A stretch of 62,190 bases of DNA, the filler included. It is 17 parts of 17 records of this genome, joined end to end, with 100 filler letters (N's around TTAATTAATTAA, not from the genome) between each part and the next. Parts side by side here need not be neighbours in the genome. Positions count along the whole stretch, not along the records: positions 24,445 to 26,643 come from SRR11831580_160; 16 more parts are not named here. One strand, given 5' to 3'. The position numbers and the translations under genes were made by a program. Positions 1-62,190 of the stretch are shown here, piece by piece; position 1 is the first letter of the stretch; the number at the start of each line of letters is the position of its first letter. The notes under the pieces are model-generated. The model saw only the letters and a list, made by a program, of their open reading frames with translations. It was not told the DNA's origin and made no database searches.

Positions 1-10456: not shown

Positions 10457-12655
10457 TTACCCGAGAATTTTGCTGGCTTCGCGCGCGACATTATCCATCT
10501 CGTCCAACAGTTCCAGCAGCTCCGGTTCCAAATCTTCTTCTTTAGTACCGCTACGTAGCTGTTGTTCGATCAGTTGGCAGAGATTCTTCATACGTGGCAC
10601 ACCGCTATAGCCGCAACTGCCATGCAGTTTATGAATCAAATCAACCAGGCCTTCCGGGTTTTCTCCAACCAGCTGTTCCTCAACTTTGTTGCGAACTTCA
10701 GGCAGGAAATCGAGTAACATTTGCAGCATATCGCGCGCTAAATCGGTTTTTCCTGCTGCCTGGCGTAGTGCCAGTTGCCAGTCGAGGGTCGCATTCGGGT
10801 TCACCACAATTTCGTTGACTTCGGGCGTCACGACGCGAGAGGAAATACCGCTGCCAGGCTTGTAGCGCAACAACAAATTATGCAATCGCTCTTCTTCAAT
10901 CGGTTTCGCCAGATAATCGCTCATCCCTGCGCCAAGCAGCTTCTCTTTTTGCCCGGCCATTGCATGCGCCGTTACCGCGATAACCGGCGTTTGTTGCTGA
11001 TGCGGGAGTTGGTGGATGAGTTCGCAGGCCCGAATGCCATCCATGTCCGGCATTTGAATATCCATTAAGATCAAATCGAACGGCATCTGTTTCGCCCGTT
11101 CAACCGCCTGATGCCCGCTATCGCAAAGTTCCACATGTTGCACCATATCTTCCAGCAATGCGCCGATAAGTTTCAGGTTAGCGGGGTTGTCATCAACCGC
11201 CATGACTGTCATTGCCAGCTTACTTTCATCGGTTACAGGCAAAAGCGTGTTTTGTTTGTGATGACAAAATTCCGTCAGGGCAGGCAACAGGCGTGTAGGT
11301 GTTAATGGTTTCAGCAGACACGCGCCGATACCATCTTGCTTGAGTTTTTCAGCATTGACTTGTGCATGGCAAGGAAGTGCCAGCATCAGGAAATCGGTCA
11401 TCGATACCGCTTTCGCTAATCGCTCATGTTGCATTGTTAGCGGCTCGCGGAAGGTCACCGCGATGCCTAACAACATCATGTCGTAATGCGCGGGAGGCAG
11501 CGCGGAGAACGTTGGGCTATAAACCACTTCCAGCGGCGTTTCACTTAAAATATCCAGCGTGCATTGCGCTGCTGCGGAGTTTGGTTCGACATAGGCCAGG
11601 CGCTTACCTGCGAGGCACTGGGTGGATGGCCCTTCGATAATAATGTTCGGGTTCAGATCGAGATTAATGTGGAACCAGAAAGTTGAACCGCGATTCGGCT
11701 GGCTATGGAACGAAATATCGCCGCCCATTTCATTAACCAGTTTTTGTGTAATCACCAGCCCCAGCCCGGTGCCACCATGACGGCGGGAAATACTGGCATC
11801 AGCCTGTCGGAAGGCCTGGAATAAGCGCGATTGATCGCGTTCAGGAATACCAATGCCGGTATCCCGAATCTGCACTTCAATCTGCACTTTGGTATTACTC
11901 AGCGCACGTTTTTCTACCAGAATATCAATGTTGCCATTCTCGGTGAATTTAATTGCATTCCCCACCAGGTTAGTGATGATTTGCTGTAATCGCAGCGGGT
12001 CGCCGATCACGTTATCAGGCACGTCGCTTTTAATATTGAGCGTCAGTTCTAACCCTTTATCGTGAGAAGAATGTGCCAGCAGAGTAACGACTTCATCCAG
12101 CGTGCTGCGTAGTGGGAATGGAATACTTTCCAGAATCAGCTTACCTGCTTCCAGTTTCGAGAAGTCGAGAACATCATTAATAATTGCCAGCAAATTATTT
12201 GCCGAACGTTCAATCGTATTCAGGTGATCGCGCTGCGTTGGTGTTAATTCTGTTTTCAGCGTCAGGCGGGTAAAGCCAATAACACCATTCAGTGGTGTAC
12301 GCAGCTCGTGTGACATATTTGCCAGAAACTCGGATTTAATACGCGCCGCTTCCTGGGCGCGCTTTTTCGCCAGATCTAACTCAACGTTCTGAATTTCCAT
12401 CTGCTCCAGCGTTTCACGCAGATCGGACGTCGCCTGGTCGATATTGTGCTGCATCTCTTCGTGATAAGCAGCCAGCGACATTGCCATCGAGTTGATACCG
12501 TTTTCAGCATATCCAGCTCGCCGAGCATAAATCCTTCCACCCGGCTGTCGAGTTGCCCGCGACGGATGCGGTCGACGGTATTCACCATGTTGCGAATCGG
12601 ACCGGTTACATCGCGCATTAAGCGCCAGCCAAAAATAAGCGCAATACCGATACAA
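10457..12655 (-). CDS. barA: Hybrid sensor histidine kinase BarA (5' truncated; -1 frameshift at ~12501-12504)
   Basis: [14 protein letters not shown]-box, receiver (LILMDIQMP) and HPt (HKLHGS) domains; the HAMP segment continues in the 12376-12618 frame. Confidence 0.95.
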
Positions 12656-12755
12656 NNNNNNNNNNNNNNNNNNNNNNNNNNNNNNNNNNNNNNNNNNNNT
12701 TAATTAATTAANNNNNNNNNNNNNNNNNNNNNNNNNNNNNNNNNNNNNNNNNNNN

Positions 12756-13996
<1,241 letters not shown>

Positions 13997-14416
13997 TTAA
14001 TGAGTTATGTCTTCTCAAATTTCGCGATGCAATAAACGGGCATATATTAGGTAGCATGACCGTTTTAATTATAATTTTGCGACTGAGTTCAAATTATTGC
14101 CCCTCAATCTATGCCGCTTTCATTATTTCAACATTGCCGATCAAAAGAGCGCTATCCAGATAAAAACGATTAAATGCGAGAGTGCGACATGCCAGAATGA
14201 TTAATGAAATATCAATATGAGAAAATTACAGATAATTCCATTGTCAGGTTCTCTTCTCATTTTCGTGGTTTAACCACGATTATGTGATTGCCTCCGCAAT
14301 TCCTGTCTCTAACTCCCCTTCCTCGCAAAAACTGGCACTCCACGAGCATGTGTTTAGACAGTTTCATTAACGTAAACGGTTGCTTTTTACTCTGGCGGGC
14401 GAAAGGAGAAACACTG

Positions 14417-15865
14417 ATGAGCGCCATAGATTCCCAACTTCCCTCATCTTCTGGGCAAGACCGCCCAACTGATGAGGTTGACCGCATATTATCACCAGGA
14501 AAGCTGATCATACTCGGTCTGCAACACGTCCTTGTCATGTACGCAGGTGCAGTCGCTGTTCCTCTTATGATTGGTGACCGACTGGGCCTCTCAAAAGAAG
14601 CTATTGCGATGCTCATTAGCTCGGATCTCTTTTGCTGCGGGATCGTCACATTATTGCAATGTATCGGTATCGGCCGCTTTATGGGGATCCGCCTGCCGGT
14701 GATTATGTCGGTGACCTTTGCTGCTGTAACACCAATGATAGCCATTGGGATGAACCCGGATATCGGCCTGCTGGGGATATTTGGTGCCACTATCGCCGCG
14801 GGTTTTATCACCACATTATTAGCGCCACTTATCGGTCGCTTGATGCCTTTATTCCCGCCACTGGTTACCGGTGTGGTTATTACTTCTATCGGGCTTAGCA
14901 TCATTCAGGTGGGTATTGACTGGGCCGCCGGAGGTAAAGGGAATCCGCAATATGGTAATCCCGTTTATTTAGGTATCTCCTTTGCCGTCTTAATTTTTAT
15001 CTTGCTCATTACTCGCTATGCGAAAGGATTTATGTCCAACGTCGCCGTATTACTGGGGATTGTATTTGGCTTTTTACTTTCGTGGATGATGAATGAAGTC
15101 AATTTATCCGGGCTACATGATGCTTCATGGTTTGCGATTGTTACGCCGATGTCGTTTGGTATGCCGATTTTCGATCCCGTTTCCATTCTGACCATGACTG
15201 CCGTGTTAATCATCGTGTTTATCGAGTCAATGGGGATGTTCCTGGCACTGGGTGAAATAGTCGGTCGTAAACTCTCTTCGCACGATATTATTCGCGGGCT
15301 GCGTGTCGATGGCGTAGGGACAATGATAGGCGGCACGTTTAACAGCTTCCCCCACACGTCATTTTCTCAAAACGTTGGCCTGGTTAGCGTGACGCGCGTT
15401 CATAGCCGCTGGGTGTGTATTTCTTCGGGAATTATATTAATCCTGTTTGGCATGGTGCCAAAAATGGCGGTGCTGGTAGCCTCCATTCCGCAATTTGTGC
15501 TGGGCGGCGCTGGTCTAGTGATGTTCGGCATGGTACTGGCGACAGGGATTCGAATTCTGTCGCGCTGTAACTACACCACCAACCGTTACAACCTCTATAT
15601 TGTGGCGATCAGTCTCGGCGTTGGCATGACTCCGACGCTCTCTCACGATTTCTTTTCTAAGTTACCGGCCGTACTGCAACCGCTGCTACATAGCGGCATT
15701 ATGCTCGCAACCCTTAGCGCCGTTGTGCTGAACGTCTTCTTTAATGGCTATCAGCATCATGCTGACCTGGTGAAGGAATCCGTCTCTGATAAAGATTTAA
15801 AAGTCAGGACAGTACGTATGTGGCTTCTGATGCGCAAGCTGAAGAAAAATGAGCATGGAGAATAA
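14417..15865 (+). CDS. uacT: Urate:H+ symporter (NAT/NCS2 family)
   Basis: Start MSAIDSQ after an AGGAG RBS; LGLQHV and FSQNVGLV NAT signature; 482 aa. Confidence 0.95.
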   Translation: MSAIDSQLPSSSGQDRPTDEVDRILSPGKLIILGLQHVLVMYAGAVAVPLMIGDRLGLSKEAIAMLISSDLFCCGIVTLLQCIGIGRFMGIRLPVIMSVTFAAVTPMIAIGMNPDIGLLGIFGATIAAGFITTLLAPLIGRLMPLFPPLVTGVVITSIGLSIIQVGIDWAAGGKGNPQYGNPVYLGISFAVLIFILLITRYAKGFMSNVAVLLGIVFGFLLSWMMNEVNLSGLHDASWFAIVTPMSFGMPIFDPVSILTMTAVLIIVFIESMGMFLALGEIVGRKLSSHDIIRGLRVDGVGTMIGGTFNSFPHTSFSQNVGLVSVTRVHSRWVCISSGIILILFGMVPKMAVLVASIPQFVLGGAGLVMFGMVLATGIRILSRCNYTTNRYNLYIVAISLGVGMTPTLSHDFFSKLPAVLQPLLHSGIMLATLSAVVLNVFFNGYQHHADLVKESVSDKDLKVRTVRMWLLMRKLKKNEHGE

Positions 15866-15866
15866 T

Positions 15867-15992
15867 ATGAATTTTTTAATGCGCGCTATATTCAGTCTGT
15901 TGTTGCTTTTTACTCTCTCTATTCCTGTCATTTCTGACTGTGTTGCAATGGCCATTGAAAGTCGCTTCAAATATATGATGCTACTTTTTTAA
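15867..15992 (+). CDS. yqfG: Small protein YqfG (41 aa)
   Basis: MNFLMRAIFSLLLLFTLSIPVISDCVAMAIESRFKYMMLLF*, starting 1 nt after the uacT stop; below the ORF-track cutoff. Confidence 0.75.
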   Translation: MNFLMRAIFSLLLLFTLSIPVISDCVAMAIESRFKYMMLLF

Positions 15993-16114
15993 ATGGTTTT
16001 TACCTGTCGGCATCCGCTCAAAACGGGCGGTTGTCGATAAACGCTCACTTGGTTAATCATTTCACTCTTCAATTATCTATAATGATGAGTGATCAGAATT
16101 ACATGTGAGAAATT

Positions 16115-16663
16115 ATGCAAACGGAACACGTCATTTTATTGAATGCACAGGGAGTTCCCACGGGTACGCTGGAAAAGTATGCCGCACACACGGCAGACAC
16201 CCGCTTACATCTCGCGTTCTCCAGTTGGCTGTTTAATGCCAAAGGACAATTATTAGTTACCCGCCGCGCACTGAGCAAAAAAGCATGGCCTGGCGTGTGG
16301 ACTAACTCGGTTTGTGGGCACCCACAACTGGGAGAAAGCAACGAAGACGCAGTGATCCGCCGTTGCCGTTATGAGCTTGGCGTGGAAATTACGCCTCCTG
16401 AATCTATCTATCCTGACTTTCGCTACCGCGCCACCGATCCGAGTGGCATTGTGGAAAATGAAGTGTGTCCGGTATTTGCCGCACGCACCACTAGTGCGTT
16501 ACAGATCAATGATGATGAAGTGATGGATTATCAATGGTGTGATTTAGCAGATGTATTACACGGTATTGATGCCACGCCGTGGGCGTTCAGTCCGTGGATG
16601 GTGATGCAGGCGACAAATCGCGAAGCCAGAAAACGATTATCTGCATTTACCCAGCTTAAATAA
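16115..16663 (+). CDS. idi: Isopentenyl-diphosphate delta-isomerase (type 1)
   Basis: 182 aa; HLAFS, NSVCGHP, ENEVC. Confidence 0.97.
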
Positions 16664-16688
16664 AAAACCCCGACATTTGCCGGGGTTG
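16662..16688. terminator. Hairpin terminator between convergent idi and lysS
   Basis: AAAAAACCCCGACATTTGCCGGGGTT. Confidence 0.6.
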
Positions 16689-16705
16689 TGAGCATAACGT
16701 AATGC

Positions 16706-16815
<110 letters not shown>

Positions 16816-16915
16816 NNNNNNNNNNNNNNNNNNNNNNNNNNNNNNNNNNNNNNNNNNNNTTAATTAATTAANNNNNNNNNNNNNNNNNNNNNNNNNNNNN
16901 NNNNNNNNNNNNNNN

Positions 16916-17623
16916 GGTTGTGCTGGATGCACGACTGCCGCTGGATGAAAAACTAAAAGTGGATATCAGCCAGACGCCGGAGATGAAAGGGGTCTATTCG
17001 CGCGTACGACTGAATAGCGAAATCAGCCGTAAAGATATGCTGTTGCTGGCGCTGATGTCTTCAGAAAACCGCGCGGCGGCAAGCCTTGCGCACCATTATC
17101 CCGGTGGTTACAAAGCCTTTATTAAGGCAATGAATGCGAAAGCGAAATCGCTCGGAATGAACAACACGCGCTTTGTTGAACCTACCGGATTGTCGGTGCA
17201 TAACGTTTCAACTGCCCGTGACTTAACCAAACTGCTCATTGCCAGCAAACAATATCCGTTGATCGGGCAGTTAAGTACTACCCGGGAAGATATGGCAACC
17301 TTCTCTAATCCGACGTATACGCTGCCGTTCCGCAATACTAATCATCTGGTGTATCGCGATAACTGGAATATTCAGTTAACCAAAACCGGCTTTACCAATG
17401 CGGCGGGCCATTGTCTGGTGATGCGTACGGTTATCAATAATAAACCGGTGGCGCTGGTAGTGATGGACGCGTTTGGCAAATATACCCATTTTGCCGATGC
17501 CAGCCGCCTGCGTACCTGGATTGAAACCGGTAAAGTGATGCCTGTGCCGGCAGCAGCGTTGAGCTATAAAAAACAAAAGCCGCCCAAATGGCGGCGGCGG
17601 GGCAGACGGCACAGAACGATTAA
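16916..17623 (+). CDS. pbpG: D-alanyl-D-alanine endopeptidase PBP7 (5' truncated; -1 frameshift at ~17576-17579)
   Basis: SEN and KTG motifs; adding one A restores [17 protein letters not shown] ending at 17623. Confidence 0.92.
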
Positions 17624-17630
17624 GTGAATT

Positions 17631-17654
17631 CGGATGGCGATACTCTGCCATCCG
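17631..17654. terminator. Hairpin between convergent pbpG and dld
   Basis: CGGATGGC-GATACTCT-GCCATCCG followed by TAATTTTT. Confidence 0.6.
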
Positions 17655-17660
17655 TAATTT

Positions 17661-19023
17661 TTACTCCACTTCCTGCCAGTTTTTCCGTTTACTGGTTTTA
17701 CCGATCCCCGGATTCATGCTGTTGGTCGGATCGTTCTCGCGATAGAACTTCTGCAACGTCTCCGGTGCTTTATACAAATGACCGACGTTATGCTCGGCAG
17801 GGTACTGCGCGCCGCGCTGCTGTAGCAGTTCCAGCATCTGTTCTTTTAACGCATGCACATCCACGCCTTTTTTCACTATGTAATCCTGATGGAAGACATA
17901 GCACATAAAATGGCCGTAATAGAGCTTGTGCACCAGCTGGCTGTCGATCTCCGGCGGTAAATGCTCATACCACTCGGTGTCGTTACGCCGCAGAGCGATA
18001 TCCAACGCCAGAATGTCTTCGACTTCATCGGAATGCACCGCCTGATAACGAATTGCTGCGCCCGCAGCGGCGAAACGGTGTAAAAACGCTTTGCTGCCTT
18101 CCTCCGGCGTACAGACAAAGAAATCGCCTTCGGCCTGTTTGAAATAATCCACCAGCCACGATTTGGCTTCGCCCACGCCATCGCCCGCCATTTTTAACAG
18201 CAGATGATGCTCGTATTTATCGCGCCAGTTTTTCATGCGCGGCGGTAAATGGCTGGGGAACAGGTGACCGAATTTTTGCATCGCACGGTCAGTAAAATGC
18301 GGACGGAAGAATTTCACTTTCTCCAGCATCGCATCGGTGCGTCCCTTGAGATTAAAGAAGAACGGCATCTTGTCGGTGCCTAACTTATCAATCATCAGGA
18401 AGGTGTCTTTGCCGTATTTTTCCGCAATATCGTAGATATCCCGGTGCATATATTCCCCGGCAACCGGCAGATTTTCGAAGTTAGCCAGAATATGACGGCG
18501 GATTTCGGTCAGCACTTCCGGCTGGTTGGTGCCGATATAAAACACCTGCTGATTTTTTTCCGCTTCGAAGGTATCAAGACGTACTGCAAAGACCGCCAGC
18601 TTCCCGGCGCAACCAGAAGATTCAAATAACCGATCAGGATCGGCGTTATAACGTGCGGGCGTGTCGGCTTCAATATCACGAACGCGGTGGACATAGTCAT
18701 AATCGTGGGCGTGACGACCATCGTGACGCACATCGTCATCTTTGATGCGATCATCATCCAGCTTGCTAAGGATCTGCTCCGGCGTTTCGCCCAGATCAAT
18801 CCCCAGATGGTTCACCAGCGTCAGTTTGCCGTCTTCATTTATACGCGCGAATAACGACATTTCGGTATACGCCGGGCCACGTTGCACCAGCGAGCCGCCG
18901 GAGTTGTTACAAATACCGCCGATGACCGATGCGCCTATACACGATGATCCAATCACTGAGTGCGGTTCGCGTCCCAGCGGTTTGAGGGCTTTTTCCAGCG
19001 AATAGAGCGTGGTGCCCGGATAG
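17661..19023 (-). CDS. dld: Quinone-dependent D-lactate dehydrogenase (5' truncated)
   Basis: IGSSCIGASVIGGICNNSGG FAD region; AEHNVGH; MNPGIGK. Confidence 0.96.
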
Positions 19024-19172
19024 NNNNNNNNNNNNNNNNNNNNNNNNNNNNNNNNNNNNNNNNNNNNTTAATTAATTAANNNNNNNNNNNNNNNNNNNNN
19101 NNNNNNNNNNNNNNNNNNNNNNNATAAAAGTTATCTCCCTTCTCGTTCATCGTTCCATATTTGAGAAACAGT

Positions 19173-19712
19173 ATGTCTTCCAGAGTTTTGACCCCGGACG
19201 TCGTTGGTATTGACGCCCTGGTACACGATCACCAAACCGTTCTGGCAAAAGCTGAAGGCGGTGTGGTTGCCGTATTTGCTAACAATGCCCCGGCGTTTTA
19301 TGCCGTCACGCCTGCACGCCTGGCTGAACTGCTGGCGCTGGAAGAAAAGCTGGCGCGTCCGGGAAGCGATGTCGCTCTGGACGATCAACTCTATCAGGAA
19401 CCGCAAGCCGCTCCCGTTGCTGTACCCATGGGGAAATTCGCCATGTATCCGGACTGGCAACCCGATGCCGATTTTATCCGCCTGGCGGCGCTATGGGGCG
19501 TGGCGCTAAGAGAGCCGGTGACCACCGAAGAACTGGCCTCATTCATTGCCTACTGGCAGGCGGAAGGTAAAGTCTTTCACCATGTGCAGTGGCAACAAAA
19601 ACTGGCGCGCAGCCTGCAAATCGGTCGTGCCAGCAACGGCGGACTGCCGAAACGAGATGTGAATACGGTCAGCGAACCTGACAGCCAAATTCCACCAGGA
19701 TTCAGAGGGTAA
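19173..19712 (+). CDS. dnaT: Primosomal protein DnaT
   Basis: [12 protein letters not shown]..., 179 aa, upstream of dnaC. Confidence 0.96.
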
Positions 19713-19714
19713 CG

Positions 19715-20452
19715 ATGAAAAACGTTGGCGACCTGATGCAACGCCTGCAAAAAATGATGCCTGCCCATATCAAACCCGCATTCAAAACGGGTGAAGAACT
19801 ACTGGCCTGGCAAAAAGAACAAGGAGCGATCCGCTCCGCCGCTCTCGAACGTGAAAATCGGGCGATGAAAATGCAGCGCACCTTTAACCGCTCCGGTATT
19901 CGTCCACTGCATCAGAACTGTTCCTTTGAGAACTATCGCGTTGAGTGTGAAGGGCAGATGAATGCGTTAAGCAAAGCGCGCCAGTATGTCGAAGAGTTTG
20001 ACGGCAACATCGCCAGCTTCATCTTTTCTGGTAAGCCAGGAACCGGCAAAAACCATCTGGCGGCGGCAATCTGCAACGAGCTGCTGCTACGCGGTAAATC
20101 CGTATTGATCATCACCGTGGCCGATATTATGTCGGCGATGAAAGATACCTTCAGGAATAGCGGTACCAGCGAAGAACAACTGCTTAACGATCTGAGCAAC
20201 GTTGATCTGCTGGTGATCGATGAGATCGGCGTGCAGACCGAATCGAAATACGAAAAAGTGATCATCAACCAGATCGTCGATCGCCGCTCTTCTTCCAAAC
20301 GCCCAACCGGGATGCTGACCAACAGTAATATGGAAGAGATGACCAAGTTGCTGGGCGAACGCGTGATGGACCGTATGCGCCTGGGTAACAGTTTGTGGGT
20401 GATCTTCAACTGGGATAGCTACCGTAGCCGGGTAACAGGTAAAGAGTATTAA
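19715..20452 (+). CDS. dnaC: Helicase loader DnaC
   Basis: 245 aa; GKPGTGKN Walker A, LLVIDE Walker B. Confidence 0.98.
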   Translation: MKNVGDLMQRLQKMMPAHIKPAFKTGEELLAWQKEQGAIRSAALERENRAMKMQRTFNRSGIRPLHQNCSFENYRVECEGQMNALSKARQYVEEFDGNIASFIFSGKPGTGKNHLAAAICNELLLRGKSVLIITVADIMSAMKDTFRNSGTSEEQLLNDLSNVDLLVIDEIGVQTESKYEKVIINQIVDRRSSSKRPTGMLTNSNMEEMTKLLGERVMDRMRLGNSLWVIFNWDSYRSRVTGKEY

Positions 20453-20500
20453 TCCCCGTTTCTGGCGGTATACTGCGACACAATTCCACCTTGAGTAATG

Positions 20501-20995
20501 ATGATGAAAACTGTTAAACATCTTCTGTGCTGTGCCATTGCCGCCAGCGCATTAATTTCCACCGGGGTGCATGCTGCGTCCTGGAAAGATGCGCTCTCCA
20601 GCGCCGCCAGCGAACTTGGCAACCAAAACAGCACGACACAGGAAGGCGGTTGGTCGCTCGCGTCATTAACTAACTTGCTTAGCAGCGGAAACCAGGCCTT
20701 AAGCGCAGATAACATGAACAATGCCGCAGGCATTCTGCAATACTGCGCGAAGCAAAAGCTGGCGTCGGTAACCGATGCCGAAAACATCAAGAACCAGGTG
20801 CTGGAAAAGCTGGGCCTGAACAGTGAAGAGCAAAAAGAAGACACCAACTATCTGGACGGCATTCAGGGTTTGCTGAAAACCAAAGATGGTCAGCAACTCA
20901 ATCTGGATAACATCGGAACAACTCCGCTGGCAGAAAAGGTGAAAACCAAAGCCTGCGATCTGGTGTTAAAACAGGGGCTGAACTTCATTTCCTGA
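20501..20995 (+). CDS. yjjA: Periplasmic protein YjjA
   Basis: Signal peptide; conserved position after dnaC. Confidence 0.9.
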   Translation: MMKTVKHLLCCAIAASALISTGVHAASWKDALSSAASELGNQNSTTQEGGWSLASLTNLLSSGNQALSADNMNNAAGILQYCAKQKLASVTDAENIKNQVLEKLGLNSEEQKEDTNYLDGIQGLLKTKDGQQLNLDNIGTTPLAEKVKTKACDLVLKQGLNFIS

Positions 20996-21248
20996 ACCGC
21001 GAAACGCCGCGTTTTAGCTGTTACCCGGCTGACGCGGCTCTCTCCTGCCCTTTTCCCTGCTCCTGGACGGTTTTACCCCTGTTACACGGGAAGTGACCGT
21101 AATCAAAAAAGTCTGTTTATAAACTAATTCCTAACAACATCGCATTTTTTTGACACTAGAATTGCAGCAATATGGCGACGCCATTACATTGTGCTTCTCA
21201 AAAAGCTTAAACGTTGGCTAAACGGCCCGGTTTAGTGAGGATCGCCCG

Positions 21249-21585
21249 TTGTCAGAACTACTCTCTTTCGCCCTTTTTCTCGCCTCTGTGCTGATTTACG
21301 CATGGAAAGCGGGACGTAACACCTGGTGGTTTGCAGCCACGTTAACGGTGCTGGGGCTATTTGTCGTTTTAAATATCACCCTGTTTGCCAGCGACTATTT
21401 TACTGGCGATGGTATTAACGACGCGGTTCTCTATACCTTAACCAACAGCCTGACCGGTGCTGGCGTCAGCAAATACATTTTGCCGGGTATCGGCATTGTG
21501 CTGGGGCTGACAGCGGTGTTCGGTGCGCTGGGCTGGATCCTGCGCCGTCGTCGCCATCATCCGCACCATTTTGGTTACAGCCTGC
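21249..21585 (+). CDS. opgB: Phosphoglycerol transferase I (3' truncated)
   Basis: TTG start, [23 protein letters not shown]..., [10 protein letters not shown]. Confidence 0.9.
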
Positions 21586-21685
21586 NNNNNNNNNNNNNNN
21601 NNNNNNNNNNNNNNNNNNNNNNNNNNNNNTTAATTAATTAANNNNNNNNNNNNNNNNNNNNNNNNNNNNNNNNNNNNNNNNNNNN

Positions 21686-22107
<422 letters not shown>

Positions 22108-22370
22108 CTACGCTCCTGAATCTTAAAGACAACGGCGGTGGCTACAGATAGAATTGCAAGCTTTCGTAACTCATGTCCGCTGTTGCGATGACTTCGTGTT
22201 AATCTTAACGTTATTACGGCATTGGCACGTCAGAACAAAATCTGAGAGGTGAATCCGTTGAGTATAATTATCTTAGCGACGATTTCGACGACTCAAGAGA
22301 ATAAATGACGTTTAAGCCATGAAACAAGCTAAAATCCTGCAAAAGACGAGTTTTTACGGGCGTATTTAAA

Positions 22371-23471
22371 GTGATAATCATAAGATATCTGGTGCGGGAG
22401 ACGCTCAAAAGCCAGCTGGCGATACTCTTCATCTTGCTTTTGATCTTCTTCTGTCAAAAGTTAGTGAGGATCCTCGGCGCAGCGGTTGACGGCGATATTC
22501 CGGCGAATCTGGTGCTCTCCCTTCTCGGGTTGGGCGTGCCGGAAATGGCGCAGCTTATCCTGCCATTAAGCCTGTTCCTCGGGCTGCTGATGACGCTGGG
22601 CAAACTGTATACCGAAAGTGAAATTACGGTAATGCATGCCTGCGGCCTGAGCAAAGCGGTTCTGGTGAAAGCGGCAATGATCCTTGCGGTATTCACGGCA
22701 ATCGTAGCGGCGGTTAACGTGATGTGGGCGGGACCGTGGTCATCGCGTCATCAGGATGAAGTGTTAGCAGAAGCGAAAGCGAACCCTGGCATGGCGGCGC
22801 TGGCGCAAGGGCAATTCCAGCAAGCGACTAATGGCAGCTCGGTGCTGTTCATCGAAAGCGTTGACGGCAGCGATTTCAAAGATGTGTTCCTCGCGCAAAT
22901 TCGACCAAAAGGTAATGCACGTCCTTCTGTGGTGGTGGCCGATTCCGGACATTTAACCCAGCTGCGCGACGGCTCCCAGGTCGTCACTCTCAACCAGGGA
23001 ACGCGCTTCGAAGGCACTGCAATGTTACGTGATTTCCGCATTACGGACTTCCAGGATTATCAGGCGATCATTGGTCACCAGGCGGTGGCGCTCGACCCGA
23101 ACGATACCGACCAGATGGACATGCGCACATTGTGGAACACTGACACCGATCGTGCTCGCGCAGAACTGAACTGGTGTATCACGTTGGTATTCACCGTGTT
23201 TATGATGGCACTTATGGTCGTACCGCTGAGCGTGGTTAACCCACGTCAGGGACGCGTACTGTCGATGCTGCCAGCCATGCTGCTGTATCTACTTTTCTTC
23301 CTGATCCAGACCTCCCTGAAATCGAACGGCGGTAAAGGTAAGCTGGACCCGACGCTGTGGATGTGGACCGTTAACCTGATTTATCTGGCTTTAGCGATTG
23401 TTCTCAACCTTTGGGACACCGTGCCGGTCCGCCGCCTGCGCGCCAGTTTTTCGCGTAAAGGAGCGGTGTGA
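22371..23471 (+). CDS. lptF: LPS export permease LptF
   Basis: 366 aa, GTG start, MIIIRYLVRETLKSQ... Confidence 0.97.
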   Translation: MIIIRYLVRETLKSQLAILFILLLIFFCQKLVRILGAAVDGDIPANLVLSLLGLGVPEMAQLILPLSLFLGLLMTLGKLYTESEITVMHACGLSKAVLVKAAMILAVFTAIVAAVNVMWAGPWSSRHQDEVLAEAKANPGMAALAQGQFQQATNGSSVLFIESVDGSDFKDVFLAQIRPKGNARPSVVVADSGHLTQLRDGSQVVTLNQGTRFEGTAMLRDFRITDFQDYQAIIGHQAVALDPNDTDQMDMRTLWNTDTDRARAELNWCITLVFTVFMMALMVVPLSVVNPRQGRVLSMLPAMLLYLLFFLIQTSLKSNGGKGKLDPTLWMWTVNLIYLALAIVLNLWDTVPVRRLRASFSRKGAV

Positions 23472-24344
23472 TGCAACCTTTTGGCGTACTTGACCGCTAT
23501 ATCGGTAAAACTATTTTCACCACCATCATGATGACACTGTTCATGCTGGTGTCGCTGTCGGGCATTATCAAGTTTGTCGATCAGCTGAAAAAAGCCGGGC
23601 AGGGGAGTTACGACGCGTTAGGCGCAGGAATGTATACCTTGCTGAGCGTGCCGAAAGATGTGCAGATCTTCTTCCCGATGGCGGCTCTGCTTGGGGCGTT
23701 GCTTGGTCTTGGGATGCTGGCGCAGCGCAGCGAACTGGTGGTGATGCAGGCTTCTGGTTTTACCCGTATGCAGGTGGCGCTGTCGGTGATGAAAACCGCC
23801 ATTCCGCTGGTCTTGCTGACGATGGCGATTGGCGAATGGGTCGCGCCGCAGGGCGAGCAGATGGCGCGTAACTACCGTGCGCAGGCGATGTACGGCGGCT
23901 CGTTGCTCTCTACCCAGCAAGGCTTATGGGCGAAAGATGGCAACAACTTCGTCTACATTGAGCGGGTTAAAGGTGACGAAGAGTTAGGTGGCATCAGCAT
24001 TTATGCCTTTAACGAGAATCGTCGTCTGCAATCCGTACGCTATGCCGCTACTGCGAAGTTTGACCCGGAACATAAAGTCTGGCGTCTGTCGCAGGTTGAT
24101 GAATCTGATCTGACCAATCCGAAACAGATTACCGGTTCGCAGACGGTGAGCGGCACCTGGAAAACCAACCTCACGCCGGACAAACTGGGCGTGGTGGCGC
24201 TGGACCCGGATGCACTCTCTATCAGCGGTTTGCACAACTATGTGAAGTATCTGAAGTCGAGCGGTCAGGATGCCGGACGTTATCAGCTCAACATGTGGAG
24301 CAAAATCTTCCAGCCGCTATCTGTGGCGGTGATGATGCTGATGG
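23471..24344 (+). CDS. lptG: LPS export permease LptG (3' truncated)
   Basis: MQPFGVLDRYIGKTI...SELVVMQASG. Confidence 0.96.
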
Positions 24345-24539
24345 NNNNNNNNNNNNNNNNNNNNNNNNNNNNNNNNNNNNNNNNNNNNTTAATTAATTAA
24401 NNNNNNNNNNNNNNNNNNNNNNNNNNNNNNNNNNNNNNNNNNNNGTTGCGTGTGGTATCAGAAAACCGCGTTCGAAAGACGAACGAGACAGAAACAAACA
24501 TCACCGACTCGCCGTACACACGAACACACACAAACACAC

Positions 24540-24746
24540 CTTTCGAATTCCGGGATTGCATCAACGGATGACTCGGTGAGCTTCCACACACGGAGACCCC
24601 GCTTCTCACGCACTGCATTGCCCATCACCAGTCAGATCACATCAATCCACTCTAACGTAATTGGAATTGAAAACAGACACACCTGCGAATTGCATGAGCG
24701 GTGCTGTCTGTGACGGCCTTGAAGGGGCTGTGGTGGTATCAGTCAT
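24540..24746 (-). CDS. Eukaryotic spliced gene, 5' fragment, gelsolin/villin-like
   Basis: Exons 24746-24683 and 24612-24540 with a GT-AG intron 24682-24613 (70 nt) and the next donor GTGTGT at 24539. Product MTDTTTAPSRPSQTAPLMQFAVREKRGLRVWKLTESSVDAIPEFE resembles the gelsolin domain-1 start (GL.IW.I....L..VP). Confidence 0.5.
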
Positions 24747-25030
24747 GCTTTCACACACACAGTGGTGTTGCTCTGCGTGCTCGCAAACGGAGCGGACAAG
24801 GGTACACGACAAAGGCTGTGTGCGCGTGAAAATGTGTCCACGCACGTGGAATGGATCGTGATGACGGTGATGACGGATCTAAGATCTATGCAGATTTTTG
24901 GTTCGATTTTTTCCACGGCGCGGTTCACGGTTTTTGGTTGAATATCGCCCTGAGTTTATAGTTGGTGGTGTTAGCTGCGGTCCTTGTTCGTTCTTCTCTT
25001 TCGCTCCGGGTGCTCCTCTGTTTTGCGGCC

Positions 25031-26643
25031 ATGCAAACACGAGTAGAGCTGATTAATGCCTGCCTGAAGGGCGATGTTTCTGCCGGGGATGAGAATGATC
25101 AAATGTTTATCAAGCAGGTGATGTATGGACTCGAACGATATGAGAAATTGATCAAGGTTCGTGGTTCGGATTCGTTGATTGACTCAGCGTCGTTGTTTAC
25201 GCTTCTCTCCGATTCTGTACAGGTTGTGACGTCGGCTCTCTTCCACAAACACGGTGGGGAGTGCAATCGTGAGGATACTGGTTTGTACAAAGTGCTAATT
25301 TATCTAGCCCTCATTCGGATCGATGAGTTGACGTGGGCTGAGTTCCGACGGTTTGTGGACTCCTATGATGAAATCAAAATGGTACGCCGGAGTTTTGGTA
25401 CTCTTCGTCTCCGCGCCCTGCAGTTGTGCGTGTGTGTTTGTGCGTTAGTGTGGGCTGGTGTTTGCGTTTCCTGTTATTTATTCGTGTATGTGTGTGTGTG
25501 TTTGTGTAGGTTCCTCTGCTTGCGTTTCTGTACGATATGCAGAGCGTAGACCGGTGGCTGCGGGACGGGTGGATGAAACTGTACGACAAATATTCGTTGT
25601 TGATGTTGCTGCCGTTGCTGCGGTTGCTGCGGTTGTTGCTGCCGTTGCTGCGGTTGTTGATTGTGGTGCATGATGTGTGTGTCCGTTGTGTTGTTGTCGT
25701 TGTTGTGGTTGTTGTAGCAACACTTTCTGTAATTGTAATTGTTGTTGTTCTTGTTGTTGTGTTTGTGTGCCTATGTCTTTGTGTGGCAGGACTGCTTGTA
25801 AGCTTGTTATGTTGTGCTTGTGTGTGCCCCTGTTGTACACATTCGACATGGGTAGCACTCCGCTGGTTCTTTCCGTTCTTTCTGCGTACATGTGGCCGGG
25901 TGTTTTTCTGTGTTCGTGTGTCTCTGTTTGTGTTCTCCTGCTGATGTCGTCCGTGTCTCTCTCTCTCCGTTGTGTGTGCGTGTGTCTGTATAGATACGAC
26001 GTGCAGTATGTCAATGATGTGTTGATTGGAAATATTCAAAAGTATATGGACCAGGCCACGGCCCTCTTGCAACTGCTACGGGAACGGCTGTCAGGTATGT
26101 GTGCGCGTCTTCTTTTTCCTTTGTGTGTTGCGTTGTCTGCGTATGTGTGTGTGTCTCTGTGTGTTCTTGTTCGATGGTCGCTGCCTCTCTTATTTGTCTT
26201 TGTTCTGTCTCTGTTTTGTTTCTGTTGAACAGGCGCTCTCTCTGCGACGGTGGCAGCTGAGAAACGTGCCGCTTCGACTGTTATTGCGCCCTTTAATCTG
26301 ACTGCACCCAGACCACGGCTGCTGCCAGAACCAGAACCTATTCCTGTGCAGTTTAAGGTGTGCGAACGTGTGTGCGTTTGTTCACCTATGCTTGTGTGGT
26401 TTACTGTGCTGTACTGTGTGAACGTGTGTTGTTTAGGTGTGTCTGTGCGTATGACTGCTTTGTTGTGCTGTAGTCCATCAGTTGGTCCTCTGCTCGTCCC
26501 GTTTGTGTGTATTTTTTCCCTCATGTTTATATATCTTTGTGTGTAGGCGCGGCCCGTCCCCCCATCCACGTACACAGAGACAGACACTGTACGAGCCACC
26601 CTCGAAGCCAAGAAGGAGAGTAATAGGCGAGAAATTGCTGACA
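25031..26643 (+). CDS. Eukaryotic 6-exon gene, CFAP99-like cilia/flagella-associated protein (3' truncated)
   Basis: Exons 25031-25156, 25223-25381, 25510-25580, 25994-26094, 26233-26357 and 26547-26643. All five introns are GT-AG and phases join without stops (226 aa). Motifs YEKLIKVV, LYKVLIYLAL, WMKLYD.QYV, PFNLT.PRPR..PEPEPIP, ARPVP.STY. Confidence 0.75.
25605..25760 (+). repeat. Intronic micro/minisatellite (GTTGCTGCS 9-mers, then imperfect GTT repeats)
   Basis: GTTGCTGCC/GTTGCTGCG units at 25605-25652, then (GTT)n tracts, all inside intron 3 (25581-25993). Confidence 0.8.
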
Positions 26644-27211
26644 NNNNNNNNNNNNNNNNNNNNNNNNNNNNNNNNNNNNNNNNNNNNTTAATTAATTAAN
26701 NNNNNNNNNNNNNNNNNNNNNNNNNNNNNNNNNNNNNNNNNNNGGGTGGGTTTCAGCGGTGTGGCCGTGCGGTGTACCAAGCTGTGTGTGGCGGCGAAAG
26801 CGTGTGGATGCGTTGTGTGTTAGTGATGGAGTATTGATTTTGCGAGTGTGAGTGTGAGTACGGGGTGTGTGTCCTTTTATTATGTATGCATGTGTGTATG
26901 TGCTTCCACCGAAGGTATTTTGTGTCTCGATACACGATCGGCGTTCACATATGAGTGGGAGATCCCGGCTTGAAACAGGTGTCCACACACAATGTCGAGC
27001 TTGCTTTGTAGGCGGCGGCAGCGATGCCACAGCACCAGCATGTTGCGACGGATGCGCCCGCAGTGGGCAGCAACCACGCCCCAGCGCATACAAGGAGTGG
27101 CATACTGGCAGCACACAGACGAGTCCGTACGATGCCCCTCACGAACGACGCCCACATTCCTGCAAGGCCGGGTTCTGCATACGTCTGTAGAAGTCGCACA
27201 CGGCGGACAAA

Positions 27212-27592
27212 TTAGCTGGAATCTTTGCCGTGCTCTGCTTCCCACTTCTTTTTGAGCGCACGAACATGCTCTTTCCACCTCTCCAAACTGCGCTCATACA
27301 TATCCATGACGCACGACTCGCACCCTCCTACCCACACACAGTGAATACAGTGAATGGGGGCTCGAAATATTTCGAACGTTAGCGTACCACCACAACAGTC
27401 ACCGTCTGCCGGCTGCTGCGGTTTCTTACGAGCATCTTTCTGAATGATAAAGAAGTCGTGTCAAAGCGATATGCAAATGAGCATCGTGTGACGTACCATA
27501 TACGGCGCATTCTCATCAAATTCTTCTTCTTCCTCTTTCTTCTCGGCGAGGAACTCCGCCAGAGACTGGCGCGGCGGTGCACGTTCGCCCAT
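27212..27592 (-). CDS. Eukaryotic 3-exon gene, 87-aa Oxidoreductase-like domain (PF09791/OXLD1-type) protein, complete
   Basis: Exons 27592-27497, 27439-27388 and 27327-27212; GTACG...AG introns of 57 and 60 nt. Product MGERAPPRQSLAEFLAEKKEEEEEFDENAPYMKDARKKPQQPADGDCCGGGCESCVMDMYERSLERWKEHVRALKKKWEAEHGKDSS*. Confidence 0.8.
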
Positions 27593-27874
27593 GCTTCTCA
27601 GTACAAATCGGTCGGCAGAATACAACGGCGACCAAATCTTTCAACAAGCGTTCTAGATTGCTGATTCTTACAAACAAAGGTACCCCTGTTTGTTCATGCT
27701 TCAATGGCAGCAAGAAGGGTCTATGACCCGCGGAGTTTGTTCCGTTGGAGCCGTCTTTTCGCGAAACGAACCGGCACCAGCTTTCGTCAATCGACGAGCT
27801 TGATGCTTCCGTGCTTCTACTCACAGCACCGAAGTGTTACTCTTATTCTCCATATCTTAACAGAAGGAAAGTGA

Positions 27875-28301
27875 ATGGAAGAGAACAGAAAGCAAGCAAA
27901 GAGGGACGCTCAGGGTCTGCCTCAGACTCATCCCGAATCAGTACCCGTGAAAGTACCGCAGGAACCGCATGGGACACTATCTAGTGGCCCTGCACCAAAC
28001 CTAGATCCTGCTAGCGGTGAGCAGCTATTTCCTTTCGAAGATCGATGGAAAGGCGTGAAAGATGCTCCTCATCACCCAGGTAATTCTTCACCGGTTTCCT
28101 CGAAATTTAATGGTGCGCTGATGTGTGGCAGGGTCCGAACGACCGCACGTCATGGGAGAGATGGGTCACGCACACTCGGGCGATCTGCCGAAGGGCATTG
28201 CAGTGCCCCCGCCTGCCGGATCGCAATGGCAGCAGCAGCAACAAGGAGGGACGGGCCATCAGCAAACTGGGACCAATACGAACTGGTTCCAGCAACAGTG
28301 A
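27875..28301 (+). CDS. Putative eukaryotic 2-exon gene, 124-aa hydrophilic Q/P/G/H-rich protein of unknown function
   Basis: Exons 27875-28079 and 28132-28301 with intron GTAATT...GCTGATGTGTGGCAG (52 nt); ends ...PPPAGSQWQQQQQGGTGHQQTGTNTNWFQQQ*. The 5' end is uncertain. Confidence 0.5.
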
Positions 28302-28610
28302 GGAGCGGTACAGTTGACCCACCCTTGATGAACGAACTACGACGTTGCGGGTCGAGATGGTGTTATACAGCATTGCAAGTTCAAGTTCTATTCATTCACG
28401 TTATCAGGTCCGATTTCCCAGATCTAGACTCTCATCTGTGGACTCATCGGTGCCGTGCACAATCGCACACCAAGCGTGCAGCGGCATTTGAACATTATCG
28501 GCATACAGGTGATACAGCACACATAATGAAGCAGCAAAGAGAAACACGCAGCAGCGAACAGATCCACAGTAGCAAGCTTCGACCTTCGACCAACATGAAA
28601 ACTCAGTTCA

Positions 28611-28787
28611 TTAATCACGGTCGTCCTGCTCCTTCTTTGACCGCTCCGGCTCCTTTGCCCACGGCGCCTTCTCGTATGTGAGTCTTCCCCTTGCCACCGG
28701 ATGCGCTGTTGACGGAAGCGGAATCTGTGAATTGGATCTTGAAGCAGAAACTCGCTTATGCTCAGCAATCTTCTCCATAAGCTCTTC
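28611..28787 (-). CDS. Possible last exon of another eukaryotic gene (5' cut by spacer)
   Basis: Open frame EELMEKIAEHKRVSASRSNSQIPLPSTAHPVARGRLTYEKAPWAKEPERSKKEQDDRD* followed by T/G-rich 3'-UTR-like sequence. Confidence 0.4.
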   Translation of the reverse strand, partial: EELMEKIAEHKRVSASRSNSQIPLPSTAHPVARGRLTYEKAPWAKEPERSKKEQDDRD

Positions 28788-28996
28788 CNNNNNNNNNNNN
28801 NNNNNNNNNNNNNNNNNNNNNNNNNNNNNNNNTTAATTAATTAANNNNNNNNNNNNNNNNNNNNNNNNNNNNNNNNNNNNNNNNNNNNTAGTGTGTTCCT
28901 CTGCTCCCGGCAATGCACCGAAATCGCATTGCGCCATTGATGTAATTATCGCAGCCTTACCGGAGAAAAACAGCGGAACGGCGATGGTTTAGAAAT

Positions 28997-29031
28997 AAAA
29001 AAATGCCCGGGAATCTCATTCACCGGGCATT
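28997..29031 (-). terminator. Rho-independent terminator of acnB
   Basis: Minus strand AATGCCCGG-loop-CCGGGCATT followed by a T run. Confidence 0.8.
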
Positions 29032-29064
29032 GTGTCGTTTATGCGCAGCGCGTGCGCTGACTTT

Positions 29065-31662
29065 TTAAACCGCAGTCTGGAAAATCACCCCATCGGCTTT
29101 CTCGGTGTACTGAGAAAGCTGGTTGAAGTTCAGATAACGGTAAGTATCAACGGCTGTTTTATCTACCTGCGCCACGTAGGTCTGGTACTCTTCCGGCGTC
29201 GGCAGTTTGCCAATCAGCGCCGCAACAGCCGCCAGTTCCGCAGAAGCCAGGAAGACATTCGCGCCAGTACCCAGACGGTTCGGGAAGTTACGGGTAGAGG
29301 TGGAAACCACCGTTGCACCGTCCGCCACACGCGCCTGGTTACCCATACACAGGGAACAGCCAGGGATCTCGATACGCGCACCACTCTTACCGAAGACGCT
29401 GTAGTAGCCTTCTTCGGTCAACTGTGCGGCGTCCATACGGGTTGGCGGTGCCACCCACAGGCGGGTCGGCAACTGACCTTTATGCGCATCCAGCAGTTTA
29501 CCCGCAGCACGGAAGTGACCGATGTTGGTCATGCAGGAACCGATAAACACTTCGTCGATCTTCTCACCCTGTACCGCAGACAGCGGACGCGCGTCATCCG
29601 GGTCGTTCGGAGCACACAGGATTGGCTCTTTAATATCCGCCAGATCGATGTCGATCACTGCCGCGTATTCCGCATCTGCATCGGCTTCCAGCAGCTCAGG
29701 ATTCGCCAGCCATTTTTCCATGCCCTGAATACGACGTTCCAGGGTACGACGATCGCCGTAACCTTCCGCGATCATCCACTTCAGCAGGACGATGTTAGAG
29801 TTCAGGTATTCGATGATCGGTTCTTTGTTCAGCTTGATGGTACAACCAGCGGCAGAACGCTCGGCGGACGCATCGGTTAGCTCAAAGGCCTGCTCAACTT
29901 TCAGATCCGGCAGACCTTCAATTTCCAGGATGCGGCCAGAGAAGATGTTTTTCTTGCCTTTCTTCTCAACGGTCAGCAGACCTTGTTTGATCGCATACAG
30001 CGGAATAGCGTGTACCAGATCGCGCAGGGTGATGCCCGGCTGCATTTTGCCTTTGAAGCGCACCAGAACGGATTCCGGCATATCAAGCGGCATTACGCCA
30101 GTTGCGGCAGCAAACGCCACCAGACCAGAACCCGCCGGGAAAGAGATACCGATCGGGAAACGGGTATGGGAGTCACCACCGGTACCGACGGTATCCGGCA
30201 GCAGCATACGGTTCAGCCAGGAGTGAATGACGCCGTCACCCGGACGCAGCGACACACCGCCACGGTTCATAATGAAGTCCGGCAGCGTGTGGTGCGTGTT
30301 CACGTCAACTGGCTTCGGATACGCCGCGGTGTGGCAGAAAGACTGCATCACCAGGTCAGCCGAGAAGCCCAGGCACGCCAGGTCTTTCAGTTCATCACGG
30401 GTCATCGGGCCGGTGGTGTCCTGGGAACCTACAGAAGTCATTTTCGGTTCACAGTACGCGCCCGGACGAATGCCTTTCACGCCACAGGCACGGCCTACCA
30501 TTTTTTGCGCCAGCGAGAAGCCGCGATCGCTCTCAGCGACATCTTTCGCCTGACGGAACACATCACTGTGCGGCAGACCAAGTGCTTCACGCGCTTTGGT
30601 GGTCAGGCCACGCCCGATAATCAGCGGAATACGGCCACCAGCACGCACTTCATCAATCAGCACGTCGGTTTTCAGTTCGAAGGTCGCCAGCAGTTCGCCG
30701 GTTTCGTGGTTACGCACTTCACCTTTGTACGGGTAAACGTCAATCACGTCGCCCATGTTCAGGTTAGAGACGTCGACTTCGATTGGCAGTGCACCCGCGT
30801 CTTCCATCGTGTTAAAGAAGATGGGTGCAATTTTACCGCCGAGGCACAAACCACCGCCGCGTTTGTTCGGCACATGTGGAATATCATCGCCCATAAACCA
30901 CAGAACGGAGTTAGTGGCGGATTTACGCGAAGAACCCGTACCCACAACGTCACCGACGTACGCCAGCGGGAAACCTTTCTGTTGCAGAGCTTCGATTTGC
31001 TTGATCGGACCAACAACACCAGGCTGGTCTGGCTCAATACCTTCACGGGCGTTTTTCAGCATCGCCAGCGCGTGCAGTGGGATATCCGGGCGTGACCACG
31101 CATCCGGTGCCGGAGAAAGGTCATCGGTGTTAGTTTCGCCAGTGACTTTGAAGACAGTAACGGTCAGTTTTTCAGCCAGCGCCGGGCGATTCAGGAACCA
31201 TTCGGCATCCGCCCAGGACTGCATAACCTGCTTCGCATATTCGTTGCCTGCTTTCGCTTTCTCTTCTACGTCATAGAAGTTATCGAACATCAGCAGCGTG
31301 TGAGAAAGTGCTTTGGCAGCAATAGGTGCCAGTTTGGCATCATCCAGCGCGTCGATCAGCGGATGAATGTTGTAACCACCCTGCATGGTGCCCAGCAGTT
31401 CGATGGCTTTTTCCGGAGTCAGCAGAGGGGATTTGGCTTCGCCTTTCGCGATAGCAGCCAGGAAGCCTGCTTTGACATAGGCGGCTTCATCGACGCCTGG
31501 GGGAACACGGTTGGTTAACAGATCTAACAGGAATTCTTCTTCGCCCGCGGGCGGGTTTTTCAGCAGCTCTACAAGTGCGGCCATTTGGTTTGCATCCAGG
31601 GGTTTGGGCGCAATCCCCTCAGCGGCACGCTCAGCTACGTGCTTACGGTATTCTTCTAGCAC
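29065..31662 (-). CDS. acnB: Aconitate hydratase B
   Basis: GTG start at 31662 ([16 protein letters not shown]) gives 865 aa; IGSCMTN and [10 protein letters not shown] Fe-S ligands. The ORF-track start at 31815 is too far upstream. Confidence 0.97.
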
Positions 31663-31824
31663 GACGGTTCTCCTCGCTCTCATTGTCATAGTGCGGCAGG
31701 CGATTCTCTTCACGCTCCTGTGAGACAGCAGTTTGTAGGGTAAATGCCCAGTACCGCAACGGGCAGAATAGCAGGATTTTGACGAGGTGTTAATCTGTTT
31801 ACAAAAAAGCAACATAAAAAAGTG

Positions 31825-31838
31825 GCTGAATCGTTAAG
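31825..31838. promoter_or_regulatory. Cra site in the acnB upstream region
   Basis: GCTGAATCGTTAAG matches the Cra consensus. Confidence 0.6.
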
Positions 31839-32016
31839 GATGGTCTAGAGATTGTTTCCCTCCGTAAAAACTTCGTTAATTCGCATGGTGATAATCACCT
31901 TTCTCAACGAATCCCAAGATTAGTCAAAATTTAAACTACCGCCTCTTTATACTCGGATTCACAGCACCTGCGGGTGGCAGTTCGCCGACCATTGCGATTT
32001 CCTTGAGATCCGAATT

Positions 32017-32190
32017 ATGAAAATGACTTTGCCGTTTAAACCCCATGTGCTGGCGCTAATTTGCAGTGCCGGGCTTTGTGCCGCCTCTACCGGGCTATAT
32101 ATAAAAAGCCGCACAGTGGAAGCGCCTGTGGAACCGCAATCGACACAACTGGCTGTGTCTGACGCTGCCGCGGTTACGTTTCCTGCAACG
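32017..32190 (+). CDS. yacH: YacH (3' truncated)
   Basis: MKMTLPFKPHVLALICSAGLC; divergent from acnB. Confidence 0.85.
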
Positions 32191-32336
32191 NNNNNNNNNN
32201 NNNNNNNNNNNNNNNNNNNNNNNNNNNNNNNNNNTTAATTAATTAANNNNNNNNNNNNNNNNNNNNNNNNNNNNNNNNNNNNNNNNNNNNGGAACCCGTT
32301 GGCACAGGTTTGTACAACGTAACAGTACAATATGAA

Positions 32337-33266
32337 TTACTTCTCTTTCCCGCGCCCGTGCATCTCCTGAAACAATTTACCGACCTCAACAAAATAATCC
32401 GTCAGCGAGTTGATCACGACCTGTACCTTCAGCGGCAGCTTATCTTTTTCGGTATATAACGCATAAACCGGGCGTGGATCTGACTGGTAACGCGGCAGCA
32501 GGATCTCCAGCTCCCCACGATTGATCTCGTTGATCACCCACATCAGCGGCACGTAGGCGATCCCGGCACCCGCCGTCAGCCAGCGCACCAGCGTCATCGG
32601 ATCATTAGTCACAAATCTTCCTTGTGGGATCAGGCGAGTCGAGATCCCTTCCGGTGCGATCAGTTCAAATTCATTGTCGGGCCGCACGCTGTATTCAAGC
32701 CATGAATGACTACTCAAATCGGCGGGTTTTTCCGGTATGCCGTATTGTGTGAGATAGCTTTTCGCGGCGCACACCACCATTGGCATCGCGCCCAGACGGC
32801 GGGAAAACAGGCTGGAATCCTGCAACGCGCCGACGCGGATCACCACATCCAGACCGTCGGCAATCAGGTCGGGGGCTGGAATTCCGGTAACCAGATTGAC
32901 GCTCAAACCTGGGTATTCTTTCAGCATTTTGGCTGTCAGCCCGGCGAGAACATTTTGTGCCATAGTTGAAGAACAGCCAATGCGTAGCGTCCCGATGGGG
33001 GTGTTATTGAAGGCATACAGTTGCTCATGAACATCCTGCACTTCATGAAGCATACGACGGCAGCCCTGGTAGTAAATTCTACCGGCTTCGGTCAGGCCAA
33101 TGCTGCGTGTGCTACGGTTTAACAGCTTTACCTGCAACTCATCTTCCAGTTTTGATACCGTCTGACTGATGGACGAAACGCTCATCTGTAGCTGTCTGGC
33201 GGCGGCGGTAAAAGAGCCAAATTCAACTACTTTGGCAAACACCGACATGCGTTTTAGTCGTTCCAT
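32337..33266 (-). CDS. aaeR: LysR-family regulator AaeR
   Basis: 309 aa LysR HTH; divergent from aaeXAB. Confidence 0.96.
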   Translation of the reverse strand: MERLKRMSVFAKVVEFGSFTAAARQLQMSVSSISQTVSKLEDELQVKLLNRSTRSIGLTEAGRIYYQGCRRMLHEVQDVHEQLYAFNNTPIGTLRIGCSSTMAQNVLAGLTAKMLKEYPGLSVNLVTGIPAPDLIADGLDVVIRVGALQDSSLFSRRLGAMPMVVCAAKSYLTQYGIPEKPADLSSHSWLEYSVRPDNEFELIAPEGISTRLIPQGRFVTNDPMTLVRWLTAGAGIAYVPLMWVINEINRGELEILLPRYQSDPRPVYALYTEKDKLPLKVQVVINSLTDYFVEVGKLFQEMHGRGKEK

Positions 33267-33448
33267 TATTCACTCTGACTTAAAAGTGATTTAGATCACA
33301 TAATATAGATAACAGCATAACAGTTACGCTAATATATTAAATATCAATCTACAGCAATGTTGCTCTCGCCCGGCTTTCCATGCCCTTCTCTGCGGCGACA
33401 GATGCTGAAAATAATAACGCCTGCTCTCTCTTTACAACCAAGGTCAAC

Positions 33449-33652
33449 ATGAGTCTGTTTCCCGTTATCGTGGTGTTTGGGCTGTCCTTCCCACCGATAT
33501 TTTTTGAATTGCTTTTATCACTGGCGATTTTCTGGCTGGTGCGCCGGGTACTTGTGCCAACAGGTATCTACGACTTTGTCTGGCATCCGGCGTTGTTCAA
33601 CACCGCGCTCTATTGCTGCTTGTTTTATTTGATATCGCGACTGTTCGTTTGA
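33449..33652 (+). CDS. aaeX: AaeX small membrane protein
   Basis: [16 protein letters not shown]...WHPALFN, 67 aa. Confidence 0.92.
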
Positions 33653-33659
33653 GGTTGAA

Positions 33660-34592
33660 GTGAAAACACTAATAAGAAAATTCTCCCGTACGGCCATCAC
33701 GGTCGTATTAGTCATTCTGGCCTTCATCGCAATTTTTAATGCCTGGGTCTATTACACCGAATCCCCCTGGACGCGTGACGCGCGCTTTAGCGCTGACGTC
33801 GTTGCGATCGCGCCGGACGTTTCTGGACTCATTACCCAGGTGAATGTTCATGATAACCAGCTGGTGAAAAAAGGACAGATACTGTTCACCATCGACCAGC
33901 CGCGCTATCAAAAGGCGCTTGAGGAAGCGCAAGCCGATGTTGCTTATTATCAGGTACTGGCACAGGAGAAACGCCAGGAGGCCGGACGTCGTAACCGTCT
34001 CGGTGTGCAGGCGATGTCTCGCGAAGAGATCGACCAGGCCAACAACGTACTACAAACGGTTCTGCATCAGTTAGCGAAAGCGCAGGCGACCCGCGATCTG
34101 GCAAAACTGGATCTTGAACGCACGGTGATCCGCGCGCCAGCAGATGGCTGGGTGACCAACCTCAACGTCTATACCGGTGAGTTTATTACTCGAGGATCAA
34201 CGGCGGTTGCGCTGGTGAAACAGAACTCCTTCTATGTACTGGCCTATATGGAAGAAACTAAGCTGGAAGGGGTGCGTCCGGGGTATCGTGCAGAGATCAC
34301 GCCGCTTGGCAGTAACAAAGTGCTGAAAGGGACTGTTGATAGTGTTGCCGCAGGGGTCACCAACGCCAGCAGCACGCGTGACGACAAAGGGATGGCGACT
34401 ATAGACTCTAACCTTGAATGGGTGCGTCTTGCGCAACGTGTTCCGGTTCGTATTCGTCTCGACAACCAGCAAGAGAACATCTGGCCTGCGGGCACCACTG
34501 CTACAGTGGTGGTCACTGGCAAACAAGATCGCGACGAAAGCCAGGATTCGTTCTTCCGTAAAATGGCCCATCGCCTGCGTGAGTTTGGTTAA
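33660..34592 (+). CDS. aaeA: Aromatic carboxylic acid efflux membrane-fusion protein
   Basis: 310 aa; [18 protein letters not shown]. Confidence 0.96.
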
Positions 34593-34597
34593 TCACG

Positions 34598-36565
34598 ATG
34601 GGTATTTTCTCCATTGCTAACCAACATATTCGCTTTGCGGTAAAACTGGCGACCGCCATTGTACTGGCGCTGTTTGTTGGCTTTCACTTCCAGCTGGAAA
34701 CGCCACGCTGGGCGGTACTGACAGCGGCGATTGTTGCCGCCGGTCCGGCCTTTGCTGCGGGAGGTGAACCGTATTCTGGCGCTATTCGCTATCGTGGCTT
34801 TTTGCGCATCATCGGCACATTTATTGGCTGTATTGCCGGACTGGTGATCATCATTGCGATGATCCGCGCACCATTATTGATGATTCTGGTGTGCTGTATC
34901 TGGGCCGGTTTTTGTACCTGGATATCCTCGCTGGTACGAATAGAAAACTCGTATGCGTGGGGGCTGGCCGGTTATACCGCGCTGATCATTGTGATCACCA
35001 TTCAGCCGGAACCATTGCTTACGCCGCAGTTTGCCGTCGAACGTTGTAGCGAGATCGTTATCGGTATTGTGTGTGCGATTATGGCGGATTTGCTCTTTTC
35101 TCCGCGATCGATCAAACAAGAAGTGGATCGAGAGCTGGAAAGTTTGCTGGTCGCGCAATATCAATTAATGCAACTCTGTATCAAGCATGGCGATGGTGAA
35201 GTTGTCGATAAAGCCTGGGGCGACCTGGTGCGACGCACCACGGCGCTACAAGGCATGCGCAGCAACCTGAATATGGAATCTTCCCGCTGGGCGCGGGCCA
35301 ATCGACGTTTAAAAGCGATCAATACGCTATCGCTGACGCTGATTACCCAATCCTGCGAAACTTATCTTATTCAGAATACGCGCCCGGAATTGATCACTGA
35401 TACTTTCCGCGAATTTTTTGACACGCCGGTAGAAACCGCGCAGGACGTCCACAAGCAGCTCAAACGCCTGCGGAGAGTTATCGCCTGGACCGGGGAACGG
35501 GAAACGCCTGTCACCATTTATAGCTGGGTCGCGGCGGCAACGCGTTATCAGCTTCTCAAGCGCGGCGTTATCAGTAACACAAAAATCAACGCCACCGAAG
35601 AAGAGATCCTGCAAGGCGAACCGGAAGTAAAAGTAGAGTCAGCCGAACGTCATCATGCAATGGTTAACTTCTGGCGAACCACACTTTCCTGCATTCTGGG
35701 CACGCTTTTCTGGCTGTGGACGGGCTGGACTTCCGGCAGTGGTGCAATGGTGATGATTGCGGTAGTGACGTCACTGGCAATGCGTTTGCCGAATCCACGC
35801 ATGGTGGCGATCGACTTTATCTACGGGACGCTGGCCGCGCTGCCGTTAGGGCTGCTCTACTTTTTGGTGATTATCCCTAATACCCAACAGAGCATGTTGC
35901 TGCTGTGCATTAGCCTGGCAGTGCTGGGATTCTTCCTCGGTATAGAAGTACAGAAACGGCGACTGGGCTCGATGGGGGCACTGGCCAGCACCATAAATAT
36001 TATCGTGCTGGATAACCCGATGACTTTCCATTTCAGTCAGTTTCTCGACAGCGCATTAGGGCAAATCGTCGGCTGTGTGCTCGCGTTCACCGTTATTTTG
36101 CTGGTGCGGGATAAATCGCGCGACAGGACCGGACGTGTACTGCTTAATCAGTTTGTTTCTGCCGCTGTTTCCGCGATGACTACCAATGTGGCACGTCGTA
36201 AAGAGAACCACCTCCCGGCACTTTATCAGCAGCTGTTTTTGCTGATGAATAAGTTCCCAGGGGATTTGCCGAAATTTCGCCTGGCGCTGACGATGATTAT
36301 CGCGCACCAGCGCCTGCGTGATGCACCGATCCCGGTTAACGAGGATTTATCGGCGTTTCACCGACAAATGCGCCGCACAGCAGACCATGTGATATCTGCC
36401 CGTAGCGATGATAAACGTCGTCGGTACTTTGGCCAGTTGCTGGAAGAACTGGAAATCTACCAGGAAAAGCTACGCATCTGGCAAGCGCCACCGCAGGTGA
36501 CGGAACCGGTAAATCGGCTGGCGGGGATGCTCCATAAGTATCAACATGCGTTGACCGATAGTTAA
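34598..36565 (+). CDS. aaeB: Aromatic carboxylic acid efflux pump subunit
   Basis: 655 aa FUSC-type membrane protein. Confidence 0.96.
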
Positions 36566-36568
36566 GTC

Positions 36569-36597
36569 AAAACCGACGCCAAAAGCGTCGGTTTTTT
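36569..36597 (+). terminator. Rho-independent terminator after aaeB
   Basis: AAAACCGACGC-CAAAA-GCGTCGGTTTTTT. Confidence 0.8.
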
Positions 36598-36656
36598 CAT
36601 GGCTATACTTAGCGATGCACGGCAGAACTCGCCGCGAAACGTGACGGTGGCAACAG

Positions 36657-36929
36657 ATGAATATTTATACCTTTGATTTTGATGAGATTGAGAGTCAGGA
36701 GGATTTTTATCGTGACTTTAGCCAAACCTTTGGTCTGGCGAAAGATAAGGTACGCGATCTCGACTCACTATGGGATGTGTTAATGAACGATGTCCTGCCG
36801 CTACCACTTGAGATTGAATTTGTTCATCTGGGAGAGAAAACGCGTCGCCGTTTTGGCGCGTTAATATTGCTGTTTGATGAGGCAGAGGAAGAGCTGGAAG
36901 GGCATTTGCGTTTTAATGTTCGTCATTAG
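36657..36929 (+). CDS. yhcO: Barstar-family protein YhcO
   Basis: 90 aa; DLDSLWDVL barstar-like motif. Confidence 0.9.
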
Positions 36930-37040
36930 CGCAAAAAAAANNNNNNNNNNNNNNNNNNNNNNNNNNNNNNNNNNNNNNNNNNNNTTAATTAATTAANNNN
37001 NNNNNNNNNNNNNNNNNNNNNNNNNNNNNNNNNNNNNNNN

Positions 37041-38189
37041 AAAAACCCGCAACAAGGTGGCCCAATTGCTTATGCCGGAGAAATTTCCCCTGCATTTGGT
37101 TTTCAGACAGGTGTTCTTTATTACCATGCTAACTGGATTGGTAACCTGGCGATTGGTATTACCGCTGTATCTTATCTTTCCACCTTCTTCCCAGTATTAA
37201 ATGATCCTGTTCCGGCGGGTATCGCCTGTATTGCTATCGTCTGGGTATTTACCTTTGTAAATATGCTCGGCGGTACTTGGGTAAGCCGTTTAACCACTAT
37301 TGGTCTGGTGCTGGTTCTTATTCCTGTGGTGATGACTGCTATTGTTGGCTGGCATTGGTTTGATGCGGCAACTTATGCAGCTAACTGGAATACTGCGGAT
37401 ACCACTGATGGTCATGCGATCATTAAAAGTATTCTGCTCTGCCTGTGGGCCTTCGTGGGTGTTGAATCCGCAGCTGTAAGTACTGGTATGGTTAAAAACC
37501 CGAAACGTACCGTTCCGCTGGCAACCATGCTGGGTACTGGTTTAGCAGGTATTGTTTACATCGCTGCGACTCAGGTGCTTTCCGGTATGTATCCGTCTTC
37601 TGTAATGGCGGCTTCCGGTGCTCCGTTTGCAATCAGTGCTTCAACTATCCTCGGTAACTGGGCTGCGCCGCTGGTTTCTGCATTCACCGCCTTTGCGTGC
37701 CTGACTTCTCTGGGCTCCTGGATGATGTTGGTAGGCCAGGCAGGTGTACGTGCCGCTAACGACGGTAACTTCCCGAAAGTTTATGGTGAAGTCGACAGCA
37801 ACGGTATTCCGAAAAAAGGTCTGCTGCTGGCTGCAGTGAAAATGACTGCCCTGATGATCCTTATCACTCTGATGAACTCTGCCGGTGGTAAAGCATCTGA
37901 CCTGTTCGGTGAACTGACCGGTATCGCAGTACTGCTGACTATGCTGCCGTATTTCTACTCTTGCGTTGACCTGATTCGTTTTGAAGGCGTTAACATCCGC
38001 AACTTTGTCAGCCTGATCTGCTCTGTACTGGGTTGCGTGTTCTGCTTCATCGCGCTGATGGGCGCAAGCTCCTTCGAGCTGGCAGGTACCTTCATCGTCA
38101 GCCTGATTATCCTGATGTTCTACGCTCGCAAAATGCACGAGCGCCAGAGCCACTCAATGGATAACCACACCGCGTCTAACGCACATTAA
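37041..38189 (+). CDS. cadB: Lysine:cadaverine antiporter (5' truncated)
   Basis: APC family; LWAFVGVESA; upstream of cadA. Confidence 0.96.
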   Translation, partial: KNPQQGGPIAYAGEISPAFGFQTGVLYYHANWIGNLAIGITAVSYLSTFFPVLNDPVPAGIACIAIVWVFTFVNMLGGTWVSRLTTIGLVLVLIPVVMTAIVGWHWFDAATYAANWNTADTTDGHAIIKSILLCLWAFVGVESAAVSTGMVKNPKRTVPLATMLGTGLAGIVYIAATQVLSGMYPSSVMAASGAPFAISASTILGNWAAPLVSAFTAFACLTSLGSWMMLVGQAGVRAANDGNFPKVYGEVDSNGIPKKGLLLAAVKMTALMILITLMNSAGGKASDLFGELTGIAVLLTMLPYFYSCVDLIRFEGVNIRNFVSLICSVLGCVFCFIALMGASSFELAGTFIVSLIILMFYARKMHERQSHSMDNHTASNAH

Positions 38190-38268
38190 TTAAAAGTATT
38201 TTCCGAGGCTCCTCCTTTCATTTTGTCCCATGTGTTGGGAGGGGCCTTTTTTACCTGGAGATATGACT

Positions 38269-40413
38269 ATGAACGTTATTGCAATATTGAATCACATGGG
38301 GGTTTATTTTAAAGAAGAACCCATCCGTGAACTTCATCGCGCGCTTGAACGTCTGAACTTCCAGATTGTTTACCCGAACGACCGTGACGACTTATTAAAA
38401 CTGATCGAAAACAATGCGCGTCTGTGCGGCGTTATTTTTGACTGGGATAAATATAATCTCGAGCTGTGCGAAGAAATTAGCAAAATGAACGAGAACCTGC
38501 CGTTGTACGCGTTCGCTAATACGTATTCCACTCTCGATGTAAGCCTGAATGACCTGCGTTTACAGATTAGCTTCTTTGAATATGCGCTGGGTGCTGCTGA
38601 AGATATTGCTAATAAGATCAAGCAGACCACTGACGAATATATCAACACTATTCTGCCTCCGCTGACTAAAGCACTGTTTAAATATGTTCGTGAAGGTAAA
38701 TATACTTTCTGTACTCCTGGTCACATGGGCGGTACTGCATTCCAGAAAAGCCCGGTAGGTAGCCTGTTCTATGATTTCTTTGGTCCGAATACCATGAAAT
38801 CTGATATTTCCATTTCAGTATCTGAACTGGGTTCTCTGCTGGATCACAGTGGTCCACACAAAGAAGCAGAACAGTATATCGCTCGCGTCTTTAACGCAGA
38901 CCGCAGCTACATGGTGACCAACGGTACTTCCACTGCGAACAAAATTGTTGGTATGTACTCTGCTCCAGCAGGCAGCACCATTCTGATTGACCGTAACTGC
39001 CACAAATCGCTGACCCACCTGATGATGATGAGCGATGTTACGCCAATCTATTTCCGCCCGACCCGTAACGCTTACGGTATTCTTGGTGGTATCCCACAGA
39101 GTGAATTCCAGCACGCTACCATTGCTAAGCGCGTGAAAGAAACACCAAACGCAACCTGGCCGGTACATGCTGTAATTACCAACTCTACCTATGATGGTCT
39201 GCTGTACAACACCGACTTCATCAAGAAAACACTGGATGTGAAATCCATCCACTTTGACTCCGCGTGGGTGCCTTACACCAACTTCTCACCGATTTACGAA
39301 GGTAAATGCGGTATGAGCGGTGGCCGTGTAGAAGGGAAAGTGATTTACGAAACCCAGTCCACTCACAAACTGCTGGCGGCGTTCTCTCAGGCTTCCATGA
39401 TCCACGTTAAAGGTGACGTAAACGAAGAAACCTTTAACGAAGCCTACATGATGCACACCACCACTTCTCCGCACTACGGTATCGTGGCGTCCACTGAAAC
39501 CGCTGCGGCGATGATGAAAGGCAATGCAGGTAAGCGTCTGATCAACGGTTCTATTGAACGTGCGATCAAATTCCGTAAAGAGATCAAACGTCTGAGAACG
39601 GAATCTGATGGCTGGTTCTTTGATGTATGGCAGCCGGATCATATCGATACGACTGAATGCTGGCCGCTGCGTTCTGACAGCACCTGGCACGGCTTCAAAA
39701 ACATCGATAACGAGCACATGTATCTTGACCCGATCAAAGTCACCCTGCTGACTCCGGGGATGGAAAAAGACGGCACCATGAGCGACTTTGGTATTCCGGC
39801 CAGCATCGTGGCGAAATACCTCGACGAACATGGCATCGTTGTTGAGAAAACCGGTCCGTATAACCTGCTGTTCCTGTTCAGCATCGGTATCGATAAGACC
39901 AAAGCACTGAGCCTGCTGCGTGCTCTGACTGACTTTAAACGTGCGTTCGACCTGAACCTGCGTGTGAAAAACATGCTGCCGTCTCTGTATCGTGAAGATC
40001 CTGAATTCTATGAAAACATGCGTATTCAGGAACTGGCTCAGAATATCCACAAACTGATTGTTCACCACAATCTGCCGGATCTGATGTATCGCGCATTTGA
40101 AGTGCTGCCGACGATGGTAATGACTCCGTATGCTGCATTCCAGAAAGAGCTGCACGGTATGACCGAAGAAGTTTACCTCGACGAAATGGTAGGTCGTATT
40201 AACGCCAATATGATCCTTCCGTACCCGCCGGGAGTTCCTCTGGTAATGCCGGGTGAAATGATCACCGAAGAAAGCCGTCCGGTTCTGGAGTTCCTGCAGA
40301 TGCTGTGTGAAATCGGCGCTCACTATCCGGGCTTTGAAACCGATATTCACGGTGCATACCGTCAGGCTGATGGCCGCTATACCGTTAAGGTATTGAAAGA
40401 AGAAAGCAAAAAA
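38269..40413 (+). CDS. cadA: Inducible lysine decarboxylase (stop codon lost at spacer)
   Basis: MNVIAILNHMG...QSTHKLL (PLP lysine)...KVLKEESKK, 715 codons. Confidence 0.98.
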
Positions 40414-40513
40414 NNNNNNNNNNNNNNNNNNNNNNNNNNNNNNNNNNNNNNNNNNNNTTAATTAATTAANNNNNNNNNNNNNNNNNNNNNNNNNNNNNNN
40501 NNNNNNNNNNNNN

Positions 40514-40712
40514 CAAAGAGGCGGCAGGGGCGGCGACGGGGTTTGTCGGCTTGTTTGCTTATCTGGGGGCGTCGCTTGCTGGTTGGCCGCTGGCGAAAGT
40601 ACTCGATACCTGGCACTGGAGCGGATTTTTTGTGGTTATCTCTATCGCCGCCGGGATTTCCGCACTGCTGTTACTGCCCTTTTTGAACGCCCAGACACCG
40701 CGCGAAGCGTGA
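40514..40712 (+). CDS. uhpC: UhpC C-terminal fragment
   Basis: KEAAGAATGFVGLFAYLG...LNAQTPREA*; upstream of uhpT. Confidence 0.88.
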
Positions 40713-40812
40713 TGCATCTCACCTTTTCACTTCATATCCGGCAAAACTAAGAAATTTTCCAGGTTTTGCCTGGACGCTATCTCAGGCCTGATTTGCTGCT
40801 GATTTTTACAAT
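40705..40812 (+). promoter_or_regulatory. uhpT promoter: CRP site, UhpA inverted-repeat site, -10 box
   Basis: GTGA-N6-TCAC at 40709-40722; GGCAAAAC...GTTTTGCC at 40740-40770; TACAAT at 40807-40812. Confidence 0.8.
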
Positions 40813-40849
40813 GCATGCCTCACGCAGGTATTCATTTCAGGAGTAACCC

Positions 40850-42241
40850 ATGCTGGCTTTCTTAAACCAGGTTCGCAAGCCGACCCTGGACCTTCCGCTC
40901 GAAGTGCGGCGCAAAATGTGGTTCAAACCGTTCATGCAATCCTACCTGGTGGTCTTTATCGGCTACCTGACGATGTACCTGATTCGCAAGAACTTTAACA
41001 TCGCGCAGAACGATATGATTTCGACCTACGGGTTGAGCATGACGCAGCTGGGGATGATCGGCCTGGGTTTCTCCATCACTTATGGCGTGGGTAAAACGCT
41101 GGTTTCCTACTACGCCGACGGCAAAAACACCAAACAATTCCTGCCGTTCATGCTGATCCTCTCTGCTATTTGTATGCTGGGCTTCAGTGCCAGTATGGGC
41201 AGCGGCTCGGTTAGCCTGTTCCTGATGATTGCCTTCTACGCCTTAAGCGGCTTTTTCCAGAGTACCGGCGGTTCGTGCAGTTACTCCACCATCACCAAAT
41301 GGACGCCGCGTCGTAAACGCGGGACATTCCTCGGTTTCTGGAATATTTCTCACAACCTTGGCGGTGCAGGCGCAGCAGGTGTGGCGCTGTTCGGGGCAAA
41401 TTACCTGTTCGATGGCCATGTCATCGGCATGTTTATCTTCCCGTCGATTATCGCGCTGATTGTCGGTTTTATCGGCCTGCGTTACGGCAGCGACTCCCCG
41501 GAATCTTATGGCCTCGGCAAAGCTGAAGAACTGTTCGGCGAGGAGATCAGCGAAGAGGACAAAGAGACAGAATCTACCGATATGACCAAGTGGCAGATCT
41601 TTGTTGAGTATGTGCTGAAAAACAAAGTGATCTGGCTGCTGTGCTTCGCCAACATTTTCCTCTATGTGGTACGTATTGGTATCGACCAGTGGTCAACCGT
41701 ATACGCGTTCCAGGAACTGAAACTCTCTAAAGCGGTGGCGATTCAGGGCTTTACGCTGTTTGAAGCTGGTGCGCTGGTCGGTACGCTGCTGTGGGGCTGG
41801 CTCTCTGACCTGGCGAACGGTCGCCGTGGCCTGGTGGCCTGCATCGCGCTGGCGCTGATTATCGCCACGCTCGGTGTGTATCAACATGCCAGTAACGAAT
41901 ATATCTATCTGGCTTCTCTCTTTGCGTTGGGTTTCCTGGTCTTTGGCCCGCAATTGTTGATTGGTGTGGCTGCTGTTGGCTTTGTACCTAAAAAAGCGAT
42001 TGGCGCTGCCGATGGTATTAAAGGCACCTTTGCTTACCTGATTGGTGACAGCTTTGCCAAGTTAGGTCTGGGAATGATTGCCGATGGGACGCCGGTATTC
42101 GGCCTTACCGGCTGGGCAGGCACCTTCGCCGCGCTGGATATCGCCGCGATTGGTTGTATCTGCCTGATGGCGATAGTGGCGGTAATGGAAGAACGCAAAA
42201 TCCGCCGCGAGAAAAAAATTCAGCAGTTGACAGTGGCATAA
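40850..42241 (+). CDS. uhpT: Hexose-6-phosphate:phosphate antiporter
   Basis: 463 aa [12 protein letters not shown]. Confidence 0.97.
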
Positions 42242-42259
42242 ACGTAACTGGTGACTTTT

Positions 42260-42284
42260 GCCCGGCATGACGCCGGGCTTTTTT
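42260..42284 (+). terminator. Terminator between uhpT and adeD
   Basis: GCCCGGC-ATGAC-GCCGGGC followed by a T run. Confidence 0.75.
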
Positions 42285-42285
42285 A

Positions 42286-43269
42286 TTATTCCGTGACTTC
42301 CAGCGTAGTGAAGGCAAACTTCTCGCCATCAAATAGCCCCTGACTGGTTAGTTTTAGCGCGGGGATCACTGGCAGAGAAAGAAACGCCATCTGAATAAAC
42401 GGCTCATCGGGTAACGGACCGCATTCACGGGCGGCGGCTTTCAAGGCGTCAATTTGTTCCGCCAGCGACTGCGCCGTGTCGGTGCTCATCAGCCCGGCAA
42501 TGGGTAACGGCAGATGACTTTGTACCTGGCCGTTACGTACCACGCACAGCCCGCCGCCATCCTGAATCACCTGATTGACCGCCAGCGCCATCTCTTCGGC
42601 ACTGCGACCGATCACCACAATATTATGGCTGTCATGGCTGACCGTCGCAGCCAGCGCACCTTCATTCAGTCCAAAGCCGCCAAGCAAACCACAAGCCGGA
42701 GCCAGCCGTTGCCCGTAACGCTCAAGTACGGCAATAAAGCTCACATCATCGCGATCAAAACCATTTTCGCTGTAGACGCTGGAGTGGGAGTGCGTAATCA
42801 ATTCGTTATGGATGACGTCAATGACCCGATAGCGTTTTCCGGGCGTAAATTGCAGGGCAAAGTCGCTGGCGGAAACTGGCTGGCGGGCAATGGTGTTGCC
42901 ATATGGCGGAGCGGATTGTGCCAGTCTCGCCGACTCTTCCGCCTGTAAGGTTTGCGCATCAATCGGCTCGCCTTTCACCAGTACCTGCTGCACCGTGACC
43001 TTACGCGCATCGCTCAACAGGACGATATCGGCCTGCTTGCCGGGTGCCAGTAAGCCGAGGTGATTCAGACCAAAGTGGCGCGCCGTCGACCAGCTGGCGA
43101 CGCGATATGCCACATGCAGCGGCACATTGTGTTGTTCGATCAGGCGGCGAATTAAGGCATCGATGTGTCCTTCATGGGCGATCTCCCACGGGTTACGGTC
43201 ATCGGTACAGAGCATGCATTGCGGGCTGTTAAATTCGTTGATCAACGGTGCCAGCGCGTTGAGATTGCG
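42286..43269 (-). CDS. adeD: Adenine deaminase (5' truncated)
   Basis: [21 protein letters not shown] motifs. Confidence 0.94.
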
Positions 43270-43369
43270 NNNNNNNNNNNNNNNNNNNNNNNNNNNNNNN
43301 NNNNNNNNNNNNNTTAATTAATTAANNNNNNNNNNNNNNNNNNNNNNNNNNNNNNNNNNNNNNNNNNNN

Positions 43370-44626
43370 CCCGGTCAGTTGCGGCCAGTCAGCAAAGTCC
43401 ATCGCCCACGCCAGCCGCGCACGATTAAGCTCATCAGAAGGAAGCGTCTGGGTTTGTTCGTCGTTAATGCTTTGCAGCAGGTTTTCCAGACGCCGCAGGA
43501 ACAGATACGCCACTCGCAATTGTTCAGCATCGTTTTCAGAAAGCAGATGCAGCTCGGCAATGGCGCTGAGCGTTGGCAGTAAAGAGCGCGATTGCAGCGA
43601 CGGTTCGCGTCCGCCGCGAATGAGCTGGAACACCTGAACGATAAATTCAATTTCGCGAATGCCGCCTGCGCCGAGTTTGATATTGTCGGTCAAACCACGT
43701 CGACGCACTTCACGGGCAATCATCCCTTTCATGTTGCGCAGCGACTGAATCACGCTGAAATCGATGTAACGACGGAAAACAAACGGGCGCAGCATCGCAC
43801 GCAACTCGTTAGCATAGACGCCTTCGCTATCGCCCATAATCCGCGCCTTGACCATCGCGTAACGCTCCCAGTCGCGCCCCTGCTCCTGGTAATAATCTTC
43901 CAACGCGGCAAAGCTCAGCACCAGCGGGCCACTTTCGCCAAACGGACGCAGCCGCATATCCACGCGATAGACGAAGCCATCCTGCGTTGGTTGATCCAGC
44001 ACTTTAATCAGCCGCTGCCCCATGCGGGTAAAAAACTGCGCGTTATCCAGTTCCCGGCGTCCACCCTGCGTACAACCATGTTCCGGCCAGGCAAAAATCA
44101 GATCGATATCAGAGGAGAAATTCAGCTCCCCACCGCCCAGCTTACCCATGCCTAAAATCAGCAGCGGTTGCGCTTCGCCCTGCGCATTGCACGGCGTTCC
44201 CCACTCGCGGCAGCAGGCGTCATACAGCCAGTCACGCGCCGCAACAATCAGCGTCTCCGCCAGATAGCTGAGCTGCTGCAATATGCTCTCTTCAGTAACC
44301 AGTGCCAGCGTTTGCGCCCAGGCGATGCGCACCATAATGCGCCGCCGGAATAGCCGCAGCTCGCGCATTAACCCGGCTTCGTCACTCACATTACAGAGCG
44401 CCTCCTGCAACCATGCCGCGTAATGCTGCCATTCGTCGGCCTGCGGCGGTTGGCTTTCCAGTTCCGTCAGCCACTCTGGATGCGCAATCACGCTGTCCTG
44501 CACAAAATCACTAAAAGTAAGTACTGACTTCGCCTGTGCGCTAAGTGATTCCTCGGCTAAAGGCTCTGGCAGCCGCTCAACAACGGTCTGCCAGTACTGC
44601 TGTAACGGTGAAGAGAGCGGCTTCAT
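43370..44626 (-). CDS. glnE: Glutamine synthetase adenylyltransferase/adenylyl-removing enzyme (3' truncated)
   Basis: [12 protein letters not shown] from 44626; [18 protein letters not shown]. Confidence 0.96.
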
Positions 44627-44648
44627 AAGCGATTTTATCCTTGCCTGA

Positions 44649-45950
44649 TTAACGTTTTCCGCTGTGCAACCAGAACGGTTCCTGATTGTTTGCCTCATTA
44701 CGGAAATGTTCAATTTCGATGCGTTGCCCGGTCGCAATAGCGTGATGCAGCCCCTGCCAGTTCTCCAGCCAGGCTTGCGCGACGACAGGATCATAGTAAC
44801 CCGCCAGCAACAGTATTGAGTCAATATCACGCGTCAGGCGTGGCAACTGGTCACGGTAGCGATCGCCTAACGGCTGGCAGAAAACGCTTTTCAGTTCAGC
44901 GGCATGGCGGGAAAGATGGATATCGGCAAAGCGTTTGAAGGAGTCGCTGATTTTGCCCTGCGCTTTGGCATCTAAAAATGGCTGCCATGCTTTGCTTACC
45001 AACCATTCGGTCAACGCCAGCTTCGCCATTGCCGTTTCGGTAGAGTAGACCGCCGTCACGGCAGACACCGCAGAAGCAATGGTCGCCTCGCATTGAGTCA
45101 GCAGATCACGTAAGTGAGTGCTCGCTTTACGCGGCACAATACCACCGAACAGCATCAGCGTATGACGGACCAGGCTAATGGCTGCCAGCACCTGTTCTTT
45201 CGCCGCATCGTTGCCGCGTACCCACAGTTCTTCATGATACTGCCATTGCGCTAACGCCAGCTCGAGCGCCGCTTCCAGCCCCTGTTCCACATCGGCTTTT
45301 GCCGCAACATGCAAAATGGTGGTCGGTTTGATTTCACGCGCCGGATTGCCCTGCGCCAGATGATAGCCACGCGCCGCTTTGCTCAGGCTGCCCTGGCGTA
45401 ATCCGGTTTGCGATACCAGTTGGTTCGCCAGTTTCAGCACCGCGCGCGTGTCGCCGCTAAGCAGTTCCAGTTCCAGCTCACAGATAGGTTCAGCAAATTC
45501 ACCCGCTTTCACTTCCCCCTGGTCGAGGGCGATTTCAATTTGGCTACCATCGACCGCCACCAGCCATTTTTCGCGATAAAAATCGGTGCTGAACAGCGGC
45601 TGCACGCGGGAGGCGAGATCGGCGGGCAATTCGCCGTTCGGCCAGACTTCCGTCGGTAACTGCGCCAGGTCGAGCGTCGGTTCGCTCAACGCCACGTTAT
45701 ATTCCGGGCGCTGATGTAAGCCGCCTGTCACTCTTCCTGCAACTTTCATGGTCATCTCATAGCGACCGTTTTCGCCACGAATACGTAAGCCCATATCGTG
45801 CCCACGCAGCCAGTTATCCGGCGTTTCGTAGTAAATATTCAGCAACTGCACGGGGTCATGGTGCTCGCCGCCCAGCGTATTGAGATGGTCACGCAACGCC
45901 TCAACGGCACTGTGATTAACAATAAACTTTAATTCGATTTCCTGAGCCAT
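44649..45950 (-). CDS. ygiF: Inorganic triphosphatase (CYTH-CHAD)
   Basis: MAQEIELKF (EXEXK motif), 433 aa. Confidence 0.95.
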
Positions 45951-46191
45951 GGCCTTTACTTATCGGTTATGTCACATAAGTGACGATGAACGGCGAACTT
46001 AATGCGATCTTTTTTGTCAGTAGATAGTATTTTGCGCCAAATTGCCATGCAACGGGCAATTTGACGGGCGTAAAAGTTTGAAGCAGTGGCAAGACCTGAC
46101 ACAGAGGATTCCGATTGATGTCGAATGCTTTGCGTAGCGACACTGATGCCACTACTATCGTTCCACTTTCCATGACAATAACGACAGCCTG

Positions 46192-46812
46192 ATGCCAAAA
46201 TTACGCCTGATCGGATTAACTTTACTCGCACTTAGCGCGACTGCCGTCTCACACGCTGAAGAAACGCGCTATGTTTCCGACGAACTGAATACCTGGGTCC
46301 GCAGCGGTCCGGGAGATCATTATCGCCTCGTGGGCACGGTTAACGCCGGCGAGGAAGTGACCTTATTACAAACTGACGCCAACACCAATTATGCCCAGGT
46401 GAAAGACAGCTCTGGCCGTACCGCCTGGATCCCGTTGAAACAACTTAGCACTGAGCCAAGCCTGCGCTCCCGTGTGCCAGATCTGGAAAATCAGGTCAAA
46501 ACCCTGACCGATAAACTCACCAATATCGATAACACCTGGAATCAGCGCACCGCAGAAATGCAGCAAAAAGTGGCGCAGAGCGACAGCGTGATCAACGGGT
46601 TAAAAGAAGAAAATCAGAAACTGAAAAACGAGCTGATTGTCGCGCAGAAAAAGGTCGATGCCGCCAGCGTACAGCTGGATGACAAACAGCGCACCATCAT
46701 CATGCAATGGTTTATGTATGGCGGTGGCGTGCTGGGGCTTGGCTTGCTGCTCGGTCTGGTACTGCCGCACCTGATCCCAAGCCGCAAACGCAAAGATCGC
46801 TGGATGAACTAA
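46192..46812 (+). CDS. ygiM: SH3b-domain membrane protein YgiM
   Basis: Signal peptide, SH3b domain, coiled coil, C-terminal TM. Confidence 0.93.
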   Translation: MPKLRLIGLTLLALSATAVSHAEETRYVSDELNTWVRSGPGDHYRLVGTVNAGEEVTLLQTDANTNYAQVKDSSGRTAWIPLKQLSTEPSLRSRVPDLENQVKTLTDKLTNIDNTWNQRTAEMQQKVAQSDSVINGLKEENQKLKNELIVAQKKVDAASVQLDDKQRTIIMQWFMYGGGVLGLGLLLGLVLPHLIPSRKRKDRWMN

Positions 46813-46875
46813 ATCGCCTTCTTCGTTGCACTGTCTTATTATTAGGAATTGTGTATTTGACGAAGGGATGATGGC

Positions 46876-48114
46876 GTGAAGATTTATCTGGTCGGTGGTG
46901 CTGTTCGGGATGCATTGTTAGGGCTACCGGTCAAAGACAGAGATTGGGTGGTGGTCGGCAGTACGCCACAGGAGATGCTCGACGCGGGCTACCAGCAGGT
47001 AGGCCGCGATTTTCCTGTGTTTCTGCATCCGCAAACGCATGAAGAGTATGCGCTGGCACGTACCGAACGGAAATCCGGTTCCGGTTACACCGGTTTTACT
47101 TGCTATGCCGCACCGGATGTCACGCTGGAAGATGATCTTAAGCGTCGCGATCTGACCATTAATGCGCTGGCCCAGGACGATAACGGCGAGATTATCGACC
47201 CGTACAACGGTCTGGGCGATCTGCAAAATCGTCTGTTGCGCCATGTTTCCCCCGCTTTTGGCGAAGATCCGTTACGCGTATTGCGCGTGGCGCGTTTTGC
47301 TGCGCGTTATGCCCACCTCGGTTTTCGTATTGCCGATGAAACTCTGGCGTTGATGCGCGAGATGACCCATGCGGGTGAACTGGAACACCTGACGCCTGAA
47401 CGGGTATGGAAAGAGACGGAAAGCGCCCTCACCACCCGCAATCCACAGGTGTTCTTCCAGGTACTGCGCGATTGCGGCGCACTGCGCGTTTTATTCCCGG
47501 AAATTGACGCACTGTTTGGCGTTCCGGCCCCTGCCAAGTGGCATCCGGAAATCGATACGGGTATTCATACCTTAATGACGCTCTCAATGGCGGCGATGCT
47601 GAGTCCGCAGGTCGATGTCCGTTTCGCAACTTTATGCCACGATCTCGGTAAAGGGCTGACGCCGCCAGAACTCTGGCCGCGTCATCATGGTCATGGCCCG
47701 GCGGGTGTTAAGTTAGTGGAACAACTATGCCAGCGTCTGCGCGTGCCAAATGAAATTCGCGATTTAGCCAGACTGGTGGCTGAGTTTCACGATCTCATCC
47801 ACACCTTCCCAATGCTGAACCCAAAAACCATCGTCAAATTATTTGATTCCATCGATGCCTGGCGTAAACCGCAGCGTGTCGAGCAACTGGCGCTGACCAG
47901 CGAGGCTGACGTGCGCGGCAGAACCGGTTTTGAATCAGCGGACTACCCGCAAGGCCGCTGGTTGCGCGAAGCCTGGGAAGTGGCGCAGTCAGTGCCGACA
48001 AAAGCCGTCGTTGAAGCGGGATTTAAAGGTGTGGAGATTCGCGAGGAGCTGACCCGACGGCGGATTGCGGCGGTAGCCAGCTGGAAGGAACAACGTTGCC
48101 CAAAGCCTGAATGA
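46876..48114 (+). CDS. cca: CCA-adding tRNA nucleotidyltransferase
   Basis: [27 protein letters not shown] domain. Confidence 0.98.
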
Positions 48115-48127
48115 GTATTGGGCATTT

Positions 48128-48154
48128 TGCCGGATGCGGCGTAAACGCCTTATC
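48128..48154. repeat. Partial REP at contig edge
   Basis: TGCCGGATGCGGCGTAAACGCCTTATC. Confidence 0.85.
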
Positions 48155-48286
48155 NNNNNNNNNNNNNNNNNNNNNNNNNNNNNNNNNNNNNNNNNNNNTT
48201 AATTAATTAANNNNNNNNNNNNNNNNNNNNNNNNNNNNNNNNNNNNNNNNNNNNCCCCCCGCCGCAGCGGAGGGCAAATGGCAACC

Positions 48287-50422
48287 TTACTCGCCCTGTT
48301 CAGCAGCCGGAGCTTCCGGTGCTGCAGCAGGTTGAGACTGCTCAGTCGCTTCTTTAATGCTCAGACGGATACGGCCCTGGCGATCAACTTCCAGAACTTT
48401 CACCGGTACTTCCTGACCCATCTGCAGGTAATCGGTCACTTTCTCAACGCGTTTGTCAGCGATTTGAGAGATGTGGACCAGACCTTCTTTACCGCCGCCG
48501 ATGGCAACAAATGCGCCAAAGTCAACGATACGGGTCACTTTACCAGTGTAGACGCGGCCCACTTCGATTTCTGCAGTGATCTCTTCGATACGACGAATAG
48601 CATGTTTCGCTTTCTCGCCGTCGGTCGCTGCAATCTTCACAGTACCGTCATCTTCGATTTCGATGGTGGTGCCAGTTTCTTCGGTCAGAGCACGGATTAC
48701 AGAACCGCCTTTACCGATAACATCTTTGATCTTGTCCGGGTTGATCTTGATGGTATGGATACGCGGTGCGAACTCAGAGATATCGCCACGCGGCGCGTTG
48801 ATCGCCTGTTCCATTACGCCCAGGATATGCAGACGCGCACCTTTAGCCTGGTTCAGCGCAACCTGCATGATCTCTTTGGTGATACCTTCAATTTTGATAT
48901 CCATCTGCAGTGCAGAGATACCGTCGCGGGAACCTGCAACTTTGAAGTCCATATCGCCCAGGTGATCTTCGTCGCCCAAAATGTCAGACAGTACAACGTA
49001 GTTGTCGCCTTCTTTCACCAGACCCATTGCGATACCCGCAACGGCAGCTTTGATCGGCACACCTGCGTCCATCAGCGCCAGAGACGCGCCGCACACGGAA
49101 GCCATAGAAGAGGAACCGTTGGATTCAGTGATTTCAGACACAACACGTACGGTGTACGGGAATTTGTCCATATCCGGCATGACTGCCAGCACGCCGCGCT
49201 TCGCCAGACGACCGTGACCAATTTCACGACGCTTCGGAGAACCGACCATGCCGGTTTCGCCTACGGAGTACGGAGGGAAGTTGTAGTGGAACAGGAAGGT
49301 ATCGGTACGTTCGCCCATCAGTTCATCAAGAACCTGCGCGTCACGAGCAGTACCCAGCGTTGCGGTAACCAGCGCCTGCGTTTCACCACGGGTGAACAGC
49401 GCAGAACCGTGAGTACGCGGCAGCACGCCAGTACGCACATCCAGACCACGGATCATATCTTTTTCACGACCGTCGATACGCGGTTCGCCTGCCAGTACGC
49501 GGCTACGAACAACGTTTTTCTCGATCGCGTGCAGAATTTCACCCAGTTCGTTTTCGTCCAGGGTTTCGTCTTCAGCAAGCAGCGTCGCGATGGTTTCAGA
49601 TTTGATGACATCAACCTGCGCATAACGCTCTTGTTTGTCGGTGATGCGGTAAGCATCGCTCAGGCGAGCTTCAGCCAGTGCAGCAACGCGCGCGTTTAGC
49701 GCTTCGTTTACCGGCTCCGGCTGCCAGTCCCAACGCGGTTTACCGGCTTCTTTCACCAGTTCATTGATGTTCTGAATAACAACCTGCTGTTGTTCATGAC
49801 CGAACACTACTGCGCCCAGCATCTGGTCTTCGCTCAGCAGTTGAGCTTCAGATTCAACCATCAGTACAGCGGCTTCAGTACCGGCAACAACCAGATCCAG
49901 TTTGCTCTCTTTCAGCTCGTCCTGAGTCGGGTTCAGTACGTACTGGTCATTGATGTAACCTACGCGGGCAGCACCAATCGGGCCATTGAACGGAATACCA
50001 GACAGAGACAGCGCTGCGGAAGCACCAATCATCGCGACGATATCCGGGTTAACTTGCGGGTTAACAGAAACCACGGTGGCGATAACCTGAACTTCGTTGA
50101 CGAAGCCTTCCGGGAACAGCGGGCGAATCGGGCGGTCAATCAGACGCGCGATCAGGGTTTCGCCTTCGCTTGGGCGGCCTTCACGACGGAAGAAGCTACC
50201 CGGGATACGACCAGCAGCGTAGGTACGCTCCTGATAGTTAACGGTCAGTGGGAAGAAGTCCTGACCTGGTTTGGCTTTTTTCTGGCCAACAACGGTAACG
50301 AATACCGCGGTGTCATCCATGCTAACCATAACAGCGGCAGTAGCCTGACGAGCCATCATGCCGGTTTCCAGAGTCACGGTGTGTTGGCCGTACTGGAATT
50401 TACGAACGATCGGATTAAGCAA
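48287..50422 (-). CDS. pnp: Polynucleotide phosphorylase
   Basis: TTG start at 50422 gives 711 aa; two RNase PH domains, KH and S1. Confidence 0.97.
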
Positions 50423-50436
50423 TGTAATATCCTTTC

Positions 50437-50652
50437 TCTTTCTTAGACAGTACCTTACGGCACTGGTGTTAATACCCGATCTTCTGCGCATCCTCGCGAC
50501 TAATGACAACCCTAACCCAGCTCTATGTGGGTAAAGCCTCTCATTAGCCGCGCGAACCTCTGCAACGGAAGATCATTCATAGCAACAATACATTAGTTTC
50601 CAGTGAATTGCTGCCGTCAGCTTGAAAAAAGGGGCCACTCAGGCCCCCTTTT
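50437..50652 (+). ncRNA. sraG: SraG antisense sRNA (approximate ends)
   Basis: Known location between pnp and rpsO on the opposite strand; ends at the bidirectional hairpin. Boundaries are inferred from recalled K-12 synteny. Confidence 0.6.
50625..50652. terminator. Bidirectional terminator after rpsO
   Basis: AAAAAAGGGGCC-ACTCA-GGCCCCCTTTT. Confidence 0.8.
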
Positions 50653-50668
50653 CTGAAACTCGCAAGAA

Positions 50669-51034
<366 letters not shown>

Positions 51035-51086
51035 TTAAGCGGCAGTATTCTACTCGTAGCGACCTGTTATCGCAAGACGGTTAACA

Positions 51087-52031
51087 TTACGCCGGGTATT
51101 CAACCACCAGGCGACGAGGCGCAACGCGGCCTTCATCGTCAATTTCGCCCATACCGATAAATTTGCCGTTCTCACCTTCCGTGACGCGAACCAGTCCTTC
51201 CAGTGGCGCACCAGATGTACGAACCGGGTTACCATTTTTGAAGTAAACAGAAGACGTTAACGGAAGATTCACCACCGGATAGTCCGAAGCTGGACTGTCC
51301 ATTGGCATCAGTAATGGATCAAGTAACTCCGCGGCTGGAATATCCTGCTGTTCAGCTTGCTCAACAAGTTCACGCAGGTGCTCCAGGGTCACCATCCGTT
51401 CAACCGGATATTTACTTACCGCCAGACGGCGCAGGTAAATAACATGCGCGCCACAGCCGAGTTTTTCACCCAGGTCATCAATGATGGTGCGGATATAAGT
51501 GCCTTTTGAGCAGTGAATTTCCAGCTCCAGCTCATTGCCTTCATGGCGAATAAACAGCAATTCATAAACGGTAATCGGACGCGCTTCACGCGGAACTTCA
51601 ATGCCCTGACGCGCATATTCGTACAGTTTTTTGCCCTGATATTTCAGTGCTGAATACATCGAAGGGATCTGTTCGATATCGCCACGGAAAGTATCCAGTG
51701 CCGCTGCCAGCTGCTCTGCGCTAAAGGTTACCGGACGTTCTTCAACGATCTGTCCGTCGGCATCAGAAGTATCGGTACGCTGTCCAAGACGCGCAATGAC
51801 CCGATAGCGTTTGTCGGAGTCCAGCAGATACTGGGAAAACTTCGTCGCTTCCCCGAGGCAAATCGGCAACATGCCGGTCGCCAGCGGGTCCAGCGCACCG
51901 GTATGCCCGGCACGGTTGGCGTTATATATACGTTTCACTTTTTGCAGCGCATCGTTGCTGGACATACCCTGAGGTTTATCCAGCAACAAAACGCCGTTAA
52001 TGTCGCGACCGCGACGACGAGGACGACTCAT
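51087..52031 (-). CDS. truB: tRNA pseudouridine-55 synthase
   Basis: [12 protein letters not shown], 314 aa. Confidence 0.98.
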
Positions 52032-52432
52032 TAGTCCTCCTTGCTGTCGTCCGGGTTAACACGACGTTCTTCGTCATGTTTGACCACGCTGGTCACCAGG
52101 TTTGACATGCGCATCCCTTCAACCAGAGAGTTGTCGTAGAAGAAGGTCAGTTCCGGCACGATACGCAGGCGCATCGCTTTCCCCAGCAGGCTGCGGATGA
52201 AACCAGAAGCTTCTTGCAACGCTTTGATGCCCGCTTTAACCGCGTCTTCATCTTTGTCGTTGAGGAACGTCACATATACTTTGGCATACGCCAGGTCGCG
52301 AGACATTTCGACACCGGAAACGGTGGTCATCATGCCCAGGCGAGGATCTTTAATTTCACGCTGCAGGATGAGAGCGATCTCTTTTTGCATTTCCTGCGCT
52401 ACGCGCTGCGGGCGACCAAATTCTTTCGCCAT
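52031..52432 (-). CDS. rbfA: Ribosome-binding factor A
   Basis: [16 protein letters not shown], 133 aa. Confidence 0.97.
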
Positions 52433-52448
52433 AATAAATTCTCCTGAC

Positions 52449-52474
52449 AAAAAAGGGGCTGTTAGCCCCTTTTT
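52449..52474 (-). terminator. Terminator between infB and rbfA
   Basis: AAAAAAGGGGCT-GTT-AGCCCCTTTTT. Confidence 0.75.
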
Positions 52475-52508
52475 AAAATTAATTTCAGGTGGAAGGGCTG
52501 TTCACGTT

Positions 52509-52580
52509 GACCTGATAAGACGCGCCAGCGTCACATCAGGCAATCCATGCCGGATGCAGCGTAAACGCCTTATCCCGCAT
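52509..52580. repeat. REP pair downstream of infB
   Basis: CCTGATAAGACGCGCCAGCGTCACATCAGGCA and TGCCGGATGCAGCGTAAACGCCTTATCC. Confidence 0.85.
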
Positions 52581-52595
52581 GGAACCCTAAAAACC

Positions 52596-55268
52596 TTAAG
52601 CAATGGTACGTTGGATCTCGATGATTTCGAATACTTCGATCACATCGCCAGTGCGGACGTCGTTGTAGTTCTTAACGCCGATACCACATTCCATACCGTT
52701 ACGGACTTCGTTAACGTCATCTTTGAAGCGGCGCAGGGACTCCAGCTCGCCTTCGTAGATAACCACGTTGTCACGCAGAACGCGGATCGGGTTGTGACGT
52801 TTAACCACACCTTCGGTAACCATACAGCCTGCGATGGCACCAAATTTCGGCGATTTGAACACGTCACGAACTTCCGCCAGACCGATAATCTGCTGTTTCA
52901 GTTCCGGAGACAGCATACCGCTCATCGCCGCTTTCACTTCGTCAATCAGGTTATAGATGACGGAGTAGTAACGCAGATCCAGGCTTTCCGCTTCAATCAC
53001 TTTACGTGCAGAGGCATCAGCACGTACGTTAAAGCCAACCAGGATGGCGTTGGACGCCGCAGCCAGGGTGGCGTCGGTTTCGGTGATACCACCTACGCCA
53101 GAACCGATGATCTTCACTTTAACTTCGTCAGTAGACAGTTTCAGCAAGGAGTCGGAGATCGCTTCGACAGAACCCTGTACGTCTGCCTTCAGGACGATAT
53201 TCACTTCGTGAACTTCGCCTTCGGTCATGTTGGCGAACATGTTCTCGAGTTTAGATTTCTGCTGACGCGCCAGTTTAACTTCGCGGAATTTACCCTGACG
53301 ATAGAGTGCAACTTCACGCGCTTTCTTCTCGTCACGTACAACGGTAACTTCATCACCCGCAGCCGGTACGCCGGACAGGCCGAGGATTTCCACCGGAATG
53401 GACGGACCCGCTTCCAGCACTTCCTGACCCAGTTCGTTACGCATCGCACGAACACGACCGTATTCGAAGCCACACAGAACGATATCGCCCTTGTGCAGAG
53501 TACCTTCACGTACCAGAACGGTAGCAACCGGACCACGACCTTTATCGAGGAAGGATTCGATAACCGCACCGCTCGCCATACCTTTACGTACCGCTTTCAG
53601 CTCCAGAACTTCCGCCTGCAGCAGGATAGCGTCCAGCAGTTCATCGATACCGGTACCCGCTTTCGCAGATACGTGTACGAACTGGCTTTCACCGCCCCAC
53701 TCTTCCGGCAGGATGCCGTACTGGGAGAGTTCGTTCTTAACGCGATCCGGATCAGCTTCTGGTTTATCGATCTTGTTCACTGCAACCACCACCGGTACCT
53801 GCGCCGCTTTCGCGTGCTGGATTGCTTCGATGGTCTGCGGCATCACACCGTCGTCGGCAGCAACAACCAGGACTACGATGTCCGTTGCCTGCGCACCACG
53901 AGCACGCATTGAAGTAAACGCGGCGTGCCCCGGGGTGTCCAGGAAGGTGATCATGCCGTTTTCAGTTTCAACGTGGTATGCACCAATGTGCTGGGTAATG
54001 CCGCCCGCTTCGCCAGAGGCCACTTTCGTTGAACGAATGTAGTCCAGCAGAGAGGTTTTACCGTGGTCAACGTGACCCATGATGGTCACAACCGGCGCGC
54101 GCGGTTCAGCCGCAGCACCCGTGTCACGGTCGCTCATTACCGCCTCTTCCAGCTCGTTTTCACGACGCAGGATAACTTTATGGCCCATCTCTTCAGCAAC
54201 CAGCTGTGCGGTTTCCTGATCGATAACCTGGTTGATGGTTGCCATTGCGCCCAGTTTCATCATCGCTTTGATGACCTGAGAGCCTTTAACCGCCATCTTG
54301 TTCGCCAGTTCGCCAACGGTGATAGTTTCGCCGATCACAACGTCACGGTTAACGGCCTGAGCAGGCTTCTGGAAGCCTTGCTGCAGCGAAGAACCTTTAC
54401 GTTTTCCGCCTTTACCGCCACGTACTGCTGCGCGTGCTTCTTCACGATCAGCTTTTGATTCAGCGTGTTTGTTGCCTTTCTTCGGACGCGCTGCTTTCGC
54501 GTTACGACCACGGCCACGGCCGCCTTCGACTTCACGATCGCTTTCGTCTTCTGCCTGGCGAGCATGTTGAGAAGTAGTGACGTGATAATCGCTGGAATCT
54601 TCAGTCGGTTCCGCGTTATCAGTCCATTTGTTTTCTTCCGCCATACGACGTGCTTCTTCAGCAACGCGACGTGCTTCTTCTTCGAGTTTACGACGCGCTT
54701 CTTCTTCAGCTTTACGCTTGAGCTCTGCAGCTTCCTGCTCACGGCGGGCTTTTTCAGCCTGGGCGTTTTTAGTCATATCGTCTTGTTGATTGCTCACTTT
54801 GTCTTTTTCCGCAGCTTCACGTTTCGCTTGTTCAGCAGCTTCACGCTTAGCTTGTTCTGCGGCCTCACGTTCAGCTTTTTGTTGCGCCTCGCGTTTAGCC
54901 GATTCTTCTGCCTCACGACGGGCTTGCTCTTCCGCTTCACGCTGCGCTTGCTCTTCCGCTGCAAGGCGTTCAGCCTCTTGCGGATCGCGTTTCACAAAGG
55001 TGCGTTTCTTGCGGACTTCGATTTGTACCGATTTGCTTTTTCCACCGGTACCAGGAATGTTAAGGGTGCTGCGTGTTTTACGTTGCAGCGTCAATTTGTC
55101 CGGGCCTGAATTTTTCTGATTCAGGTGGTCAATCAAAGTCTGTTTCTCTTGTGCAGACACAGAGTCGTCAGCAGACTTCCGGATACCTGCATCAGCAAAT
55201 TGCTGTACCAGGCGTTCCACGGAGGTCTGTCGCTCTGCGGCCAGCGTTTTAATCGTTACATCTGTCAT
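52596..55268 (-). CDS. infB: Translation initiation factor IF-2
   Basis: 890 aa; [17 protein letters not shown]. Confidence 0.99.
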
Positions 55269-55292
55269 GCTGTTCCTTCCTGCTACAGTTTA

Positions 55293-56267
<975 letters not shown>

Positions 56268-56367
56268 NNNNNNNNNNNNNNNNNNNNNNNNNNNNNNNNN
56301 NNNNNNNNNNNTTAATTAATTAANNNNNNNNNNNNNNNNNNNNNNNNNNNNNNNNNNNNNNNNNNNN

Positions 56368-57229
56368 TTTTCAGGAAGGTAGAGAGGTAGTCACGCGGGG
56401 CCAGCAGTAACCACACCGGCAGCACCGCCGCCACAAAACCGTAACCCACCAGCATCCAGGTCAACTGCACGCCGGTAAAGTCAAAGTACGGTGCCCAGGT
56501 CGGACTTTCTGCCACCCAGCCGCCAGAGATAATGGCGAAAATCAGGAATACCAGACCGATGACCGACACTTCGCCAATACGCCCCGGACGCAGATAGCGC
56601 AGGTAGATCCCCATAAACAGCGCCAGCGGAATGGTGAACGCAACGGTATATGTTCCCCACGGGCTATGAGTCAGGGCTTTCACCACGATCATCGCCAGCA
56701 CTGCAAGGATAATGACCATGATCATAAAGCAGGCCACCAGCGCAATCACCCCGGCGGTTGGCCCCATCTCTTCTTTGACCAGCTCACCCAGCGAGCGACC
56801 GTCACGGCGCGTAGAAACAAACAGCACCATGAAATCCTGCACCGCACCGGCGAGAACCACCCCAGCGAGCAGCCAGATCATCCCCGGCAGGTAGCCCATT
56901 TGCGCCGCCAGTACCGGCCCCACCAGCGGACCTGCTCCGGCAATGGCCGCAAAATGGTGACCGAACAGCACTTTCTTGTCCGTCGGCACATAGTCCAGCC
57001 CGTCGTTATGGCGCACCGCTGGCGTCATACGCGTCGGGTCAACCGCCAGCACATTTTTGGCGATATACAGCCCATAAAAACGGTAAGCGATCAGATAGAT
57101 ACAGACCGACGCCACCACAATCCACAGCGCGTTGATCTGTTCCCCACGATTTAAAGCAATGTATCCCAGAGCAAATGCTCCCATTACAGAGAGCACTGTC
57201 CAGACGAGGTATTTCCCTGATTTGTTCAT
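56368..57229 (-). CDS. cstA: Carbon starvation protein A (3' truncated)
   Basis: MNKSGKYLVW...GHHFAAIAGAGP. Confidence 0.95.
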
Positions 57230-57346
57230 AGTTGTTATCCGTGTGCGTGTCCATAGAGATGTTACATTTTGTTTCTATAACATCTTTGTACAATTTAACA
57301 ACACAGCAACCATGTAAATCGGAGTTGAAACCAATATTTAACTTAA

Positions 57347-57368
57347 CAATGTTAACTCGATCACTCCG
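57347..57368. promoter_or_regulatory. Probable CRP site upstream of cstA
   Basis: Minus strand AGTGA-N6-TAACA; cstA is known to be CRP-activated. Confidence 0.55.
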
Positions 57369-57409
57369 TTAACCGAGTTTTCCTGCAATCTCATCTAATT
57401 CTGTCGGGT

Positions 57410-58571
<1,162 letters not shown>

Positions 58572-58572
<1 letters not shown>

Positions 58573-59428
58573 TATTTCACCTCGCGGGAGAGTAGCTTCC
58601 ACCAGGCGTCGATGGTCGGGTTTTTCGCCAGCATGACAAAGTCGATATCACCATGCACTTTGCGCCAGCGCGCCGCCAGCGCCATCATGCGCACCGAATC
58701 CAGACCGTAGTCGATCAGGTTGTCGTCATCGAACGGTTCATCGGACTCGTCCAGCAACGGCAGGATCACCTCACGCAGCGCCGCTTTGCTGGCGGGGATA
58801 GGTGCTGGCAGTAATTCTTCAGTCATCACCACCCGGCCAGAACGTCCGGCCACATATTTCAGCGACATCAAATGCTCGTCACGGCTGAAATCGGCCAGCG
58901 CATCCGCCACCATAAACGGTTTAATATCGCGCATAAATGCGTCGGTTGCGGTGGTCATACAGCCAATGTGGGCATATACCCCGGTAATAATCAGCTGGTT
59001 ACGTCCACTCTCTTTCAGCATTTGCTCCAGCGGAGAACGATGAAACGCGCTGTAGCGCCACTTCACCAGCACCGTGTCGTCGGCATCTGGCGTCAGGCGA
59101 TCCACCACCTTTTGCTGTTCCGGCGAGCGGGTCAGGCCCGGCCCCACATATCATTCAACAGCGCCCGATCTTCATCGCTCTGCTCTTTCGGCTGGGCGGT
59201 GTAATAAACCGGGATATTGTGCTGTTTGCAGTAGTCGCGCAGCGCAGCAATATTCGCGATCACCTGCTCCATCATCGGGCAGTTCTCGCCCCAGAAGCTG
59301 ACAAAATAGTCCTGCATATCATGGATTAACAACGCGGCACGTTGCGGTTCAAAGGCCCAGTCAACTTTATTCTGCGGAATATCGTGAGACTCCGGCAGTG
59401 CGTAAGCCTGTAATTTTGGAATAGCCAT
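58572..59428 (-). CDS. entB: Isochorismatase/aryl carrier protein EntB, -1 frameshift at ~59142-59145
   Basis: Split between ORFs 59132-59428 and 58572-59147; span 857 nt. Adding one G gives ...DMWGPGL.... GLDS phosphopantetheine site present. Confidence 0.94.
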
Positions 59429-59441
59429 CGTGTTCTCTCCT

Positions 59442-59826
59442 TCAGGCTGATGCGCGTGACGCCAGCCACTGACGTAATTGTTTTTTATCGACTTTCCCGA
59501 CCGCCGTCAGCGGAAGTGAATCCACACACTCCACGCGATCCGGTAATTTAAATTCGGCAATACCCTGTTCACGCAGGAAACGACGCACCTGCACCGCGCG
59601 CAGCGGCTCTTTTACCACCAGATAAGCGCAGCTTTTTTCGCCCATCAGCTCATCTTCCATGCTCACCAGTGCGGCGTAGATCACCGCCGGGTGGCGCAGC
59701 AGCAGGTTTTCGATCTCTTCGGCAGCGATCTTCTCGCCGCCACGGTTAATCTGATCTTTCTCGCGCCCCTGCACGGTGATGTAACCCTCTGGATCAATAG
59801 AGATCAGATCGCCGGAACAGTAAAAA
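59442..59826 (-). CDS. entE: 2,3-dihydroxybenzoate-AMP ligase, C-terminal fragment
   Basis: [25 protein letters not shown]. Confidence 0.94.
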
Positions 59827-59926
59827 NNNNNNNNNNNNNNNNNNNNNNNNNNNNNNNNNNNNNNNNNNNNTTAATTAATTAANNNNNNNNNNNNNNNNNN
59901 NNNNNNNNNNNNNNNNNNNNNNNNNN

Positions 59927-60815
59927 CGCGTCCCGTGACGTGGCTGGCGGCGTGGTGAATATGCAGCGGCTGCCACTGGGTCAGCGGTGTATGGGTTTGA
60001 AGCTCGACAATCACCCGTGTGAACGGCTCTGGCGGCACATCGGCAAGCAGCCAGTCGCCACGGTTAATCTGCTCTTTTTCCGCATCACCCGCGATGTTAA
60101 GCGCGATACGCTGCCCGGCATTGGCGGTTTCTGTTGGCTGGTTTTGCGCATGCAGCGCACGTACACGCATCGGTTTATTTACACCAGTCAGCCAGAGTGA
60201 ATCGCCTACCTTCACTTCCCCGCTTAACGCCGTACCGGTGACGACCAGCCCGGCACCTTTTACGGTAAATGCGCGGTCAATCGCGAGGCGGAAACTATGT
60301 TGGCTGGCGTGCTCGCGTTCCGGCAACTGAAGCAGATGCTCGCGCAGGGCATCCATTCCCCGACCTTCGGTTGCTGCGGTGATAAACAGTTTTGCCTCAG
60401 CAAAACCGTATTCCCGCAGAACCTCCTTTACCTGGCGTTCAACCTCATCAACACGCGCTTCGTCCACGCGATCGGCTTTGGTCAGCGCCACTGTCAGCAT
60501 CGGGTTACCGGTCAGCTGCAAAATCGCCAGATGCTCACGGGTCTGTGCCATCACGCCGTCATCGCACGCCACCACCAACAGCGCGTGATCGATACCACCA
60601 ACGCCCGCCAGCATGTTGGAAAGAAACTTTTCATGACCGGGAACGTCGATAAAACCAGGCACGCGACCATCCGGCTGCGGCCAGTAGGCATAGCCGAGAT
60701 CGATGGTCATGCCGCGCTTTTTTTCTTCCGGCAGACGGTCAGCATTTACGCCAGTAATCGCCTGCAATAAGGTTGTTTTGCCGTGGTCAACGTGTCCGGC
60801 AGTCGCAATAATCAT
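59927..60815 (-). CDS. selB: Selenocysteine-specific elongation factor (3' truncated)
   Basis: [21 protein letters not shown]. Confidence 0.97.
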
Positions 60816-62190
60816 TTCAACAACATCTCCAAAAACCGTTGCTCATCTTCAAGGCAGCGTAAATCCAGCCACAATCGTCCGTCATAAATACGACCAATCA
60901 CCGGCACTGGCAATTCACGCCAGCGGGCGGCTAATGACTCAAGGTGGCTACCGCGTCCATCATGGGGTGTAAACGTTAATGCCGCGCTCGGCAGGCGATC
61001 AACCGGCAGCGAACCACTGCCAATCTGCGAAAGACATGGCATAACCTGTACCGCAAACTCCGCGCCGTAATGTGCGGCAAGGGGGGCCTGTAAACGTTGT
61101 GCCTGGATTTGAATGACCTCTGCGCTGCGGGTAAGCAGGCGCAGGGTCGGTAATTTTTCACTCAGAGCTTCAGGGTGTAAATAAAGACGCAACGTGGCTT
61201 CCAGCGCCGCGAGGGTCATTTTATCCGCGCGTAATGCACGCTTCAGCGGGTGGCTTTGCAGGCGGGCGATCATCTCTTTTTTACCAACAATAATTCCTGC
61301 CTGCGGCCCGCCTAACAACTTGTCGCCGGAGAAACTCACCAGACTGACGCCCGCCGCAATCAACTCCTGCGGCATTGGCTCTTTCGGCAAACCGTACTGG
61401 CTAAGATCGACCAGCGAGCCACTGCCTAAATCAGTCACTACGGGAACATCCAGCTCTTTGCCGAGCGCCACCAGTTCCGCTTCATCTATCGCTTTGGTGA
61501 ACCCCTGAATGCTGTAGTTACTGGTATGTACTTTCATCAACAGTGCGGTATTTTCATTCACCGCCTGACGATAATCATTCGCGTGCGTGCGGTTGGTGGT
61601 CCCTACTTCGTGTAGGGTGCAGCCTGCCTGACGCATAACATCGGGAATACGAAACGCGCCGCCAATCTCCACCAGTTCGCCGCGAGATACCACCACCTCT
61701 TTTCCGCTGGCAGTGGCCGCCAACATCAATAACACCGCCGCCGCATTGTTATTGACGATACAGGCATCTTCCGCCCCCGTAATACGGCACAGCAGCTGCG
61801 CCAGCGCCCGATCGCGATGTCCGCGTCCGGCGTCGTCCAGATCATACTCGAGGGTCACTGGCGAACGCATAGCCTGCGCAACGGCTTCCACCGCGGCTTC
61901 CGCCTGTAAAGCTCGCCCAAGGTTGGTATGCAGCACGGTTCCCGTCAGGTTGATCACCGGACGCAGCGCGCTCTGCGCTTCTTTCGTCAACCGGGCATCG
62001 ACTTCTTGCGCCCAGTTTTCACACCACGCAGGCAGCGTCTGGCTGCCACGAATCACTTCTCGCGCTTCGTCGAGCATCTGACGCAACAATTCCACCACGC
62101 GGGTGTGACCATAAGTATCACGCAAAGAAAGGAAGGAGCTATCGCGCAATAAGCGATCAATAGCCGGAAGTTGACTATAGAGGGAACGCG
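60812..62190 (-). CDS. selA: Selenocysteine synthase (start just beyond window end)
   Basis: [14 protein letters not shown]..., [24 protein letters not shown]. Confidence 0.97.

Follow-up and report, generated by a model that had tools for sequence, protein, structure and literature searches.

Positions 25031-26643 very probably hold the 5′ part of a nuclear gene with spliceosomal introns, an orthologue of the flagellar gene CFAP99/FAP99, on a contig from a poorly sampled eukaryote. The family is a known and conserved one, and the gene fragment is an ordinary new member of it, truncated. The whole stretch of DNA analysed, 62,190 nt in length and called the window here, consists of 17 contigs of 2.0–8.0 kb joined by identical 100-nt linkers; the contig with the gene fragment is one of them.

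Exon–intron structure of the gene fragment

The initial annotation held that the removal of five introns leaves an uninterrupted frame of 226 aa. Recomputed from the coordinates, this frame is as claimed, and all five introns run from GT to AG. The predicted parts of the gene, with the contig that carries them and the linkers of the window, are as follows:

7389-7488, 10260-10359, ... 59827-59926: linkers between contigs, each made of 44 N, TTAATTAATTAA and 44 N
24445..26643: eukaryotic contig carrying the gene fragment, 2199 nt, bounded by 100-nt linkers
24445..25030, + strand: region ahead of the gene, presumably promoter and 5′ UTR; positions 24959-24961 form an in-frame TAG
25031..25156, + strand: exon 1, 42 codons, with the ATG start
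25157..25222, + strand: intron 1, 66 nt, donor GTTCGT, acceptor CAG, in frame and stop-free
25223..25381, + strand: exon 2, 53 codons, the best conserved piece
25382..25509, + strand: intron 2, 128 nt, donor GTACGC, acceptor TAG
25510..25580, + strand: exon 3, 71 nt, ending after codon base 2
25581..25993, + strand: intron 3, 413 nt, donor GTACGA, acceptor TAG
25994..26094, + strand: exon 4, 101 nt, aligned without indel, the same exon being present in P0004
26095..26232, + strand: intron 4, 138 nt, donor GTATGT, acceptor CAG
26233..26357, + strand: exon 5, 125 nt, with a conserved PFNLT.PRPR..PEP motif
26358..26546, + strand: intron 5, 189 nt, donor GTGTGC, acceptor TAG
26547..26643, + strand: exon 6, incomplete, 32 codons and 1 base, cut by the contig end

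The joined exons comprise 679 nt, or 226 codons and one base, and, counted from the start codon at 25031, contain no stop. Between this ATG and the in-frame TAG, which precedes it by 23 codons, there is no other ATG, and the N-terminus of the model is level with residue 1 of several homologues in the alignment. The upstream region matched no Rfam family at the gathering score. A T/G-rich tract precedes the acceptor in each of the five introns. Because the open frame runs into the contig end at 26643, with N from 26644 onwards, the 226 residues constitute a 5′ fragment and not the complete six-exon gene that had been claimed; the six exons are the first ones of the gene, and the last of them is cut short.

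It had also been said that the gene is invisible to an open-reading-frame track, which overstates the matter: no single frame spans the gene, but the exons themselves sit inside open frames. Exons 1 and 2 lie together in the stop-to-stop frame 24962-25549 (195 aa), since intron 1 is in frame and stop-free, and each of the other exons is contained in a frame of 50–184 aa. An antisense frame at 25374-26075 (233 aa) was rejected as a gene, its translation being a low-complexity T/H/Q/N sequence, a reflection of the G/T-rich intron 3. The same intron holds a tandem repeat at 25605-25659, which can be described by a 9-nt unit, GTTGCTGCC, or alternatively by a 21-nt unit (2.2 copies, 96% matches). 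Searching the window by tblastn with 23 long homologues, we found no further CFAP99 exons elsewhere in it; five scattered matches outside 25091-26351, with E between 0.13 and 0.97, were rejected as the rest of the gene.

Family membership and splice junctions

The CFAP99/FAP99 identity, proposed in the initial annotation, is borne out by a significant match to FAP99 and by collinearity with full-length relatives. The query for the searches was the unspliced piece 25031-25381, which comprises exon 1, 22 residues translated from intron 1, and exon 2. By phmmer, its best match in the PDB was Chlamydomonas FAP99 (7n6g_3F, 7sqc) at E=1.7e-9, the only significant one. Exons 1 and 2 align to this protein in order: residues 70-99 are matched by exon 1 and residues 104-150 by exon 2 (29.7 bits), and the intron-1 translation occupies the gap between them. 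For mouse CFAP99 (9ijj_J) the same piece gave E=0.14, by itself not a significant value. Rows for Legionella SidJ and MlaE (E 0.09–0.74) either overlap the intron-1 translation or are weak, and were set aside as chance. So was the sole PDB match of exon 3 alone, a de novo designed helix bundle; exon 4 alone gave no PDB match.

Against 1.84 billion representative proteins, the two-exon piece found 72 relatives at E<=1e-3, mostly as two stretches flanking the intron translation, and many of these relatives are 740–850 aa long. The spliced 226-aa model matches all 72, collinearly. Among the 23 homologues of at least 450 aa, 19 align in one stretch that extends from about residue 20 of the model into exon 6; the alignments of P0050 and P0066 stop at model residue 189, in exon 5, and those of P0053 and P0038 split or stop near residue 145. 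With the two-exon piece, the 23 scored 36–52 bits (P0022: 44.6); with the spliced model the scores rose, the highest being the 160 bits of P0022. When P0022 was itself compared with the PDB, only two proteins were matched, FAP99 over residues 4-727 (2e-103) and mouse CFAP99 (2.3e-65); judged by these matches, P0022 is a full-length FAP99/CFAP99 homologue. In blastp comparisons with ten longer homologues, the model showed 34–42% identity over 166–219 aligned positions.

One cluster of the relatives is named ‘Cilia- and flagella-associated protein 99’, with members from Pleodorina and one Volvox (Volvox africanus) record. Further cluster members with a named source are unnamed or hypothetical proteins from Pedinophyceae, Cymbomonas, Cyanophora, Rhodomonas and the annelid Owenia. 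As far as is known, all of these organisms are flagellated or have ciliated cells.

Three further searches returned no family match. No Pfam family was found with seven exon pieces at E<=10; this blank is uninformative, since four full-length family members also give none, and the Pfam copy used holds no model of the family. A word-indexed protein search with a 117-aa piece against longer proteins yielded 230 candidates, none at E<=0.01, and in the ESM Atlas the best score was 0.79, to unrelated small proteins.

The fragment maps to about residues 40-290 of its full-length relatives (740–850 aa), or about the first third. The remaining two thirds, approximately, are missing from the window but presumably not from the organism, because the contig ends inside exon 6.

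To the level of single junctions, the model was compared with a family profile built from the 23 long homologues, the 226-aa model itself being left out. The spliced model scored 247.3 bits. We scored 108 alternative forms, comprising open-frame variants that use other GT/AG pairs no more than 60 nt away, together with five intron-retention forms, and one of them came out above the model: a form with the intron-4 donor at 26107, at 249.0 bits (+1.7). Counted by intron, alternatives above the model numbered 0 of 20 for intron 2, 0 of 14 for intron 3, 1 of 13 for intron 4 and 0 of 53 for intron 5. The donor at 26107 adds four residues and has the poorer donor sequence; because it scores 1.7 bits more and the added residues fall in a variable stretch, the intron-4 donor is the least certain of the junctions. 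Retention of intron 1, which would give a 22-aa insertion, lowered the score from 247.3 to 230.8 bits (−16.5). Of 200 shuffled models, 154 scored at all, with a maximum of 4.0 bits.

In a MAFFT alignment with 16 homologues, no indel occurs at any of the five junctions and conserved motifs flank each of them. Two of the later exons were also found individually: exon 3, aligned without indel, drew tblastn matches from 13 homologues, and exon 5 was matched by P0022 at 74% identity over 23 aa.

A group of close relatives bears on the junctions directly. The only relatives more than 50% identical to the window gene are fragments on short public contigs (P0001/P0014/P0073/P0074, P0002 and P0004), and all of these are prokaryote-style gene calls that run through introns, none of them full-length. 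Exon 1 is 64% identical to P0014/P0074, and exon 2 is 80% identical to P0001. Unlike the window gene, P0002 has no intron 1: precisely the 22 residues translated from that intron are absent from it. The P0073 gene call continues through an intron 1 of its own, giving a dissimilar text of 28 residues (84 nt, open) between well-conserved exons; in P0014/P0074 the frame ends inside intron 1, and P0001 begins at exon 2. Similarity to P0001, P0002, P0004 and P0073 is lost right after the same exon-2 end, ...IKM, and P0004 shows this end as well as both ends of exon 4. P0001, P0004 and P0073 share the exon ends of the window gene, and P0073, P0014 and P0074 share its N-terminal deletion. Read in this way, the close relatives give independent support for the predicted junctions. 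The open frame of intron 1 is probably a matter of chance, as 22 open codons are not rare. The five junctions rest on homology and splice consensus; splicing in vivo and expression of the gene are predicted.

The N-terminal deletion concerns a segment of about 22 residues after ...INACLK, which is absent from the model and present in all 16 of the aligned homologues. P0073 and P0014 have the same short form as the model. Since the DNA of exon 1 is continuous at this place and close relatives are equally short, we take the difference to be a lineage-specific deletion and not a missed exon.

Relatives in the central apparatus and a proposed role

The closest counterpart with a solved structure is FAP99 of Chlamydomonas reinhardtii (795 aa; 7n6g chain 3F, 7sqc), which has the same order of motifs in the part corresponding to exons 1-2. 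Through a close green-algal homologue, the volvocine P0044 (about 36% identity to the model over 167 aligned positions), the fragment maps to about residues 77-283 of the Chlamydomonas protein. Relative to that protein, the window gene lacks the N-terminal segment of about 22 aa, and about one third of the length is present. Mouse CFAP99 (648 aa; 9ijj chain J, from the sperm central apparatus) belongs to the same family by transitivity through P0022.

One study places FAP99 in the Chlamydomonas central-apparatus proteome and assigns it to the C1 microtubule; it also describes HA-tagged FAP99 as located exclusively in the central apparatus, and the fap99-1 mutant as having near-normal flagella and swimming slightly slower (PMC6548120). 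In cryo-EM work, a figure legend identifies FAP99 as a filament protein of the outer surface of C1 with a 32 nm repeat (PMC9113940, Extended Data Fig. 4 legend). A further report, on mouse sperm, locates CFAP99 along C1 with CCDC180 and CFAP221, its N-terminal domain touching the N-terminal domain of CCDC180 (PMC12297659). Reviews and a clinical study count CFAP99 among the components of the C1d projection (PMC7999657, PMC11651342).

By homology with these relatives, the encoded part is expected to be the N-terminal domain and the start of an extended region. A protein of filament-like shape would be expected, running along the C1 microtubule of the flagellar central pair on its outer side and recurring with a 32 nm period in the C1d region. 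The encoded N-terminal domain would contribute to the docking of neighbouring central-apparatus proteins, and such docking would fine-tune the beating of the flagellum rather than play an essential role in its assembly.

Origin of the contig and competing explanations

Fifteen of the 17 contigs in the window are Escherichia-like, matching the Escherichia genome G001 at 88–100%, a figure that for the last contig refers to its first 74 bases only. An E. coli match is absent for two contigs only, 24445-26643 and 26744-28788, the former having no match either to G001 or to 5426 complete E. coli genomes. It follows that the window strings together small, unplaced contigs from a eukaryote assembly, with heavy contamination by the E. 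coli cloning host. As its parts are separate contigs, and mostly those of the cloning host, gene neighbourhood in the window is meaningless, and the flanking contigs are no genomic neighbours of the CFAP99 fragment.

This composition bears on the claim that the source is flagellated. To our knowledge, the only setting in which CFAP99/FAP99 has been described is the central apparatus. We infer that the owner of the 2.2-kb contig possesses a motile flagellum with a central pair or did so until recently, and for that owner the claim is a fair one; it does not extend to the window, given its Escherichia-like contigs. The value of the gene as a phylogenetic marker, which had likewise been claimed, did not materialise. 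We ran a single-gene maximum-likelihood tree of 34 rows, from which 40 of the 72 matches (those shorter than 240 aa), with the closest fragments among them, were left out. The window row sits on a long branch (1.15) in an unresolved polytomy of 26 rows, outside any well-supported clade; its separation from a group of 8 rows, three named green algae among them (Pleodorina, Pedinophyceae and Cymbomonas), is weak. With its short length and high divergence, the fragment cannot place the organism. What it adds is one divergent sequence to a family that is without a Pfam model, and its significance beyond annotation is small.

A bolder scenario is that the contig comes from a deep, barely sampled protist lineage, in keeping with its unplaced row in the tree and with the short-contig fragments that are its only relatives above 50% identity. 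If the contig's owner had no described flagellated stage, the CFAP99 gene would suggest that this organism builds a hidden 9+2 motile flagellum, for example in gametes or zoospores, and the shared loss of about 22 aa in the N-terminal domain would be a lineage-specific change at the contact between CFAP99 and CCDC180. We consider this scenario improbable as a whole.

The fragment could also be real and yet say little about a flagellum of the organism that was sequenced. Contamination is demonstrably present, with most of the contigs Escherichia-like, and the CFAP99 fragment might come from a contaminating eukaryote and so be uninformative about the assembly organism. E. coli, however, is the cloning host, a by-product of the library whose presence does not point to mixed eukaryotic DNA, and the neighbouring contig at 26744-28788 is similarly G/T-rich, though this last point is an impression; we therefore hold a eukaryotic contaminant to be improbable too. 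Slighter still is the chance that the gene is dead, that is, a decaying CFAP99 pseudogene or a leftover fragment in an organism that has lost its flagellum. The long terminal branch (1.15), the absence of the N-terminal segment of about 22 aa and the fact that the first 226 codons alone are visible would agree with decay. On the other side, no stop interrupts any of the six exons, the splice sites follow the GT-AG consensus, every exon keeps motifs conserved in the family, and the profile score is 247 bits. Moreover, a close relative keeps the exons at 64–80% amino-acid identity with an unlike intron translation, the pattern expected under purifying selection, and the 22-aa deletion is common to this relative and hence old and tolerated.

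Least probable of all, in our estimate, is a paralogue or domain-shuffled protein whose likeness to CFAP99 ends with the N-terminal domain and whose C-terminal part and role differ. The C-terminal two thirds do lie beyond the contig end, and the Cyanophora homologue P0031, at 1740 aa, indicates that architectures vary or that some gene models are fused. Against this, all 23 of the long relatives belong to one family, the PDB search brought up no second family except for sub-threshold chance rows, and the 34-row tree contains no paralogous clade.

The second contig without an E. coli match, 26744-28788 (2045 nt), has a G/T-rich look that resembles the CFAP99 contig, again as an impression. It contained no Pfam family above the cut-off, no Rfam family and no CFAP99 exon; a Pfam match to Patched (E=0.026) fell below the cut-off and was rejected.

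As for the Escherichia-like contigs, we compared three of them with the 5426 complete E. coli genomes, and all three were 100% identical to E. coli genomes. The contigs at 21686-24344 and 48255-56267 match K-12 laboratory strains (DH5alpha, MG1655, C600 and DH1, among others) at 100%, and the contig at 28889-32190 matches other E. coli strains at 100%. Four contigs (21686-24344, 43370-48154, 48255-56267 and 56368-59826) are only 88–92% identical to G001. Because two of these four are 100% K-12, G001, which is listed as 44% complete, represents a different Escherichia lineage and not the contaminant.
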